DNA from: an uncultured virus (IMG/VR IMGVR_UViG_3300029989_000017) | Lineage: Duplodnaviria; Heunggongvirae; Uroviricota; Caudoviricetes | Virus record (IMG/VR): IMGVR_UViG_3300029989_000017 | Direction: 5' to 3' (one strand) | DNA length: 64,000 nucleotides | In this document: positions 1 through 64,000 of the stretch, piece after piece | Layout: each line of letters begins with the position of its first letter | Numbering within the stretch: the first letter of the stretch is position 1 | The notes under the pieces: model-generated | What the model was told of the DNA's origin: nothing | The model's database searches: none | The model's input: only the letters and a program-made list of their open reading frames with translations | Program-made: the position numbers and the translations under genes

Positions 1-914
1 TAGGTCCCGGACGGCGTCGACACAAAAACGAACCGGGCCCCGTCATACACCGCGTACAGCCCGGTGGCGTTAGCGCCTAGCCCCTGCCATGACCCCCCTG
101 AGCTTCTCGCCTGCGCGGTGGTCATGTTCCAAGAATAAACTGCCTGCGCGTTATTGTAGATGACAGATATGTTCCCCGCGCCATATACCATGTTTCCACA
201 GCCCTGATTTGGGCTACCGAAGGCCGACGTTATTCCCGTGAGAGTGGTGCCGTTGCCCGCCACCCAAGTCCCGCCAATTGTGGCGCAGTAATAAATGACG
301 CCCGAGCCGTTGGTCACAAAGGTCAGCACGTAGTAATACGTACCATCATGCACAATATCACTGATGAGGTAGTTCACATTAGAAGAGACCGCGACACCCG
401 TAAAACTCGCGTAGTCGGGGGTCGTGTTTGAGTAAAAAACCATCTGCGAGGTGTTCGCTAAGTTTCTCCCCAGTACGACTAAGTACCCGTTTACGACCTT
501 GATTTTATATATGCTCGCTATGTTAGTAAACGTCGATACAGTCCACACTCCCGCGGGGTCTGTCGCATAATAAATCGAGACGCCCCCGCCGTTTCCCGTT
601 CTCTTCACCCAGTAGTTCCCGAACTTGACGACCTCAAAGCTCGTATCTCCTGAGACACCCGTGGCCGCCCAATCCAAGGCGGGCGCGTCTCTAAGCACAG
701 CCGCTAATGCGGGGTAAGTCGCCGTGTTAAGCGCCGCGCCGTTGCAGAGCAGGCCCTTCGCCCCGTAGGGATTAGTCATTCCCATCTTTGTCGTGCCTAC
801 AGGTTCATTCAGCGCCGCGTCGATGATGTCAAAATTGCTGTTGAACTGCGCGGGCGTGATGAGCTCGTCGAGCCGGGGCTTGGCGAGGTTTAGGTTGGTC
901 GTATAATCAATCAT
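1..914 (-). CDS. Tail fibre / receptor-binding protein, N-terminal part (runs off window start)
   Basis: ATG at 914 after GAGGAGG. Manual translation MIDYTTNLNLAKPRLDELITPAQFNSNFDIIDAAL...GLLCNGAALNTATYPALAAVL (tail-collar-like), then G/T/S/Y-rich beta sequence with no stop to position 1. Follows the DUF2612 gene. Confidence 0.8.
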   Translation of the reverse strand, partial: MIDYTTNLNLAKPRLDELITPAQFNSNFDIIDAALNEPVGTTKMGMTNPYGAKGLLCNGAALNTATYPALAAVLRDAPALDWAATGVSGDTSFEVVKFGNYWVKRTGNGGGVSIYYATDPAGVWTVSTFTNIASIYKIKVVNGYLVVLGRNLANTSQMVFYSNTTPDYASFTGVAVSSNVNYLISDIVHDGTYYYVLTFVTNGSGVIYYCATIGGTWVAGNGTTLTGITSAFGSPNQGCGNMVYGAGNISVIYNNAQAVYSWNMTTAQARSSGGSWQGLGANATGLYAVYDGARFVFVSTPSGT

Positions 915-927
915 TTAAAAGCCTCCT

Positions 928-1497
928 CTATAGTTGGGCCCACGTTTTTGCACCCTCGGCGGTCCACGCGAGATGTTTGAAGTAATACCACGCCCATGTG
1001 TGCGGTTGCGCGGCTCTGAAGTTTACGGTGACACCCGCGGGCGCAGGGAAGAGATAACCATTCGCCAAAAGGTCGGCGATCAGGTTGTCGGTCGCGCCGA
1101 GGATGATCGCGATGTCGATCGTCATATTCATGTTGTCGACTATGACAATCGGGTACGTGGAGAACAGCAATTTGAGCGCATTTTCGTACCCCTCTCGGGT
1201 GCCGTCCCACTGATTCGAGAGGATTTTCGCGCGGAGCACGAGGCGATAATACGTGTCGGTGAGTATCGGGCTCACGCCGTCAGAGGGTTGGAACCCGACG
1301 GTGCGCGGGGCCCCGAGGTAGGCCCCTATCGTGTCGAGCTGTACGCCGACGGCCGTGTCAAGGTTGAATACACCCTGCATGACCGAGAGGCAGGTCTGCG
1401 CGTCCACGAAGGGTGTCAGCGTCGCAGTGAGCCACGCCTTGAGCTTCGGCTGTGATCTGTGCTGAGGCGCGAGCAGGTCAAGGTATGTCTGTAGCAT
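928..1497 (-). CDS. Baseplate wedge protein (DUF2612-like)
   Basis: FNLDTAVGVQLDTIG and YRLVLRAKILSNQWDGT motifs; directly after baseplate J. Confidence 0.85.
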   Translation of the reverse strand: MLQTYLDLLAPQHRSQPKLKAWLTATLTPFVDAQTCLSVMQGVFNLDTAVGVQLDTIGAYLGAPRTVGFQPSDGVSPILTDTYYRLVLRAKILSNQWDGTREGYENALKLLFSTYPIVIVDNMNMTIDIAIILGATDNLIADLLANGYLFPAPAGVTVNFRAAQPHTWAWYYFKHLAWTAEGAKTWAQL

Positions 1498-2672
1498 CAG
1501 ATCACCGTCACAGTCACGTTAGCGAGGAGTCCTTGAGACGCCTCGTTGAAGGCTAACACGATGTCGGATGTCGTCAGAGACCCGCCATGGAGCGCCGCCG
1601 TACAGGCGACCACTGAAAACGCAGGGATTGTCAAGCTCGGCTGAGCGCTGAGCGCCGCGCCGTAGATGGATGACACGTATATGTCGTCGCCTATCTGCGG
1701 GCTGTTGAGGTACACTACGATAGCGGCCTTGATCGCGGCCGTCGTGGCCGTCGTATAGCCCGTCAGGGCCTTGACTGTGATCGCCACGTCAATCGGCCGC
1801 AGTGTGGGCCTGAAGAACTTGATCGGTGTCACGAAGCCACTGTCCGCGGTCTCGTTGATGGTCGTCGTGCCGTAGGTGGGGGCCCCCGGTGTCTTCTTGA
1901 GGTAAATCTGATACGCCACGTCGGCGTCGGTGCCGCCCTCGGCGACGATCGCGATGTTGTGTGCGGGCATACCGTCGGCATTCGTTACGTCAGTGGCGTT
2001 GTCGTAGCCTCTGGCGCGCGTCACGTTCGCCACGCTTAGTACTGCGGCCACGATGCCCTCGAGAACTGTACGCGACGGTAGGGCCACAGAGAGGGCCTGT
2101 CGGGCACGAAGGTCGCTGTCCGTTTCCACGGGATTACCGACGACGGCGACTGCGGCGTTCGATACCGAGGTCCACCCGAACGTCGGCGTGACGATCGTCT
2201 GAAGCGCGCCGATGTCCGCGGTGATCGCGCCCGTGTCTTGGGCCGTCGCTGTCACCGTGAGCACGCCGCCGACGGGGATAGTCACGGGGGTCGGTAAGGA
2301 CCACAACAGTCCTGCGGTGTCACTGACGACGCCTGAGGTCACTACCGTGCCCACCGCGCCCACTAACGTGACTAGACACGTAGAGTGTGTCGGCAGGAGC
2401 CGCGCGATGCCGTTGATCTTGACGATAGTATCGAGGCCGACGCCTGCGGCCGACTGCGGCGACTGGCCATTGTAGACGGCCTCAGCGAGCAGGGCCGTGT
2501 CATACGCGATCTTCGACATGGCCGCTATCCACTGCGCGTCTTGCGAGTCATTGTCGAGGTAGATGCCCGAGCCGAAAATCGTCTGCGCCTGCGTCACGTA
2601 ATAGGCCTGTATGTCGGCGAATGTCGGGCGGTGAAATCCAGTTGAGTCAATATACGGTGCAAAATATGCCAT
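1497..2672 (-). CDS. Baseplate J/gp47-like protein
   Basis: SPQSAAGVGLD, GNPVETDSDLRARQ and IKFFRP motifs; 391 aa; baseplate context. Confidence 0.9.
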   Translation of the reverse strand: MAYFAPYIDSTGFHRPTFADIQAYYVTQAQTIFGSGIYLDNDSQDAQWIAAMSKIAYDTALLAEAVYNGQSPQSAAGVGLDTIVKINGIARLLPTHSTCLVTLVGAVGTVVTSGVVSDTAGLLWSLPTPVTIPVGGVLTVTATAQDTGAITADIGALQTIVTPTFGWTSVSNAAVAVVGNPVETDSDLRARQALSVALPSRTVLEGIVAAVLSVANVTRARGYDNATDVTNADGMPAHNIAIVAEGGTDADVAYQIYLKKTPGAPTYGTTTINETADSGFVTPIKFFRPTLRPIDVAITVKALTGYTTATTAAIKAAIVVYLNSPQIGDDIYVSSIYGAALSAQPSLTIPAFSVVACTAALHGGSLTTSDIVLAFNEASQGLLANVTVTVI

Positions 2673-3016
2673 TAGATTGTCACCTCCACGGTCGTCCCAA
2701 AAGACGTTTTGACCGATATTTGCGCGGTATAGACGCGCTTCGCGTCAATGTTACTGCTGAAGGACGCGATGCTCACCACGTTGGGCACCTGAAGGATGCG
2801 CGACTGATAGAGCAGGTCGATCAGGGCCTTGTCGCTACTCCCTGCGATCTCCTGAAAGAAGGGGAGACCATCGTTGAGGTTTTCCCAAAAGTCGCCTGTG
2901 AACAGGGTCAGCTTGGTTTGCACAGCCTGCGCGACTGCGGCGTCATCCGAGATGAAGCACCCGCGGCCGAAGCCGAAGGTATAGTCGCCCGTAGGCGATA
3001 GCGCACGATAGAGCAT
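2672..3016 (-). CDS. Baseplate wedge / sheath initiator (gp25/gp46-like)
   Basis: GDYTFG...AVAQAVQTKLTLFTGDFW; 114 aa between spike and baseplate J. Confidence 0.75.
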   Translation of the reverse strand: MLYRALSPTGDYTFGFGRGCFISDDAAVAQAVQTKLTLFTGDFWENLNDGLPFFQEIAGSSDKALIDLLYQSRILQVPNVVSIASFSSNIDAKRVYTAQISVKTSFGTTVEVTI

Positions 3017-3025
3017 TCAATCACC

Positions 3026-4462
3026 TCACGGAGATAAATATGAGCCATTCTCAAACATGGCCCACTCAGCATCACGCCGATATAGTAGCTTTTGGACGAC
3101 CTGCCCGCCGACTTGGCTGTAGGCGTCGAACTTGGTTTTTAAGGCCTCACCCGTAGTGCCGCTCGCGATAGCGTTTTTCAGCGCGGTCCACTCTAGCCCT
3201 CCCGCGGGGTCATACTTTGGTCTATAGCCGCCGAGGACCTCCGACAGAGAGCGGTCGGTATGCTCTACGACTTGGCCACCGTTGGCGTCTTTGGCCGCCG
3301 AGCTCGTGTTACCGCCGATAGCTGTGATCGTGCCGTCGCCGTTGACCGACTCGACGATCTCCGTGTGTGTCGCGACTGTCGTGCTACCACTCCAAGAGTA
3401 GAACACGACGTCACCCGCCTGAAGACTGTTCTTGTCGACAAACAGGCCGCGGTCTTTGCCCCAATTCATCAGTGTCGTTGAGCTCGCGATCTTAGCGCCT
3501 CCGAACAGGAGAGCCGAAGCGCCGACCATGCGAAAGATGTCCCACACGAAGGTAACGCACCACGGGTATGCGTCCGCGCCTGAGACAGGATGGCCGTAGT
3601 AATCGGTATTGAATATGACATTGTTCGAGTTTCGAGGCGACTCTGTGAGGCCGAGGAAGGACCGCGCCTTCGCGATGATCAGCCCCGGGGTCACACCGAG
3701 GTGCCCACAACTGTACAAGAACGATGTCAGCGCGTCGAGCTGAGTCGTTGAGAGCGTCACACCCGGGAGCGCGGCGATCACTGTGCTCGTGTACCCGGGC
3801 AGGTCCTGAAGCAGTAGGGCCTCGGCCGTCGCCGCTGTCAGAGGGGCTGTGAAGCCGCCGGGAAGAGTTTTTGAATTGTCCCGATGTCCGTAGCCGATGA
3901 GCCAGTTGCCCGCCACGTCCTGCGTCCAGTCAGTTGAGAGACCCTCCCACTGTTCGATGAATTGAACGCCCGCCTTGCTGAGGCCCGTTCCCATGTCCGT
4001 CGTTGAGCCTGTGATGCTATTACCAAAGCCCGCGAAGCCCGTCGGAACTACGCCGTTGATCATGCCGAGGACCGCGATGGCGCTGTTGACATTGTGGCTT
4101 TGTACGACCTGCTGTAACTGCGGCGCAGGCACGCCCGCGAAGCCCTCGCCTGTCGTGGAGAGCCAAGCGGATATGTCGTGATCGCAGAAGATCAAGAGCA
4201 CAGGCTGTCCGACCTTGGGCGCTATACCGAGGGGGCTGATGTAGGGCGTGTCGGCGATTGGCGCGTAGGCCTGCCACACGATCGTACCGTCACTCTGCAC
4301 GCGACGCTCACTTATGACGGGCTGTACTGTCAGGAGGCCCGAGGCCGTGTCGACGTTCAGCACTGTGCCGATTGTCGCGACGTGGAGCTCAGCGAATATG
4401 CTCTCTTTGAACTTTTGAAAGACCTCAGGGAGGTCTCCGCCTATTTCAGGTATTGTAAGCAT
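3026..4462 (-). CDS. Baseplate spike (Gp138-like N-terminus) fused to GH24 lysozyme with nested CHAP domain
   Basis: N-terminal VQP...GQPVLLIFCDHDISAW; lysozyme FIEQWEG..DVAGNWLIGYGH..QLDALTSFLYSCG and LLYRRDAEWAMF; CHAP PWCVTFV, GDVVFY, HTEIV, IGGNT. Confidence 0.8.
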   Translation of the reverse strand: MLTIPEIGGDLPEVFQKFKESIFAELHVATIGTVLNVDTASGLLTVQPVISERRVQSDGTIVWQAYAPIADTPYISPLGIAPKVGQPVLLIFCDHDISAWLSTTGEGFAGVPAPQLQQVVQSHNVNSAIAVLGMINGVVPTGFAGFGNSITGSTTDMGTGLSKAGVQFIEQWEGLSTDWTQDVAGNWLIGYGHRDNSKTLPGGFTAPLTAATAEALLLQDLPGYTSTVIAALPGVTLSTTQLDALTSFLYSCGHLGVTPGLIIAKARSFLGLTESPRNSNNVIFNTDYYGHPVSGADAYPWCVTFVWDIFRMVGASALLFGGAKIASSTTLMNWGKDRGLFVDKNSLQAGDVVFYSWSGSTTVATHTEIVESVNGDGTITAIGGNTSSAAKDANGGQVVEHTDRSLSEVLGGYRPKYDPAGGLEWTALKNAIASGTTGEALKTKFDAYSQVGGQVVQKLLYRRDAEWAMFENGSYLSP

Positions 4463-4472
4463 GGGAGACCTC

Positions 4473-5486
4473 CTAGTTGTATGTGAGCATCTCGGGTATT
4501 TTGCCGACCTGCGATATTGTCACGAGGTCCGCATACCAATCGTTTCCGCGGGTGTCGCCCTTGAATACGATCGAGACAATCCGATATACCCCCGCCGTGT
4601 CAAGCGGGTACGGGAACGACGCAGGGGCCGAGTATGACCCGAGGCTAACAAGTTGTTGGGTGATACGGTCGTTGCGAACGTGCACGAGGCCATACGGCAT
4701 AAACTGAGGGTTGATGAGCGCCCGGGCGTTGATGCCCTGCTCATTCTGAGAGGGGTTGCCGAGGAGCCCCGTTTTCTCCGACAGCTCTATCGCCTGCATA
4801 CCCATCGGGAGCATATTACTCTCGTCGCCGTAGCCAATGACGTAGAGCTTGCCGTTGTCCACGAACCATGTGCCTTTTATGGTCTTGGCATAGTCCGACA
4901 GGATGTTTTTACTCGCGCCGTGGACCGTCACACTCTTTGTGTGCGCGAGCTTGTCGAGCGAGGGGCTCACATACCCGACGGTTGTCTTACCGAGCCGCGC
5001 GACCTCGTCGACCACGGCACGGCCCGTTATGCCTTTTTGGTAGGTGAAGGAGCAAAAGCCATAGTCAATGAGCTGTGAGCCGTCGAGGGCGAGCACTTGC
5101 AGGATGTAGTCGGTGCCGCTCTGTTTCCAACGGTTGCACATCAAGATATTGCCATCGAATATCTGGCCGTGATTGTCGGCGTAGCCCGCCTCTATGGTGA
5201 TGCGGTAGCCTTGCTTGACGATGTCGCGCTCTGTTCCTGCCGTCAGGTTGTATATCGTGATCAGCGCATTGTTCGGCGACATCATCGCGAAGCGCTTGAC
5301 CTCGAAGACGATACGCAGTTGCGAAACGTCGAGGACAACGTCGCCGCTGACCTCTTTGCTGAACTCCTGTAAATAGTTGTCAGCGTTGGTTATAACAGGC
5401 GTCACCGTGTGCCTGTAGATTCGGACCCGGCAGTACCGGGACCAACTGCTCGCAGTGTCGAGCACTACGCCTTCGGTCTCAAGCAT
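4473..5486 (-). CDS. Baseplate hub protein
   Basis: ITIYNL, ITIEAGY..IFDG, TGLLGNP, GVYRIVSIVFKGDTRGNDWY. Start moved to ATG 5486, which overlaps the upstream stop. Confidence 0.8.
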   Translation of the reverse strand: MLETEGVVLDTASSWSRYCRVRIYRHTVTPVITNADNYLQEFSKEVSGDVVLDVSQLRIVFEVKRFAMMSPNNALITIYNLTAGTERDIVKQGYRITIEAGYADNHGQIFDGNILMCNRWKQSGTDYILQVLALDGSQLIDYGFCSFTYQKGITGRAVVDEVARLGKTTVGYVSPSLDKLAHTKSVTVHGASKNILSDYAKTIKGTWFVDNGKLYVIGYGDESNMLPMGMQAIELSEKTGLLGNPSQNEQGINARALINPQFMPYGLVHVRNDRITQQLVSLGSYSAPASFPYPLDTAGVYRIVSIVFKGDTRGNDWYADLVTISQVGKIPEMLTYN

Positions 5487-5803
5487 CAGATCAGCCTCCA
5501 CGTCAGCACGAACTTGTCGAGATTCGTGCTGTCTGGATACTCGACGGTTGGAGCGCCCACGTTGAAGAGCGCCGCCGAGCCGATGTTGAGGTGCTGAAGC
5601 TGTCTGAGGAGGTCATAGCCGCAGAGCATCGGTATTCCTATGACGAGAGGCGTGTGCGTCGCGTCGAGGATGCCCATGACCCAGTAGCCCGCGAAGGCGT
5701 TATATGACAGCGTGATCACGAGCGAGATGCTTCGGCTCTCGCCTTGCAGTGTCACTGTGAATGTCTGATTGGGATTGTTTGTCAGATAGATGACTGAGAT
5801 CAT
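5486..5803 (-). CDS. Small baseplate protein
   Basis: PNQTFTVTL..YN..W..GIPMLCGYDLL pattern; position in baseplate module. Confidence 0.7.
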   Translation of the reverse strand: MISVIYLTNNPNQTFTVTLQGESRSISLVITLSYNAFAGYWVMGILDATHTPLVIGIPMLCGYDLLRQLQHLNIGSAALFNVGAPTVEYPDSTNLDKFVLTWRLI

Positions 5804-5813
5804 AGGTGCCTCC

Positions 5814-6473
5814 TTACTTGCCCGCCCACCATGCGCCTTTTCCTGTTGTCCAGAAGTCTACAAGGCCCTCGAAGTATGTCGCGACGCTCGTCGGGGCATA
5901 GGGCGTCGAGGATTGAACTGTTGTCGCGGCAACACGGCCACCTGTGGTGGCCCCCGTCGTGTGCGGGTCTGAGCTCGCCGCGGGAGGGGTTGTATCTGTC
6001 ACCGTTGAGGTCTCTGTCAGCGCTACGGTCGTGGCGTTCACGCGGATGACCTGCTGAAGCATGATAGTCATGCGTAGCGCGTTCATTGTCGTCTTGTCGC
6101 GGGTGATGCTCAGGGTCTTTATGACCATGTCCTTGTAGCTGACGGTCGCGCCGCCGACTGAGGCGTTTATTTGCAGGGGCAGTGCCGCGGACCATAGCTG
6201 AAAGAATATGGCAAGAGCCGTCGCTGAGCGGCTCGAGAGCTTATCAAACTGGCCCTTGACCACACTGCCTAAGCAGTCCGACACGGCCACGTCGAAGGTG
6301 ATCTCCGTAGGCTTACGATAGACGTGGTCGTTGATGGCCGCGCCGCTCTGCACGGGGTGTTGTGTGATCTCGTTCGTGAAGACGTAGTTTTCACGGAAGA
6401 CCACGTCAAAGAAATAGCCGCCGATGCTTGATCGAAAATAGGTCGCGCTTTTGACTTCGCGTACGCCTGCCAT
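5814..6473 (-). CDS. Baseplate / tail tube initiator (Dit-like)
   Basis: EITQHPVQSGAAINDHVYRKP motif; follows the tape measure gene. Confidence 0.75.
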   Translation of the reverse strand: MAGVREVKSATYFRSSIGGYFFDVVFRENYVFTNEITQHPVQSGAAINDHVYRKPTEITFDVAVSDCLGSVVKGQFDKLSSRSATALAIFFQLWSAALPLQINASVGGATVSYKDMVIKTLSITRDKTTMNALRMTIMLQQVIRVNATTVALTETSTVTDTTPPAASSDPHTTGATTGGRVAATTVQSSTPYAPTSVATYFEGLVDFWTTGKGAWWAGK

Positions 6474-6481
6474 GTTATCAC

Positions 6482-7822
6482 CTACCTATTCTGGCCCTGC
6501 ACGGACTGCATTAGAGCCGCATGATTGAGCGAGGACCCGAGAGCCGCGCCCACCGCCGCCGCGGTGCCCTGCGCGTCTGTGGCCGCCGTGTGCACCTCGA
6601 TGTGAGGATTATTGTTGAATACTGTGGACGCCGATGAACTTGAGTAACTCGAGCTCTGAGGCGCGAAGAGCGCCGCCCCGTTTTGGCCCGTCACGGCGGT
6701 CGTTCCATTGAGACCCTTGCCTAGGCCCGTCGTACTGCCCGCGGGAGGCGTGAGCCCGAGAAGGTGGTCCATGACAAGAACAATGTTCGTAAGAGTGTTG
6801 AACAGGTCAGCAAAGGGTTTGGCGAGCTTCTCCTGTATTTTAGAGCCCGCGAGGAGGGCCGTGTAGCCTAAAGTTTCCTTCAGCTTCATGTTCGCAGTGC
6901 CTACGGAGTTTGACCAGTCCTCGTTTTGTTGCTTGAAATTTGCCGGGAGCGTCAACATTTTCTCTTGATACGCCTGTAGCTCCTCGAACTGCTTATGAAG
7001 CACGGGATTGAGCGCGATGTCGCCGAGATCACTCACCGACTTGCCCATCGCCGTAAGTGTCATTTGTAATTTCCATGCGGCCGAGTCTGAAATCCACAGC
7101 TTTCGGGACATGGTTTCGATGTTCGTATTCACGTCAGCCAAGGCCTGCCCGACCTGCTCAGTCTTCACGGCGAGAGCCGCCATGAGCGCGATGACTGCTA
7201 CAACTATGGCGGCCACGCCTATGGCCGCGCCTGCTCCTGCGAGAGCTCCTGCGCCGCCTGCACCGGCCCCACCCGCCGCGCCATCGACGAGAGCCGCGTC
7301 TTCGCCTGCCGCGGCCCCTGTAGGAGCGCCTTTGCCCACCTTTGCGACGGGTGGCATAGACCCGCCCGTGTGCGGGCTAGGCTTTGGAGACTCGGGGGGC
7401 TTATTCGCCTCTGCAGTCTTAGGGTCTTGGAATGGATTTTTAAAAGATGAAGACCCGACTTTCAGGTCCGTAGCGCCGCCGAGAGACTTTAGAAAGTTAA
7501 TGAAGCCACCCGCGGCCTGACCGCCAGAGAGCAGAGCGCCGAACGGGTTGCCCTTGGCGATGTCGGCTAGGACCTTGCCGAGGCTTCGGCCCGTTGTCTC
7601 CATGCCCTTCAGGAGGTCAAGCTCTTTTTTGCCGTCGTCGAGCTTAGTCTTGCGGGCTACTTTATCTTTTTTATCCTGCTCATTACCCTCTTTGCTCGTC
7701 GCGGTCTGCTTCTTCTGCCGCTTCTCGAGCTCGTCGAGGTGTTTCTCGTATAGCTTAAACTCCTTGCTGTCGAGCTTGAAGCCGAGGCCTACGAGGTATT
7801 CTTCAATGTAATGTTCTGCCAT
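6482..7822 (-). CDS. Tape measure protein (short, 446 aa)
   Basis: IEEYLVGLGFKLD N-terminus, Ala/Gly-rich hydrophobic segment; position after the chaperones. Confidence 0.7.
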   Translation of the reverse strand: MAEHYIEEYLVGLGFKLDSKEFKLYEKHLDELEKRQKKQTATSKEGNEQDKKDKVARKTKLDDGKKELDLLKGMETTGRSLGKVLADIAKGNPFGALLSGGQAAGGFINFLKSLGGATDLKVGSSSFKNPFQDPKTAEANKPPESPKPSPHTGGSMPPVAKVGKGAPTGAAAGEDAALVDGAAGGAGAGGAGALAGAGAAIGVAAIVVAVIALMAALAVKTEQVGQALADVNTNIETMSRKLWISDSAAWKLQMTLTAMGKSVSDLGDIALNPVLHKQFEELQAYQEKMLTLPANFKQQNEDWSNSVGTANMKLKETLGYTALLAGSKIQEKLAKPFADLFNTLTNIVLVMDHLLGLTPPAGSTTGLGKGLNGTTAVTGQNGAALFAPQSSSYSSSSASTVFNNNPHIEVHTAATDAQGTAAAVGAALGSSLNHAALMQSVQGQNR

Positions 7823-8013
7823 CAGGTCGCCTCCCGTCTCTTTGCGTGCTCATAGTCGCGGAACTTATTCTCGTTCTGTACGAGCATCACTTCGAGGATG
7901 TCAAGGAAGTTGCTATAGGTATACGTTCCGTCCCATAGCTCGTGCTGTTTCCAGTGGCCCGCCAACACAGGCGCGAAGAGCTCCGCGTCCGTGTTCGCAG
8001 GTGACACCGCCAT
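7822..8013 (-). CDS. Tail assembly chaperone, -1 frameshift extension (gpT-like)
   Basis: PVLAG..HELWDGTYT motif; lies in the -1 frame of the upstream chaperone and is open from the slippery site. Confidence 0.75.
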   Translation of the reverse strand: MAVSPANTDAELFAPVLAGHWKQHELWDGTYTYSNFLDILEVMLVQNENKFRDYEHAKRREAT

Positions 8014-8039
8014 GTAACTGGCTTGCCTTGGAACGAAGG

Positions 8040-8384
8040 CTAGTCGCTTTCGCGACGCCAGTATTCGCCGAAAAAAATTGCGTACTGGGACACGATCATG
8101 GTGAACATTGGCCCCGTAGGGTCAATGATGCCACACTGGCCCTCTGCGTCAATGACGGGGGCCTTGACCTTGCCAAGGTCCTCATAGACGTTCTGAAGGC
8201 ACAGCTTGAGGTATTTGTCAAGCGCCTCAGGAGGCATAACCTCCTTCGAGAGCGACAGGCCGAAAAAGTTCTCAGGTATGAAGGGTACCCGGTACGCCGT
8301 GATCATGTTGAGTATCGCACACCCGTTCGCGGGCGTCGGCTCTTTGAACACGAACGTACGACCCTTAAATTCACAGGAGTCCAT
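8040..8384 (-). CDS. Tail assembly chaperone (gpG-like)
   Basis: 114 aa between tube and tape measure; slippery heptamer near the 3' end. Confidence 0.75.
   Translation of the reverse strand: MDSCEFKGRTFVFKEPTPANGCAILNMITAYRVPFIPENFFGLSLSKEVMPPEALDKYLKLCLQNVYEDLGKVKAPVIDAEGQCGIIDPTGPMFTMIVSQYAIFFGEYWRRESD
8070..8076 (-). other. Programmed -1 ribosomal frameshift site T TTT TTC
   Basis: Minus strand reads ATT TTT TTC. A -1 shift gives TTT CGG CGA ATA...TAC ATG with no stop, entering ORF 7822..8013. Confidence 0.75.
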
Positions 8385-8388
8385 AAGC

Positions 8389-8826
8389 TTACACCTGCGT
8401 CATGTTAGCGCTGAAGAAGCGCCATGTGACGTGCGCGCCAGTTTGGCCGTTCTCACGGGAGGGTCTCTTCACGAGAGCGACCTTACTAGCCGTTGTCGTG
8501 ATGCCGTTCGGGAACTTCTCTTGAATGGTAATGGTCGTGCTCGCCCACGAGGCCGCAGGCGCGGCGACGACCGCATTGGCAAGGTCGATCAGCCACTTGT
8601 TCAGCGAAGAGGTCTGCTGAATGTCGAGGTCAACAGTGCCGCGCTGTGAATTGATCTTTGTGACCATTACAGAGCCGTCGGCACCGAGGTCGCTGTTTGT
8701 CAGGTCATCGGTGAAATCCGTGGAGACCTTGCCGATGCCGAGGCCGTCGGCGATCTTCGCGCCTTTGAGAGGGTGCGTGATGCTGACGGTTACGTCAGCG
8801 AAAGAATATACAGATGCTTCAGACAT
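8389..8826 (-). CDS. Tail tube protein
   Basis: YSFADVTVSI..GADG..QQTSSLNKWL; follows the sheath gene. Confidence 0.85.
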   Translation of the reverse strand: MSEASVYSFADVTVSITHPLKGAKIADGLGIGKVSTDFTDDLTNSDLGADGSVMVTKINSQRGTVDLDIQQTSSLNKWLIDLANAVVAAPAASWASTTITIQEKFPNGITTTASKVALVKRPSRENGQTGAHVTWRFFSANMTQV

Positions 8827-8839
8827 AATTTAGGCCCTC

Positions 8840-9931
8840 CTATTCCTGTACGTTCACGTTGATCGCGAACGATTCGCCCGACCCGGCGAGCGTGATGCAT
8901 ACGTAGACGTCGGGAGCCGAGCGGTTGGCTCTGTCGGTCAGCGACAGGGTTGACGCGGACTCTGCCTGAATGGAGTAGCCGTTCGGCAGTGCGTCGCCGT
9001 TCTTCAGCCCGAGGACCGTACCGCCCGCCCATGTGCCCGCCGCGATGAAGCCCATGACGCGTGACTGCTCGCAGGCCTTGGCGATCTCCGTGGTGATGAT
9101 CGACATACCTGTGTCGGTCAACGGGACCTTGGTGTTGGATGTCAGCACGGACATGATGCCGCTCTGAATAGCCGCTTGAAGGACGTTGATACCGATGATC
9201 TCATCGACGTGCGCGCCGCTTGCGGTGACACCGTTCGCGAGGAACGTGTACGAGCCGAGATACGTGGTATAGAAATTCAGGTTTGCCGCGGTGATGTTTA
9301 CGACCTGCGTGGCCGTTAGAGCTTCGGATGCCACACCGACGAGGGACTTGAACTTGAGGTCGAATGAGGCGGACTTGGAGATGCCGCACACGTAGCCCAT
9401 GACAGCGACGGCGGCGTCGACGGTTGTGGAGTACATACCGAAAGTCATTTTGTACTTTGCGGTTTTGAGCGTCAATCCGACGTTGCCTGCGGTGCCTGTG
9501 AGGATGTCCGCGTCGGCTGTCGTATAGAACAGAGCCATTGACGGGGAGGCCGTCTCCGCGTAGGCCGCCATAGCGACGACGTCGGCCTTGACTGCGCCGA
9601 GGAACACGCCTGCGAACCATTGAATGTTAGTCTGACGGCACAGGGTGAGCGCTTGCAGACAGGTTTCACCTGTCGCCGCCTGAACGCCGACCGCGAGCTG
9701 TGCGGGGCTCGGATTCTGGCCGAAGTAGAAATTTGCCGCATTCACCTCTGCGCTGTCCGAGGCGAAGCCCGCCGCGATCAGCTCTGCCGCTGAGTTGAAT
9801 ATCCGCACGCGCTCCAAGGTTGTAATAACGGTATTCTTTGAGATGATGAGCCCGAGGGAGAAGTCCGCCGCCTGAACTGACGCGGACGGGGTGTTTGTGG
9901 TAATGGTCAGGAAACTTCCAAGACCTAGCAT
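8840..9931 (-). CDS. Tail sheath protein (DUF3383-like)
   Basis: YFGQNPSP, LKFKSLVGV, KVPLTDTG, DRANRSAP motifs. Confidence 0.9.
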   Translation of the reverse strand: MLGLGSFLTITTNTPSASVQAADFSLGLIISKNTVITTLERVRIFNSAAELIAAGFASDSAEVNAANFYFGQNPSPAQLAVGVQAATGETCLQALTLCRQTNIQWFAGVFLGAVKADVVAMAAYAETASPSMALFYTTADADILTGTAGNVGLTLKTAKYKMTFGMYSTTVDAAVAVMGYVCGISKSASFDLKFKSLVGVASEALTATQVVNITAANLNFYTTYLGSYTFLANGVTASGAHVDEIIGINVLQAAIQSGIMSVLTSNTKVPLTDTGMSIITTEIAKACEQSRVMGFIAAGTWAGGTVLGLKNGDALPNGYSIQAESASTLSLTDRANRSAPDVYVCITLAGSGESFAINVNVQE

Positions 9932-10521
9932 ATCGCTTCAACTCCTTCACTTGTTTCTATGATGACTCTTGCCGCGTACACCGCGGGCTGTGTTTTTACG
10001 AGGCTTGCTGATTGGTAAAAATTGGCAAATAGGTCGTACCGATGGAGCCATTCTTGCCCCAGTATCTCGGGGGCAAATTCGGGCTCGTTGACGGTGGGTA
10101 TGAGCGATATGTTTTGCGCGGCGAAGTCCGTTCGGACGTCGGCGTCAAACAACATGATGCGGAGCCGTTCGGCCCACTCGTAGCAGTTGTCACCGCAACA
10201 GGTCCACGAGACGCGAAGAGCGCGCGTGAACTGCATAGACACGGTCGTCAGGGCGTTGTCCACGTTCCCATCGTACACCGACTCGACCTGCTTGTTGTAG
10301 GGGTCATCCGTGTACGTGACATTGAAGAACACGACGTCGTCGTGTACGTTCTTGAGCCCGCCTGCGCCCGCAGGCTGATAGAAGGGCAGGACATTTTCAC
10401 ACACCTGCCTTGCGATGCCACCGAAAGTCTTCGTGACGAGCACAGGCGCGTTTGTTGCTCCTGCGAGCATCTTGATCGTCTCTGTGAAGAGGAAGTCCAT
10501 GAGGGTCGAGTATGTACTCAT
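9925..10521 (-). CDS. Tail terminator / neck protein
   Basis: Start moved to ATG 10521 (ATGA overlap); QEWLHRYDL motif; directly before the sheath. Confidence 0.65.
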   Translation of the reverse strand: MSTYSTLMDFLFTETIKMLAGATNAPVLVTKTFGGIARQVCENVLPFYQPAGAGGLKNVHDDVVFFNVTYTDDPYNKQVESVYDGNVDNALTTVSMQFTRALRVSWTCCGDNCYEWAERLRIMLFDADVRTDFAAQNISLIPTVNEPEFAPEILGQEWLHRYDLFANFYQSASLVKTQPAVYAARVIIETSEGVEAIC

Positions 10522-10901
10522 ACAGCACCGACTCTCTGCGCCTGCACGACACGTATGCCATAGGCGGCGTTGACCGATACGATGCGGTAGGCGGCCTCGT
10601 AGGACGCGCCCGGGTTGAGTATGATCTGGTCGGATATGTCGTTGCCGTCCGCAAGGTTGTGCGTGGTGTAGAGCTCGACGGACTCGTTGCACATAAAGCT
10701 GATGCTACCCGTCCCGCGGCTACCCTCGGGCGTCGGCGTGATCTCTTTCAGGGAGTCGGGGTCAAATACGCCCGTGACGATGAAGCGCGTCGGCGGGTCG
10801 GTCTTGTAAACTGACTTGTCGAGGTAGCCGCCTGTCGCGCGCTGTATCGTGATGTCGTAGGTGAGATCGGGGTTGTTCACCACAGCGGATAAATTGATCA
10901 T
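10518..10901 (-). CDS. Head closure / head-tail joining protein
   Basis: 127 aa with PEGSR and SDQI motifs; neck module position. Confidence 0.65.
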   Translation of the reverse strand: MINLSAVVNNPDLTYDITIQRATGGYLDKSVYKTDPPTRFIVTGVFDPDSLKEITPTPEGSRGTGSISFMCNESVELYTTHNLADGNDISDQIILNPGASYEAAYRIVSVNAAYGIRVVQAQRVGAV

Positions 10902-11515
10902 GCTTGCATCACCCCGTCAATCGTAAAATGTATGCTCTGTCTAAGAGCGCCTGTGTCGATCAGGGGCTTGTCTGAGCCCTTGCCCTTGTAGAAGACACCC
11001 CACGGAGACATCCACCCCTCGATCGTACTCCGCGCGTTAGGGGCCCATCCGTTGCTCGGGTCCTCGAAGTATTCCTTGACGATGTTCTGCGCCTGTAGGC
11101 CGACGGCCTTGAGCCGCGCCATGTAGTCCTCGCCCTTGACCGCCGCCTTGCTCGCTCTCACGAGAAGCTCCGCGATCTCATCCTCGCGCTTTTGAAGTGC
11201 GGGCTCGATGAGCGGCCTAGGCGGGACGCGGAAGGCGACGCTCCCGTGAGACTGTATGTACATCTGTAGGGCCGCCGAGTAGGACTTGCCCTTCTTCATG
11301 TCGGCGTCCATGGCGTGTCGTACGATCGCCTGCCTGACGCCATGCGTGTGGATGTAGACAAGGTCCGCATTACCAATCGTCGTATCACGGCCGTCTCTGT
11401 TTGAGGCCCGTGGCACGCCCACGCCAATCTGATGCGAGGCGAGGTCCTTCAGGCGAGAGAGGACCTGCTTTGCGGCCCCCGCGTTGGTGTGCTCAAAGGA
11501 GACGTCCATGCTCAT
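10898..11515 (-). CDS. Neck / tail completion protein
   Basis: Start MSMDVSF at 11515; VPPRPLIEP, WAPNARST, KGSDKPLIDTGALRQSI. Confidence 0.75.
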   Translation of the reverse strand: MSMDVSFEHTNAGAAKQVLSRLKDLASHQIGVGVPRASNRDGRDTTIGNADLVYIHTHGVRQAIVRHAMDADMKKGKSYSAALQMYIQSHGSVAFRVPPRPLIEPALQKREDEIAELLVRASKAAVKGEDYMARLKAVGLQAQNIVKEYFEDPSNGWAPNARSTIEGWMSPWGVFYKGKGSDKPLIDTGALRQSIHFTIDGVMQA

Positions 11516-12021
11516 GTGACTAACATCCCGCCAAGCCCCGCGATTTTCGCGAAGGTGGCAAACTGCGCGCCGTAGGTTGTGGTCTTCCACACCGCCCACC
11601 CTTTGAGGTCGTTTGAGAGCGGCGCGCTGTCGTAGCTGACCGACGCACCGAGGGCCGACATACTCGTCGCCACTAGCTTGGGCACAGAGGCCCCTAGGAA
11701 CCCCGCCACGTTCGCCGCGCCCTGTGTGGCGGCCAAGTGTAGGGTAGCGAAGTGCGCCGCGTACAGGCCCACGCAGTAGCTCCACTGCGGACCGTAGCGG
11801 TCATATGATAAACTGGCCGTAGCCATCGTTATAAACTTAGTTAGGAGACCCTCGGAGAGCGCAGGGCCCACGATCGCGGCGAACTGCGGAAAGTCCGCAT
11901 AGAAGTCGTCGAGAGAATAAGCAGGCCCCGCCCCATAGGAGAGATTAGCGGCAATTGGCTTCAGAGCTCGAAGGCTCTCAGTCGCGGACAAATCCGTGCC
12001 GTAATTAAAAACACTGTCCAT
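11512..12021 (-). CDS. Head-tail adaptor (DUF4054-like)
   Basis: FYADFPQF, GLYAAHFATL, SVSYD, WKTTTYG. Confidence 0.85.
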   Translation of the reverse strand: MDSVFNYGTDLSATESLRALKPIAANLSYGAGPAYSLDDFYADFPQFAAIVGPALSEGLLTKFITMATASLSYDRYGPQWSYCVGLYAAHFATLHLAATQGAANVAGFLGASVPKLVATSMSALGASVSYDSAPLSNDLKGWAVWKTTTYGAQFATFAKIAGLGGMLVT

Positions 12022-12049
12022 AGGGCGGGTCCTCCTTCATTTTGGTGTA

Positions 12050-12520
12050 TTATTCGCCGAGTAGGTCGGCGGACTTTTGTGCTTCTGCGGCGTCGTCGAT
12101 GACTTTTTGGTCGTCGATGGCCTTTTGTTCTGCGGCGGCAATATCCTCCGCGATTTTCTGTGCTTCTGCGGCCTCTTTGGCGGCCTTTTTCTCGGCGTTG
12201 ACTAAGGCTAAGCCCTTGAGCGGCTGACCCTTAGCGTCGACAAGACCTGTGAGCGTTGTGCCTGCTTTCGCGGCGGCCATTCTTTCGTCGACGGCTTTTT
12301 GTACCGCGGCTTCGAAGGCCTCTTTGTCGACTGCCGTGACAGGCGGTTCTCCGACCATGGAGATGTCGCCTGTCCTCAGGCCGAGCATGAAATTGTCGTC
12401 CTTGAGGACCCATGCGGGCACGGGTCCAATGAACTCATGAGGGACGACTATGGAGTCCGCGCCCACGCCGAAGCGGAACGCGGTTTTGGTACGTATAAAC
12501 GTCTTTGTGCTGTCTGCCAT
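12050..12520 (-). CDS. Hypothetical head-associated protein
   Basis: 156-aa ORF with RBS right after the capsid gene; Ala/Lys/Glu-rich C-terminus. Confidence 0.65.
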   Translation of the reverse strand: MADSTKTFIRTKTAFRFGVGADSIVVPHEFIGPVPAWVLKDDNFMLGLRTGDISMVGEPPVTAVDKEAFEAAVQKAVDERMAAAKAGTTLTGLVDAKGQPLKGLALVNAEKKAAKEAAEAQKIAEDIAAAEQKAIDDQKVIDDAAEAQKSADLLGE

Positions 12521-12538
12521 CTTTTGTCTCTCCTTCTC

Positions 12539-13648
12539 TTAGATGCCGTCGAAGTATTGAATCGTCTGCGTGTAGAACAATTCAACTTCGGAGATGTTTG
12601 CCGCGTAGTTGGTGTCGTAAGACTGATTACGCGGTGTGTACATGGTGCGCATACGGGTGAGCGGCTGAAGCTCTTCAACAGCCATGAAGCGCTCGTCGTG
12701 ACGATACACGGCCATACGGTCGGTAACGCCTGCGCCTGCGCCCTTGCCGTAGAGGGACACGCCAAACTTGAGCTCGGTGCCGAAGTGTTTGGCGATGTTG
12801 TTCTCTTCGAGGAAGGTCATGACGCTGATCGAGCCGAGTGCGGAGATTTTCGTGCTGATCAGGAGGTTGAACTGAGCGAACGGCAGGAGGATGTGATTCG
12901 GGATAGCGCTCATGTCATTTCCGCCTGCGTCCCACACGGTTTGAATGGCGGTGTTGACGTCGTACAGAATTTCGTCGGCGGTCTTGTGAGCCCAGTCACG
13001 AGGTGTGCCTGAAGCCGCGCCCTGTGCGACGAGACCATGGATGACAGCCGGGTTGTTCAGGAGGCCGTATGTGCCGTACTTTGCGAGGCCGAGGAACACG
13101 TTTTTGTCCATGTGCTTCTCGTAATTGAGACGGACGCCGTCACTCAGGAGCTTGTCAAGGCTACGGCCAGTGATGTTCTGACGGAGCATATCGAACTCGT
13201 TGATGCTGATGGGCTGAATGAAAATGTGGGTCTTATAGATGTCTTTGCCGAAGTTGGCCTGAATAACGGGCATGACATCCGCGCCATTGGCGGCGACGTT
13301 GGCGTCGTCATCGGAGCCTGCGGAGCCGTAATTGATGTTCAGGTTGGACAGGAACTCAACCCATCCGCCGCCAGTTCTCACCGGGATGTTGTCTTCCCAA
13401 GTGAACGTGGTGAGGGGCTCGCGGACGAGCGGGTCGCGCTTCTCAAGCTCGGAGGTCAAGAATGCGCCAGTGGAGGAAGGAGCGGAGGCGTCTGAGGCTC
13501 TCATTGTTGAGCCTGTAGCGCCGCCGTCACGGGCGACCATGTTGGCCAAGCCCTGAGAGACGGCATCCTGTCTGCCGCCAATGCTGAAGTTGCCGCCCTT
13601 TGTATCAAGGGCATTGAGAACGGTAGTGCCTACGTCTTTATGTGACAT
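12539..13648 (-). CDS. Major capsid protein (DUF2184-like)
   Basis: AFLTSELEKRDP, YGLLNNP, WAHKTADEILYDVN, PNHILLP, YFDGI C-terminus. Confidence 0.9.
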   Translation of the reverse strand: MSHKDVGTTVLNALDTKGGNFSIGGRQDAVSQGLANMVARDGGATGSTMRASDASAPSSTGAFLTSELEKRDPLVREPLTTFTWEDNIPVRTGGGWVEFLSNLNINYGSAGSDDDANVAANGADVMPVIQANFGKDIYKTHIFIQPISINEFDMLRQNITGRSLDKLLSDGVRLNYEKHMDKNVFLGLAKYGTYGLLNNPAVIHGLVAQGAASGTPRDWAHKTADEILYDVNTAIQTVWDAGGNDMSAIPNHILLPFAQFNLLISTKISALGSISVMTFLEENNIAKHFGTELKFGVSLYGKGAGAGVTDRMAVYRHDERFMAVEELQPLTRMRTMYTPRNQSYDTNYAANISEVELFYTQTIQYFDGI

Positions 13649-13659
13649 TCTGATACCTC

Positions 13660-14193
13660 CTACGAGTTGTTACGGCTCTTGATGACGAGCATCGCGACAC
13701 CGTTTGAGTCAACTGTTGTGCCCCACGTACAGTTGGTTAGAGCTACTGTGTTTGTGCTGTCCGCGGCGGCCTCAAAGCCACCGATAGGCTTGCCTGTGGC
13801 GGCGGCGGCAATACGGACGAACACTGCGCCGTCCTTGGCCGGGGCGTTGACTGCGGCGTTGTTGCACTGGACCATGACAGCACCGCGCTCCATGACAGGG
13901 ACAGCGGCGGCCAACGGGTAAGAACCGAGGGTCGGCGCGAGGTATGTGTTGGCTGACTGGACGTGAGCCATGGCGACACCCTTGAAGTTGGCCAGTGTTG
14001 GGGTCAGGCCTGTTGCGCCTGCGACTGCGACGCCCTGTGCGCCGTTTGCATCGTTAAGTGCGAAGACGGGCAGACCGAAGTCGAGCTGAGCGTCGCCTGT
14101 TTTCGGGAATGTCTTAACGAGATGATCACCCTGCTCGGCGTACGAGCCGACGAAGCCGTTGAGCAGGTTTTTGCCGATTACGATACCTGACAT
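13660..14193 (-). CDS. Capsid decoration / cement protein
   Basis: 177 aa, VMERGAVMV and GGFEAAAD; between protease and capsid. Confidence 0.75.
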   Translation of the reverse strand: MSGIVIGKNLLNGFVGSYAEQGDHLVKTFPKTGDAQLDFGLPVFALNDANGAQGVAVAGATGLTPTLANFKGVAMAHVQSANTYLAPTLGSYPLAAAVPVMERGAVMVQCNNAAVNAPAKDGAVFVRIAAAATGKPIGGFEAAADSTNTVALTNCTWGTTVDSNGVAMLVIKSRNNS

Positions 14194-14194
14194 A

Positions 14195-15556
14195 TTATTT
14201 TACCTCCGCTTTCTTATTGTGAGGGTTGCGAGCGTCGTAGGCCTTTTGAGCCGCGATGGACGCGTCCTCGTGCTTCTTTGCGGCGTCTGCGGCTGTCGCC
14301 TTTGCGGCGTTGCGCGTAGTGCCGACGATCTTGCCGTAGGTGCTGTTGTCGGTCGAGATGCCGTACGCTTTGCGAATGTCCGCGGCGGCGTCTTTGGCGC
14401 GCGCTTTAAACTCAGCGTTGTCGGGGAAGGCTTTGCGGAGCGTATCGCGAACGATGCGCGCGGCAGTGGCGGCGTCGGAGCCCATCAGCTTGATGTCCTC
14501 GGGAGGAACGCTGACGTCATCGTCATTCTCGACGGGGTCATAGGTTTCCTTACCGTCGCCGTCGATGCCTGTGTCATTGTCTTCGGCGACAACGGGAACG
14601 GCAGGAGCTTCACCCTCTGCTTTTTCCTCTGCCTCCTCGTCATCGGGGATGAGCTGACTGAGGTCGTCTTCGTCCTCGGCGGGAACTTCTGCGGGTGCCT
14701 CTGCGGCGGGCTGTGCCAATTCTGCACAGATGGGCTTGAGCATCGTCACTAACTGGGCGAGAAGCTCTTCAACGGAAGGGGCTTCATCCTGCGCGGGCTC
14801 GGTCAGTTCTGCGGTCGGGGCGGGAGCCTGAGCCTTTGCGGGAGCCTCCACAGTCGGTGCGACAGGGGCTTCGTCTTCGACGTCTTCTTTAGGTGCATAA
14901 ATGCCCTCGATCGCCGTTACGAGCTCCTCGGGCGTTGCGTCTTTGGCGAAAGACTTAATCATCCTACCAAAGATTGTGTTTTTGCCCATAGGTTGTGGTC
15001 TCCTTTCGATATTGGGTCTTGCGTCTTTTATTGCAACACGGCTCCCTGCGCGCCCGTCCTTGACGATCGCGATGTGGTTCCCGCGGATTGCACGTTGTTC
15101 TAGGGTCTTGTTGGGATTCTGGAAAATCGTATAGTTATAGCCACAGCTTACTTCGCGTTTGCCCTTCTCGACATCCTCGATGAGCTGTGGGTCCGTGATC
15201 ATAATGTCGGCGAGCGTGTACCCTTCGTCCTTGCCTGTGCCTTTGCGGACGTTGTGTACGTGCCCTCGGCCATAGACGTGGATGTTCTCAGCGGTGACGT
15301 CCTCAGGCGGGTGCCCATCGCAGACAGGCTTCATCTCGAAGGAGGCCATCGCGTCGGCCGCGAATACTTCGTCGGGCCGTCGCAGTACGCTAAACTCTTT
15401 GTCGGACTCGTTCGGACCTGCAAAGGGCCCGATCTCGCACCCGAGATACTTGTACACCCCGATGCGATTGATTGGGACATCATGACAAATTAAAAACCCC
15501 TCAGGGGTCTTAGTCATGTGCGGCGATATTTTAGAGCCGTAATATGCGGTTGCCAT
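14195..15556 (-). CDS. Prohead protease-scaffold (DUF2213-like)
   Basis: TPEGFLIC.DVPI.R.G, GKREVSCGY, NHIAIVKDGRAG, followed by an acidic scaffold-like tail. Confidence 0.9.
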   Translation of the reverse strand: MATAYYGSKISPHMTKTPEGFLICHDVPINRIGVYKYLGCEIGPFAGPNESDKEFSVLRRPDEVFAADAMASFEMKPVCDGHPPEDVTAENIHVYGRGHVHNVRKGTGKDEGYTLADIMITDPQLIEDVEKGKREVSCGYNYTIFQNPNKTLEQRAIRGNHIAIVKDGRAGSRVAIKDARPNIERRPQPMGKNTIFGRMIKSFAKDATPEELVTAIEGIYAPKEDVEDEAPVAPTVEAPAKAQAPAPTAELTEPAQDEAPSVEELLAQLVTMLKPICAELAQPAAEAPAEVPAEDEDDLSQLIPDDEEAEEKAEGEAPAVPVVAEDNDTGIDGDGKETYDPVENDDDVSVPPEDIKLMGSDAATAARIVRDTLRKAFPDNAEFKARAKDAAADIRKAYGISTDNSTYGKIVGTTRNAAKATAADAAKKHEDASIAAQKAYDARNPHNKKAEVK

Positions 15557-15559
15557 TCG

Positions 15560-15775
15560 TCATCGCCCCTCTGCCTTTTCGTACCGTTCTAAAATCTCAG
15601 TGTAGATTTTATCGTGGTCGTTCTCATCGTTCGTGATCTCGATGAGCTTGTCGCGGTCCCTGATCGGAGCGAGCGCGATAAGTTGTAAGCCTATCGCGAT
15701 CGCGTCGTTCTCCATTCGTTTTGCCCGCCGTAGGACTTCGAGATAACTACTCATCGTCATCGGGCTCCTCTTCAA
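15560..15775 (-). CDS. Small ferritin-like helical protein
   Basis: ENDAI and DENDH (ExxH) motifs in ~70 aa. Confidence 0.5.
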   Translation of the reverse strand: MKRSPMTMSSYLEVLRRAKRMENDAIAIGLQLIALAPIRDRDKLIEITNDENDHDKIYTEILERYEKAEGR

Positions 15776-15956
15776 AGAGGATACCGTGATCGCCCTCGTA
15801 GGGCTCGCGGTGATTGTGCCGACGGGAGAGTATGTCCTCGGGAATGCCCTTCGGGAAGGCCTTGCAGGTCATCTTGTTGTAGTCCTGCAAGTGCACACAG
15901 TTGAAGCACTGCTGACAGGTCAGCGGCGGGTCGATAAATTTAACGTCTTCGTCCAT
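15747..15956 (-). CDS. Small Cys-rich protein, candidate immunity/partner of the upstream peptidase
   Basis: CQQCFNCVH..CKAFPKGIP..H..YEGDHGI.FE; start abuts the stop of 15957..17588. Confidence 0.6.
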   Translation of the reverse strand: MDEDVKFIDPPLTCQQCFNCVHLQDYNKMTCKAFPKGIPEDILSRRHNHREPYEGDHGILFEEEPDDDE

Positions 15957-17588
15957 TTAAGCCCCTCCATGCTGTTTTTTGTACTGCGCCTCGATGAGCT
16001 CACCGATGAGCTTCGCGGCGGGCCGGGGATTGGGGTTGTTTGTATACTCTGACCACGCTTCAGCCGTCATCTCGCGGATGTTCGAGGCGGCGTATGTGCT
16101 GATCGTGTCCGTCATCTTGGCGTTGAAGTTCTTTTTACTGTCGTAGCCTGAGCTCAAACAGCTATTCCATATTGCTTGCACCTCAGGGAGCTTCGAGATA
16201 CCGAGTAGTGTGTCAAGCGAATGCCCGACCTCGTGGTCCACGATGCTCTTGATTGTTGCACAGCCCTCGGGGTGAAACTTTGAGGCCACGCCCTGTGCGA
16301 CTGAGGCTTTGAATAGCTCGGCGTTCTTGCCCCACTTGGAATTTACACAGACCCCCGCGAGATGCGGCGGATGCCCGCAAGCCTGCGCGTAGTTGTTGCC
16401 CGCGATCTTCTTCGGGTTTTTCGTGTAGGTCTTGGCCATAGCCTCGAGCTCGGTCTGTGTCTTGTTCGGGTAGGTGTTTTTGAAAGAAGCGAGCTGATCT
16501 TTATATCTTTGTTCATACTGTACCTTGTTGCGATACTGCGCGGTGCCGACGACAACGAACTGGTCACGAAGCATCGGGAACTTTGAGACACTCTCGTGTA
16601 TTGATTGATTCCATTGGTTTGCCACCTCGATGTGACAGCCTGTGTAATCCACCTTGGTGGCGATGTTGTTGTCCATGGCCCACTTCGCGGCGCTCTTGAC
16701 GTCCTTAGCGGGTGTGAATGGCACTGACGGCGCTTTAGGCTTCGGAGGCGCGACAGGCTTCGGCGGCTCTGCGGGCTTAGCCTTGGGCTTTGGTCCGCCA
16801 TTCTTTGCTACGAAGTCGTTGATCAAGCTGTTCATGTCGGTGTTCACGTCGACCTTGGCCTCGCTCTCAATCCAGTCGCCTAGGTTGTCGCGCCACGTAT
16901 CGAAGTCGTAGCCGTTGACATCAGGCAGGCCGAGTTTTGAGTTGACCTGTTGGTCGGACATTTGTAGCGCCTGCTTTAGAAGTCCGCGCCGTTTTGTCTT
17001 GAGCTCCTCTTCGGAGGGTCCTGCGGGCTTCGGAGGCGCGGCAGGCGGCGTCGGCGCTTGTGGTGGCGCAACAGGAGGCGTCGGCGCTTGCGGCTTCTCT
17101 GCGGGCTTCTGAGAGCCCTTCTGGAAGAGCGCGATCGCGTCCTTGAGATCACCCGTGCTACCGTCGAAGTCGGTCTTGGCCCAGTGGTTGAACTTTTCCC
17201 ACTGCTCGACGGCCTTGGCATACTGTAGGCCCATACCGAAGTGTGGTCTCAGCTCCTTGGCCTTCAGTGCGAGCGCGGCCATGTAGACATTCGCCTTGTT
17301 ATGCTCCTGCGCGTTCTTTGGCCCTGCGCTTTGCTTGGGCGGGTCATTCTTCCACCACCCGCCGACGGGCTTGCCCTGCGCGCTCTTAGGCACGTTGCCG
17401 CCGATGATGTTGCCGTTGTCGTCGAGCTTGACGCGGCGGCCCTTGTGCGCCGTGTCGCCCTCTTTTTTCTTACCGCCAAGCGTTACCCATCGGTCGTCGT
17501 TTGCCCTCAGCACGGGGCGTTCTTGCAGTGCAACGGCGGCCGTTAAGACCGCCGAGCACATTAATAGCTTTAGTTTGTCACGCTCCAT
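15957..17588 (-). CDS. Head-associated effector with C-terminal zincin (HExxH) metallopeptidase
   Basis: HEVGHSLD and STYAASNIREMTAEAW; Pro-rich linkers; leader shared with 17782..20769. Confidence 0.75.
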   Translation of the reverse strand: MERDKLKLLMCSAVLTAAVALQERPVLRANDDRWVTLGGKKKEGDTAHKGRRVKLDDNGNIIGGNVPKSAQGKPVGGWWKNDPPKQSAGPKNAQEHNKANVYMAALALKAKELRPHFGMGLQYAKAVEQWEKFNHWAKTDFDGSTGDLKDAIALFQKGSQKPAEKPQAPTPPVAPPQAPTPPAAPPKPAGPSEEELKTKRRGLLKQALQMSDQQVNSKLGLPDVNGYDFDTWRDNLGDWIESEAKVDVNTDMNSLINDFVAKNGGPKPKAKPAEPPKPVAPPKPKAPSVPFTPAKDVKSAAKWAMDNNIATKVDYTGCHIEVANQWNQSIHESVSKFPMLRDQFVVVGTAQYRNKVQYEQRYKDQLASFKNTYPNKTQTELEAMAKTYTKNPKKIAGNNYAQACGHPPHLAGVCVNSKWGKNAELFKASVAQGVASKFHPEGCATIKSIVDHEVGHSLDTLLGISKLPEVQAIWNSCLSSGYDSKKNFNAKMTDTISTYAASNIREMTAEAWSEYTNNPNPRPAAKLIGELIEAQYKKQHGGA

Positions 17589-17597
17589 ACAGGCACC

Positions 17598-17795
17598 TCA
17601 TTCGTGCTCATACTCCTCGCAGTCGGCACCCTCGAAGAGTACCTCGGAGGGCTTACTCTCGGGATATGGGAACTTTTCGCAGACGCCTTTTGTGTACTGC
17701 GGGCCGCCGAGGCCCCCGCCCTTTTTGAACTTGCAGTCTCGGCATACGATTGTGTCAGCTACTTGTCGGGCCGACAGTTGTTCATTTTTTTCCAC
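17598..17795 (-). CDS. Small Cys-rich protein, candidate immunity/partner of the upstream ART
   Basis: CRDCKF..CEKFP..KPSEVLF..ADCEEY; overlaps the ART gene end. Confidence 0.6.
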   Translation of the reverse strand: MEKNEQLSARQVADTIVCRDCKFKKGGGLGGPQYTKGVCEKFPYPESKPSEVLFEGADCEEYEHE

Positions 17796-20769
17796 TCTTC
17801 GGTCCCTTCTTCTCAGCGGGGCGGTCGAGCACCTCTATGTCGAGATAGGTCGTGCCGCCTGAGCGCTCAATCTTTGTGACGCGGTAGTTGTAGCCGCGGT
17901 TGATGATGACCTCAAACTCGCCGCCGAAGTCACTCTGCTCCTTGTCACCGTCCCACCCGGCGCTCTTTGTACCCTGACCGTACGAGCTGAAGGGCTCTGC
18001 ATAAAGCATCTGTGTGCCTTTAGGCGCATAGATATTGAATATACAGCCGTTGCCCGTGAAGCCGTGGCCCTTTGCCGCGCCTGTAGATAAGAAGCCTGCG
18101 TCTTGCACGGTCTTACCAAGGAGCTTCGTTTTTAGCTCTTCGATGTCGCCGTAGCTGAGGTCGCTGTCGCTGACGCCTAAGAACGGGGCCGCGCCGCTGT
18201 GATCGACTCCGCGCTGTAGCCACATATCGAAGTCATACGTCGACTTGGAGATCGTGTCTGTGAGGTGCTGAATGCCCTCGGCTTGGCCCTCGTTATCAAG
18301 GTCGACGCCGCCGACGCCTTTAAAGTTTTGCTTGCCCCAACTTTGGTTATAGCCCCGTAGCGGCCTGTTGAAGGCCCCTGAGCCTGAGGTGTATGTGTAC
18401 GCGGCCTTTTTGGCCTCGTGTGGTAGCGTTTTCCATAGCGCGCCCAGTGTGGGTCGCAGGGCCTTGTCAGCCGCCTTCGGACCCGTGTAGCCTTGAAACC
18501 ACTTCGCGCCATCTTTGCGTTCCTGTGTGTAGCTCGCGGCCTTTTGCTTGCTCATCTTTTTCTGCGGCTTTGCGGCAGGAGCCGCAGGCTTGGCCGTTGG
18601 GTTGTTTTGTTTCCACTGCTCAAACTCGGTCTGTGCACCATAGATTGACGGCGTATTGCCGCTGAACTTGCCTGTGTTCACGAAGTCCTTGAAGTCATCA
18701 TACTCTGCCTCAGTGAAGCCGAGCTCGTCGGCAGTCCATCCTTGGAACTTATCTATAACGTCGTTGGTGTTATACTGTTGGTCCTGCGTCAGGCCGCTGT
18801 TCTTCGGGTCTTTCGCCTTGTAGAACTGCGCGATCACGCCGCCGATGTTGAACGTATTGCCGTCGAAGTCTTTTTCAATCCAATCAACTAAATCGGATTG
18901 ATCTTTCATATCAAGGCCGTAGCTCTCGAGGTCATCCCAGTTGTTCGCCTTGTACAGGACCGCCTCTACAGCGTCCTGCTGTGCGGCTGTCAGCTTCTTC
19001 TTGGCGGGCTTGCCGTCCTTCTCATACTCTTCGTAGGCGTTCAACGCTGTCCAAAAGCCCGAGTCGGTAGGCTTATACTCGTTATTGACAAAGTCCGTGA
19101 AGGTCTTGGCCGACTCCTCAGGCGTGAGCCCGAACTCTTTGCCCGACAGGGTGATGCTTGAGGGGTAGAACTGCATGGAGTCGAGGACATCACTTTTGAT
19201 GGAGAGCTCACTCTCGGTCCACTTCGATGTCGGCGTTGCGGCCATTTTCTTCTGCTCGAGATACTGTAAGATCGCGCCGTCAGGCGTATCGGCTTTGCCG
19301 TCAAACTTCTCGTCGAGCCAAGTGACAAAGTCGCCCTGAAGCTCGGTCGCGGTAAGCCCCGTGTTCGGATATTGGTCGGCCCACTCTTTGGACTCGCCCC
19401 ACGTTAGCGCCTGAATGCTGTCCTTGATAAACTTTTTGTTCTCTTCGCTCGCAGTGCCTGCCTGCTCTTTTTTCCACTGCCCGTATTCGCCTAGGGCGTT
19501 GTACAGGATGTTCGAGTCGCCGCTGTAGTTGTCGATCATCCATTTTTTAAAGTCTTCTTTGGTCTCCTCGTCGGTCATATGATACTTGTCCGAGAGGTTC
19601 CAGAAGTCGGAGTCACTGTCGCCGCTGTTGACCTCTTTAAGCAGGAGCTCTTTATTCTGCGCCTGCTTCGACGTCCCACCGCCCATGAGAAGCGTGAACG
19701 GGTCCTCGCCGCCCGCGTCGTGGGTCTTTCCCCACTCTTCGTAATCGGCTAAGACTTTGTGAAGATATGTAGAAGAGCCATCCCACTCGTTTGTGACATA
19801 GTCCTTGAACTCCGCGAGCTCTGCCTTGGTGTCTATGCCCTTGTTGTGTAACATATCCGTGTATATCTCGCTGTCGATTTTCCACAGTATCTCGGTCTTA
19901 TTCTCGTCGGCCTCTGACTTCTGCTCAGGCGGGTCCTCGAGCAGGGTGTTGTCTTCCTCGTCCTGCGGCGTGTCAATCAGGCCATCGTCGAGCGGGGGTA
20001 GCTCACCGTCATCAAGCCACTCGTCAGGGTCGCCTAGGTCCTCAAAGCCGTCCTCAGGTATCTCGGCCTTTGGCTCTTCAGCCTTCGGCTCTTCAGCCTT
20101 CGGCAGGTAGCTGTCAACGTCGTCGGAGGGTTTGCCCTTCTCGGCCTCGTCGAGCTTCTCGTATGTCTTCGGGTCATCAATCTTTTTGCCCTGTACTTCT
20201 TTCGGCATATTGCCGCCAATGATTTTCCCGTTTTTATCTATCATAACTTTACGCCCTGCTGAGCCGCCCTCGCCGCGTCCGTCAGCCTTCTTGCCGCCGA
20301 TCGTGACCCAGTGTGCGCCGTCAGGCGTTGTGTCCGTCGCTGTCATGCCAAGAGAGGCCTCGAACGGCGGGAACAGATCAGCGGGCAGGCTCACTCTCGT
20401 GGCCCACCGTGCGTCGGCCATTTCCTTGCCGTCGGCCTTTGGCTTGCCTTTAAAGTCTGTACACAGGAATAGAACGGGTCGCCCGTACTGCGCGGGCAGT
20501 TTCATCTCACCGAGCGGCTGTAGTTCGCCGAGCTCGATGTTAAATTCTTCTTTAGCCTCTCGGCGCGCGGCCTGTTCAGGCGTTTCGCCTGCTTCGATGT
20601 GCCCGCCTGCGCCGCACCATCCTGCGCCGTCAAGACGTCGTCCGATTAGGAGCTCGCCATTCTTCGACACGAGCACAGCGGCCGCCGTGGGCTTCTTCTG
20701 CGCCTGTAGCGCTAAGGCGGCGGTAAGAGCCGCAGTTAGTACGAGCTTGAGTTGTTCTTTTCGTTCCAT
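17782..20769 (-). CDS. NUDIX hydrolase + repeat region + C-terminal ADP-ribosyltransferase (VIP2/Alt-like)
   Basis: NUDIX box GHIEAGETPEQAARREAKEEFNI; ART motifs YT..FNRPLRG, LQRGV, GFLSTG, EFEVIINRG (R-S-ExE). Confidence 0.85.
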   Translation of the reverse strand: MERKEQLKLVLTAALTAALALQAQKKPTAAAVLVSKNGELLIGRRLDGAGWCGAGGHIEAGETPEQAARREAKEEFNIELGELQPLGEMKLPAQYGRPVLFLCTDFKGKPKADGKEMADARWATRVSLPADLFPPFEASLGMTATDTTPDGAHWVTIGGKKADGRGEGGSAGRKVMIDKNGKIIGGNMPKEVQGKKIDDPKTYEKLDEAEKGKPSDDVDSYLPKAEEPKAEEPKAEIPEDGFEDLGDPDEWLDDGELPPLDDGLIDTPQDEEDNTLLEDPPEQKSEADENKTEILWKIDSEIYTDMLHNKGIDTKAELAEFKDYVTNEWDGSSTYLHKVLADYEEWGKTHDAGGEDPFTLLMGGGTSKQAQNKELLLKEVNSGDSDSDFWNLSDKYHMTDEETKEDFKKWMIDNYSGDSNILYNALGEYGQWKKEQAGTASEENKKFIKDSIQALTWGESKEWADQYPNTGLTATELQGDFVTWLDEKFDGKADTPDGAILQYLEQKKMAATPTSKWTESELSIKSDVLDSMQFYPSSITLSGKEFGLTPEESAKTFTDFVNNEYKPTDSGFWTALNAYEEYEKDGKPAKKKLTAAQQDAVEAVLYKANNWDDLESYGLDMKDQSDLVDWIEKDFDGNTFNIGGVIAQFYKAKDPKNSGLTQDQQYNTNDVIDKFQGWTADELGFTEAEYDDFKDFVNTGKFSGNTPSIYGAQTEFEQWKQNNPTAKPAAPAAKPQKKMSKQKAASYTQERKDGAKWFQGYTGPKAADKALRPTLGALWKTLPHEAKKAAYTYTSGSGAFNRPLRGYNQSWGKQNFKGVGGVDLDNEGQAEGIQHLTDTISKSTYDFDMWLQRGVDHSGAAPFLGVSDSDLSYGDIEELKTKLLGKTVQDAGFLSTGAAKGHGFTGNGCIFNIYAPKGTQMLYAEPFSSYGQGTKSAGWDGDKEQSDFGGEFEVIINRGYNYRVTKIERSGGTTYLDIEVLDRPAEKKGPKSGKK

Positions 20770-20785
20770 ACTGCGGCCCCTCGTT

Positions 20786-22600
20786 TCATATTTCTTTGAT
20801 AGTCCTGCCGTACTTCGTCATGAAGTCGCGTTGACCCATCTTTGTGATAACGCCGTGATCGTGTACCTGCATAGGCCACTTGATCGTTCGCCAGAGAATG
20901 ACCTCTGACGCATAACAGCGGCAATTCTTGACAATAACTCCGCGCTGTGTTATGCTGTAGTAGCCATAATCTGATTGGAGGTTGTACACATGCCCCGAAA
21001 AATCCCTAGTGCTCTTATTGACCACGCGCAACAACTTATAACTGACGGCTCCACACTTGAGGCCGCCGCGCAAGCTATCGGGCATCATCGCACAGTAGTC
21101 AGCGATTGCCTCCGCCGTCGCGGGTTTTCCGTTCCTGTCGGTGGGCACCCCGCGGCTAACAGGCTCGTCCTCGACGAGGCTCACGTTCTTGCGGCTTACG
21201 CTGAGGGCCAGAGCGTCCTCTCTTTGTCCAAGGGTCTGAGCTGTAGTCGTCAAGCCATTCGGAACGTTCTCACTCGTAATGGTGTTGCATCGCGAAGCCT
21301 CTCTGAGGCCAACGCTCTCAGAATGTCCACGCTTGACCTCAGCCAACGGAGAGACCTGATTGGCCCCGCCCGAGAACAGCGGTTCGACAACATGGTCGCC
21401 GCGGCCTATGACCGAGAGAGCCGTAACCCTGCTATCGGCGCAGGTGAGCGGGAGCTCGCCGACGCTCTCGAGGCCCAAGGCCTTACCGTCGTCAGACAAA
21501 AACGCGTTGATGACTATTTCGTCGACCTCGCCATCGACTCGCTCGCCGTGGATGTTAAACAGGCCGCCCGAAACAGCTTTACTCCCGTATCGAACTCGCG
21601 CCGTTTCAAACAAATCAGCAAAGCAGGTTACAAGCCCGTCAACTTTGTCTTCACCGATCTCGCTCTCATTGGGCTCTGCATAAACGAGATAGTCGCCACA
21701 CTGAAGGGCGTCGACCGCAGTCCAACCGTTGAGGGTCAATACTGGGTGCTTCGGTGTCGCTTCAAAAGCGGTCCCGTCCGCAAGAACCGTGCGGATGAGT
21801 TTACCGTCGTAGAGTCGACGCCAGATACGATTGTAACCCTTAGACAGGGCCACCTCGGTTGACGCGGGAAAACAGTTATAAATGTTTCCCGCGCTATAAT
21901 TGCCCTCGCTTTTCTTCCCGAGAAGTTTCTCAGGAGCGGGAGGGTCACTGTATCGACACAGCACATTGTCCATGTGCTTATGTGAGTCGCGCGTCCGACC
22001 GTCGCCTTGTGCGCCGCCCGTTGCGTGCCAGATATACCAATCGAGCCCGAGCTCTTCAGCCTGCGCCTGATTGATCGCCGCGTGGGCCTTTGAGGTCTCG
22101 GTCCGCGCGATTAGTTTTGCGTGCTTCTCGGTCATCTCGCCGACCATCTCACGGAACTGCGGGAGCTTGTAGGCTTGCCTGCTGTCCGCGTAGGTCTGCG
22201 ACGCCATGAACTTGGTTAGGTCCTTTGCCACCGCCGACGGCACCGTGTGTATGTACATGGCGTTACGGTCGATGATCTCATCAACACGGGCCCCTAGGTG
22301 GCCCTCTAACATACGTTGTTGCGCGGCGTACATCTGACGCCCGCGGCCTTGTTCTTTTGCGGCCTGCCGCCATGTCTTGGCGGTCTCGCTCAATGTGTTC
22401 GTTACCATGGTGCGCGATGCCATCCTCGCCCAGTCATACAGCGGCTTTGAGGCGCTGAGGGCGTGGAGCTTGTCGGGGAGGTCCTCTATCTTGGTCAGGT
22501 CATCTCCGAAGAGCCTCAGTATAAGGGCCTTCAGCTTTTGCAGGGCCGTGAGATACTGTTGCTCAATGCGGCGTTTAGGGCTCCAAGAACTGAAGAGCAT
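20786..22600 (-). CDS. Head morphogenesis protein (MuF/SPP1 gp7 family), intein-containing
   Basis: AKLIARTETSK, YIWHATG, DGRTRDSH; the conserved G.IYNCRC motif is restored after removing aa 243-559 (287-aa spliced product). Confidence 0.92.
   Translation of the reverse strand: MLFSSWSPKRRIEQQYLTALQKLKALILRLFGDDLTKIEDLPDKLHALSASKPLYDWARMASRTMVTNTLSETAKTWRQAAKEQGRGRQMYAAQQRMLEGHLGARVDEIIDRNAMYIHTVPSAVAKDLTKFMASQTYADSRQAYKLPQFREMVGEMTEKHAKLIARTETSKAHAAINQAQAEELGLDWYIWHATGGAQGDGRTRDSHKHMDNVLCRYSDPPAPEKLLGKKSEGNYSAGNIYNCFPASTEVALSKGYNRIWRRLYDGKLIRTVLADGTAFEATPKHPVLTLNGWTAVDALQCGDYLVYAEPNESEIGEDKVDGLVTCFADLFETARVRYGSKAVSGGLFNIHGERVDGEVDEIVINAFLSDDGKALGLESVGELPLTCADSRVTALSVIGRGDHVVEPLFSGGANQVSPLAEVKRGHSESVGLREASRCNTITSENVPNGLTTTAQTLGQREDALALSVSRKNVSLVEDEPVSRGVPTDRNGKPATAEAIADYCAMMPDSLRGGLKCGAVSYKLLRVVNKSTRDFSGHVYNLQSDYGYYSITQRGVIVKNCRCYASEVILWRTIKWPMQVHDHGVITKMGQRDFMTKYGRTIKEI
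20928..20956 (+). promoter_or_regulatory. Sigma-A/70 promoter for the antisense gene inside the intein
   Basis: TTGACA (20928-33), 17-bp spacer, TGt extended -10, TATGCT (20951-56). GGAGGT at 20977-82 lies 7 nt before ATG 20990. Confidence 0.8.
20990..21862 (+). CDS. Putative homing endonuclease (2x HTH + Vsr/DUF559-like PD-(D/E)xK domain), antisense within the intein
   Basis: 290 aa; HTH-like TLEAAAQAIGHHRTVVSDCLRRRG and SVLSLSKGLSCSRQAIRNVLTRNG; nuclease-like GERELADALEAQGLTVVRQKRVDDYFVDLAIDSLAVDVK; own promoter and RBS; fully confined to the intein. Confidence 0.8.
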   Translation: MPRKIPSALIDHAQQLITDGSTLEAAAQAIGHHRTVVSDCLRRRGFSVPVGGHPAANRLVLDEAHVLAAYAEGQSVLSLSKGLSCSRQAIRNVLTRNGVASRSLSEANALRMSTLDLSQRRDLIGPAREQRFDNMVAAAYDRESRNPAIGAGERELADALEAQGLTVVRQKRVDDYFVDLAIDSLAVDVKQAARNSFTPVSNSRRFKQISKAGYKPVNFVFTDLALIGLCINEIVATLKGVDRSPTVEGQYWVLRCRFKSGPVRKNRADEFTVVESTPDTIVTLRQGHLG

Positions 22601-22606
22601 TGCTCA

Positions 22607-24154
22607 TCACCCCCACAGTTTCTCTCGGAGAGCCGCGAAGCGTGCTTTTATGCCAGTGGGAGCCGCCGTTTCGGGCGGCTCTGCCTGAGCATCAGGTAGG
22701 CCCGTAGGAGGAACAGGCCCGCCCTCGGGGGTCATATTCGGGTCGCCGCCCATCAGCGCGGCCATTGGGTCCTCACCGCCTTCGCCCATCTGTTGGGGCT
22801 CATCGTCGGCGGCTTCGATCTCTTCGTCGGTTATGTTGGTAAACAGGCCAGTCTCTTCGCTCATCTGCCGAAGCTCTTTGAGCGCCGTCTTGCGGCTGAG
22901 GAGCCCGTTGTCGTAGGTGGAGGTGACCGCGGTCGTCTTCGCTGTCGCGATGTCGGCCTTCTCTTTGCCATCAGGAATACGAACAGGGTTAAACGACACG
23001 CCAAGGTCATCAGGCACCGCGCCGAACTCGCTCATGCACATGATTGGCAGGAGGCGGTCAAGGTGCGGCTCGATCTTGTTCTCTTGCATATTCTCGAGAA
23101 GCGTGTAGTAGTTGTCCGTGTCTGATTCGCCTGTGGCATTCATGCCCCCGGGGCTGATGCCGAAGAGCTTCGTCATGGGAAATCCCGTGACGGAACAGAG
23201 CGCCTGTTGGAACTGCGTGAGGACCTGATCAAGGCCCGTGAATGCGTAGGGCTTGTTCTCAAGGCTGTCGTCCGCGTCTATGACCCGGGTTGAGAATGAG
23301 CTCATGAGAATGTTCTGCGCCTTCAGGGTCTCGTACAGGCGGCCCGATTGATATTGATTCGTGCCTAGCATCTGTGCGAGGTCGGGCGACTTCTGTATCC
23401 ACACGTTCGCCTGATAGAGCAGGCGGCCGATGTTGTGCTTAGCGTCGTCGTATTGACGGAGCTCGTCGAAGATTGTCTCAATGACCGAAGCGCCCCACGC
23501 TTGCTCGACTAGGCTCTCCCAGTAGGGTAATTCGTCCCCGACGAAGCGCAGTATGCGGCTATGATGCACACGCACGTTATCAGTAGCAGTCTCACTCGCT
23601 CTCACCTCGTAATACTCAGGTAGACCGAAGTCGGGGTCGTTAATGTCGTCGACATTCGTCATGGACGGGTAGAGGCCTGACCAACGGTCGACGACGTATA
23701 GGCCCTTGAAGCTGTCGACCTCAATAGTCTTCAGGTCCAAAGGTTGGTCGAGGATGTCGCCGTGGCCGTCGATCATGATGAGCGCGCCTGCGCCGCCGAA
23801 TAGCCGTGCCCACTTGAGGCCGAACTCGATGCCGCGCTTGATCTTGGTCTTCTTCTCGAGCTTCTTTAGGGCGTCAAGCTGTTCAGGCGCGAGCTGTGAG
23901 TCGATCTTGTACCAATGCGCGATCGCGTCCTCGACAGGCAGGTTGATAATGCGCTTCAGGATGCCCGAGCCGCGGTAGAGCGACAGGAGCATCATGTATT
24001 GCATCGTTAATCGGGTCATCGGGTACTCAGCGCCCTCGGATAAGCTCGTCGCGCCGAAGCCTAGGCCCGCGGCGGGGTTAGCGTATGAGTCCGCGGCGTA
24101 GAGCACAACGGGCCTGTTCGGGTCCGCCACCCGATGCGCTTTTAATTTTGCCAT
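22607..24154 (-). CDS. Portal protein (DUF1073-like)
   Basis: LKWARLFGGAG, VHHSRILRF, WGASV, PMTKLFGISPGGMNATGESD..NYY. Confidence 0.92.
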   Translation of the reverse strand: MAKLKAHRVADPNRPVVLYAADSYANPAAGLGFGATSLSEGAEYPMTRLTMQYMMLLSLYRGSGILKRIINLPVEDAIAHWYKIDSQLAPEQLDALKKLEKKTKIKRGIEFGLKWARLFGGAGALIMIDGHGDILDQPLDLKTIEVDSFKGLYVVDRWSGLYPSMTNVDDINDPDFGLPEYYEVRASETATDNVRVHHSRILRFVGDELPYWESLVEQAWGASVIETIFDELRQYDDAKHNIGRLLYQANVWIQKSPDLAQMLGTNQYQSGRLYETLKAQNILMSSFSTRVIDADDSLENKPYAFTGLDQVLTQFQQALCSVTGFPMTKLFGISPGGMNATGESDTDNYYTLLENMQENKIEPHLDRLLPIMCMSEFGAVPDDLGVSFNPVRIPDGKEKADIATAKTTAVTSTYDNGLLSRKTALKELRQMSEETGLFTNITDEEIEAADDEPQQMGEGGEDPMAALMGGDPNMTPEGGPVPPTGLPDAQAEPPETAAPTGIKARFAALREKLWG

Positions 24155-24169
24155 GTGATCACTCCTTCG

Positions 24170-25453
24170 CTATCTGCCTAGGGCCAGTCTGTATTTTTTG
24201 ATCATGGTCTTAATGTAGTAGCGCACGCCGTCCATGCAGTGATCGTTCTCCTTGAGAGGCTGTTCGATACCGCGCTGACGGGCCTTCTCATCCCACACAT
24301 AGCCCTGCCGCTCGCTCAGTGTGTGAGGGCAGTTGACCTTGTGTACTCTGATCTTACGCTTAAAAAACATTGTGGCGGTGTTCTGTAGGCCCACGAGGAC
24401 CTCATTGTCTGCGCCCCGTACCACGTAGCCGCGGCTCTTGAGCTCGGTCTCGAAGCTGTCGGCGCTTGGGTCCATGATCACCATGTTCAGCGGCGGCCGT
24501 GCTCTGAAGAAGTCGTCAAACGAGTCGCCGTACTGGGCGTTGGTCAGCGGAGCCTTTTCTTTGCGTCCGTCGTAGTAATACTCTCGGTCGAGCCAGATGA
24601 CGTCGCCGTCGTCGTATATGTCGAGATAAACCATTGGATTCTCTGTGCCGTAGTCAACAACAGCATAGCGCTGTGCGTACGCCTCAAGTCCCGCGGGCCT
24701 TGATTCGTCGTCATAGGTGTTCTCCTCATCGCTGAAGTTCGCGAAGATCAGGCCCTCGGCCATGGCCCGTAGGCCCTTGATGTCGCGCTTATACCACATC
24801 GTTTTTTTGTCGTATGTGGTGAGAAGCGTCTCGATCTTGTCCATGGACAGGCTCATGTTGTCCGCGATCGTGAAGTGACCGTAGTTGTAGCCATATTTGG
24901 GGTTGAGCCGTTGCTTGGCTTCGTGCTGTTCGAGGATGTCGGTGTAATACCAATGCAGAGGCCCCTTGGGGTTGAGGTCGTGAAATATCTTACGGTCAAA
25001 GCTCGACAGCGTTCTGTCGTTGACCTCTTGAATAAACTTCGGGTGGCACTCGTTGGCCTCTGTGACGTAGGCCATGCCGAATGTGTTGCCTTTGATATAC
25101 TTCTCGTCACCGTCCTTGGCCCCGCCCGCCACTAGGACGACCTTGGTGCCTGTCGGCGTCTTGACGTATAGGCAGTCACGCTCTTGATACTTGCCTTGTC
25201 TGCATCGGCCCTCAAAGTAGTTGATCAGGCCATAGCCGTCGCAGTCCATGATGTTCAGCCGTGCTGAAGCCACAGACACGCCCGCGATGAGGTGAAGCTT
25301 GTTCGGGTGGTTCTCAAGCATGACGCAGAAGGTCAGCGTCGCGAGGACGTTCTTGCCGCCTCGTTTCCCTCCTTCGGCCACGTTCAGCCATGATGTGAGA
25401 GCCCTGTTGTAGAAGGACACTTGATTCTGCGTAAACGGCGCTGACTTGTTCAT
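24170..25453 (-). CDS. terL: Terminase large subunit (PBSX-like)
   Basis: Walker A GGKRGGKN, YVTEAN, DLNP, RNase H-like VDYGTENP, DPSA, DHCMDGVRY. Confidence 0.95.
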   Translation of the reverse strand: MNKSAPFTQNQVSFYNRALTSWLNVAEGGKRGGKNVLATLTFCVMLENHPNKLHLIAGVSVASARLNIMDCDGYGLINYFEGRCRQGKYQERDCLYVKTPTGTKVVLVAGGAKDGDEKYIKGNTFGMAYVTEANECHPKFIQEVNDRTLSSFDRKIFHDLNPKGPLHWYYTDILEQHEAKQRLNPKYGYNYGHFTIADNMSLSMDKIETLLTTYDKKTMWYKRDIKGLRAMAEGLIFANFSDEENTYDDESRPAGLEAYAQRYAVVDYGTENPMVYLDIYDDGDVIWLDREYYYDGRKEKAPLTNAQYGDSFDDFFRARPPLNMVIMDPSADSFETELKSRGYVVRGADNEVLVGLQNTATMFFKRKIRVHKVNCPHTLSERQGYVWDEKARQRGIEQPLKENDHCMDGVRYYIKTMIKKYRLALGR

Positions 25454-25980
25454 TCAGGTATCTCTCTATTCGGCACGGGATTCTGTAGGAGGTTCACCAC
25501 GTTCAGGATGTTCTCGTTGATCTGATCGACATCGATGTCGCCCTTGTTCGCTCTCAGCTTCTCAAGCTCGAAGCGCTGACGGTCGAGCTCCATACGTTGC
25601 TGATCGAGGTCGTGCTTAGCAAGGAAGTCGGGGTTGAGCTTCTTCATGTCGAAGAAGAGCTTGATGGCCTGCGAGTCGCCCCGCTTGGCCTTATTCGTCA
25701 AGGCGTTCCACACCTCTCCGAGGGCGCTGTCAGTGAACATATCGATCTGGCTATTCATGTATTTGATAAAATGCGGGTTGGCCATCCATTGATAGAATGT
25801 CTTCGTACTCACTTGAACGACTTCGCACTTTTGGGCTTTGGTGCGTTTGTCCTCAGGATTAAGCAATAATTCGACCATTTTCTTCTGGCTTGGGTTAGGT
25901 TGCCATTTGTCACCTTTTACACCGATGGGCTTAACCCCTGTCTTTGCAGGCTTTTTCGGCTTAGTCGGCACGGCCATCAC
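25450..25980 (-). CDS. terS: Terminase small subunit (HTH type)
   Basis: HTH-like VSTKTFYQW, AKRGDSQAIKLF, coiled coil; directly before terL. Confidence 0.75.
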   Translation of the reverse strand: MMAVPTKPKKPAKTGVKPIGVKGDKWQPNPSQKKMVELLLNPEDKRTKAQKCEVVQVSTKTFYQWMANPHFIKYMNSQIDMFTDSALGEVWNALTNKAKRGDSQAIKLFFDMKKLNPDFLAKHDLDQQRMELDRQRFELEKLRANKGDIDVDQINENILNVVNLLQNPVPNREIPE

Positions 25981-26551
25981 CCGCCTCTAGGATGTCAGGC
26001 ACCTCGGCGTTCAGCCAGTTCCATGTGACGCCGTAACGCTCTAAGATGTCGAGAAAATCCTCAACGTCGTGGTTCTCTATTGTTAATCCTTTTTCTCCCA
26101 GTCCGATGTGCTTCAGCTCGTGAAGCATCAGTATTTTCATCTGATTCTCGGATAGCAGGCAGGCGTTGGGGTCGTACACTGTGATGATGAAGTCGAACGG
26201 TAAGAAGGCTTTGTAGGTCTTCGTGACCTTGCGGCAGTCGGCATACACCGCCTTGCCGTTGTCGATCTTGGGCTCGTATGATCTCACGTATCCGACCTTG
26301 ATGTCATATGTCGGTATAATGCTCAGCTCAGGCATTGCCACGATGAGCCGCTCGGCCAAGGCCCTCAGGCCCTCGTCGACTTCGGCGTCGCCTGCCTCTA
26401 GCTGACCTCTCAGCCCATTTACGATGTCATCCTTCTGCTCGGTCCGCAGGTCCATGTACACCCGGTTGAGCTCTTCGTGTGCCGCGCAGGGCTCCCCGCA
26501 GTCGGTCATACACACGAGACAGACGTTAGTTTTCCAATTTTTCCTTGCCAC
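25961..26551 (-). CDS. Putative phage metallopeptidase
   Basis: DFIITVY..ILMLHELKHIG..HDVEDF..RYG. Confidence 0.8.
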   Translation of the reverse strand: MARKNWKTNVCLVCMTDCGEPCAAHEELNRVYMDLRTEQKDDIVNGLRGQLEAGDAEVDEGLRALAERLIVAMPELSIIPTYDIKVGYVRSYEPKIDNGKAVYADCRKVTKTYKAFLPFDFIITVYDPNACLLSENQMKILMLHELKHIGLGEKGLTIENHDVEDFLDILERYGVTWNWLNAEVPDILEAGDGRAD

Positions 26552-26720
26552 GGCGCACCTCCTTCGGGTCCTCTACGCTGTATACCTTGCCGTCACGGAT
26601 ACGACACCTGTCGCAGGAGTCCATGTCGGTCGCAGTATACTTCGGTTTGATCGTAAAATTGGCCGCTCTGTACTCTTGTACACAGCGGCCACATAAATAT
26701 CTTTCGTCTAACACGGTCAT
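26526..26720 (-). CDS. Small zinc-finger protein
   Basis: CGRC and CDRC pairs; first ORF after the AT-rich late-promoter region. Confidence 0.55.
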   Translation of the reverse strand: MTVLDERYLCGRCVQEYRAANFTIKPKYTATDMDSCDRCRIRDGKVYSVEDPKEVRRGKEKLEN

Positions 26721-26884
26721 ATCGCCTCATCTCAAGTTCAAGATGTCCGCGCTTCAGATTCTTTGACTAAATCATAATAACACATAATTTTGGCTTTTTT
26801 ATACCCTTTTTCGGGTCTTTTTCCCGAAGTAGGCTGTAAATGGCCCCCTCCCAAAAATCCTCGGCACTTTGCTCACTCATTTTC

Positions 26885-27295
26885 TCACCTCCTGTCCATT
26901 AATCCGTAGTAACCCGCCACGAGTCGGATGAAATCGCCGTGCCACTTTCCTGCCAGTTTCTCGGTCTCGCCGATCTCCACGGCGGCCCCCGCCACGGTGT
27001 GGCTTCGGGTCCACAGCACGAGGTCGATCACCCTCAGCCGTTGGGCCCCGTTGTTGTAGGCTCCTGTGCGCTCCACGGCGCGCTTCACGGCTTCATATTC
27101 CCTCTGCTCTGTCAGCGGTAGTTCCCTCAGCGCGACGTTCTCTGTGGCCCGTGAGACATCAGAGCCGTGAGGCATTCCCGTGACGCTCGCAACACCTGAC
27201 ACATTATGCAGGTCGTAGTATTGGCCCATCAACATGGGATAATCTCGGATGACGGCCTTGATGTAGCCCCACCACTTGTATCTCGGTTTACTCAC
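26885..27295 (-). CDS. Late transcriptional activator (RinA/ArpU-like)
   Basis: GTG start with GAGGAGG; KAVIRDYP, GMPHGS..TENVA, C-terminal HTH; located before the packaging genes. Confidence 0.75.
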   Translation of the reverse strand: MSKPRYKWWGYIKAVIRDYPMLMGQYYDLHNVSGVASVTGMPHGSDVSRATENVALRELPLTEQREYEAVKRAVERTGAYNNGAQRLRVIDLVLWTRSHTVAGAAVEIGETEKLAGKWHGDFIRLVAGYYGLMDRR

Positions 27296-27495
27296 AACAG
27301 CTCCTCCTCGTTCGTGTCCGCCTCTTCCGACAGGTATTTTACCCAGTTCTCGAAGTGCTCGGTCCCGCTCGGGTTTACAAACTGGACCTGCGGCAAGGCC
27401 TCCTGCACCTTCTTCATGAGGTTGAGCTGTACTGTCCCCAAAAGCTCGGCCTGCCCTTGCAAGTCTAGCTTTGTCATCTTCTCTGATTTTGTCAT
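27292..27495 (-). CDS. Hypothetical protein
   Basis: 67 aa, start and stop overlap both neighbours. Confidence 0.55.
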   Translation of the reverse strand: MTKSEKMTKLDLQGQAELLGTVQLNLMKKVQEALPQVQFVNPSGTEHFENWVKYLSEEADTNEEELL

Positions 27496-28853
27496 TCTGC
27501 CACTCCTCCAATGTATGCTTTTACCGCGTCAAGGAGTCCGTCTTGCCTTACGCCTTTAGCGGTCAGCACTTTGTATACTCGCTCATCTATGGTTCCCTTG
27601 GTGATCAGGTGGTGTATCAGGACGACTTGCTTCTGCCCTTGCCGATGCAGTCGCTTGTTCGCTTGCATATACAGCTCGAGGCTCCACGGCAGTCCGTACC
27701 ATATGACGATGTTGCCACCATCTTGCAGGTTGAGGCCGTGGCCCGCGCTTGCAGGGCTCGCGAGAAGTATCTGTATCTCTCGGCGGTTCCACCTGTCGAC
27801 AATACCGTCGCCCACCATCTCAACAGCATTCGGGTGCCGTGCTTTTATACGGTCCACCTCATGCCGATAATTATAAAACACAATAACGGGTTGCCCGTTA
27901 GCGGCCTCTAGGAGCTCGTCAAGCGCGTCTAGCTTAGCATTGTTCAAGATACGCACCTGCTTGTTCTCGTCATACACGGCCCCGCCTGATAGCTGTAGGA
28001 GCTTGTTGGCCAGTACCGCGGCAGTCGGCGCGTCGACGTCTCCATTCTCGAAGGGTAGAATCGTGTCGGCCTCTAGCCGTTTGTAGGTAGCCTTCTCCTC
28101 AGGTGAGAGCTCGACCGTGCGTATGACATCAATTCGCTCGGGTAGCTTCAGGTAGTCCTCGCTCTTCATGCTGATACACAGGTCCTCGAGACTCGCATAT
28201 ATCATGCTGTCCGCGCCATCTTTCAGCCGCCACGAGAAGACCTGTCCGTTCGGCCCACGTTGGTCGGGGCTGAAGTAGGCATCTCGGTACCCCGTCAGGG
28301 TTTTGCCTAGGGCTTTGCCGCCATCCAGAATAAACGCCTGCGGCCACATATCAAGCAAGCCGTTCGGCGCAGGCGTGCCCGTCAGGCCCACCATTCGCTT
28401 TATGTACTTGCGGACCTTCTTCAGCTCTCGAAACCGTACCGAGCTCGCCGACTTGAATGACGAGAGCTCGTCGATGATGACTAAGTCAAACGGCCACTTC
28501 TTTTGATACAGCTCTACAAGCCACTCGACATTTTCTCGGTTGATGATGTAGACATCGGCGTGGACAGCCAAAGCGGCCAGTCTGTCCTTGGCGGGGCCCA
28601 ACACAAGCGAGGGCCGCATATGCCTCAGGTGGTCCCACTTCAGCATCTCGGTCGGCCACGTTTCTCTCGCGGGGCGGAGAGGCGCGATGACGAGACACTT
28701 GCTGATCTCTAGGCGCGTGTACATCAGCTCCTCAGCGGCCGTCAGCGTGATTATCGTCTTGCCGAGACCCATGTCGAGGAGTAGCCCGATGTTGGGTTGC
28801 TCAAGAACGCGCGTCTCGGCATAGGCCTGATAGTCGTGCGGCTTATACTTCAT
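27492..28853 (-). CDS. SNF2-family helicase
   Basis: DMGLGKT, IIDELS, LTGTP, SAGHGLNLQ, QANKRLHRQGQ. Confidence 0.95.
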   Translation of the reverse strand: MKYKPHDYQAYAETRVLEQPNIGLLLDMGLGKTIITLTAAEELMYTRLEISKCLVIAPLRPARETWPTEMLKWDHLRHMRPSLVLGPAKDRLAALAVHADVYIINRENVEWLVELYQKKWPFDLVIIDELSSFKSASSVRFRELKKVRKYIKRMVGLTGTPAPNGLLDMWPQAFILDGGKALGKTLTGYRDAYFSPDQRGPNGQVFSWRLKDGADSMIYASLEDLCISMKSEDYLKLPERIDVIRTVELSPEEKATYKRLEADTILPFENGDVDAPTAAVLANKLLQLSGGAVYDENKQVRILNNAKLDALDELLEAANGQPVIVFYNYRHEVDRIKARHPNAVEMVGDGIVDRWNRREIQILLASPASAGHGLNLQDGGNIVIWYGLPWSLELYMQANKRLHRQGQKQVVLIHHLITKGTIDERVYKVLTAKGVRQDGLLDAVKAYIGGVAE

Positions 28854-29145
28854 GTTCGGGCCCATACCACATCATCATGTCCTCGATCTCCTCGTATGTC
28901 CGAAGCACTAGGACCATACAGCCCATCTCACGCAGGCGGCGGTGTTCCTTCTTCTGCCGCTCACTCAGCCCGTCCTTCACGCTCGGGGCCTTGGTCTCGA
29001 CGAACACAATTCGCCCATTCGGAAAAACGCAAATTCGGTCGGGCACACCGTCGGCCCCGGGGCTTGTGAACTTGTATGCTTTCCCACCCACCGCCTTCAT
29101 CCGATCGCGCAGTCGCGCCTCGACGGCATTCTCTCTAATCGCCAT
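28843..29145 (-). CDS. VRR-NUC nuclease
   Basis: SPG..GVPDR..FVETK..LSERQ. Confidence 0.92.
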   Translation of the reverse strand: MAIRENAVEARLRDRMKAVGGKAYKFTSPGADGVPDRICVFPNGRIVFVETKAPSVKDGLSERQKKEHRRLREMGCMVLVLRTYEEIEDMMMWYGPEHEV

Positions 29146-29158
29146 ACTCTTCTCCCTT

Positions 29159-29511
29159 CGGTAGCACTTGTCGCACTTGTAGCACTTTTTTCAACACCCG
29201 TACAGTACGTAGGTACGTATTTAGACCTGCATTTACTCCTTAAATCCCTATGTATGTTTTTATATAATAATGTGCTACAAGTGCTACCATACATAGACAA
29301 AGGATTGCAGTTACTCACTTTTTGGTGGTCGCACTTGTGGTCGCACTTGTGTTTTAAGTGCTACCAAGTGCTACCGATATTTCGACCACTTTTTCAACAA
29401 GTGCGACCATCTTTTCAGCAAGTGCTACCGTACTTTGTACTCAAATTCGACTACTTTGTTCCAAACTGCTTAATTTACAATGTTCAAAACCAAGTGCTAC
29501 AAGTGCGACCT
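29159..29511. repeat. Iteron-rich origin-like element, copy 1
   Basis: About a dozen GT(A/C)GCACTTG / CAAGTGC(T/G)AC units in both orientations around an AT-rich core TTTTTATATAATAAT. Confidence 0.75.
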
Positions 29512-29928
29512 CTCGTAAGTTTCACACTTAATCACGTTGTCGAGACCGACTCCGTCACCGAAAATCATCCCGAGGCCCGCGCACGTTGGCATCATATTCG
29601 CGCACGAGTCACACAGGTCTATCTTCGTCTCGCCCACATACGAGTCACACGCGATCACTTTGTTGTGGGGCCCGAAAGTCACCTCTTGCGCGCTACACGG
29701 TGTGAATCCCTTCGTGCATGAAGAACACAGGCTCACGATCGGCTTGGCCTCGACACGCGGGGTGATCTCCTCTGGCAGGTAGCCCGTATGCTCGTAATCC
29801 GCGAGGCGCGCGAGAGCTCGGTCGATGGGCGCGCAGTTGGCGCACGCACTGTCTCCGACGAGGCAGGTCTCACAGGCGCGAAGCAGGGTCTTGCCTGTAG
29901 TAGCTTGAAATCTTGTCAGCTTTTCCAT
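29497..29928 (-). CDS. Cys-rich hypothetical protein
   Basis: RLADYEHTG..PEEI motif plus a duplicated LCxSC...C...FG...VIxCxxY unit. Confidence 0.65.
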   Translation of the reverse strand: MEKLTRFQATTGKTLLRACETCLVGDSACANCAPIDRALARLADYEHTGYLPEEITPRVEAKPIVSLCSSCTKGFTPCSAQEVTFGPHNKVIACDSYVGETKIDLCDSCANMMPTCAGLGMIFGDGVGLDNVIKCETYERSHL

Positions 29929-29938
29929 CTAAAACCTC

Positions 29939-32269
29939 CTAAATATTAAATAGTTTTCGTAGATACGCGCAGGCGCTCGGGTGGAAATCCGCGCTGAGTC
30001 GTCGATACTCTGCATACTGTTCGTCCGTCAGGTCCTCGGTGTCGATTGAGGTCTCAATGTCGCGGTCGAGCTCATCAAGCACGCTTTTAACTACAATCAG
30101 CGCCATCAGCTCACCCACCTCGCGACGGTGTCCCATACGACCGTCAGCCTCTCGTTGGGGCGCTCCGCCCTATATACCATCGCCGCCGACACACGGCTCG
30201 CGGTCTTCTGATACTCGGCGCGGACCCGGCCTTTTAAGGTCGTAAGCTCTATCTTTATCCCGCAAAACTTTATAGTCATAGCCGCTCCTTGTAGCATGAG
30301 AAGTCGGTCTTCACCGTACCGTTGGAGCACAGCACGTAGCCGTTGTGATACCCGAGGCCGTTGGTGATAGTGTGCGGCCGCCAGTAGGAGCAGTTGCGGC
30401 AGGGCGGCTCCTTGATCTCGGCGAGGTCCTCCGCGTTGTACTTGGACCGCGCAAGGTCCGCGATCTGCTTCGGGGTCATCAGCACGGGGGCCGCCGCGGG
30501 GTGGAACTCGATGTCGTAGTCCAAGCGCCCGAGAGACGTGTCAATTTCTAAGAGGCACTTGTGCTCTTTGGAGATGTCCGAGAGATCGACGCCTTCGAGG
30601 TTTAGCTGTGCCGCGAGGACCGTCCCGATACGAACCCTTTTGACCTTCCCACCCTTCAACGCCTCGAGCAGGCTCTCGACAGGCGTCAGCTCGTAGTATT
30701 CAAGCGAATACCGCGGACTCGAAATGTCATTTATTGGCCCCATATACACCCGGCAGTCATACTGACACGCGAGCATTGAGGAGGGGAACCCCGCCTTCGC
30801 AAGCTGTTCAGCGAGCGACCAGTTGATTTTTATACTCTTGAGCTTGCGCGTCGTGCTCTTCAGCTCCTCGAACAGCCTGCAAATGACCGGGTTGTTTTCA
30901 TACTTATTCATCATCCATTATCCTCTCATATAATTCATTCATTTTTCCGTCGGCGTAGTCTGCGTCGACGTCTTTACACCATTGGTCGTGCTCGGCTTCG
31001 AGCTCTAGGAGCGCAGGTTGCGCCTTCTCCTTGAAGCGCTTTTTACCTATTCCAAACACGTCATGCACCACGATTGTCAGCATCTTGCTTGTCATAGCGC
31101 TGTTGTAGCTCAGGAGCTCCACCATCTGATCGGGGGTATACAGCTCCCCATCTCGGACCATTCGCGTGACCGTGGTCTTGACGGCCTCTGACACGATGTG
31201 CTTCAGGTATCCGTTCGTCACATCAGCACCGCCGATAGTAACAGGGCCCCGATCAGGGCCAGTAGCCCGAGGACGACCGTCTTCACGACGAAGGCCTGCC
31301 GCTTGCACACGTTCTTCCTGTCGGTGCGGGTCTTGTTCAGGGGCACTTGATTCTTACTCATCATGCTCTCCTCCCCCAAGCGAGCGTACGGTGGCACCCA
31401 TCACACCGGGGCTCCATACGCTTCACATATCTCCCGCACGCGGCGCAAGAGTATAGTGTCTTATCATCCAAGAAGGACTCCGATCGCCGAACCGCGGCCG
31501 CCTCAGAGAATGCGCGCTCGACGCCCTCAGGTAAAGAGGTCACGTCGCCCTGAGGCGCGCCATAGTCTACGCCGCCGACGCCCTTGCAGTAAAGGCCCGT
31601 CAGGTCCTTGAAATTGATCTCCTGCTGTGCCTTCCGCCGCTCAGGCATAGCGGCCATCTCCTGCTTCATACACTCCGTCGCGCCGTTGCCGCCCAGTTCG
31701 CGCAGTCTGAAGCCTAGGAGCTCCGTCTCGAGCTTCGCGATCTCCTGCTTCAGCGCCTTGACCTCATCGAGCAGGTTGTAGATGTCTCGGCCAGATATTA
31801 CGAATTTTCCTGTCATGGTCCGCTCCCGTATATCTGTCAATTCTTCATCAGTCAGCATTTTTATCTCCTCTCGCAAGTAAAGCATAAACACACGCAAATA
31901 TCACCACTAAGACACCCAGTGCACCGAGGGCCAAATAAACGGCCCCGAACCAAGGCTGTATACACAGCCACCCCAAAAGCGCGAAAATTATCAGCGTGAT
32001 CACTATTGACGCTACTATTTTCATACCTTCTTCACCTCCGCATAAATCTCTTGCACGATTCGGTCTACGGGCCACGGGAGTCTTCGGATATCGAGGAGCA
32101 CGCGGGTCTTGACGCGCACGACCTCACAGCTCGCTTTGAGCCTGTCGACCTCATCGAGGAGCTCGTCAATGACCATTCCGTCGCGCCACTCGTCGTGGGT
32201 CTGTTGTGACCGACACAGGAGCGCCTTGCGGCGGCGCTCCCTGATCTCAGCCATTCTCTCATCAGTCAT
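29939..32269 (-). CDS. Cluster of small hypothetical genes (approx. 29939-30106, 30106-30279, 30276-30914, 30904-31221, 31361-31858, 31848-32024 membrane, 32021-32269)
   Basis: Tightly packed, overlapping start/stop ORFs, several with RBS; no function recognised. Confidence 0.55.
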
Positions 32270-33188
32270 TGAAGTACCTCTCTTTAATGTCTTCCCAGTT
32301 ATTCTCGATGCCTTGCCAGTTGTTTGAGAGCTCCTCTAGGAGCTCACGTTCGCGCTGTTCGCGAACAATCACTCGGTTGTAGGTATCGTAGTTTCTGTAC
32401 GGGCGGACGTGGGTGTCGATCAGCTCACTCAGGACTCTCGGCTCGAGAGCATCAAGCTCCCAACACTCGTATCCAAACTCTTCGATGTAGCCCTGCGCGC
32501 GGCTGTCTGTGACCTTCGTCGGGTTAGGGGGCGGATTATACTGCTCAATTTGGTCCATGTTCAGCGCGATACGCTGAAAGTCTAGGGCGTCGACGCCGAA
32601 GGTGTTGAGCCTGTCCGTGATGTCGCGGCTCATGTCGCGGCCGCTCGGGTCATGGTCTCCGAGGTGAAGTAGGATGATCTGCTGACCTGCGTCCTGATAG
32701 CCTCTGAGCCTCTGCGCGGCGACCCACATCTCCGACTGCGAGACGTACCCGCGGCAGGAGAAAAAGCTGACGTCGAGCTCTCCGCATATCTGGCCGACGA
32801 TGCCGACGAGGGCATCCTTCTCGACCCACACTTCGACGTGAAACTCTTGGCCACGCCAGTGATCAATGTGGTAGGACGCGGCCGCACTGCTGATGATGCC
32901 TGCGGGGTTGGACCAATGTGAGTTACTCTTGAGGTTGCGCGTCCTGTCCTCTATGGCGTTCCAGTCGATGAGGCCCGCGAGCCGTGCGTCACTGATCAGT
33001 ACCCCGAGGTTTTTGTAGGACCTCTCGTTGTTCTCGATGATCGCCCGGGCGACCATCTGATAATAAACCTGCCTGAGTGTCAGGCTGTACCCCTGCTTGG
33101 AGTAATCGGCGATGACCGTGTTAATGCGGTGGATGAGGGTGTGCTTATCAATCCCGAAGTTTTTAGCTGTGTACTCTATCTTTGGCAT
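32262..33188 (-). CDS. Topoisomerase VI-A/Spo11-like WHD-Toprim protein
   Basis: LTLRQVYY (winged helix Tyr), EVWVEKDAL, GDHDPSG (DxD), WELDAL. Confidence 0.75.
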   Translation of the reverse strand: MPKIEYTAKNFGIDKHTLIHRINTVIADYSKQGYSLTLRQVYYQMVARAIIENNERSYKNLGVLISDARLAGLIDWNAIEDRTRNLKSNSHWSNPAGIISSAAASYHIDHWRGQEFHVEVWVEKDALVGIVGQICGELDVSFFSCRGYVSQSEMWVAAQRLRGYQDAGQQIILLHLGDHDPSGRDMSRDITDRLNTFGVDALDFQRIALNMDQIEQYNPPPNPTKVTDSRAQGYIEEFGYECWELDALEPRVLSELIDTHVRPYRNYDTYNRVIVREQRERELLEELSNNWQGIENNWEDIKERYFND

Positions 33189-33220
33189 ATGTCTATCTCT
33201 CCCTTCTGTCTCGTGCTACC

Positions 33221-33249
33221 ACTTTACTACTATGAGTAAAAGATGTCAA
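33221..33249 (-). promoter_or_regulatory. Repeated phage promoter/operator, copy driving the Toprim gene
   Basis: TTGACA-17-TAAAGT containing TTTACTCATAGTAGTAAA. Confidence 0.75.
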
Positions 33250-33252
33250 GCA

Positions 33253-34359
33253 TTATTTTTCCTCGTCTGCCAGAGCCAACACGTAGGCCGCGTCGGAGGA
33301 CCACGCCATTCCGCAGACCTTGCAGTGTATCTTTGAGTACCGCGACCAGTGTGCCTCGTACTTCGGCGTCTCGAAGGCCGAGTGATTGTGGTTTCTGTGA
33401 ACGACGACCCAGTTGTTCGGGTTTCTTACCTTGCAAATACAACTCTTTCCGCCGCTCACTCGGTCACCAACATCTTTACAAACTCATACGCCGCTTTTGT
33501 GTCTAGGCCCATAAACTCCTGACAAAGGCCCATCGCCTCGACGAGGCCGTCCTTCTCGCGCGCCGCCGCGCTTATCTTTTGCAGAGCCAAGGCTTCATTA
33601 TAGGTTCTCATATCTTGCTTAGTCATCTCTCTTCAACCTCTCTAAATCTATTGCCCACACGGGAAAAGCGCCGCGGCCCTTTGCCGTGAAGCTGTAGCCT
33701 CGCTCTCCATACTCGTTATCACAGCTATCGGGCAGGCGCGCATAAAAACGAACATACTTCTGTTTCACGTCGTCGATCGTCGGCAGGCGGTAGTCCCCTT
33801 TAAACAGGTGCGCGTTCTCGGAGAGGCAGAGCTCTCCCGCCGTGCACAGGTCCGCGTACTTCTGATTGACTACAAAGTGCGTCGGCGTACAGCCGTCTGT
33901 AAAATTCCCAAACTCAAACATCATAGCCCTCCTGTATCAATATAGGATGTTCGCGCTCTTGGCGGAGCCGCTCATATTCTGCCTTATCTATCGGCCACGT
34001 CTCAAACACTCCACTGCGGACGCCCTGCGCCCAGTACGTGATCTTGGGCGGGCCTTCGTAGCCGTCGATGAGTAGCAGGGTATAATACATGACCTTGCTG
34101 ACCTCGTCGCACCCGTCATTCTTGGCGAGCTCGTCGGGCGTTGTAAACACACAGCCCGACTCGTGATGCGCCCAGTATCTCATATAGTAAACCTCACGGG
34201 CATCATGACCTCATCACCATCCTGCACGACGCTCCCGCTGATCTTTAACGTGTCACCCGCTTGCAGAGCGCGCCCCGCTATGTTTACAACGAGCTCCTCG
34301 CCGTAGTCATTGACGATGTCGACCGTGCCGTCGCTGTTAAATCGTATGATTCCTCTCAT
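33253..34359 (-). CDS. Cluster of small hypothetical genes (33253-33459, 33619-33924, 33914-34183, 34180-34359)
   Basis: Packed ORFs downstream of the primase gene; no function recognised. Confidence 0.5.
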
Positions 34360-34368
34360 GCTCGCCTC

Positions 34369-36771
34369 TCAATCTAATAATTCTTGATTACGCAGGAAGG
34401 CCCGTTGCCTGCCGTACAGCCTGCCACAGTTATAGGACGTGCTCGGTCTCCACCCATCAATGTCCCGCAGTATCGCGTTGAGCTCCCTCGACTGTATCTG
34501 CCCGCAGGCTTTGGCGTCGCCCTTGAATAGCTCCACCCATATCTCGAGAGCGCATATGCTCTGACGCTGTACCGTTCCGACCGAGAGACCGTCGAAGTCT
34601 CCTGACCAAAACATTTGTCGGGCGTCGATGTCCTTCTCGGCCCAGTCCGCGGGGAGTTTCCTGTCGAGGAAGTTTTCGATCATGCCCTTTTTATTGTTGC
34701 CCTCCGTATACTCGGCCTGTACTAGGCGGGCTATTGCCTCGAGCTCACCGTCAAGCCACCAAGGCTCGCCTGCCGAAAAATACACGGTGGCCTCGGCCCA
34801 TACTTGATTGACTACCGCTTCAGTCAGGCGGTCGATCGTCTCATTACCCTTCATGGTCACGCTGACGGGCCAGAAACGGCGTCCGCCTGTTGGGTCCCGT
34901 AAGAACTCAGGCTCATTCGTGGAGCCAAAGAAGGCGCACTGCCGAGGGTATGTGACGGTCCGCCGTGCGTAGGCCTCGCGGATGTTGTCGGTCTGCTTGG
35001 ATATGAACTGCTTGATGATCTCGACCTCCGACTTCTTCAGCGCCGTCAGCTCTGAAAGCTCGAGAATCCACTTGCCTTGAAGCTGTTCGACAGCCTCTTT
35101 ACCGACAAACGACTGCAACGAGTCTGAGAACCATGCGCCGCCGAGCTTAGCGAACAGCGTAGACTTGCGGCCGCCCTGCGGACCTACGAGCGTCAACACC
35201 TGATCGTGCTTACAGCCTGCAACATAGATGCGGGCGACTGCACCGATTAAGGCCTTGCGGGTCACGGCCCGTGTGTACACGCTGTCCTCAGCGCCGAGGT
35301 ATTCTATCAGTAGCGTCTCGGCCCGAGGCACGCCGTCCCACACGAGATCGCCGAGATACTCCTTGATCGGGTGCCGTTTGCGAGCGTTGAACGCCAGTTC
35401 AAGCGCCTCTTTGGTCTTGGTGATGTGGTCTATCTTGTACCGCACCTCAAGATACTGCCTGAGCCCCGCGTCATCGGTGTCGCCCCAACTGACCGACACC
35501 CGCGTTGCGAAGACCTGCCACGGGAGATCGCCGTGGACAACAGCGCGGCGGCTGAACTCGTCGTAGTGAAAACCTGCGAGCTTGGGGTCCTTCATCAGGA
35601 TTGTGAATATGTTGTCGATCGTCTCCTCGACTGCGCCGCCGCGGCCTGACTTGAGCTTCGTGGCCCACTGATTGTCTTCGGCGCTGAAATCGTCATCGAA
35701 GGCCGCGGCCATCTCGCGCAGGTTGGAGAGCACAAGCTCGGCGTGCACGGCGACGTCGTCGCCTGCCAGATCGCACATGGCCGCGTACGAGGGGTACTTC
35801 GTGGCGGGTGTGCCCTGAGGCATCTCGTCGTCCTGCTCGCCGAACATATGAAGCCTGACGAGGTCGAAGGCGTTGACGAGCTTGCCGCTGATCGGGTCCG
35901 TGCCGTGATGCGAATACGCGAACTTGCCCTCCTCGTACATGACGAGACCGCCTGAGGTGGTGCCGCCTGCGAACGTGTAGCGGTCCTCTCCTTCGCACTG
36001 GGTGTAGACGTCGGGTAGGAAGGTCTCGATCGCTCCTGCGATGTCATACACTCTACAGAAGGCCCCGACCATGCCTGTCTTCGTGAGAGGGTCACCCTGC
36101 TTGGACGCCACGCGCTTGAGCGCCTCGGATTTGCGGGAAGAGGTCGGCCACTGCGTCGGGTCTGTCCAATCCGTGTAGCGCTGTAACTGCTCGTCAGGGT
36201 CGAGCCACGGCCCGTCGTTGACCTCGTAGCGATACTCGGCGTCATAGGACGCCGACGGCCAGTACATGAGCCTGTGGGCCTCGTAGGTGGTGTCGTCGCA
36301 CATATCAATACTGATGTCGGCGGCCACTCTGCGGGAGATTGCCTCATACTCGTCGGGCGTCACGTCGCGCGACAGCGGGATGACCATGCGAAGGCGTTGG
36401 TCCTTCTTAGTGTGGCTGTGGGTGCTGTACAGCGTAGCCGCACAGCCGAGCACGAGAACGACGACCTGCCACGGGTCCGCGCCTTCGGGCACATAGTCGA
36501 AGTCAAGGGTCAGGAGCCGCCGCGAAGCGATTGCTGTCGCCTTGCGTCGTCCGCCCCTGAGAACGCCGCCGACATAGCCGCCTGTGTCCTTGGCCTCCTC
36601 GCGGCGGGCCTTGGGCCACGACGTATACTCGGCCTGTGACTCCTGCGTCCTCTGAACGATCGCGAGCCGTGCAACGAACTCGCTCCACAGCATCTCTTTG
36701 TTCTGCCACTTCGTCGAGCGCCTTGAGTTGGCCACCGCGATATTTATTTGTCCGTCATGTTGAATCGCCAT
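34369..36771 (-). CDS. Primase-helicase (VirE/VapE family)
   Basis: LTLDFD, YSTHSH, RLMYWPS; P-loop GPQGGRKST, WILELSEL, GSTNEPEFLRDPTGGRRFWP. Confidence 0.92.
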   Translation of the reverse strand: MAIQHDGQINIAVANSRRSTKWQNKEMLWSEFVARLAIVQRTQESQAEYTSWPKARREEAKDTGGYVGGVLRGGRRKATAIASRRLLTLDFDYVPEGADPWQVVVLVLGCAATLYSTHSHTKKDQRLRMVIPLSRDVTPDEYEAISRRVAADISIDMCDDTTYEAHRLMYWPSASYDAEYRYEVNDGPWLDPDEQLQRYTDWTDPTQWPTSSRKSEALKRVASKQGDPLTKTGMVGAFCRVYDIAGAIETFLPDVYTQCEGEDRYTFAGGTTSGGLVMYEEGKFAYSHHGTDPISGKLVNAFDLVRLHMFGEQDDEMPQGTPATKYPSYAAMCDLAGDDVAVHAELVLSNLREMAAAFDDDFSAEDNQWATKLKSGRGGAVEETIDNIFTILMKDPKLAGFHYDEFSRRAVVHGDLPWQVFATRVSVSWGDTDDAGLRQYLEVRYKIDHITKTKEALELAFNARKRHPIKEYLGDLVWDGVPRAETLLIEYLGAEDSVYTRAVTRKALIGAVARIYVAGCKHDQVLTLVGPQGGRKSTLFAKLGGAWFSDSLQSFVGKEAVEQLQGKWILELSELTALKKSEVEIIKQFISKQTDNIREAYARRTVTYPRQCAFFGSTNEPEFLRDPTGGRRFWPVSVTMKGNETIDRLTEAVVNQVWAEATVYFSAGEPWWLDGELEAIARLVQAEYTEGNNKKGMIENFLDRKLPADWAEKDIDARQMFWSGDFDGLSVGTVQRQSICALEIWVELFKGDAKACGQIQSRELNAILRDIDGWRPSTSYNCGRLYGRQRAFLRNQELLD

Positions 36772-37255
36772 TCAGCGCACCCCTTTTAAGTATCCTCTGT
36801 TCTTGCGTGCAATATATACAGCGCACGGTTATGATCGCTAGGCCCTCCGCCGACAGGGCGCGGTCGACCTCTTCGTAGAGGTGCTCACACATTGAACTCG
36901 TTCTCACAGGCGGCGGCACGTCGCGAGGCCGCCAGAGCTTGCCGTTATCCATCATCTCGGCGCGTTGAAAGTCTTTATAGTTGGTGAAGCCCTCAAAGGC
37001 CGCGCGGTCGAGGTCGGCGTTGAACCGATTGAGCCAACCCATGCCCGCCTCTCGGCGTATCTTGTTCTTCGGCAAGCCCGACCAAGTGTTCGTCTTGGGC
37101 TCGGGCGTGTGCTTGACCTCTTTATATACCCCCGCATTTTTCCGAGCCTGTTCACGGTTTGTGGTGCGAACGTGTTCCAGTCGGTGCATCTCACAGTACA
37201 TCTTTCGGCCCGCTACTATTACCAAACAGCCGTCCTCGCGGCAGGTGTTACTCAT
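36755..37255 (-). CDS. Hypothetical Cys-containing protein
   Basis: Start MSNTCREDGC; CEMH, CEH and CIYC. Confidence 0.55.
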   Translation of the reverse strand: MSNTCREDGCLVIVAGRKMYCEMHRLEHVRTTNREQARKNAGVYKEVKHTPEPKTNTWSGLPKNKIRREAGMGWLNRFNADLDRAAFEGFTNYKDFQRAEMMDNGKLWRPRDVPPPVRTSSMCEHLYEEVDRALSAEGLAIITVRCIYCTQEQRILKRGALNGDST

Positions 37256-37871
37256 TGACTTGGATGTCGTCAAACACGACGGGCAATTTTTCCTGAAGCT
37301 CACGAAGGAACGGTATCATGATCTGTCTCATCTGAGGATGCGCGGCCTTGGCTGTGCGCTGTTTGAATATCGTGCGCCACTCCCTAAGGTTAGCCGTCAT
37401 GACGACCTCGGTCTTCAGGCTGTTCGGGAGAACTGAGCGAGCTTCTTGCGGCGAAGCGCCGCGGCCGATAAGGTCCAGATATGCTCTTTCGGCGTTGGCC
37501 ATCGCCTTACACCACGCCATATAGCTTGCGCTTACAAACTCATCCCAAAACGGGGGCCTTATCACGGTGATCTCGTCGGCTTTGCCGTAGTTGCAGTAGC
37601 GCGTGGACTCCTGAGAGAACGACGCTAGACGATGGCGGACAAGCTCGTGGCTGACACCGCGGTCACAAATAAATCTGACGCTAAGGCTGAAGTGCTCGAT
37701 GACGCTCTCGTGGCCCATCTTGATCATCTTGGCGACGAAGGCCCTGCCGCTGTCCGCCGTGATCGCATCCTCTGATTTGTAGCAGGTCCGCCCTGCTTTT
37801 TCGATACGCGCCAGTATTTCCTCGCCGTTGATCTCGTGTTCCAGTACGTGGAACGGCTCAATGATTTTCAT
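37248..37871 (-). CDS. thyX: FAD-dependent thymidylate synthase
   Basis: GHESVIEH, RGVSHELVRHRLASFSQESTRY, ARSVLPN, ANLREW. Confidence 0.97.
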   Translation of the reverse strand: MKIIEPFHVLEHEINGEEILARIEKAGRTCYKSEDAITADSGRAFVAKMIKMGHESVIEHFSLSVRFICDRGVSHELVRHRLASFSQESTRYCNYGKADEITVIRPPFWDEFVSASYMAWCKAMANAERAYLDLIGRGASPQEARSVLPNSLKTEVVMTANLREWRTIFKQRTAKAAHPQMRQIMIPFLRELQEKLPVVFDDIQVNE

Positions 37872-37874
37872 ATG

Positions 37875-38396
37875 TTATCTCCTTATTTTCTTTAGTTTCT
37901 TGTCGACTGCCTGCCCGAGCTCCCACTCATTATGCGCCCTGATGCGAACGGCAAATCGGTAGTGATCAAGCGCGGTTTCGCTGATATGCCGCAGTTGCTT
38001 TTTGGTCAGCTTGCTTTTGTGGCCAATACGGGTTACGCGGACCGTCACGACGTCGGCCTCGCCCCAACACTCGATCTCGTTCGGGAACCTCAGGTCATCG
38101 ATGATTATGTAGTCGTACAGGTCCTTAACCACCGAGGCCAGTCGAACCACGGCGTCTGTCCAGAACGTAGCATCGATCGCGCGGACATGGTCGGTCGCCC
38201 ACCACTGAAGGATACCGCGACCCTTCTCGTCTTTCACGCCGTCCCACCCGGCGACCTGCTTGGCTGTGAATTTAACATAGTCACCATAGGCCATTTTGAG
38301 GACACGAAGGCCGAGCGCTTCGAGACGTGTACGCAAAAGCTCTGCGGTTGTTGTCTTGCCGTGCTCGGCCTTGCCACTGATTAAGATAATTCGCAT
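37875..38396 (-). CDS. Deoxynucleoside monophosphate kinase
   Basis: SGKAEHGKTT, KGRGILQ, IIIDDLRFPNE, HISETALD. Confidence 0.85.
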   Translation of the reverse strand: MRIILISGKAEHGKTTTAELLRTRLEALGLRVLKMAYGDYVKFTAKQVAGWDGVKDEKGRGILQWWATDHVRAIDATFWTDAVVRLASVVKDLYDYIIIDDLRFPNEIECWGEADVVTVRVTRIGHKSKLTKKQLRHISETALDHYRFAVRIRAHNEWELGQAVDKKLKKIRR

Positions 38397-38619
38397 AAAT
38401 GTTCCCTTCATTTATAGTATCAGACATATTTCCCGATTAATAGATAAAAAATGCCAAAATTTTCACATTATTATTCGTCAAATTTTGCGGCGATGTCCTT
38501 GATCTCGGTCGTCGAGCCTGTGAGCGCATAGCACCCGACGACCATCGCGGACTCGCGAAAATTGATTGCCGTGACCGAAACGGCGTTGACCTCATCAGGC
38601 ACATAGACAATCAATCGCT

Positions 38620-39400
38620 TCATAGAGACAGCCACCGCACGTCGACGGGTACTACAAGCGCGGTCACGGGCTTTATCTCCTCTTCTAAGGTAAAGCCTAG
38701 GTCGGACAGATACTCGGCGGCCTTGGCCCCTGACAACTGCCTGACATTCTCGACGACAGCGCTGTAGTTCTTGTTGATCTCGACGACGTCTCGATTGTAG
38801 GTGTCGCGCAGGGTAATGCGCTCAGGTGTCGTATCATCGAAGGTGTCGCGCCTCAGTTTGTGTAGCACCTCCTCGCCGCTCACGAGGTCTCGCAGGGCCC
38901 TCGGCAACGAATAATAGCTGTATTCGCTTCGCATGGTCACGCGGTTTTGGTGCATTGTCTGCCAGTCTTTCAGGCGATTGTACGCGCCGTCGAGGGCGTC
39001 CTGTAAATCCTGCGCCAGAACGTCGAGGCCGAGCTCCTTCGCAAGACGGGCGTTCCACGCTTCTATGGCTTTGCTGTGGGTTGCGTCCCGGGCGGCCAAT
39101 ACCGCCGTTTGCTTTGCGAGGACCATCTTAATTAACTGTGGTTTTGTCATCGAGCGCGCCCTCCTTCAGCAACTCAAGCAGTTCATCTATGTCGGGCATT
39201 ACCGCCTCACCGTTTGTAACCTTGGCCAAGCGCACGAGCGGGTACACGGCCATGAGCAGGACAAACTCGTCGGGGCTAAAGTCGAGGAGGTTGAGCACCG
39301 CCGAAGCCAGTTGCAGTTTACCTCCTACGGTCACATTCTCGAGCTCGACATCTGTGCCCAGTCCGCGCGCATCTATTGATAGTCTTAATCTTCCTGTCAT
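38620..39400 (-). CDS. Two hypothetical proteins (38620-39150, 39128-39400)
   Basis: Overlapping ORFs in the replication operon. Confidence 0.55.
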
Positions 39401-39708
39401 ACGATCGTCACCGCCCTATCGTCCCAGTATTCGTCGGCGACGACCTTGCGGCAGTCTCCACCAAACGCGGCAATTAGCTCGGGCATATTCGCGTTGACGG
39501 CGTCGAACACAAGGCCCGCCATCATACAGGCCGTGAGGGCGCTCACTAGGTAGTCACCACAGCGGCAGGTCCATAGAATAATCTTAGCGCCCGCGTCTTG
39601 CTCATCCTTGAGCCGCTCAATCACGTCGCGCTTTGCCTTGCCAATGTGCGGGTAGTCGTTCTCGAATAGCGTGCCGTCAAAGTCAACGGCTATTGTTTTA
39701 GTTCTCAT
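39397..39708 (-). CDS. HAD-superfamily hydrolase-like protein
   Basis: IAVDFDGT, IILWTCR, RKVVADEYWDDR. Confidence 0.8.
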   Translation of the reverse strand: MRTKTIAVDFDGTLFENDYPHIGKAKRDVIERLKDEQDAGAKIILWTCRCGDYLVSALTACMMAGLVFDAVNANMPELIAAFGGDCRKVVADEYWDDRAVTIV

Positions 39709-40640
39709 AGAAATTGCTCCTCCATAATTCGATTTATTGCGATGTCGTAGTAGCTCGGGTCCTTTTCAAAGCCTATGTACTCGCGCCCTGAACGGATGCA
39801 GGCGATCGCCGTTGTGCCGCTCCCGAGGCAGTTATCGAGCACCGTGTCGCCCTCGTTTGTGTAGGTGCGGACGAGGTGCTCAAACAGCGCGGCGGGCTTC
39901 TGTGTGGGGTGTAGTCCTTGGTAGTCCTTTTTAAATTCGAGCACGTTGCCCGTAAACTTTTGCCCCGCGGGGAGGTTAAAGGTTCGGTTAAAGGTTCGGT
40001 TAAAGGTTCGGTCGATCTCCTCCAAGGCTCCGAAGGGCAAGAACCCCACCATCGTGTCGAGGTGGAATTTTTCGATCAGCTCGTTGTATGTGACCTCAGT
40101 ACATAGGGTGAATTGCATCGAGTCAGTGCGGAAGAAGTGATCAGCTCTTTGATGCCCCAAGATTTCATTTACGACTTTGCCACCCGTCACTTTCATGTGG
40201 TCCGTCAGTCTGTTCACGTAAGCCCGCAAAGGATGAAGCAATTGGCTGTCGTACTTTTTATAGAACACACTTAGGTCTTCAAAGTAGCTTACGGGCGCTT
40301 TTTTGGCGATTAAAGCGTTGGCGAAATGATCTTTTTTCCAGATCAGGGGGTATGCAAATTCGACGTTGGCGGCCTTGTAGGTTCTCAGCGTGGAAGTGTA
40401 GGGCTCTTGCGAAAACAAAACACACGTTCCGTTTCTTCTCAAAACGCGCTCGTACTCGACGAACATTGCTAAAATGTCGAGCCGATCATCCCATTGCGTC
40501 GTTTCTGCGCGCCACCCGTCTAACGCCGCGCCCTTCATATTTCCATAGGGTAAATCGCACAGTATCATGTCGACCGACCCGCTCGGGATTACGCGCATAC
40601 CCTTCTCGCCGAGACAATCCTCGTTATATAGAACACTCAC
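39705..40640 (-). CDS. DNA methyltransferase (N6-A/N4-C, beta class)
   Basis: ILCDLPYG precedes HPTQKP and VLDNCLGSGTT..GFE. Confidence 0.92.
   Translation of the reverse strand: MSVLYNEDCLGEKGMRVIPSGSVDMILCDLPYGNMKGAALDGWRAETTQWDDRLDILAMFVEYERVLRRNGTCVLFSQEPYTSTLRTYKAANVEFAYPLIWKKDHFANALIAKKAPVSYFEDLSVFYKKYDSQLLHPLRAYVNRLTDHMKVTGGKVVNEILGHQRADHFFRTDSMQFTLCTEVTYNELIEKFHLDTMVGFLPFGALEEIDRTFNRTFNRTFNLPAGQKFTGNVLEFKKDYQGLHPTQKPAALFEHLVRTYTNEGDTVLDNCLGSGTTAIACIRSGREYIGFEKDPSYYDIAINRIMEEQFL
39974..40009. repeat. 3 x 12-bp perfect tandem repeat (GGTTAAAGGTTC) in the MTase
   Basis: Read directly; encodes RTFN x3. Confidence 0.9.
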
Positions 40641-40643
40641 TTC

Positions 40644-42620
40644 TTACTCCTTCTGATAATACATACATTCGTAGGCATCCGCTGATAGCGGGAGCCCCTG
40701 CGCCCAGTCAATAGGTTGGGCCATGATCGCGGCGACCTCCTCGGGGGAGCTTCGCCCAAACGGAACTTCGAGGACGGCCTCATCGTGGACATGGAATACG
40801 GTGTCGAGCAGTGCGTCGTCGAGGCGTATCATGGCTTCGGTCAGGCAGTCTCTCGCAACGGCCTGCGTGATGTTTTCCACGAGCTTGGGCCCGTAGGTCT
40901 CTATACGCCCCCATGCGCCAGTCGTTTGATCGACGCCCTCATAGGTGATGTTCTCGCGTCGTCCATCCTCGCTCATGATGAGCTGAGGCTTTACGTAGCT
41001 GAGGTCTCGGCCGCTCGGCAGTCGTAGCCGCAGGAGCGGACCGTCTTTATAGAACATGATGCCGTGTGGGAGCTTCGACGGTTGCTTGGTCCTGATCGTG
41101 TGACGGCAGGCGGCGTCGGTATCCCACCAAAATTTAGTGATCGCGGGATTAGCGGCCCGCCACGCCTTGACGATCGGCAGGAGCTCCCCTTCGGACAGTC
41201 CCATATCGAACGCGCCCATCTTGATCATCGCACCTTTGCTACCACCGTACCCAAGAGCTAGCTCAGAGATTTTACCCTTCTGCCTGATCTTAGCGCCCTC
41301 GTGGGTCTTCTTGTCAACCGAGCCCTCGGGGAGGTTGAACATACGTTCAGCCGAGGTCTCGTAGATTTTACCGTGGGTGTTAAAAACGTCAAGCCTCCAT
41401 TGTTCGCCTGCGAGCCACGCGAGCACACAGGCCTCTATGGCGTGGAAATCTGAGGCTATGAACCTGCACCCCTCGCGGGGCACAAAGGCCGTGCGGATGA
41501 GCTGAGACAGCGTGGAGGCAACGTCGAATAGCAATTCAAAAGTGGTCATATCTCCTGCGGCCACAAGGTTTCTAGCGTAGTCGAGGTCCGGAATATCGTT
41601 TTTAGTGAGGTTCTGCATCTGCACGAGCCTGCCCGCCCACCTGCCCGTCCTCATAGCCCCGTAGAACTGTGACAGGCCGCGTATACGGGAGTCGTTGGTG
41701 ACTGTCCTCATCATGGCGACGTACTTTTGAGTGGAGGTCTTATTGAGCTCGTCACGGAGGTCGAGCACCTCGAGCACCTCTTCCTCATCCGCGTCCTCGA
41801 ACTCTTTGCGGACGCCCTTGATCTGATCTTTTTTGAGGCTCTTGACGTAGATGCCAGTCTCGTCGAGCATCCACGCCTTGAGCTGTGGTATGCTCTTCGG
41901 GTTTTCGAGGCCTGTCAGGTCCTTGGCCTCCTCTAGGTAGCGGCCCTTGACGATGTTGTCGATCTTGATGGCCTCTTGGACAAAGGGTGTGTCGATCTGT
42001 ACGCCTCGGTCGTTAATGGCCTGATCGAGGGCCCACAGCTTCGGCTCGTTCGGGTGTATCGTGAAGCGGTTGAGCTTGCGACGCACAGCCCGCTCAGCGA
42101 CAACGTCCTGTCGATTGTACTCGACGTACTGCGCCCACTTCTCGGGGAACTGCTCGGGCAGGTTTCGGGTTACGCCGCCGTTGGTCTTGGTGGGCTTGCA
42201 TGGTATCGAGAAAAACCTGATCAGTGCCGCGCCACCCTTGTCCTTGGCTTTGTCAGCCCCGAGCCCGAGCACCTCGCCCACCTTATCAAGACTGCGGGGA
42301 AGTCCGAGCTCAAAGGACATCATCTGCGTACAGGACCACTGCGCGGGCTCCATTAGCCTGCTGAAGTGCCTGCCGAGGCCGTTGCGCTCAAAGTTGGCGT
42401 TGAACGCGCCTTTGGTTATTCTAGGGTCAAACAGGTCCCGCTCTAGCTCACGCGGCAGACGCTCCCCCGAGTAGAGGTCGATGACCTCTACGGGGTCCTC
42501 GTCGTAAGCATAACCGAGGAGTAGCACCTCGAAGTCGGGGCTCTCGACATATCTGTAAGAGCCCGCCTTCGTCAGAGGCACTGAAGAAAAAGTTTCTATA
42601 TCCACTGAGATCAGTGCCAT
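40644..42620 (-). CDS. DNA polymerase family A
   Basis: Exonuclease VDIET, FNANFE; RTGRWAG, SDFHAIEA, RQKGKISELALGYGG, FHVHDE. Confidence 0.95.
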   Translation of the reverse strand: MALISVDIETFSSVPLTKAGSYRYVESPDFEVLLLGYAYDEDPVEVIDLYSGERLPRELERDLFDPRITKGAFNANFERNGLGRHFSRLMEPAQWSCTQMMSFELGLPRSLDKVGEVLGLGADKAKDKGGAALIRFFSIPCKPTKTNGGVTRNLPEQFPEKWAQYVEYNRQDVVAERAVRRKLNRFTIHPNEPKLWALDQAINDRGVQIDTPFVQEAIKIDNIVKGRYLEEAKDLTGLENPKSIPQLKAWMLDETGIYVKSLKKDQIKGVRKEFEDADEEEVLEVLDLRDELNKTSTQKYVAMMRTVTNDSRIRGLSQFYGAMRTGRWAGRLVQMQNLTKNDIPDLDYARNLVAAGDMTTFELLFDVASTLSQLIRTAFVPREGCRFIASDFHAIEACVLAWLAGEQWRLDVFNTHGKIYETSAERMFNLPEGSVDKKTHEGAKIRQKGKISELALGYGGSKGAMIKMGAFDMGLSEGELLPIVKAWRAANPAITKFWWDTDAACRHTIRTKQPSKLPHGIMFYKDGPLLRLRLPSGRDLSYVKPQLIMSEDGRRENITYEGVDQTTGAWGRIETYGPKLVENITQAVARDCLTEAMIRLDDALLDTVFHVHDEAVLEVPFGRSSPEEVAAIMAQPIDWAQGLPLSADAYECMYYQKE

Positions 42621-42635
42621 GGTGCGCCTCCTTTA

Positions 42636-43190
42636 TTAGCTGAGCAGGTCGTCTGCGTCCTCGAATCCTTCGTCCCAGTCGGAGTCTGTGACGACGCCGC
42701 CTGCGAGTGGCTCACCGTCTGCGAGCTTCATGATACCGTTCAGCCCTGCGCTGATGCCGACACTGCCCTCGGTGTTGTACACGTAGAAGTTGATGATCGC
42801 GCGGCCATAGCACCCGCTGTAAACATCGCGTTGGTCGATGATCGTCTGCTTGAGCTCGTCGACGATGACGGGTTGATTGTTGGAGCTGACGGTCAGTACG
42901 ATACAGCCTTTGCACTCGGGGCCGAAGTCGCCGCCGTTCGGGCGTTCGCCGTCGCCGTCATGGAGAATGGTCTTGAGCTGTTTTGGGAGAGCCTTGCCGC
43001 CTTTAGCGATATACGCGGCCTTGGCGGCTTCGATCGCAGTTTTCATTTTGTCAAGCGTGGCTTTATCCGTTTTCGGGATTAAAAGCGTGACTGAGTATTT
43101 GAGAGCGCCCGATTTGTTGGGCTTCGGGGTGAAAATGCTGACGTAGCTGAAGCGGGTTTTACCTGTGGAAATTTGAGTTAAAGATGCCAT
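42636..43190 (-). CDS. ssDNA-binding protein (DUF2815-like)
   Basis: RFSY, KYSVTLLIPK, LHDGD, YSGCYGR, DGEPLAG, acidic tail. Confidence 0.9.
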   Translation of the reverse strand: MASLTQISTGKTRFSYVSIFTPKPNKSGALKYSVTLLIPKTDKATLDKMKTAIEAAKAAYIAKGGKALPKQLKTILHDGDGERPNGGDFGPECKGCIVLTVSSNNQPVIVDELKQTIIDQRDVYSGCYGRAIINFYVYNTEGSVGISAGLNGIMKLADGEPLAGGVVTDSDWDEGFEDADDLLS

Positions 43191-43192
43191 GA

Positions 43193-43813
43193 TTATTTGT
43201 CCTCCAAAATATAAATTTTTGATTTTTGTACGCCGAAGTTCAGCGCCGCTTGATGTGAGTCGAAAAAGATGTCGATACGATTTTTATGGACGCCGCCGCC
43301 GCAGTCTTCGGCCACATAGGCCTGTCCGTTTATGTAGACTGTTGTGCCGTAAGGTATGACGTGCGGGTCCACGGCGATCGTGTGATTTGCTGTAGCCTTG
43401 ACGCCTGTCGAGGTGTAGCCGTAGGCGGGATTGCTTGGGGCCTTGCCGCAACACTTCTGACAGGGACAGTAGGCGGTCAGGGTGAAGGTGCCGAGGTAGG
43501 TCATGCCCGCAGGGGCGTCGGTAGTATCGACGTCCTTGGGCGGCGTGACTGCTTTGGGCTTGGCCGTCGTAACTGCGGTCTTGACAGGGGCCTCTATGGC
43601 CTCGGCAGGCGACGGGATGGCCACGAACTGGCCCGCTATGTAGGGTTGCATCGGCGTCACACGTTTGGCCATCTCCACCTCTGTATATGGTGGGGCGGGG
43701 TCTACGGGGTCCGCTTGTGGCGCTGTTGGGGCGGCTAATGTCAGCCCAGTGCCGAAAATTAACAGGAGTCCAATCAGTGCGAAGCACCACAGCATAAGGG
43801 TCTTTTGTTTCAA
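43193..43813 (-). CDS. 3D-domain protein with N-terminal signal/TM helix
   Basis: TAYC, IAVDP.VIPYGT, AEDCGG, RIDIF. Confidence 0.9.
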   Translation of the reverse strand: MKQKTLMLWCFALIGLLLIFGTGLTLAAPTAPQADPVDPAPPYTEVEMAKRVTPMQPYIAGQFVAIPSPAEAIEAPVKTAVTTAKPKAVTPPKDVDTTDAPAGMTYLGTFTLTAYCPCQKCCGKAPSNPAYGYTSTGVKATANHTIAVDPHVIPYGTTVYINGQAYVAEDCGGGVHKNRIDIFFDSHQAALNFGVQKSKIYILEDK

Positions 43814-43815
43814 AA

Positions 43816-44997
43816 CTATTCTCCTTCGTCTCCGAAGGCGTTCAGTATTTGGTCTAAGGTTGACACGGGCTGACGAGGGTCGCTTGCGGGGGCCAGTGTC
43901 GGCTTGCCTTCGGGTTTAATAATGAGTCCTGCCTCTTCGAGAGACTTCATGGCGGGCTTGCCGAACGCTTTGTCGGCGGCGGTGATTGTAATGAGCTCGC
44001 GGGGCTTAAAGATGACCTCATCCTCAAAGCCTAAGATGCTAAGTGTCTCAGCGACCTTTACCTGATCGGCGTAGGTCCGATTGCTTCGGCCTGCTACCAT
44101 CTTCCACCCGGCTACAGGCTCGCCCTTGGAGAGGACAGAGATGACATACTCTTCGAGGTCAGACAGCCACCCTTTTATGTCCTTGGCTTTGGCGAGTATC
44201 TCGCCGATCTCGTCAACGTCTAACAGTAGCAGGCTCGGGGCCTCGTCAAATACTGTGAGGTTTTGAGTAGCGCGGGCCTTGCAGGTAGCCTTGACGCGGC
44301 AGAACTGGCAGGTGGAGTCGGAGGGCCTAAAATCACCCTCGCCCTTGAACGCAAGAGCGGCGCGGGGCTTTACGTACTCTTCGGCCCACTTCAGGAGCTC
44401 TTCGACCGTGATCTCCTCTGAGCTTGGCTCTTCGGACACCCGGGGCTGATGAATAGTCATGCGTATGTGCTTGATGTCGTACAGCATCTCGTACTTGCGA
44501 AGGGCCCCGAGTGCGTACAGCCGCATTTGTGTATTGTTGAGGGCAAACACGAGCTTGCCTTTGCCATACTTAAAATCAATGATGTCAAGCCAGTCGTCAG
44601 CGATTATAACGCAGTCCCCGGTACCGAAGCCTTCAGGCACCCACTCACTGTAGTCCACCTTGACCTCAAGGTCTGCGTGTGGGTCAGGGCAGAACGCTTT
44701 TGCGTTGTTGAACAGCGTCTCCACGAGCTTACCGTAGGCGCAGGTGGCCTGTATCATCTCCATGTCGTAAGCCTTGCCCGACTTAGCGGACAGCGCCGTG
44801 GTATTCGCCTCGCACTGCTCACGGGTCTGTAGGCCTAGATAGAGCCGCGCGGTGTTCTCTGCGAAGGAGTGGGCGGTCGTGCCCTCCTCGGAGTAGATGC
44901 TTTTTTGATCGGGCACCGTCTCCTCGAGACGGGCGCTAGGCGTGCACTCAAGCCACCTCGATGAGCCGCTTGCGGATAATACCGCGTGCTCAGCCAT
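43816..44997 (-). CDS. Cas4-like / PD-(D/E)xK exonuclease (DUF2800-like)
   Basis: HAVLSASGSSRWLEC, FGTGD, IIDFKYG, QMRLYALG, CQFC...C. Confidence 0.9.
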   Translation of the reverse strand: MAEHAVLSASGSSRWLECTPSARLEETVPDQKSIYSEEGTTAHSFAENTARLYLGLQTREQCEANTTALSAKSGKAYDMEMIQATCAYGKLVETLFNNAKAFCPDPHADLEVKVDYSEWVPEGFGTGDCVIIADDWLDIIDFKYGKGKLVFALNNTQMRLYALGALRKYEMLYDIKHIRMTIHQPRVSEEPSSEEITVEELLKWAEEYVKPRAALAFKGEGDFRPSDSTCQFCRVKATCKARATQNLTVFDEAPSLLLLDVDEIGEILAKAKDIKGWLSDLEEYVISVLSKGEPVAGWKMVAGRSNRTYADQVKVAETLSILGFEDEVIFKPRELITITAADKAFGKPAMKSLEEAGLIIKPEGKPTLAPASDPRQPVSTLDQILNAFGDEGE

Positions 44998-45520
44998 TAA
45001 CAGCCTCTTTCAGGTCAACCATGATTGCCTCGTAGTCTTCGGGCTTGACCTCGCCTAGTTTGCCCGCACCGTACTTCGCCAGTACAGCGATGAGGCTTGC
45101 CTGATCTTTGGCGACGAGCTGTGCGGCGACAGCGCGGAGGTCTGTGGATGTGGTTGGTGCCGCGGTCTTGGGTGGCGTAGCGGCCTTAACCTTGGCGGCA
45201 GAGTCGAGAGCCTTCTGTGCTTCGTCGGCAGTCTTCTTCGCGGCGGCGGCCTTCTTGGCGTCTGCGGCGGTCTTGGCCTTAGCATCTGCGGCGGTCTTGG
45301 CCTCAAGGGCTTTAATCTCTTCGGCAGTCTTGTCTGTGCCCTCGCCTTCGGTCAGCGCCACTGTCGGGGTTGTGATGTTGGTCACGTTGTTGACTACCGG
45401 GAGCGTTTCGATCGTCATAATCGGGTTGCGGGGCTCTAGGGCGGTCATTTCCTCGAGGAACTTTGCTATTAAGGTAAGGGTCGTCGGGTTTACGTCGAGT
45501 TGCAGTGTCATTTTAGGCAT
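44990..45520 (-). CDS. Hypothetical protein (usual partner upstream of DUF2800)
   Basis: Ala/Lys-rich linker; C-terminal LAKYGAGKLGEVKPEDY. Confidence 0.7.
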   Translation of the reverse strand: MPKMTLQLDVNPTTLTLIAKFLEEMTALEPRNPIMTIETLPVVNNVTNITTPTVALTEGEGTDKTAEEIKALEAKTAADAKAKTAADAKKAAAAKKTADEAQKALDSAAKVKAATPPKTAAPTTSTDLRAVAAQLVAKDQASLIAVLAKYGAGKLGEVKPEDYEAIMVDLKEAVNG

Positions 45521-45543
45521 TGGTTTGTCTCCTTCTCATATTT

Positions 45544-45774
45544 TTAGTCCCATTTCCAAGCGTTGCAGAATATTGCTGTGGTCATCTCATCGCTGAGGCC
45601 AAGGAGCTCTTTTGCTATCCTCATCTCGTTGCCGCTCCATGGCGCGCCTCCCGCTAACTTGCGGTAGGTCGTTGTCTTTGACCATTCTTCCTCTAACATC
45701 AGCGACTTCGGTGTGATGTCGTTCAGGACCATTTGCGATTTTAGGAGCTTGCAGTTGACTTCGGGTGTTGCCAA
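45544..45774 (-). CDS. Cro-like HTH regulator
   Basis: TTG start after GAGGGGAGGG; LKSQM..SKTTTYRKL.G...W..E...LGL; first gene of the leftward operon. Confidence 0.65.
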   Translation of the reverse strand: MATPEVNCKLLKSQMVLNDITPKSLMLEEEWSKTTTYRKLAGGAPWSGNEMRIAKELLGLSDEMTTAIFCNAWKWD

Positions 45775-45809
45775 GTTTTTCCCTCCCCTCATTGGTAAGT
45801 TATGGACAA

Positions 45810-45838
45810 ATCCTAGCACGGAATTTGTCGAATGTAAA
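45810..45838 (-). promoter_or_regulatory. Leftward promoter of the replication operon
   Basis: TTTACA-17-TGcTAGGAT, overlapped by inverted repeat GACAAAT...ATTTGTC. Confidence 0.65.
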
Positions 45839-45923
45839 GGGGAAATCGGGACAAAGTAGTCGAATTTGGGAACTTTGTGCCATTTGCCAAGTTTTAGGGT
45901 CGAATTTTGGGTAAATTACCCTC

Positions 45924-45952
45924 TTGACGGTTTTTACTCATAGTAGTAATAT
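45924..45952 (+). promoter_or_regulatory. Repeated promoter/operator at the start of the early region
   Basis: TTGACG-17-TAATAT containing TTTACTCATAGTAGTAAT; GGGTAAATTACCC palindrome just upstream. Confidence 0.75.
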
Positions 45953-45993
45953 GTATACACACCCGCAAACACATTAATGAGGAGAGATGCAAC

Positions 45994-47781
45994 ATGACAA
46001 GAGAGAACATAAGCACCGAGAGACTTCAGGCCAAAGGCTACAGAGCCCCCGAGGGCCTCACCCTTAATCATATGGTAGAGGCGACCATGCGCGGCGACAC
46101 GCTCGTCCGTATCAGAAATCCGAAGGACCTGACCGTCACCATTAACGCCTACGCCGATATGGGCGACAGTGTACCATCCGCCACAGTACAGCGCCACTTT
46201 ACCGCCAAGGAGCTCACCGAGGGCGATGAGCGCAGGCGCAGAGCCTACGAAGTAGCGCGGCTCGGCAGTACAACCACCCGCAACGCTTTTAGGGCACCCG
46301 TCAGATCGGAGTGCGAATGAGAAATCACCTATGCCCCTTTGTGGGCTCCTGCATTCTCGAATGCGGCACCTGCGCCTCTTGCCGCCGTCTCAATGAACGG
46401 GCGCTCCAAGAATCGCCTGAGCCGCCGCAGAGCCTCCGAGACGACGCGCTCAGGCTCCTCGCGGAACATACGCAACACTTTGTACCTGTTGCGGACCTGT
46501 GGGCCTTCAACATGGCGCTCGAGGCACTGAGAGAGGCGGACCTATGAGATACACATTCACACAATTAAAGGACCTGCCTGAGACGCCCGCGGGCACGGTG
46601 TCCCGCTGTAATGGCGTCGGCAGGCGCACCGACTGGGGTGATTCGCGAAACGGCTACCCCACTAAAGACTGCTACGAGATTGTGCTACCCGACAGGGTCG
46701 GCACGATGACCGAGCCCTTCATTGGGGAGAGCCTGTATGACAACCCTGAGTGGTTTAGGCGCGACATCGACTTTGACAGGCTCACCGACCTGAAATGTCC
46801 CGTCTGCGGGGAGACCCGAGCCAGTGTGCACGTAGACGCAAAACGCGTAGGTGACCGCGAGGACGGCTACCATAACACGGCGGACATCCTGCTCGAGTAT
46901 CCCTGCGGGCACCCGTCGAGGGCTCTGTGATGAAGCCGCTTATCAAGAGCCCCCACATTAAGCGCTTTTTGAAACTGGCAGAGGGTCTCGACAAGCTGAT
47001 GGCGGAGGTGCGCGAGTATTGCCCCGAGGCGAGCTACTACGCGGCTGACTCCTATCTCCACCTCATGCAGGGCCCGACGCACTCTGACGGGGCAGAGATA
47101 CGCGACCTACAGGAGAACGTCGCGGCGGACTACTGCCTGCACTCTTTGGACGGAGGCGCGTGGTGATGGGTGAGAAGTGCAAGACCTGCCTCGGTCGACT
47201 AGACTGGAAGACGGGAATACCCTGCCGCTATTGCAAGTACAACACCGCGCCCTACTGGGGCCGCGACGAGTCCAAGATGACGAAAGACAGCTATGTGTAT
47301 GCGCCGCCGCGGCCAGTTGACAGCGACATACCGTATTAAGGAGGAAAGTATGAAATGCCCCGAATGTAACAACGAGATGACCTGCAAAGAGAGGACCTCC
47401 TTCGAGGAGGCCTTCGGGCAGGCGGGCGCAGACGGATACTACGTGCCGCGCACAACTAGCACCTATGCCTGTGCGGCCTGCAAGATACGATGCGTCGACG
47501 ACGGTGACGAGCCAATATGGTCGGTGCCTAAAGCTCTGCGGCCGACGCCTGCACAGCTCGTGGTGCTCGCCAAGATGGACAACTACTACAGCGCGAACGT
47601 CCTCAGGACCGCGGTCACCAAGAAGGCCGCCTCCGCCGTCATCAACAAGAGCACCGTGATGGCCGCCTTCGACGAGGACCGCCCGAGCGGTCGGCGCTAC
47701 TGGGACCGAGACGACGGCTTCGACGACTATGGGAGTCTCATCGAGTTTGGCGACTACATGGACGGTCACGGCGACCATTAG
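45994..47781 (+). CDS. Early hypothetical genes (45994-46320, 46317-46547, 46544-46930, 46930-47166, 47350-47781)
   Basis: Coupled small ORFs, several with RBS and/or CxxC motifs. Confidence 0.6.
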
Positions 47782-47784
47782 GCG

Positions 47785-47866
47785 AAATGCACAAAACGAT
47801 TTGTGCATTTTACCACTTGTTTTCTTTACTCAATGTAGTAAAATAGTATTATCAGATTTGAGAGGA
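47785..47866 (+). promoter_or_regulatory. Repeated early promoter cassette
   Basis: Inverted repeat AAATGCACAAA/TTTGTGCATTT, TTGTTT-16-TAAAAT with TTTACTCAATGTAGTAAA, RBS GAGAGGAG. Confidence 0.8.
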
Positions 47867-47875
47867 GCACACAAC

Positions 47876-48121
47876 ATGAAAAAGTTTTACAAGGTAGAGG
47901 GCTCACCGAGAAGAGCCTGCGCGAGAACAACGGACAACCACGAATACCACTGGGCGATCGCATACATGATAGACGGCGTGGCCGCCTCCTCGAAGGCCTT
48001 CAGGGCCGACGAAGCAAGCGCCAACAGCGAGGCCGCTCGGATGAACAGAGACCGCGGCAACCACTATAAGGTCCTCCCCGTGATCGAGATCACGGCCGCC
48101 GAGTACAAAGCCCTAAAATAA
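47876..48121 (+). CDS. Early hypothetical protein
   Basis: ATG after AGAGGAG; 81 aa. Confidence 0.65.
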   Translation: MKKFYKVEGSPRRACARTTDNHEYHWAIAYMIDGVAASSKAFRADEASANSEAARMNRDRGNHYKVLPVIEITAAEYKALK

Positions 48122-48173
48122 TCGAGGGCGGCCTTCGGGCCGTAAGACCACAAAAGCGGGTCCCAAGTCCCGC
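48121..48173 (+). ncRNA. Twister ribozyme-like RNA (circularly permuted, P5-type order)
   Basis: GAGGG - P1 hairpin CGGCC-UUCG-GGCCG - UAA - GACCAC - P4 GCGGG-UCCCAAGU-CCCGC; predicted cut 48143/48144. Confidence 0.7.
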
Positions 48174-48197
48174 CGACCTGAGAGGAGAGATCAAGTA

Positions 48198-49960
48198 ATG
48201 GACCTCGAAGAAATCCGTTATAAGCTCCGCATCCTGCGACTGCGTAACGGCGTGGACCCCGACGAGATCGCAGACATACTCGACGCCATTCTAAATTTGA
48301 TTGAAGGAGACAACCATGAGACAGAACAATGACCGAGATTTTTATGTTGTCCTCGGCGACGAGGTCTTCATCTTTGACAGCAAGATCGAGCGCGACAACT
48401 TTCTCCTGCTGTGCGACGACACCACCGCGGCCCCCGCAAAAGACGCCTACAAAATATTGGATAGGAGCTGACCGCCATGGACTACACCACTGAAGCCTAC
48501 GCCGCCTCTAAAATCGAGTATGCCCTCGGGCGTGCAAGCAAACCCAATCACGAGTTTTTCGGCAAGCTAATAATCGAGATGCCTTGGGGCTCACGGGCTA
48601 TACCTGAGTTTACGGAGATGTTTAAACAGCTCAAGGCCCTCGGCATCACAGAGTTTTACTCTACCGACGAGTCGACGTCCCTGCTCGGACAACTCCGCAT
48701 CATACAGACCCTCGGGGCCGCCTACGAGACCGTGGTGCTTGACGCTCTGCCCTCGTGGCCGGGTGCGATTCTCCGAAAGCGCCTCGCCCTGCACGTCATT
48801 TTGAAGGAGGACTAATATAATGCCTAACAAGACGAATAACCCCTGCAACCGTCAGAACTTTACCCTCGCCATCGAGGTCCTAAAATATCACGCACCATGG
48901 AACCGCTACGCGATCGAGGACATCTACCTTGACCTCGGCGCAGGCATGAAGTGGGAGACGATCGTCTGCTACCGCTCCGTCAACGACAGCTATCAGATGC
49001 TCTGCCCCCGGGACTGGGACATTCTCAACATCGCCGCTACCGCCTCAGAGATCACCCTGCTCATGGAGAAGATCGTCAGCGACCAAGCCAAGCTGTTGAG
49101 GTGCTAGAATGTACATTCCGAAATACGTTGAAACCCTGCTCGAAGACAAGCGTCTGCGCCTCGCCGCAGGCGAGGAGCAGGCGGAGCACCCCGAGGCCCT
49201 TGGCTACACCTTCCGCCTGTACAGGCGCACCAACGGCGTCTACGACGGCACATTCGTGGACGAGGCCGAGCGGCTCTGCGCGTGGGCCCGAAACAAGTAT
49301 GCCGACGCCTATACAACCAAGCTCGTGTGCTTTACCGAGAAGGAACACCGCAAGCCCTACTACAAGCGCGACTTCTGGCTCATGGTTATCACGGACCCCG
49401 TCGCGATCATACTTGAGAAGAGAATGGAGAAACATGACAAAAGTTGAAGAGTTTGCGGCCCTCGTGGCCGAACAGATCAAGGCCAACTACTACGCAGACG
49501 CTATTAGGCGCTCCTCGGATTATGAGACGTGGGATAAGCACATCGGCTCGAGGATTGGCACCGAGGTCATAGTTGGCCCCAAGTACACAAAGGTCAACGT
49601 CCTCCTGCCCGACCCGAGCGCCCGCTACATGGTAGAGAATGCCACAGGCGACATCTACGGCGTCAAGAGCTATGGCAAGGTCAACAAGGCGCACTACTAC
49701 GGCGACCTCAACAACACAGACGAGTATTACTGGGGCGGCTACGCCCCGACGCGTGTCATGATAAGGTTGGTGAAGAGATGAGACTGGCCGTACGCGACAA
49801 AGAGGGCCGCATGATCGTGCTCTCACAGAAGGAGCCCTGCGGCGTGCTCACACTCACGCAGGTAGGTGCCGAGACCCTAACCCTGCCGCCCGAGGACTTA
49901 GCCGAGCTGATCAGATACTATAGATTTGTAAAAATGTATGATCTCCCGATATATCGATAA
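48198..49960 (+). CDS. Early hypothetical genes (48198-48332, 48316-48471, 48477-48815, 48820-49107, 49109-49447, 49434-49781, 49778-49960)
   Basis: Packed small ORFs, most with a purine-rich RBS. Confidence 0.6.
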
Positions 49961-49966
49961 GCGCAG

Positions 49967-50048
49967 AATGCACAAAGAGATTTGTGCATTTTGTATATTG
50001 ACTTATTTACTCATTGTAGTAAAATAGTATTATCAGATTCGAGAGGAG
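49967..50048 (+). promoter_or_regulatory. Repeated early promoter cassette
   Basis: Inverted repeat AATGCACAAA/TTTGTGCATT; TTGACT-16-TAAAAT; RBS. Confidence 0.85.
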
Positions 50049-50056
50049 AACACACC

Positions 50057-50913
50057 ATGAACTACGAGATTGTACACGACTGCGACGATGACGACGGCAC
50101 ACCGACCTGCTACAGCGCCGAGGACGCATACGGCCGCTATTGGTGGATTGACGTAGACTCGACAGGCTTCACCTGCACGACCAAGCTCGAGGGCGCGCTC
50201 TCCGCGCGGCAGACCTGTAAGACCCTGACAAGCGCTAAACGGTGGATAACTGAGAACTGCAAAAAATATAAGGATAGAGGCTAAAAATATGAAAAACTTC
50301 GATAAATGGCTCGACACCCTCCTAGAGGAAAAAGGCATCGACCCTGAGAGCACCATCGCCTTCGACGGCCCGAGCGCCAAGAGCGGCACCTACAACTTCA
50401 TGATGCTCGACGTCGTGGTCGAGGCCCTCAAGAACACAAGCCCCGCCGAGCAGGCGGCCGTCAAGAATATGCTCGTCAAGATAGACTTCGTTAACGGCGA
50501 CGTCGTAGACTACCTCAGGCACCTCGCGGGGGCGCTCGTCCTATGAAAAAGATTAACAAGGCCACGGCCCGTAAGCTCTACCGCGATGAAGGTGTTGAAA
50601 TACACCTCCTGCCCTGCAAGGTCGGCCTCGGCAGTGTGTGGGTCCGCCCGGTCGGCATCCGCGCCGCGGGCCCTGCCGCGGAAACCTTCGATCACCGTGT
50701 CAACAGCTTCGAGTATTACAACTGCAACGCCGAGCTAGGCTACTACGCCGCGTATTACATCAAGGAGGACACAGAATGAAAACCATCATGGCTCAGCAAT
50801 ACCGCTACTACGTGTTCGTGTGCGCGGGGCAGATCGCCTACTTCAATGACCGCAGGGAGGCCGAGGCCTTCGCGGCCTTCAATGACTCCGAAGTCTCCGA
50901 CATGGACATCTAG
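50057..50913 (+). CDS. Early hypothetical genes (50057-50284, 50289-50546, 50543-50779, 50776-50913)
   Basis: Coupled small ORFs. Confidence 0.6.
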
Positions 50914-50980
50914 CACAAAAATCTTTGTGCACTTTGTATATTGACTTATTTACTCAATGTAGTAAAATAGGTACTATGAG
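50913..50980 (+). promoter_or_regulatory. Repeated early promoter cassette
   Basis: Inverted repeat GCACAAA/TTTGTGC; TTGACT(50941)-16-TAAAAT. Confidence 0.85.
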
Positions 50981-51011
50981 AGGGCCAAGAGCCCCGAGAA
51001 GGAGAGAACAT

Positions 51012-51248
51012 ATGAAGCAGATCAAGACTAGCACTTTCGCAGGCGGCGACGTCTCAGAGACCACGACCATCATCACCGAGGAGGCTTACCTAGAGATCGG
51101 GCGCAAGGCCGAACGCCTTAAAGACCACGGCGCTGAGGTCACCTTCGACACACTCGAGGACGGTACGACCAAGATCACCCGCATACTCCACGCGATCGAA
51201 GCCACAGACAACATCACCATCGTCTACACCTTCAGCGAGGAGGAATAA
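51012..51248 (+). CDS. Early hypothetical protein
   Basis: ATG after AAGGAGA; 78 aa. Confidence 0.65.
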   Translation: MKQIKTSTFAGGDVSETTTIITEEAYLEIGRKAERLKDHGAEVTFDTLEDGTTKITRILHAIEATDNITIVYTFSEEE

Positions 51249-51301
51249 TCGAGGGCGGCCCACAGGGCCGTAAGACCACAAAAGCGGGTCCCAAGTCCCG
51301 C
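51248..51301 (+). ncRNA. Twister ribozyme-like RNA, second copy
   Basis: Core identical to 48121-48173; only the P1 apex differs (CGGCCC-ACA-GGGCCG); predicted cut 51271/51272. Confidence 0.7.
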
Positions 51302-51321
51302 CACATTGAGAGGAGATCAAC

Positions 51322-53450
51322 ATGAGACAGGTTATACACTACTGGGGCGAGTATTGGGGCGAAGACGGCGCGCGGCAGATCATGACCCCTGTGTTCATAA
51401 ACAAAGCGGAGTTTGCGACGTACATGAGAGCCCACAAGGACCCCGCCATCAAGCTAATTTGGTGCCAAGATAAAACACCCGCGTTTCGCGGAAATTCAAG
51501 ATTTTAAGGAGACCGTCATGCAGAAAGAAGAGTTTGAGGCCCGCCTAGGCGTAGAGGTCACCGGGAGCGTGTACGATAGAGTCGAGGCCCTGTATATGGC
51601 GGGACCCGACGACAAAGACACCTTCGTCACGAAGCTCAAGCGCAAGGGCACGGTCGTCGCGATACAGAATGAAATCATCCGCGAGCTCGAGAAAAAGATC
51701 GCCCGCACAGAGACCTACCTGACCGCGGCCAAGGCTCGGCACAGCGCGTCATACGAGCGCCCACAGGCCCAAGAGGCGCACCGTCGCGCAGAGGAAATCC
51801 TCGACAGCAACACCTATTACGGCAACAACCATTATCTCATGGGCCTCGAAGGGTCCGTCACCTGCCAGTATGCGCTCGAATATTTGAGAGGAGAACAACT
51901 ATGAACAAGATCAGACGCGCCGCCCTACAGGAGATCATCGACACCCTGACTAAACTGCGTAGCGCTCTCGACAATGGAGACGCCCTCTCCGACCTTCGCG
52001 GAGAGCTCGACAGCGTCCAAGCCGACGAGCAGGAGTCCTTCGACAATATGCCAGAGGGTATACAGGCGAGCGAACAGGGGCAGGCATCAGAGTCCGCCGC
52101 GGAGGCCATAGAGTCCGCGTCTGGCTCTTTGGACGACGCGATGAGCTCGCTGTCTGAGGTCCTTGACTCAATCGACTCGGCTCTCGCCTCGATCGAGGAG
52201 GCGCAGGCATGAAGAGCAAATATTTACAGGACGTCATCTATCTGCACAAGCGTGTCCTTCCCGATGTGCCGCCAGAGCTCAAGACAATCTCCGAGGAGTG
52301 GACCAACAGGTCGAACGCGGGCCCCGACGAAGGCTCCCGTGTCCTCGGGGCGGGCTTCATGTTCAAGTACAACAAGCAATGGTACTTCATGCCGCCCAAC
52401 TGCCGCCATCAGGGCTCGGTGTCGTGGGAGCGCCACAGAGAGCCCATACACATGATGCTGTGTGGCATCGGCGCAACAGATATTCGATATGATTGGGGTG
52501 TTATGGCTTGAGACACGTTTACCTGCCCGCCAACCAAATGCACGCGATCAGACTCGGCGACCAAATCATCAGTATCAACGGCAAGAGCTTTTTTCAGTCC
52601 CGCGCAGAGCTCCTCGAGGCCTTGGCCGCGAAGGGCCTGACACTCAAAGACGGCGAGGTCGTCAAGAAGGAGGCAATCCATGTTTGATTTTACAGAGGCC
52701 CGCAGTGCCTATTTTCCGCCGCGCGTCGACCGCGTCGAGTCCCTGAAGGTTGAGATCGCTGACCACTTCCCGATGATCTCACTCCGACCAAGCAACGCCG
52801 ACGACACGTACACCCTCGCCGACCTCGGCGCTGTGCTTGAGGCCGCCGGGTACACTAAGGCCTTCGAGGCCGAGGAAGAGATCATCATACCGCAAGGTAT
52901 GTTCAGACACGAGTGGGCGACCTACCCGAAGGGCTTTGTGGTGTACACGTTATGAGTAAATGCCCGACACTGGCACTCGTGGGCTGTGAGGCCCTCAGAG
53001 AGCTCGCCCCAGTCATTGAATACTGCCGCCTGCTCTCTAGGCTCGTTTCTCCTGCGGATACTCGGCGCTACGGCCTGCGCCACGACGGCGCGGTCTCTGA
53101 TTTTCTCGGGGGTCTTAGCTGTGTTCTTGCGAAGGGCGAGATGCTTGACCTCGCTAACAACGAATTTGACCGAGACCTGTATACCCGCATATGTGAGGAC
53201 GTGAAGCATGAGCAGTAAGAGCGCACTTATCGTCGGCGCGGGCCTTAGTAACCTCTTGGCGGCCTCTGTGTTGTTTGCTACGGCCGCCAACCCCTACAGC
53301 TCTCAGCCCGTGCCAAAAACGCCCCTGAGCGTAGAGAGGGCCCGCTACGGCGGCCGAGTAGCCTGCCGTGTTTGTGGAGCCTGCGGCGTAACCCTGTACA
53401 AAGACGGCGACGACGCCTATATTTGCAAAAAATGTAAGGCCGAAAAATAG
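51322..53450 (+). CDS. Early hypothetical genes (51322-51507, 51518-51904, 51901-52212, 52209-52511, ~52538-52687, 52680-52955, 52952-53218, 53208-53450)
   Basis: Coupled small ORFs; 51901-52212 is an acidic coiled coil. Confidence 0.6.
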
Positions 53451-53455
53451 GGGGT

Positions 53456-53672
53456 CGGTAGCACTTGTCGCACTTGTCGCACTTTTTTCAACTCCCCTAT
53501 ACTACGTAGATACGTGTTTAGACCTGTGTTTTCCCCTTAATTCTCTATGTATGTTTTTATATAATAATGTGCTACCAGTGCTACCATACATAGAGGAAGG
53601 CCTGCAATCACTCAACTTTTTAGTGTCGCACTTGTGGTCGCACTTGCTAAAAAAGTGCTACCAAGTGCGACC
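53456..53672. repeat. Iteron-rich origin-like element, copy 2 (diverged direct repeat of 29159-29375)
   Basis: Same iteron order and shared blocks CGGTAGCACTTGTCGCACTTGT, TTTAGACCTG, CTATGTATGTTTTTATATAATAATGTGCTAC, GTGCTACCATACATAGA. Confidence 0.85.
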
Positions 53673-53686
53673 ACAATAAAAACAGA

Positions 53687-53905
53687 ATGGAGCTATTAAA
53701 AATGGGACTCAAAGAGCTTAGACTGAAGGGTGGCTTTACCCTCCACAGCCTCGCCGACGCGTCGGGCGTCAATTTCATGAAAATTCATCAGATCGAGAAG
53801 GGTCAGCGCGATATGGAGAACATCACGCTGAAGACCTCGCTGAAACTCGCCAAGGCGCTGAAGTGTAGACCCGAGGACCTGATCGACAAGGAGCCCAAAG
53901 CGTGA
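53687..53905 (+). CDS. XRE-family HTH regulator
   Basis: LKELR..GFTLHSLADASGV...IHQIEKG..KLAKAL.C.PEDL. Confidence 0.85.
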   Translation: MELLKMGLKELRLKGGFTLHSLADASGVNFMKIHQIEKGQRDMENITLKTSLKLAKALKCRPEDLIDKEPKA

Positions 53906-54177
53906 GGCGGGCGTTTTGGTATGCGTGGGCGCGGCTTCGCCTCCGATGGCTGTACAGAGGCGACCCGCCGAGCTACGAAGGCCCACAGAACGACAGTTGC
54001 CCGAACTGCTTCAGGAACCCGTACGACGATCAACCGTTCGAGGACGAGTTTGACAGGAGAAACCCACACCTAGGGTCCTTTAATCACAGCTATGGCTATG
54101 AGGGCGCGTACTCATGGACCGACCGTTTCAGGTGCCGACGTTGCGGGACAATATTTGAGGTTGACAACAGCGATTAA
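53902..54177 (+). CDS. Hypothetical zinc-ribbon protein
   Basis: CPNC and CRRC; GTGA overlap with the XRE gene. Confidence 0.55.
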   Translation: MRRAFWYAWARLRLRWLYRGDPPSYEGPQNDSCPNCFRNPYDDQPFEDEFDRRNPHLGSFNHSYGYEGAYSWTDRFRCRRCGTIFEVDNSD

Positions 54178-54219
54178 TTGGCGCATACTGTCGACAACTC
54201 TCATATGTCTTCTCTCAAC

Positions 54220-54263
54220 AAAGTGGCCCCTGCGGCGAAAATCCGCAGGGGCACTTTGTTTTT
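54220..54263 (+). terminator. Intrinsic terminator
   Basis: GCCCCTGCGG-CGAAAAT-CCGCAGGGGC stem followed by ACTTTGTTTTT. Confidence 0.75.
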
Positions 54264-54283
54264 AAACATGATAGGAGTGAATT

Positions 54284-54631
54284 ATGAACATAAACGAGAA
54301 ACGCATATTAGACGGCAGGTACACCCTGCAACAGGCCACCCTAAACAAGCTATGCACCGAGCTCGGGCTCGTGGCCTTCCGCCCGAACTACCACGCGAAG
54401 ACCAACGACTCCAACACGGTCCTGATCTACCGCCAAGCGGACGAAGCCTTCAATCTGACGCTCGAGCCGTGGGACTGGAAGAAGGCCAAGGACCCAGTTT
54501 TCGTCTTCGAGAACACCGACGCCAACGGGAAGTTCGACCTGAACTTCGCCAAGCGCGGGAGCATCGACCTCAAGCCTTTGGACATCGAGAGCGTGCTCAA
54601 AAAGGTCCTCAAGGCGGCAATTAAAAAGTGA
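54284..54631 (+). CDS. Hypothetical protein
   Basis: ATG after AGGAG; 115 aa. Confidence 0.65.
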   Translation: MNINEKRILDGRYTLQQATLNKLCTELGLVAFRPNYHAKTNDSNTVLIYRQADEAFNLTLEPWDWKKAKDPVFVFENTDANGKFDLNFAKRGSIDLKPLDIESVLKKVLKAAIKK

Positions 54632-54638
54632 CCAAAGG

Positions 54639-54726
54639 CAAGAGGTAAAATTTGTGCATTTTACCTCTTGTATTATTTACTCAATGTAGTAAAATAGGTA
54701 GTATGAGAGACCCAATTGAGAGGAGA
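54639..54726 (+). promoter_or_regulatory. Repeated early promoter cassette
   Basis: 12-bp inverted repeat CAAGAGGTAAAA/TTTTACCTCTTG around TTTGTGCA; TTGTAT-16-TAAAAT with TTTACTCAATGTAGTAAA. Confidence 0.8.
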
Positions 54727-54734
54727 TCACCACC

Positions 54735-55475
54735 ATGACAAAGAAAATGCAGAGCAACGGCTTCAAGTTCACAAGCCACGCCAACGGCACCATAAAGATC
54801 GACTACGAAAAATACGCCGCCACAGTCGGCGGCATCCCCTCCGCGGGAGAGTGGGTCTGGAACATGGCCCCCAACCACGACATCAGCCACATCGTGTGTG
54901 AGAAGCTCTGCGCGTGGTCAGGCATCAACATGATGGGCGAACTCATCAACGACAGGAGGCTAGAAAACGATGAAGACTAGACTTGATTTACTCTGCGAGG
55001 CCTACAAACAGCTCAACTTACTCGAGGAGCACGACAGCCCCTCCGAGATCGCCCGCACTATTGCCCAGTATAAGAAGGACCACGACCTCATCCCTTACAG
55101 CCGAATGTACATCGAGGTCGTCGACAATGCCATGTATATCAACAGCGTGTTCGTCGCCCGTATCGGCGCGAAGAAGGCCGCTTACAGCTCCAAAGAGCTT
55201 TACGAACAGGGCACCTACCACGAAAATAAATGCTTAGGGAGAGACGAGATATGAGCACACTTAGAGAGGCCATTAAGGCCAACGGTCACGAGAACACGTT
55301 TATCACGATCATCATACTACGCGTCAAGGAAAACAAGCCCCTGATCAAGACCACCTACCACTCGATGTATGGCCGAGAGCTCAACCCGATGCGCGCTGAC
55401 GCGCCTGTGCTCTTCGAGTGCAAGCATGAATATATCGGCGGCGACTTTCTGCCCGCCTACGGTATTCAGCTATGA
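54735..55475 (+). CDS. Early hypothetical genes (54735-54980, 54970-55254, 55251-55475)
   Basis: Coupled small ORFs with RBS. Confidence 0.6.
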
Positions 55476-56287
55476 TCGGCGCTATCATCGGAGACATCGT
55501 CGGCTCACGCTTCGAGTTTGACAACCACAGGAGCAAGAACTTCAAGCTGTTCGCCAAGACCTGCTACTTCACCGACGACACGGTCATGACGCTCGCAGTC
55601 GCAAAGGCGCTCATGGCCGCCACGCGCTACGGGGCTAACATCGGCGAAGAGACCGTGAAGTGGATGCAGACGCTCGGCCGCAAGTATCCTAATCGCGGCT
55701 ACGGCAGGGCGTTCAAAGAGTGGCTCCAAGCGGCAAAGCCCGAGCCCTACAACAGCTTCGGCAACGGCGCGGCCATGCGCGTCAGCCCCGCAGGAGAGGC
55801 CGCGCATGATCGTGGCGGCGCTGTTCGATTATCCGCGTCCGTAACAAAAGTCACACACGACCACCCCGAGGGGCTGAAGGGCGCGGAGGCCGTGGCCGTG
55901 GCCATATGGCTCGCACGTTGGCGCAGTGAGACCAAGGGCCTAAGGCTGAGGCGGCGCTTCACAAAAGAGGAGCTCCGCAAGCGGCTCAGCGAATATTATG
56001 ACCTCAACTTCACCATCGACGAGATCAGGCCCACGTACAAATTCAACGAGACTTGTCAGGAGACCGTGCCGCAGGCGATCGAGGCCTTCCTCGAGTCCAC
56101 ATCATTCGAGGACGCCATACGTATCGCCATATCGGTCGGAGGCGACAGCGATACCCTAGCCGCGATCACAGGCTCGATCGCCGAGGCATACTACGGCGTG
56201 CGCGATGACTTCAAGGTCAAGGCCCTGTCCTATTTAGACCCCTACCTGCGCGACATCTACTACGAATGGGAGGCGTTTGTGAAATGA
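55472..56287 (+). CDS. ADP-ribosylglycohydrolase (DraG/ARH family)
   Basis: GAIIGDIVGS, FTDDT, SFGNGAAMRVSP, VTHDHPEG, SVGGDSDTLAAI. Confidence 0.95.
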   Translation: MIGAIIGDIVGSRFEFDNHRSKNFKLFAKTCYFTDDTVMTLAVAKALMAATRYGANIGEETVKWMQTLGRKYPNRGYGRAFKEWLQAAKPEPYNSFGNGAAMRVSPAGEAAHDRGGAVRLSASVTKVTHDHPEGLKGAEAVAVAIWLARWRSETKGLRLRRRFTKEELRKRLSEYYDLNFTIDEIRPTYKFNETCQETVPQAIEAFLESTSFEDAIRIAISVGGDSDTLAAITGSIAEAYYGVRDDFKVKALSYLDPYLRDIYYEWEAFVK

Positions 56288-56663
56288 AGGCTGTTATCGA
56301 ATGCCCGCACTGCGCCGTACAGGTCAAGGTGCCCGTGTCTCACGAGCAGGCCCGCGAGCTCGTCAGGTGCCCGTTCTGCGGCCGCGAGTGCATCATCGAC
56401 TACATCGTCACGATCAAGGTCAAGAGCACAATAAAATTCGAGGAGATGATCGTGTGATACGCAAGTGTAAACACTGTGATGCCGCCGCCTACGTTCGCAA
56501 AGAGCGACAGTCACCTTCCCGGGGGCGCGGCAACGGATACTATCACCCGATACACAGTTTCTACGTGTGCTGTCCGCTCTGCTACCAGATGAGCACATGG
56601 TACAACTCCTCGCGCGCTCTAGCTATCGCGGACTGGAATAGAAAGCAAAAAATGCACAATTAA
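56284..56663 (+). CDS. Two small zinc-finger proteins (56284-56457; ~56454-56663, Lar-like)
   Basis: CPHC/CPFC; CKHC...C..C...AIADWNR resembles Lar restriction-alleviation proteins. Confidence 0.5.
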
Positions 56664-56740
56664 TTTTGTGCATTTTGCCTATTGACTTCTTTACTCAATG
56701 TAGTAAAATAGGTACTATGAGAGACCCACTACGAGAGGAG
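56649..56740 (+). promoter_or_regulatory. Repeated early promoter cassette
   Basis: Inverted repeat AAAATGCACAA/TTGTGCATTTT; TTGACT-16-TAAAAT; RBS GAGAGGAG. Confidence 0.85.
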
Positions 56741-56748
56741 CAAACGCC

Positions 56749-57576
56749 ATGAAGAAAAAAGAGTACGCGCCCTATAAAGAATACATCCGCACAGACAGGA
56801 ATGGGACAAAGTATTACAACGAGCGCGTTGACTGCGGACGTTGCGGCGGAACAGGCTTTTACGGACCGATTCAGGTTTTCAATGGTGAGTGCTTCGACTG
56901 TAATAAACGCGGATGGGTCATCGCCGAGACCAAAGAGTACACGCCTGAGCACCGCGCCAAACTCGACGCCAAAGCCGAGGCCGCGAGAGCCAAGAAGACC
57001 GCCGAGCACCTCGCCCACATTCCCGCCGAGAACGCCGCTTTTATGTGGCGGAAGTTTGAAGGTCACGACCACATCTGCGCGATACTCGGCAAGACCTACG
57101 AGCTCAAGGACGAGCTCAAGGCCGAAGGGTGCTTTTACAGGGGTGAGTTTGACGGTTGGTGCGCCTACGAGACAAAGCGCCCCTGCGTCAAGGTCCCGGT
57201 CGACGATCTCATCGAGACGACCGACAGCGGGTGGGTCCGTCTGAGAGACGACGGCGCGGTGATCGTTCGGGCGCTCAAAGAGATCGCCGAGAAGGCACTC
57301 CGCCCCGTCAGCGAGCACGTCGGCAAGGTCGGCGAGAGAATCACCTGCGACATCGTGGTTGAGGACGTGTTCAGCTACAAGTGCAAGAGCTTCGCAGGTT
57401 ACGGCATGGAGACCCGATACATCAACAAGTTTCGGACGGCCGACGGTAATATTCTCGTGTGGCAGACAAGCGCTCCCGCCGACGAGAAGGCCACAAAGAT
57501 CACGGGCACGGTCAAGGCCCACGACGACTACAAAGGCGAAAAACAGACAACACTTCAGCGTTGCAAACTTGGATAA
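56749..57576 (+). CDS. Zn-finger + OB-fold nucleic-acid-binding protein
   Basis: CGRCGGTG..CFDC; GKTYELKDELKAEG; C-terminal HVGKVGER...GTVKAHDDYKGEKQT. Confidence 0.65.
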   Translation: MKKKEYAPYKEYIRTDRNGTKYYNERVDCGRCGGTGFYGPIQVFNGECFDCNKRGWVIAETKEYTPEHRAKLDAKAEAARAKKTAEHLAHIPAENAAFMWRKFEGHDHICAILGKTYELKDELKAEGCFYRGEFDGWCAYETKRPCVKVPVDDLIETTDSGWVRLRDDGAVIVRALKEIAEKALRPVSEHVGKVGERITCDIVVEDVFSYKCKSFAGYGMETRYINKFRTADGNILVWQTSAPADEKATKITGTVKAHDDYKGEKQTTLQRCKLG

Positions 57577-57614
57577 TAAAAAGCCCCTCAACCAAACGGC
57601 TGAGGGGCTTTTCT
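57577..57614. terminator. Bidirectional intrinsic terminator between converging early and late units
   Basis: AAAAAAGCCCCTCA...TGAGGGGCTTTT. Confidence 0.85.
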
Positions 57615-57615
57615 T

Positions 57616-58446
57616 CTATATTCCTTGGATTAGATTGATCTGCATGATGCTCGTGTTGACGTGCGCGTAGGCCTCGGAGCCGTGTATGCCTGCAATGTGC
57701 CCGCCGTCGAGCATTATCGCCTTCTCGAAGCCCACAGCCTTGGCGTAGGCATTGACCTGAGGACCCGACATACTGCGGCAGAGAACCAAGTAAAACAGCC
57801 CCGCCTTGTAGCCAATCACGGAGTGGTCGGTCGTCCTGAGCACGTCGCTGAACGCGCCACGGAACCCTTCGGTCGATGGGGCGTAGAGGCCGAGGAGCCC
57901 GAGGCCGCCGACGGCCCATGAGAGGTCGGGCGGGAGCTCTGAGACATTCTTCGCACGTACGACGCCGACGACACCTGCTTTGGTCCTGTACAGCGTCGAT
58001 TCAGGACAGCCCTGATCGGAGTGGCAGGCCGTCGGGCAAATAACCTTGCCGCCCGCGACGCAAATTGCAACGGGCAGGCCTTGGACCGAACCGTCGGGCA
58101 TTTTAAAATACCCGAAGAAACTGCCGTTTAGGCTGTTCGCGTAGGCGCTCAAGCCTCTGCGCGGCGTTGGGACCACGAGGAGGTCGTTGGCCATGATAGC
58201 GGGCATCCCGTTGAGCTTCGTCGTCCTAGGGAGCGTCGAGGAGGGCGCAGGTGCAAGGAGCGCCCACGTCATCGGCCCAACGATGCCATCAGGAGTTAGC
58301 CCATTGGCGCTTTGAAAAGCCTTGACCTCTAGGAGCGTGTGGGGCCCAAAAGCCCCGTCAGGGGAGCAGGCGAAGCCGTGAGCCGTGAGCCGGGTCTGTA
58401 GGACCACGACGTCAGCGCCCGAGGACCCTAAGCGTAGTGTGGTCAT
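57616..58446 (-). CDS. PG-binding domain + phosphodiester glycosidase (NAGPA-like) protein
   Basis: TLRLGSSGADV..LQ..DGAFG..VKAFQ..GLTPDGIVG..TW; NGSFF, WAVGG, AIMLDGG. Start at 58446 (ATGA overlap). Confidence 0.75.
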   Translation of the reverse strand: MTTLRLGSSGADVVVLQTRLTAHGFACSPDGAFGPHTLLEVKAFQSANGLTPDGIVGPMTWALLAPAPSSTLPRTTKLNGMPAIMANDLLVVPTPRRGLSAYANSLNGSFFGYFKMPDGSVQGLPVAICVAGGKVICPTACHSDQGCPESTLYRTKAGVVGVVRAKNVSELPPDLSWAVGGLGLLGLYAPSTEGFRGAFSDVLRTTDHSVIGYKAGLFYLVLCRSMSGPQVNAYAKAVGFEKAIMLDGGHIAGIHGSEAYAHVNTSIMQINLIQGI

Positions 58447-58883
58447 ACGAATGTACCGACCCCGATCTCGGGGCCCGTCGGTGTTTTGTGTTTCCAACGT
58501 GTGCGGACAGCTCTGACGTCGATGTGGGTAAATCCGCCCACGTAAGCGTACAGGCCGATGCCGCCGCTCGTGTGCATCAGCGTCTCAGCGTAGACGGCGA
58601 CAGCGAGAGGCGTGACGCCTGCGATCGTGATGTCGGCCGCGGTGCCTTGGCAATGCTGAGAGCCGTCTGTGGAGCCCTGCTTGGCGTTGTACGACTGATT
58701 TCTGTAGCCGCTGTTTACGGTCACGGGCTTGCCAAAGTGGGCCCTGATCTTCTCGAGGACCGCGACGAGCTCATCAGAGACGAGGAGCGCCCCTGAGTCG
58801 TCGTGGCACTGAAATTCTTTTACTGTAAAATGACTGCTGAGCTTCAGCTCGGCGTCAGTATATGCGTTGTAACTTTTTACCAT
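58443..58883 (-). CDS. Endolysin, peptidase M15 family
   Basis: HFTVKEFQC, VNSGYR, SQHCQGTAADI, FTHIDVR. Confidence 0.92.
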   Translation of the reverse strand: MVKSYNAYTDAELKLSSHFTVKEFQCHDDSGALLVSDELVAVLEKIRAHFGKPVTVNSGYRNQSYNAKQGSTDGSQHCQGTAADITIAGVTPLAVAVYAETLMHTSGGIGLYAYVGGFTHIDVRAVRTRWKHKTPTGPEIGVGTFV

Positions 58884-58976
58884 TGTGTTCCTTTCGTACA
58901 GGGAGGCCGAGGCTCGGTAGATGGCACGACCGAGCGCTCAGGCCTCTATCTCAAAGCGCCGAGCGCTGTTGAGGGC

Positions 58977-59174
58977 TTAGAACTTCGTGCTGTCCGTGGG
59001 GTTATTAAGCACCCCGACGAGGGTAAGTATTTCGAGGACTCCTGTGGCTACACCCTGAAAGACATCGCTTGTGATGCCAAGGGTGGCCCATCCGCCTGCA
59101 AGACCGATTATTGCCACGACCTGCGCGATGACTGCGGCCCACATCACGGGGCTTTTAAATCTGTTCTGGTTCAT
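58977..59174 (-). CDS. Holin
   Basis: 65 aa, two hydrophobic helices, QNRFKSPV.W and GVLNNPT. Confidence 0.85.
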   Translation of the reverse strand: MNQNRFKSPVMWAAVIAQVVAIIGLAGGWATLGITSDVFQGVATGVLEILTLVGVLNNPTDSTKF

Positions 59175-59494
59175 ATTTCTCCTTCTGGCCATTCGGCTAT
59201 ATCTGATTCAAGCACTTCGATTGTGCCCGTGGAAACATTGCTTTTATGATTGGCGTCATCTACGACGCCGACTGTGAAGGACCACACACCACGAGGGCTC
59301 GCCGCTGTGTCTGCGCGGTCGAGCATCACGATGATCTTACCGCTGACGACGGAGGGCGCCTTCGTGATCTTGGCCGTGCCGTACTTCATCACAAAGATGA
59401 GCTGTGCGTCGGTCAGGTCCTTCGGAGCCCCGGCTTCGGTGACGGCTATACCGAGGGACAGGTCCGTGCCCGCGGGCATTGTAAAAGCATTCAT
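59171..59494 (-). CDS. Ig-like / BppU-N-like structural protein
   Basis: DLTDAQLIFVMK..GKIIVML...DT pattern. Confidence 0.5.
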   Translation of the reverse strand: MNAFTMPAGTDLSLGIAVTEAGAPKDLTDAQLIFVMKYGTAKITKAPSVVSGKIIVMLDRADTAASPRGVWSFTVGVVDDANHKSNVSTGTIEVLESDIAEWPEGEI

Positions 59495-59498
59495 TCGA

Positions 59499-61205
59499 TC
59501 ACCTCTCGTATGCGAAGACACCCGCGAGCTCCACGTCCGACGTGAAGACCCCCGAGGCCTCGATCTGGTTTATAAACTCACCCGAGAGCTCAACCCCCGA
59601 AGTGAAGACGCCGTCTCCGCCGAGCTCGTACACGAAGTCAGCATAAAGCTGTATGTCGGCGTTCTCGAACGCGACGATCTTGCGCCCCTGAGCCTCTAGG
59701 CGGCCCTCTGCGAGAAGATAAGCCCTGCCGACGTGTTTTGCTACACCCTCGGCTATAAGCGCGCCTAGGCCGCCGAGGGCGGCCGCGCCGACCACGATAT
59801 AGACTGCGGAGCCTGAGAGCGCGCCGTCGCCTGATAACGTAGCTGTCGCCGCAAGGACCCGCGTACCGTGGGCCGCAACGGTCTCCGAGCCCGCGAGCAC
59901 CGCACCGCCATGTATGACGCGAGAGCCTGTCGCTGTGAGCGTGCTCGCGCCGCTGAGCACTACGGACGAATGCGAGGGCGCTATGCCCGCCGCCGATAAC
60001 GTGCTTGCGCCGCTGAGCTGAGCTGAGCTGTTCGTTTTGCGAAGGCCCGAGGCCGTCAGCCCGCCTGCGCCCGTGAAGACCTTAGCACCGACCTTGACGA
60101 CGGTGCCCGCGGCCGACATCGTACTCGTACCTGCAAGGGCCGCCGAGCTGAGTCGCACACGTTTGCCATTCGCTGTGATCAAGCCTGCGCCCGTGAGATG
60201 CGCCGAGACGTTTGAGGCAGGCACCACTCCTGAGGCCGTCAGCGCGCCTGTGCCTGCGAGAGCCGCCGAGCCTATCTTTACTCGCGTGCCTGCGGCAACG
60301 AACGCTCCTGCGCCCGAGAGGGCCACAGAGCTCTTCAGAATGCGTTTGCCCGCGGCAGTGATCGCACTCGTACCTGTCAGGGACACCGAGCCTGCTGTTT
60401 TGCGCTTGCCTGTGGCCGAGACTGCGCTCGTACCTGTCAAGGCCACTGCGCCGATTTCGACGCGCTTTCCCGTCGCTGTATACGTGCTCGTTCCTGCGAG
60501 AGCCGCCGAGCCTTTGAATATCTGCTTGCCTGTGGCCGCTAACGTGCTTGCGCCAGTTAGCGCCGAGGAGCCGAGCCTTACACGCACGCCCGAGGCCGTG
60601 ATCGTGCTTGAACCCGAGAGGGCCGCCGAGCTGTTCGTCTTGCGAAGACCTGTTGCTATGACCGAGCTCGTACCCGCGAGGGCCGCCGAGCCCTTCTGAA
60701 TGCGTTTGCCTAGGGCTGTGATCGCGCCTGCGCCCGCCAGAGCGGCCGCACCGAGCTCTATGCGTTTACCCGAGGCGGTGATGGCGCTCGTGCCTGCGAA
60801 GGCCACAGCGCTCTTCAGGATACGTTTACCCGCCGCTGTGGCTGTGCTCGTACCCGTCAGGGAGACAGAGCCCGACTTCTTGATTCCACCGATGGCCGAC
60901 AACGTAGACGTGCCCGCGAGGTCCGCGTCTCCGAACTTTACAGGGTCGCCTTGGCCCGCCATGAGCTGAGCCCACGTCAGGCCGCCAATCTGCATCCACG
61001 AGTCGCCGTCTAAGACGGTCCATGTACGTGGGTTGACAACGCCGACCGCGGTGACGGCGCTCGTGCCTGCGAGAGCCGCGGAGCCATCCTGCATTGGGGC
61101 GTAGGCGTCACGCTCTAGGGCTGTTGCAACGTCGTCGACGGGAAAGTGCTGAGTGATCGCCGCCCTCGACAGTAGTCTAGCGCGGCCGAGAAACCCACCT
61201 TGCAT
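59499..61205 (-). CDS. Fibre-like protein with ~20 tandem 20-aa repeats
   Basis: Consensus xGSAALAGTSxLTAxGKRxx; 60-bp DNA periodicity visible at about 59700-60930. Confidence 0.75.
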   Translation of the reverse strand: MQGGFLGRARLLSRAAITQHFPVDDVATALERDAYAPMQDGSAALAGTSAVTAVGVVNPRTWTVLDGDSWMQIGGLTWAQLMAGQGDPVKFGDADLAGTSTLSAIGGIKKSGSVSLTGTSTATAAGKRILKSAVAFAGTSAITASGKRIELGAAALAGAGAITALGKRIQKGSAALAGTSSVIATGLRKTNSSAALSGSSTITASGVRVRLGSSALTGASTLAATGKQIFKGSAALAGTSTYTATGKRVEIGAVALTGTSAVSATGKRKTAGSVSLTGTSAITAAGKRILKSSVALSGAGAFVAAGTRVKIGSAALAGTGALTASGVVPASNVSAHLTGAGLITANGKRVRLSSAALAGTSTMSAAGTVVKVGAKVFTGAGGLTASGLRKTNSSAQLSGASTLSAAGIAPSHSSVVLSGASTLTATGSRVIHGGAVLAGSETVAAHGTRVLAATATLSGDGALSGSAVYIVVGAAALGGLGALIAEGVAKHVGRAYLLAEGRLEAQGRKIVAFENADIQLYADFVYELGGDGVFTSGVELSGEFINQIEASGVFTSDVELAGVFAYER

Positions 61206-61214
61206 ATTGGCTCC

Positions 61215-62012
61215 TTATCCCTCTGCCACGACAAGAGTCCCTGTAAAAATACCCGTTGAGGTTGTTGAGCAGAGAACCATACCCGCGAGGCACGCGCCTG
61301 ATTTTATCTCGGGCAGACCGAGCCCGAAAGAGTCGAGGGATACGCCCGAGTTGGCTAAGATGATCGGTATGTCAGCGATACGCTTCAAGAGCGTTACACC
61401 GAAGTTACCCGCCGTGGTCAAGGTGCCTGATAGTATCAGCGAGGAGCAGGTGATGACACCTTTACCGCCCGCAGGAAAGTTGAATGGGTACATCTGCCCC
61501 GCGACGGGAGCGGCGGCAGGCAGAGGGCACACAGCTGTCTGCCCAGCGCCTAGGGAGGCGTCCTGATAGGTTAGCGAGGCGTTTGCCGCGGTCGAACCCA
61601 TGATGGAATATACCTCAAGCCACGGCTCGACGCCGAATCCGTCAGTATACCGTGGGAGCGTCGGCGGCGTGAAGGCCTGAGCCGTCAGCACCGTGCCCGA
61701 CATACCTGCGTTCGCCCACAGGCGGTCGTAAAGCGTGAGGACTCCGACCGTTGTACCTGCCATCTGTAGCCTTGCCAGATAGAGCTTGTTTGCGCCCGCG
61801 GGGGTTTGAATGCCTGCGGCCCCCGCCGTCGCGGTTGTACAGTTTGCGCCCGTGATATTCGCAGGCGCGGCCCCGAGAGAGGGCTGACCTGTCGCGAGCC
61901 AGAGCGATTGAAAAGCCGCCGCCGCTTTGGAGGCAATTGATGCTTTGAATATAGGCACGACGTGCCCGTTATCGAGCGCGGCAACGAGCGTATTCTGCGA
62001 GGTTACTGCCAT
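61215..62012 (-). CDS. Putative structural/fibre-associated beta protein
   Basis: 265 aa A/G/T-rich; LYDRLW and GNFGVTL; RBS present. Confidence 0.6.
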   Translation of the reverse strand: MAVTSQNTLVAALDNGHVVPIFKASIASKAAAAFQSLWLATGQPSLGAAPANITGANCTTATAGAAGIQTPAGANKLYLARLQMAGTTVGVLTLYDRLWANAGMSGTVLTAQAFTPPTLPRYTDGFGVEPWLEVYSIMGSTAANASLTYQDASLGAGQTAVCPLPAAAPVAGQMYPFNFPAGGKGVITCSSLILSGTLTTAGNFGVTLLKRIADIPIILANSGVSLDSFGLGLPEIKSGACLAGMVLCSTTSTGIFTGTLVVAEG

Positions 62013-62025
62013 TTAAAGGCCCCCT

Positions 62026-62400
62026 TTAGGTGAGTGCGGCCGAGATTTGACCAATAGCGAAGTCGAAGCTGTCACCCGCCGTGAAGGTCTTAGAGGTGAT
62101 AGCGCCGCCCCATATGAATGTACCGCCTGAGACAGCGGACCATATGCCGACGTAGGTTACAGTGACGGCGGGCATACCCGTGAAGAGGACGTCTGTGGTG
62201 CTTGCGATCGCCTTAGCGGCCGCGGCAGAGCCGAAGGTCGCGGCTACGCGAGCGTAGGAGCCGCCTGTGACTTCACTCGTGCCTGTATCACCCGGGTCCG
62301 CAGTGTGCAAGGATATGTACGTCGCGGTGGGCGGCGTGATTGCGGTATTCCTGAGGTAACAATTTAGAATCGCGTTTGCGATAGCTGTTACGAATGGCAT
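62026..62400 (-). CDS. Small tail-fibre/collar-associated protein
   Basis: YISLHTADPG..EVTGGSYARV..GIWSAVSGG. Confidence 0.7.
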   Translation of the reverse strand: MPFVTAIANAILNCYLRNTAITPPTATYISLHTADPGDTGTSEVTGGSYARVAATFGSAAAAKAIASTTDVLFTGMPAVTVTYVGIWSAVSGGTFIWGGAITSKTFTAGDSFDFAIGQISAALT

Positions 62401-62415
62401 TATAGTGTCCTCCTT

Positions 62416-62808
62416 TTATTTGAGTGGCAATTCAGCGACGCCCGACATGATCATGTCCGCGTCACCGTTGCCCCCTAGAACTTTGTGGTAAATGTCGTGC
62501 ATATTAACAAGCCGCCGTCGATCGTCGGCGTCTACTTTCGCGTCGCGCAGATATGCGCGGCCGAGGTAAAGTATTCGGTCGAGGAGCATCTCGCGCACCG
62601 CGATCTCGATGCCCCCGAACCTAGTTGACATCTCGAGCCTGAGCGACGCGACTGCCGCGTCTGTGGCGCAGTCCTTGACCGCCGCGTTCTGTATCCGTAC
62701 CTTGCGACACCGTAGCCGCCACTGGATAAATTGCTGAAGGAGCGTGACAGCCCCTGCTGAAATAATCCACCCGATAATAACGCCAGTATTTGTATTTCCT
62801 ATCATCAC
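62416..62808 (-). CDS. Membrane-anchored protein (holin-associated type)
   Basis: N-terminal TM; LLDRI...YH..LGGNG. Confidence 0.65.
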   Translation of the reverse strand: MMIGNTNTGVIIGWIISAGAVTLLQQFIQWRLRCRKVRIQNAAVKDCATDAAVASLRLEMSTRFGGIEIAVREMLLDRILYLGRAYLRDAKVDADDRRRLVNMHDIYHKVLGGNGDADMIMSGVAELPLK

Positions 62809-62850
62809 ACGACACCCATCTCTATCTATATTTTGTTGTGTGGTCGTACC

Positions 62851-63264
62851 CTAGAATTTGTAATGCGGCCTCTCCTCACCGAACAGCCAATACCTCAAGA
62901 AGTCGTCAAAAATAATAGCGACGAACGACAGCGCGTACCAGGCAAAGGCGAAGTATAGGCAAATCTGCCCGAGGAGGTTGAACGGGAGAGCGCTGTAGTC
63001 CCAAACGCCGAGCTTGAGCCAGAGGTTGAGGACTACACCGAAAATAAACTCTAACGAGAGGACGATGCCCGCCCCGATGAGCGCCTGAAGCGTCAGGTGC
63101 ATATCGAAGCTCAGGTGCTCGTTTATGCCGCCGAGCAGGACAAAACAAAGCCCGCCGAGTACAAACATCGACGGGTACGTGTGGCCGCGCCAGAGACACT
63201 CACAGAGGCCGTAGAGTATGCCTCCGTATATGAACAGGGTCAGGTGCTTAAAGACCGCGCGCAC
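62851..63264 (-). CDS. Four-TM membrane protein (putative ABC-transporter type IV-like)
   Basis: E.LWRG.T..SMF.LGG, WDYS.LPFNLLGQIC. Confidence 0.8.
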   Translation of the reverse strand: MRAVFKHLTLFIYGGILYGLCECLWRGHTYPSMFVLGGLCFVLLGGINEHLSFDMHLTLQALIGAGIVLSLEFIFGVVLNLWLKLGVWDYSALPFNLLGQICLYFAFAWYALSFVAIIFDDFLRYWLFGEERPHYKF

Positions 63265-63269
63265 GGGCC

Positions 63270-63845
63270 TTAGCCCCCGCTGAGTAGGGCGAGCTTAGCG
63301 GAGAGGTCGCTCGCGAGGTCCTCAGGCAGAGGTGAGCCGAACATGATGCCGCTTAGCACATCAGCGTCGGACTCACGGGCTACCCACTTGCGAAGCTCGC
63401 TGAAGTAGGTGCGATTGTAAGTGACGAACGAGAGGCCTTGATCGATGATCAGGCTCAAGTCCGCCGCTGAGTAAAACTCGTGGTCCTGTCCGTTAGCGTT
63501 GTAAAGCCACCCTGCGCCGCCGCCCGCTATGAGCAGTTTGAAGAGCGCGAGGTATGACTGATCACGGTCGGTGAGCGGATAGTGCAAGGTGCCGAAGGAT
63601 GTTGTCACGTCGATGCCCGCAAAGATGAACTGCTCTGTCGCTGTCGAGAACTCGGCGAGCTTCTGCCTACGCAGGGTCTCGATCGGGGGTGTGATTGTGA
63701 CATAGCAGGCGTTGGCGACGTCGTAGCCGTCGGTCAGGAACTCAGCGAGAGGGTCGAGAGCTTTATATCGGCGTATGCCGTTCTCTTCAATCTCGATGTA
63801 CCCCTTTTTGAGAGGGAGCAGGGTCTCGTTTATTGGTGTTGACAT
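63270..63845 (-). CDS. Tail fibre assembly-associated protein (DUF4376-like)
   Basis: Follows the fibre gene end; IFAGIDV..LTDRDQ..YNRTYF..L. Confidence 0.6.
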   Translation of the reverse strand: MSTPINETLLPLKKGYIEIEENGIRRYKALDPLAEFLTDGYDVANACYVTITPPIETLRRQKLAEFSTATEQFIFAGIDVTTSFGTLHYPLTDRDQSYLALFKLLIAGGGAGWLYNANGQDHEFYSAADLSLIIDQGLSFVTYNRTYFSELRKWVARESDADVLSGIMFGSPLPEDLASDLSAKLALLSGG

Positions 63846-63857
63846 TGTTGTCCTCCC

Positions 63858-64000
63858 TTACGTAAGCGCTTTGATATACGAGTTTAGAACGTCGTCCGCG
63901 AGGAGCGGTAGTCGCTTCGCGGGACAACTGAACACAGTTGTAGTCGAGTAGCCCCCTGCTACGAAGTTGACACTGTCCTTCGCGATGTCCGTAAACTGGG
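63858..64000 (-). CDS. Tail fibre, C-terminal end (enters from beyond the window)
   Basis: Frame reads ..QFTDIAKDSVNFVAGGYSTTTVFSCPAKRLPLLADDVLNSYIKALT*; LP...YIKA resembles a tail-collar C-terminus. Confidence 0.65.
   Translation of the reverse strand, partial: QFTDIAKDSVNFVAGGYSTTTVFSCPAKRLPLLADDVLNSYIKALT

Follow-up and report, generated by a model that had tools for sequence, protein, structure and literature searches.

A MuF intein from a peat-metagenome phage with a putative Vsr-like homing endonuclease on its opposite strand

Anti-sense VSR-like endonucleases within full inteins have been described in the minor capsid proteins of actinobacteriophages by Gosselin, Arsenault and Gogarten (bioRxiv 10.1101/2025.01.02.630785), and the preprint also cites anti-sense LAGLIDADG endonucleases in the inteins of Synechocystis DnaX and other proteins (Gorbalenya 1998; Gogarten et al. 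2002). The fractured genes (2009, PMC2677866), in which the intein is split and an endonuclease gene separates two gene halves that are translated individually, and the EDxHD enzyme I-Bth0305I (Taylor et al. 2011, PMC3239194) combine a Vsr-like nuclease with an N-terminal DNA-binding region and have ties to inteins and phages and free-standing relatives. In another system, described in 2025 (PMC11855218), the host reading frame stays open across an overlapping ORF for a homing endonuclease. The 64,000-nucleotide stretch analysed here (the window) is IMG/VR record IMGVR_UViG_3300029989_000017 of an uncultured virus of the Caudoviricetes, and contains the following features in and opposite its MuF gene.

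20786..22600, minus strand: MuF-like head morphogenesis (minor capsid) gene; 604-aa precursor, predicted spliced product of 287 aa
20924..21874, minus strand: intein of 317 aa, C243-N559, Cys at +1, in the conserved MuF N^CRC site
21506..21874, minus strand: N-terminal splicing (HINT) part, intein residues 1-123, with block A (Cys1) and block B (TPKH)
21044..21505, minus strand: sense-frame linker, intein residues 124-277; open frame with no predicted fold and little conservation
20924..21043, minus strand: C-terminal splicing part, intein residues 278-317, with block F (GHVYNL) and block G (VIVKN)
20990..21862, plus strand: putative antisense homing-endonuclease gene, 290 aa; two HTH domains, helical linker and Vsr-like PD-(D/E)xK nuclease
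21008..21277, plus strand: two HTH DNA-binding domains (about aa 7-43 and 63-96), from AF2 helices and profile and structure matches
21413..21853, plus strand: Vsr-like nuclease domain (aa 142-288), from conserved columns and structural matches
20928..20956, plus strand: sigma-70-like promoter candidate (TTGACA, 17 nt, TG-n-TATGCT), inside the intein block G codons
20977..20992, plus strand: Shine-Dalgarno GGAGG (20977-20981), 8-nt spacer and ATG, the mirror image of block F codons H-V-Y-N-L

The locus shares with the inteins of Gosselin et al. a contiguous intein whose splicing blocks enclose the antisense endonuclease ORF, a VSR-like fold matching 3R3P (I-Bth0305I), a minor capsid (MuF-like) host gene and a sense middle region without recognisable structure. 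With a complete antisense VSR-like ORF inside a contiguous intein of a minor capsid gene, it falls within the anti-sense VSR-like HEN inteins as the preprint defines them, and the origin proposed there, in which a free-standing endonuclease gene invades an intein, may apply equally here. The preliminary description of this DNA was aware of no earlier account of the architecture, a remark that the preprint overturns; the dual-coding architecture is already described, and what is added here is the evidence for selection on each frame and the extent of the frame overlap. Unlike the described inteins from actinobacteriophages, the present copy comes from a peat-metagenome phage, and the named phages closest to it have Gram-negative hosts. 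Compared with those inteins, the ORF of the window opens at the block F His codon and has its final ~45 residues opposite block A/B. The intein is split in the fractured genes, whereas the window intein is contiguous because the host frame reads through the opposite-strand endonuclease gene, and the N-terminal domains are of the HTH_23/HTH_7 type in the window and NUMODs in the PMC2677866 and PMC3239194 systems. The anti-sense LAGLIDADG inteins, as cited in the preprint, likewise have the endonuclease opposite the intein strand and differ in the nuclease, which is Vsr-like in the window, and in the host genes. The PMC11855218 system differs in that its ORF occupies the +3 frame of the same strand and encodes an HNH nuclease, and in that its insertion is without a detectable splicing domain.

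The 604-aa precursor matched Pfam Phage_Mu_F (E 1.4e-8 at aa 150-243) and the PHROGs families phrog_324 (head morphogenesis, 5.1e-39) and phrog_15127 (2e-61), and its immediate upstream neighbour is the portal gene. A 317-aa intein at C243-N559 with Cys+1 in the MuF IYN^CRC motif had been proposed from the letters, and the translation shows both its limits (...GNIYN before and CRCYA... after) and its splicing residues. All the class 1 intein residues were found (C243, block B T-P-K-H, N559 and +1 C560), and the penultimate residue is Lys rather than the usual His; in relatives this position is occupied by K, Q, R or H. Among 11 aligned homologues, C1, T40, P41, H43, P44, G294, H295, V296 and N317 were invariant, and the insertion was at N^CRC in 10 of the 11 and at NCR^C in the other (L024). 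The same insertion context was seen in 10 viral-contig relatives and in phage Snoke, whose record carries an intein annotated by its depositors. An intein-less MuF allele is present in Acinetobacter phage IME285, where the gene is uninterrupted and reads ...MCKCRAKL....

The Pfam Intein_splicing profile gave 22.4 bits with the sense protein, against a cut-off of 35.8. The AF2 model of the sense intein had confident beta strands in the N-terminal and C-terminal splicing parts, and these parts matched the Mtu RecA, RadA, DnaB and gp41-1 mini-inteins in Foldseek (prob 0.95-1.00, E from 5e-3), including 2imz_A for the N-terminal part (prob 1.00, E 5.2e-3). Residues 124-252 and 263-277 were modelled with pLDDT <50 (about 25 over 124-252) and almost without secondary structure. 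The middle had earlier been said to be free of LAGLIDADG and HNH motifs, and neither family was reported by Pfam or PHROGs in the sense protein. The insert is a class-1-type intein whose own frame is predicted to encode only two HINT halves and a structureless linker of ~150 residues.

The opposite-strand ORF was confirmed at 20990-21862 with 290 aa and in codon register, as had been noted; its end is at 21862 and its start is either the ATG at 20990 or a TTG at 20975, which would give 295 aa. By coordinate arithmetic the register is codon-to-codon, with antisense position 1 pairing with sense position 3, and the ORF covers sense codons 248-537, that is 290 of the 317 intein codons. The gene runs from within block F to within block A/B. 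The promoter candidate was the sole promoter-like site in 20600-22300 and is not significant alone, as shuffled sequence gave 0.6 +/- 0.9 sites. Many relatives have no clear Shine-Dalgarno sequence.

When the antisense protein was compared with a library of 1.84 billion proteins by exhaustive HMMER, it had 975 relatives at E<=1e-3, of which 261 passed a threshold of 1e-10 and 25 one of 1e-30, counted as representatives at 50% clustering. Most matches were full-length, of 280-300 aa, and the best also covered the full length (E 2e-52). A word-based protein search with the same ORF gave no match, and this blank is a limit of sensitivity, because the exhaustive search recovered the 975 relatives. 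The AF2 model of the antisense protein was confident (pLDDT 93.6, pTM 0.79), and its top Foldseek match was 3r3p_B, the catalytic domain of I-Bth0305I (prob 1.00). Structural alignment with VIA gave Z 10.0 with Vsr (1cw0_A; rmsd 3.8, 117 aa), 8.2 with 3r3p_B and 8.0 with 3hrl_A, and profile-to-sequence comparison gave E 1.3e-4 for 3hrl and 0.016 for 3r3p. The nuclease domain alone matched 3hrl at E 0.0077 in a PDB sequence search; the ankyrin-repeat rows of that search were spurious. The HTH region showed a profile match to 2lvs_A (3.3e-7) and also to a resolvase HTH, and VIA placed it with the GcrA DNA-binding domain, Tc3 and Tn3 resolvase at Z 5.8-6.6. These matches bear out the two HTH segments and the Vsr-like nuclease first noticed in the translation.

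Within the nuclease domain, E153, Q170, Y176, D179, position 188 (Glu) and K190 were conserved in the family, and D179 and E188 fall on the DUF559 core in the 3hrl alignment. Position 188 is a near-invariant Glu in the family and Asp in the window copy. Read from the family columns, the EDxHD motif (E-D-x-H-D) was not confirmed: E153, D179 and E188 are conserved, and no conserved His was seen among the invariant and near-invariant columns. Pfam searches of 103 family members (E<=0.01) found HTH_23 in 47, HTH_7 in 39, MTES_1575 in 23 and DUF559 in 10, with a best E of 2.4e-5 for MTES_1575 or DUF559. The window protein itself scored 15.4 bits with MTES_1575 (PF18741), under the gathering cut-off of 38.2. 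At the level of sequence, the endonuclease belongs to a superfamily related to MTES_1575 and DUF559 (PF04480) and is not a member by the Pfam rule.

The selection on the two frames was measured in 10 Jersey-like phage genes (Salmonella/E. coli/Shigella), which have ~27% identity to the window endonuclease and are not of the window lineage. The substitutions at sense codon positions 1/2/3 numbered 147/87/470 in the exteins and 67/11/25 in intein codons 331-480 (chi-square p 7e-21). In the same 10 genes, the antisense frame had a dN/dS of 0.12 in the intein middle, where the sense frame had 1.21. Blocks A/B gave 0.50 (antisense) and 0.42 (sense), and the exteins gave sense values of 0.06-0.11 and antisense values of 1.23-1.72. 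The selection pattern predicted beforehand, with the antisense frame constrained in the middle and both frames over blocks A/B, was therefore found in related phages, and as measured in these distant relatives the endonuclease is under purifying selection. Over the linker codons, the BLOSUM62 column means were -0.18 to 0.76 in the sense and 0.89 to 1.98 in the antisense frame. The layout is conserved as well, both frames being open and in register in 3/3, 5/6 and 14/14 non-identical relatives; all 22 of the embedded ones examined have both frames open. The dual-coding reading, in which the antisense frame would encode a conserved nuclease and the sense middle an unconserved, unstructured linker, thus held up in alignments and models: the antisense frame is open in homologues, HTH and nuclease folds are predicted from it, and the sense middle is not endonuclease-like.

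The genomic context of the endonuclease family was surveyed in phages and viral contigs, at MuF-like host genes. The closest named relatives infect the Gram-negatives Vibrio, Aggregatibacter, Klebsiella, Salmonella and Edwardsiella, and tblastn with the endonuclease also reached MuF genes of Gordonia and Mycobacterium phages (E 3e-13 to 3e-8). In IME285, a free-standing endonuclease homologue lies right beside the equivalent site of the intein-less MuF. Between two related loci (L026 and L027), the 43 N-extein codons compared held 16 differing sites, the 40 C-extein codons 9 and the 312 intein codons none; for a second pair (L018 and L019) the differing sites were 17, 1 and 1 in N-extein, C-extein and intein. 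In the Jersey-like genes, dS was 0.23 in the intein middle (antisense) and 1.42 and 0.72 in the exteins (sense). The low divergence of the inteins could come partly from the constraint of double coding instead of recent transfer.

These findings together make it very probable that the locus is a MuF intein with an antisense Vsr-like homing endonuclease, forming a mobile dual-coding element. We infer that the endonuclease would be made from an antisense transcript of its own, using the promoter-like site and the GGAGG-ATG within the block G and block F codons, and that it would cut intein-less MuF alleles near N^CRC in a co-infecting phage, after which repair would copy the whole element into the cut allele. 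Protein splicing would take the insert out of MuF, so that the host gene should still work. Read this way, the ~870 bases would be a clean natural case of two predicted functional proteins on opposite strands, with an endonuclease gene missed by automatic annotation; only the host gene was annotated in 5 of 6 phage records inspected. The anti-sense Vsr-like intein type of actinobacteriophages would then be a large family, of 975 representatives at 50% clustering, reaching phages of Salmonella, Escherichia, Shigella, Klebsiella, Vibrio, Aggregatibacter and Edwardsiella as well as peat metagenomes, in support of the view that inteins gain mobility through the capture of free-standing endonuclease genes.

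The element may be real and its copy in the window a relic, fixed and inherited vertically, with an endonuclease that is inactive or no longer homing and a frame that has not yet decayed, which we consider unlikely yet the most serious of the alternatives. The window lineage was found only as identical or 99%-identical copies; a metagenome scan gave one 99%-identical copy, whose 2 differences both fall on sense position 3 and are too few to gauge selection. Over 20300-23000, neither an intein-skipping joint nor variants were seen in the contigs of four peat metagenome runs, a result that is uninformative on the existence of intein-less alleles because the contigs are short and fragmentary. The Asp at position 188 in place of the family Glu would also suit a relic, and decay does happen, as the L019 endonuclease has a premature stop created by a substitution that is silent in the host frame, and the host frame there is intact. 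Against this, D-x-K counts among the accepted forms of the PD-(D/E)xK motif, and the window ORF is full-length with its start, Shine-Dalgarno sequence and all other near-invariant residues intact. Furthermore, sister lineages have identical inteins within diverged exteins, as expected of the mobile element rather than of a relic.

It is much less probable still that the antisense protein has been co-opted for a function other than homing, as an HTH regulator, through convergent transcription tuning MuF, or as a nuclease against competing phages. The two HTH domains and the position of the gene head-on to the late-gene transcript would fit such a role, and free-standing homing endonucleases of T-even phages do exclude competitors. 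The family is, however, tightly tied to a single MuF insertion site across distant phages, its free-standing homologue adjoins the equivalent site of an intein-less MuF, and the identical inteins in diverged exteins fit homing.

The length of the antisense ORF alone is weak evidence, because the window, with a GC content of 55-60%, has other long antisense ORFs (20111-20908, 265 codons, opposite a 995-aa gene; 56707-57576, 289 codons, opposite 56695-57615). The codons that mirror a stop (TTA/CTA/TCA) numbered 8 in the 287 extein codons and 2 in the 317 intein codons, both of the latter at the edges (codons 247 and 543) with none in the 295 codons between, and the chance of such a gap at the extein rate is ~2e-4. 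Their count was 0 in embedded endonuclease genes of phages with 43-48% GC and 12 in the 297 codons of the free-standing Acinetobacter homologue. The view that the ORF is non-coding, a shadow arising by chance opposite a GC-rich gene, could appeal to this GC content and these other ORFs, to the Pfam matches of only E 0.02-0.05 of the window endonuclease by itself and to its empty word-based search, and is ruled out by the full-length homologues, the confident Vsr-like fold, the low antisense dN/dS in relatives, the free-standing homologue and the retention of the ORF in phages with 43-48% GC, in which shadow ORFs of 300 codons are unexpected; homology, fold and selection therefore settle it as a gene.

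In the mobile dual-coding element, the intein and the endonuclease might further be entangled at their functional cores and not merely stacked, a proposal which we put forward tentatively and doubt somewhat more than we believe. If such a coupling were selected, the endonuclease could be neither deleted nor left to drift without harming splicing; this could make the usual succession of invasion, decay and loss run more slowly, and could explain the wide spread of the element in MuF genes. In 21 of 22 loci, the codon of the invariant block F His, read on the other strand, is the start codon of the endonuclease (19 ATG/CAT and 2 GTG/CAC); the 22nd, Aaphi23, was missed by the regular expression and has the same layout by eye. 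The Shine-Dalgarno sequence of the window lineage mirrors the block F Y-N-L codons, and at the other end of the gene the conserved C-terminal strand of the endonuclease, (E/Q)YWV(I/L)RC, is the mirror of the block B splicing motif TPNHPILT.

The MuF-like head morphogenesis gene of this window contains an intein, and an ORF for an endonuclease was found on the strand opposite to the intein. The features of this region, where the minus strand carries a block of phage head genes, are as follows.

22607-24154, minus strand: portal gene (Pfam Phage_portal_3, E 2.6e-104)
20786-22600, minus strand: MuF-like gene, 604 aa (Phage_Mu_F, E 1.4e-8; phrog_324 head morphogenesis, 5.1e-39)
20924-21874, minus strand: intein, 317 aa (C243-N559), an insert within the conserved N/CRC motif of MuF
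20990 (ATG)-21862, plus strand: antisense endonuclease ORF, 290 aa, called inside the intein
17782-20769, minus strand: NUDIX and ADP-ribosyltransferase gene, 995 aa (domain matches)

The translated MuF protein reads ...GNIYN / CFPASTEV...GVIVKN / CRCYA..., and its intein has Cys1, the block B motif TPKH, a terminal Asn and a +1 Cys. By their coordinates, the codons of the antisense ORF pair one-to-one with sense codons 248-537. The coordinates and features given for the intein and the antisense ORF in the preliminary description were all found to be correct when the ORFs and the translation were checked.

The length of the antisense ORF alone was unconvincing because other antisense ORFs of 265-289 codons exist in the window. 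The distribution of mirror-stop codons (TTA, CTA and TCA in the sense frame, which are stops opposite) is more telling than length: 8 were counted in the 287 extein codons and 2 in the intein, at codons 247 and 543, and the 295 codons separating these two are free of them. By our own arithmetic, the chance of such a gap at the extein rate is ~2e-4. Evidence from beyond the window decides the matter: when 1.84 billion representative proteins were searched exhaustively with HMMER, the antisense product had 975 relatives at E<=1e-3, of which 261 reached <=1e-10 and 25 reached <=1e-30. Most are 280-300 aa long, and the top one is 37% identical across residues 1-289 (E 2e-52). A word-indexed protein search with the same query found no relatives, a blank that reflects its limit of sensitivity, given the 975 found by HMMER. 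A second near-coextensive pair of opposite-strand ORFs is present at 56695-57615 (minus, 306 codons) and 56707-57576 (plus, 289 codons); it may be a simple shadow ORF or a further dual-coding case.

The antisense protein was modelled by AlphaFold2 from an alignment of 103 endonuclease-family members (mean pLDDT 93.6, pTM 0.79), and the model comprised a pair of HTH units with three helices each, followed by a long helical linker and an alpha/beta domain. The best PDB match by Foldseek was 3r3p_B, the catalytic domain of the homing endonuclease I-Bth0305I (prob 1.00, E 1.2e-3). A Foldseek-independent structure search ranked E. coli Vsr first (1cw0_A, Z 10.0, rmsd 3.8 over 117 residues, model residues 142-288), followed by 3r3p_B (Z 8.2) and the DUF559-like 3hrl_A (Z 8.0), and it matched the N-terminal units to the DNA-binding domains of GcrA, Tc3 and resolvase (Z ~6). 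The family profile matched 3hrl (E 1.3e-4) and 3r3p (0.016), and Pfam domains among the 103 members were HTH_23 (47/103), HTH_7 (39/103), MTES_1575 (23/103) and DUF559 (10/103). Residues E153, Q170, Y176, D179 (invariant) and E188 are conserved in the family alignments; the window copy has D188 in place of E188, then V and K190, giving a D...(D/E)xK arrangement.

For the sense intein, modelled with 11 homologues, confidence was limited to residues 1-68, 81-123 and 278-317, and residues 124-252 and 263-277 had pLDDT <50 (average ~25) with almost no secondary structure. The confident parts matched the splicing domains of mini-inteins (2imz_A, prob 1.00; RadA, DnaB and gp41-1 inteins), and none of their structure matches was an endonuclease domain. 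The models of both frames thus agree with the preliminary description, with a nuclease and HTH fold predicted for the antisense frame and a sense middle predicted to lack an endonuclease fold.

Conservation of the layout was examined by tblastn. The sense intein matched 99 phage records (best E 2e-12; query coverage of at least 80% in 73), and the antisense protein matched 56 (19 at that coverage), at better E-values (Vibrio phage 2e-27, Aaphi23 5e-24, Klebsiella phages 7e-23). As the preliminary description had expected, both frames were open and in register across the intein in every embedded relative inspected: 3/3 in Salmonella phage vB_StyS-sam, E. coli phage Snoke (whose intein was already annotated by its depositors) and Gordonia phage Angelicage; 5/6 further phage loci (Vibrio, Aaphi23, Klebsiella, Gordonia Malisha, Mycobacterium Sejanus); and 14/14 non-identical viral contigs. 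One of these contigs, L019 (~2333-3196), has a premature endonuclease stop 112 aa from the start, made by a single change relative to contig L018, which is silent (Leu) in the host frame; the intein and MuF frame remain open, and the contig exemplifies endonuclease decay.

The sixth phage locus, from Acinetobacter phage vB_AbaM_IME285 (L011 413-2127), encodes a free-standing homologue of 297 aa (E 2e-15), convergent with an uninterrupted MuF (...MCKCRAKL...) and overlapping its 3' end by a few bases, ~60 nt or less from the position occupied by the intein in relatives. This arrangement has the appearance of the element in its free-standing stage. Mirror-stop codons number 12 in the 297 codons of this gene and 0 in the embedded genes of phages of 43-48% GC.

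In two contigs (L024/L025, 2423-3376, minus) the extein context is ...IWNCR / CFSSDT...IIAQN / CWAEP..., and the intein seems to lie two codons downstream (NCR/C) of the usual site; the insertion point may have shifted, or the boundary may be ambiguous. In some deposited Jersey-like phage genomes (L001 1626-2027, minus, and 1955-2203, plus; also the PK1 and PK2 records), short "hypothetical proteins" are annotated inside the MuF intein, but not in the frame of the 250-aa endonuclease. Public annotation misses or mis-frames the real antisense gene.

Selection by frame was measured in ten Jersey-like genes of Salmonella, E. coli and Shigella phages, all 1860 nt long and compared column by column, and in distant homologues; their endonucleases are 23-40% identical to that of the window. 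For the window's own lineage, all copies found were identical or 99% identical.

Substitutions at sense codon positions 1/2/3 and dN/dS (Nei-Gojobori) in the ten Jersey-like genes
N-extein: 120 / 73 / 355; dN/dS sense 0.11, antisense 1.23
C-extein: 27 / 14 / 115; dN/dS sense 0.06, antisense 1.72
Intein codons 331-480: 67 / 11 / 25
Intein middle: dN/dS sense 1.21, antisense 0.12
Blocks A/B overlap: dN/dS sense 0.42, antisense 0.50
Block F/G tail beyond the endonuclease start: dN/dS sense 0.11, antisense 1.12

In the intein middle, the wobble was shifted to sense position 1, corresponding to position 3 of the antisense frame (chi-square against exteins, p 7e-21). In 11 distant homologues compared at identical codon columns, BLOSUM62 column means in the middle were 0.89-1.98 for the antisense and -0.18 to 0.76 for the sense frame, and at both intein ends the sense frame was better conserved (2.4-3.2). 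These data directly demonstrate, in relatives, purifying selection on the antisense frame. The predicted pattern, with selection on the antisense frame in the middle and on both frames over blocks A/B, was found in the ten Jersey-like phages rather than in the window lineage.

Two candidate expression signals precede the endonuclease ORF.

20928-20933 (TTGACA), 17-nt spacer, TG-n-TATGCT (to 20956), plus strand: candidate sigma-70-like promoter, consensus match
20977-20981, plus strand: GGAGG, 8 nt ahead of the endonuclease ATG

The promoter match is the sole sigma-70-like site on the plus strand within 20600-22300 and is suggestive only, as shuffled sequence yields 0.6 +/- 0.9 such sites. The window, L007, L010 and the Jersey-like phages have a clear GGAGG or GAGG, which most metagenomic relatives lack. 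The promoter and the GGAGG-ATG are mirror images of block G and block F codons, and in 21 of the 22 loci scanned, the endonuclease start is the mirror of the histidine codon of block F (CAT/ATG in 19, CAC/GTG in 2); the remaining one, Aaphi23, was missed by the regular expression, yet its start is placed alike relative to block F. At the other end, the conserved C-terminal strand of the endonuclease (QYWVLRC in the window) mirrors block B (TPKHPVLT), and this overlap is constrained in both frames. The endonuclease gene extends beyond the space between the splicing blocks, with its start and putative ribosome-binding site within block F codons. This entanglement may be under selection and may stabilise the element.

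Signs of mobility were also noticed. Two pairs of close viral contigs have identical or near-identical inteins (0 and 1 differences over about 315 codons) within clearly diverged MuF exteins. Between L026 and L027, 16 sites vary across 43 N-extein codons and 9 across 40 C-extein codons, and none does across 312 intein codons; L018 and L019 are distinguished by 17 N-extein, 1 intein and 1 C-extein sites. In the Jersey-like set, dS was 0.23 for the antisense frame in the intein middle and 1.42 and 0.72 for the sense frame in the exteins. Near-identical inteins in diverged exteins and the low intein dS fit recent horizontal spread or transfer between alleles, and the double coding constraint may also contribute to the low divergence.

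The homology, folds, layout and per-frame selection support the dual-coding mobile element that had been proposed, with a sense linker and an antisense nuclease; we infer its transcription, translation, splicing and cleavage. The suggestion that this architecture was undescribed is not upheld, since a preprint by Gosselin, Arsenault and Gogarten (bioRxiv 10.1101/2025.01.02.630785, 20 Oct 2025) already has anti-sense VSR-like intein endonucleases in print. It reports non-canonical endonucleases in 63 of 784 actinobacteriophage inteins, an HHpred match of the VSR-like endonuclease to 3R3P, the structure also matched by the window protein in Foldseek, and anti-sense LAGLIDADG endonucleases in inteins noted back in 1998 and 2002. 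The origin it proposes, a free-standing endonuclease gene invading an intein, agrees with Dassa et al. 2009 (PMC2677866). In a related case, from Arsenault et al. 2025 (PMC11855218), an HNH homing endonuclease ORF overlaps a host frame that stays open, but on the same strand, in the +3 frame, and its insertion has no detectable splicing domain. Thus, the window element belongs to a recently described kind, and the antisense-endonuclease family is large and extends beyond actinobacteriophages.

The 995-aa protein encoded directly downstream of MuF has an N-terminal NUDIX domain (E 1.4e-16) and a C-terminal ADP-ribosyltransferase exoenzyme domain (ADPrib_exo_Tox, E 6.7e-16), separated by a long acidic repeat-like middle. 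In several Jersey-like phage records, MuF itself is labelled "NAD+--asparagine ADP-ribosyltransferase".
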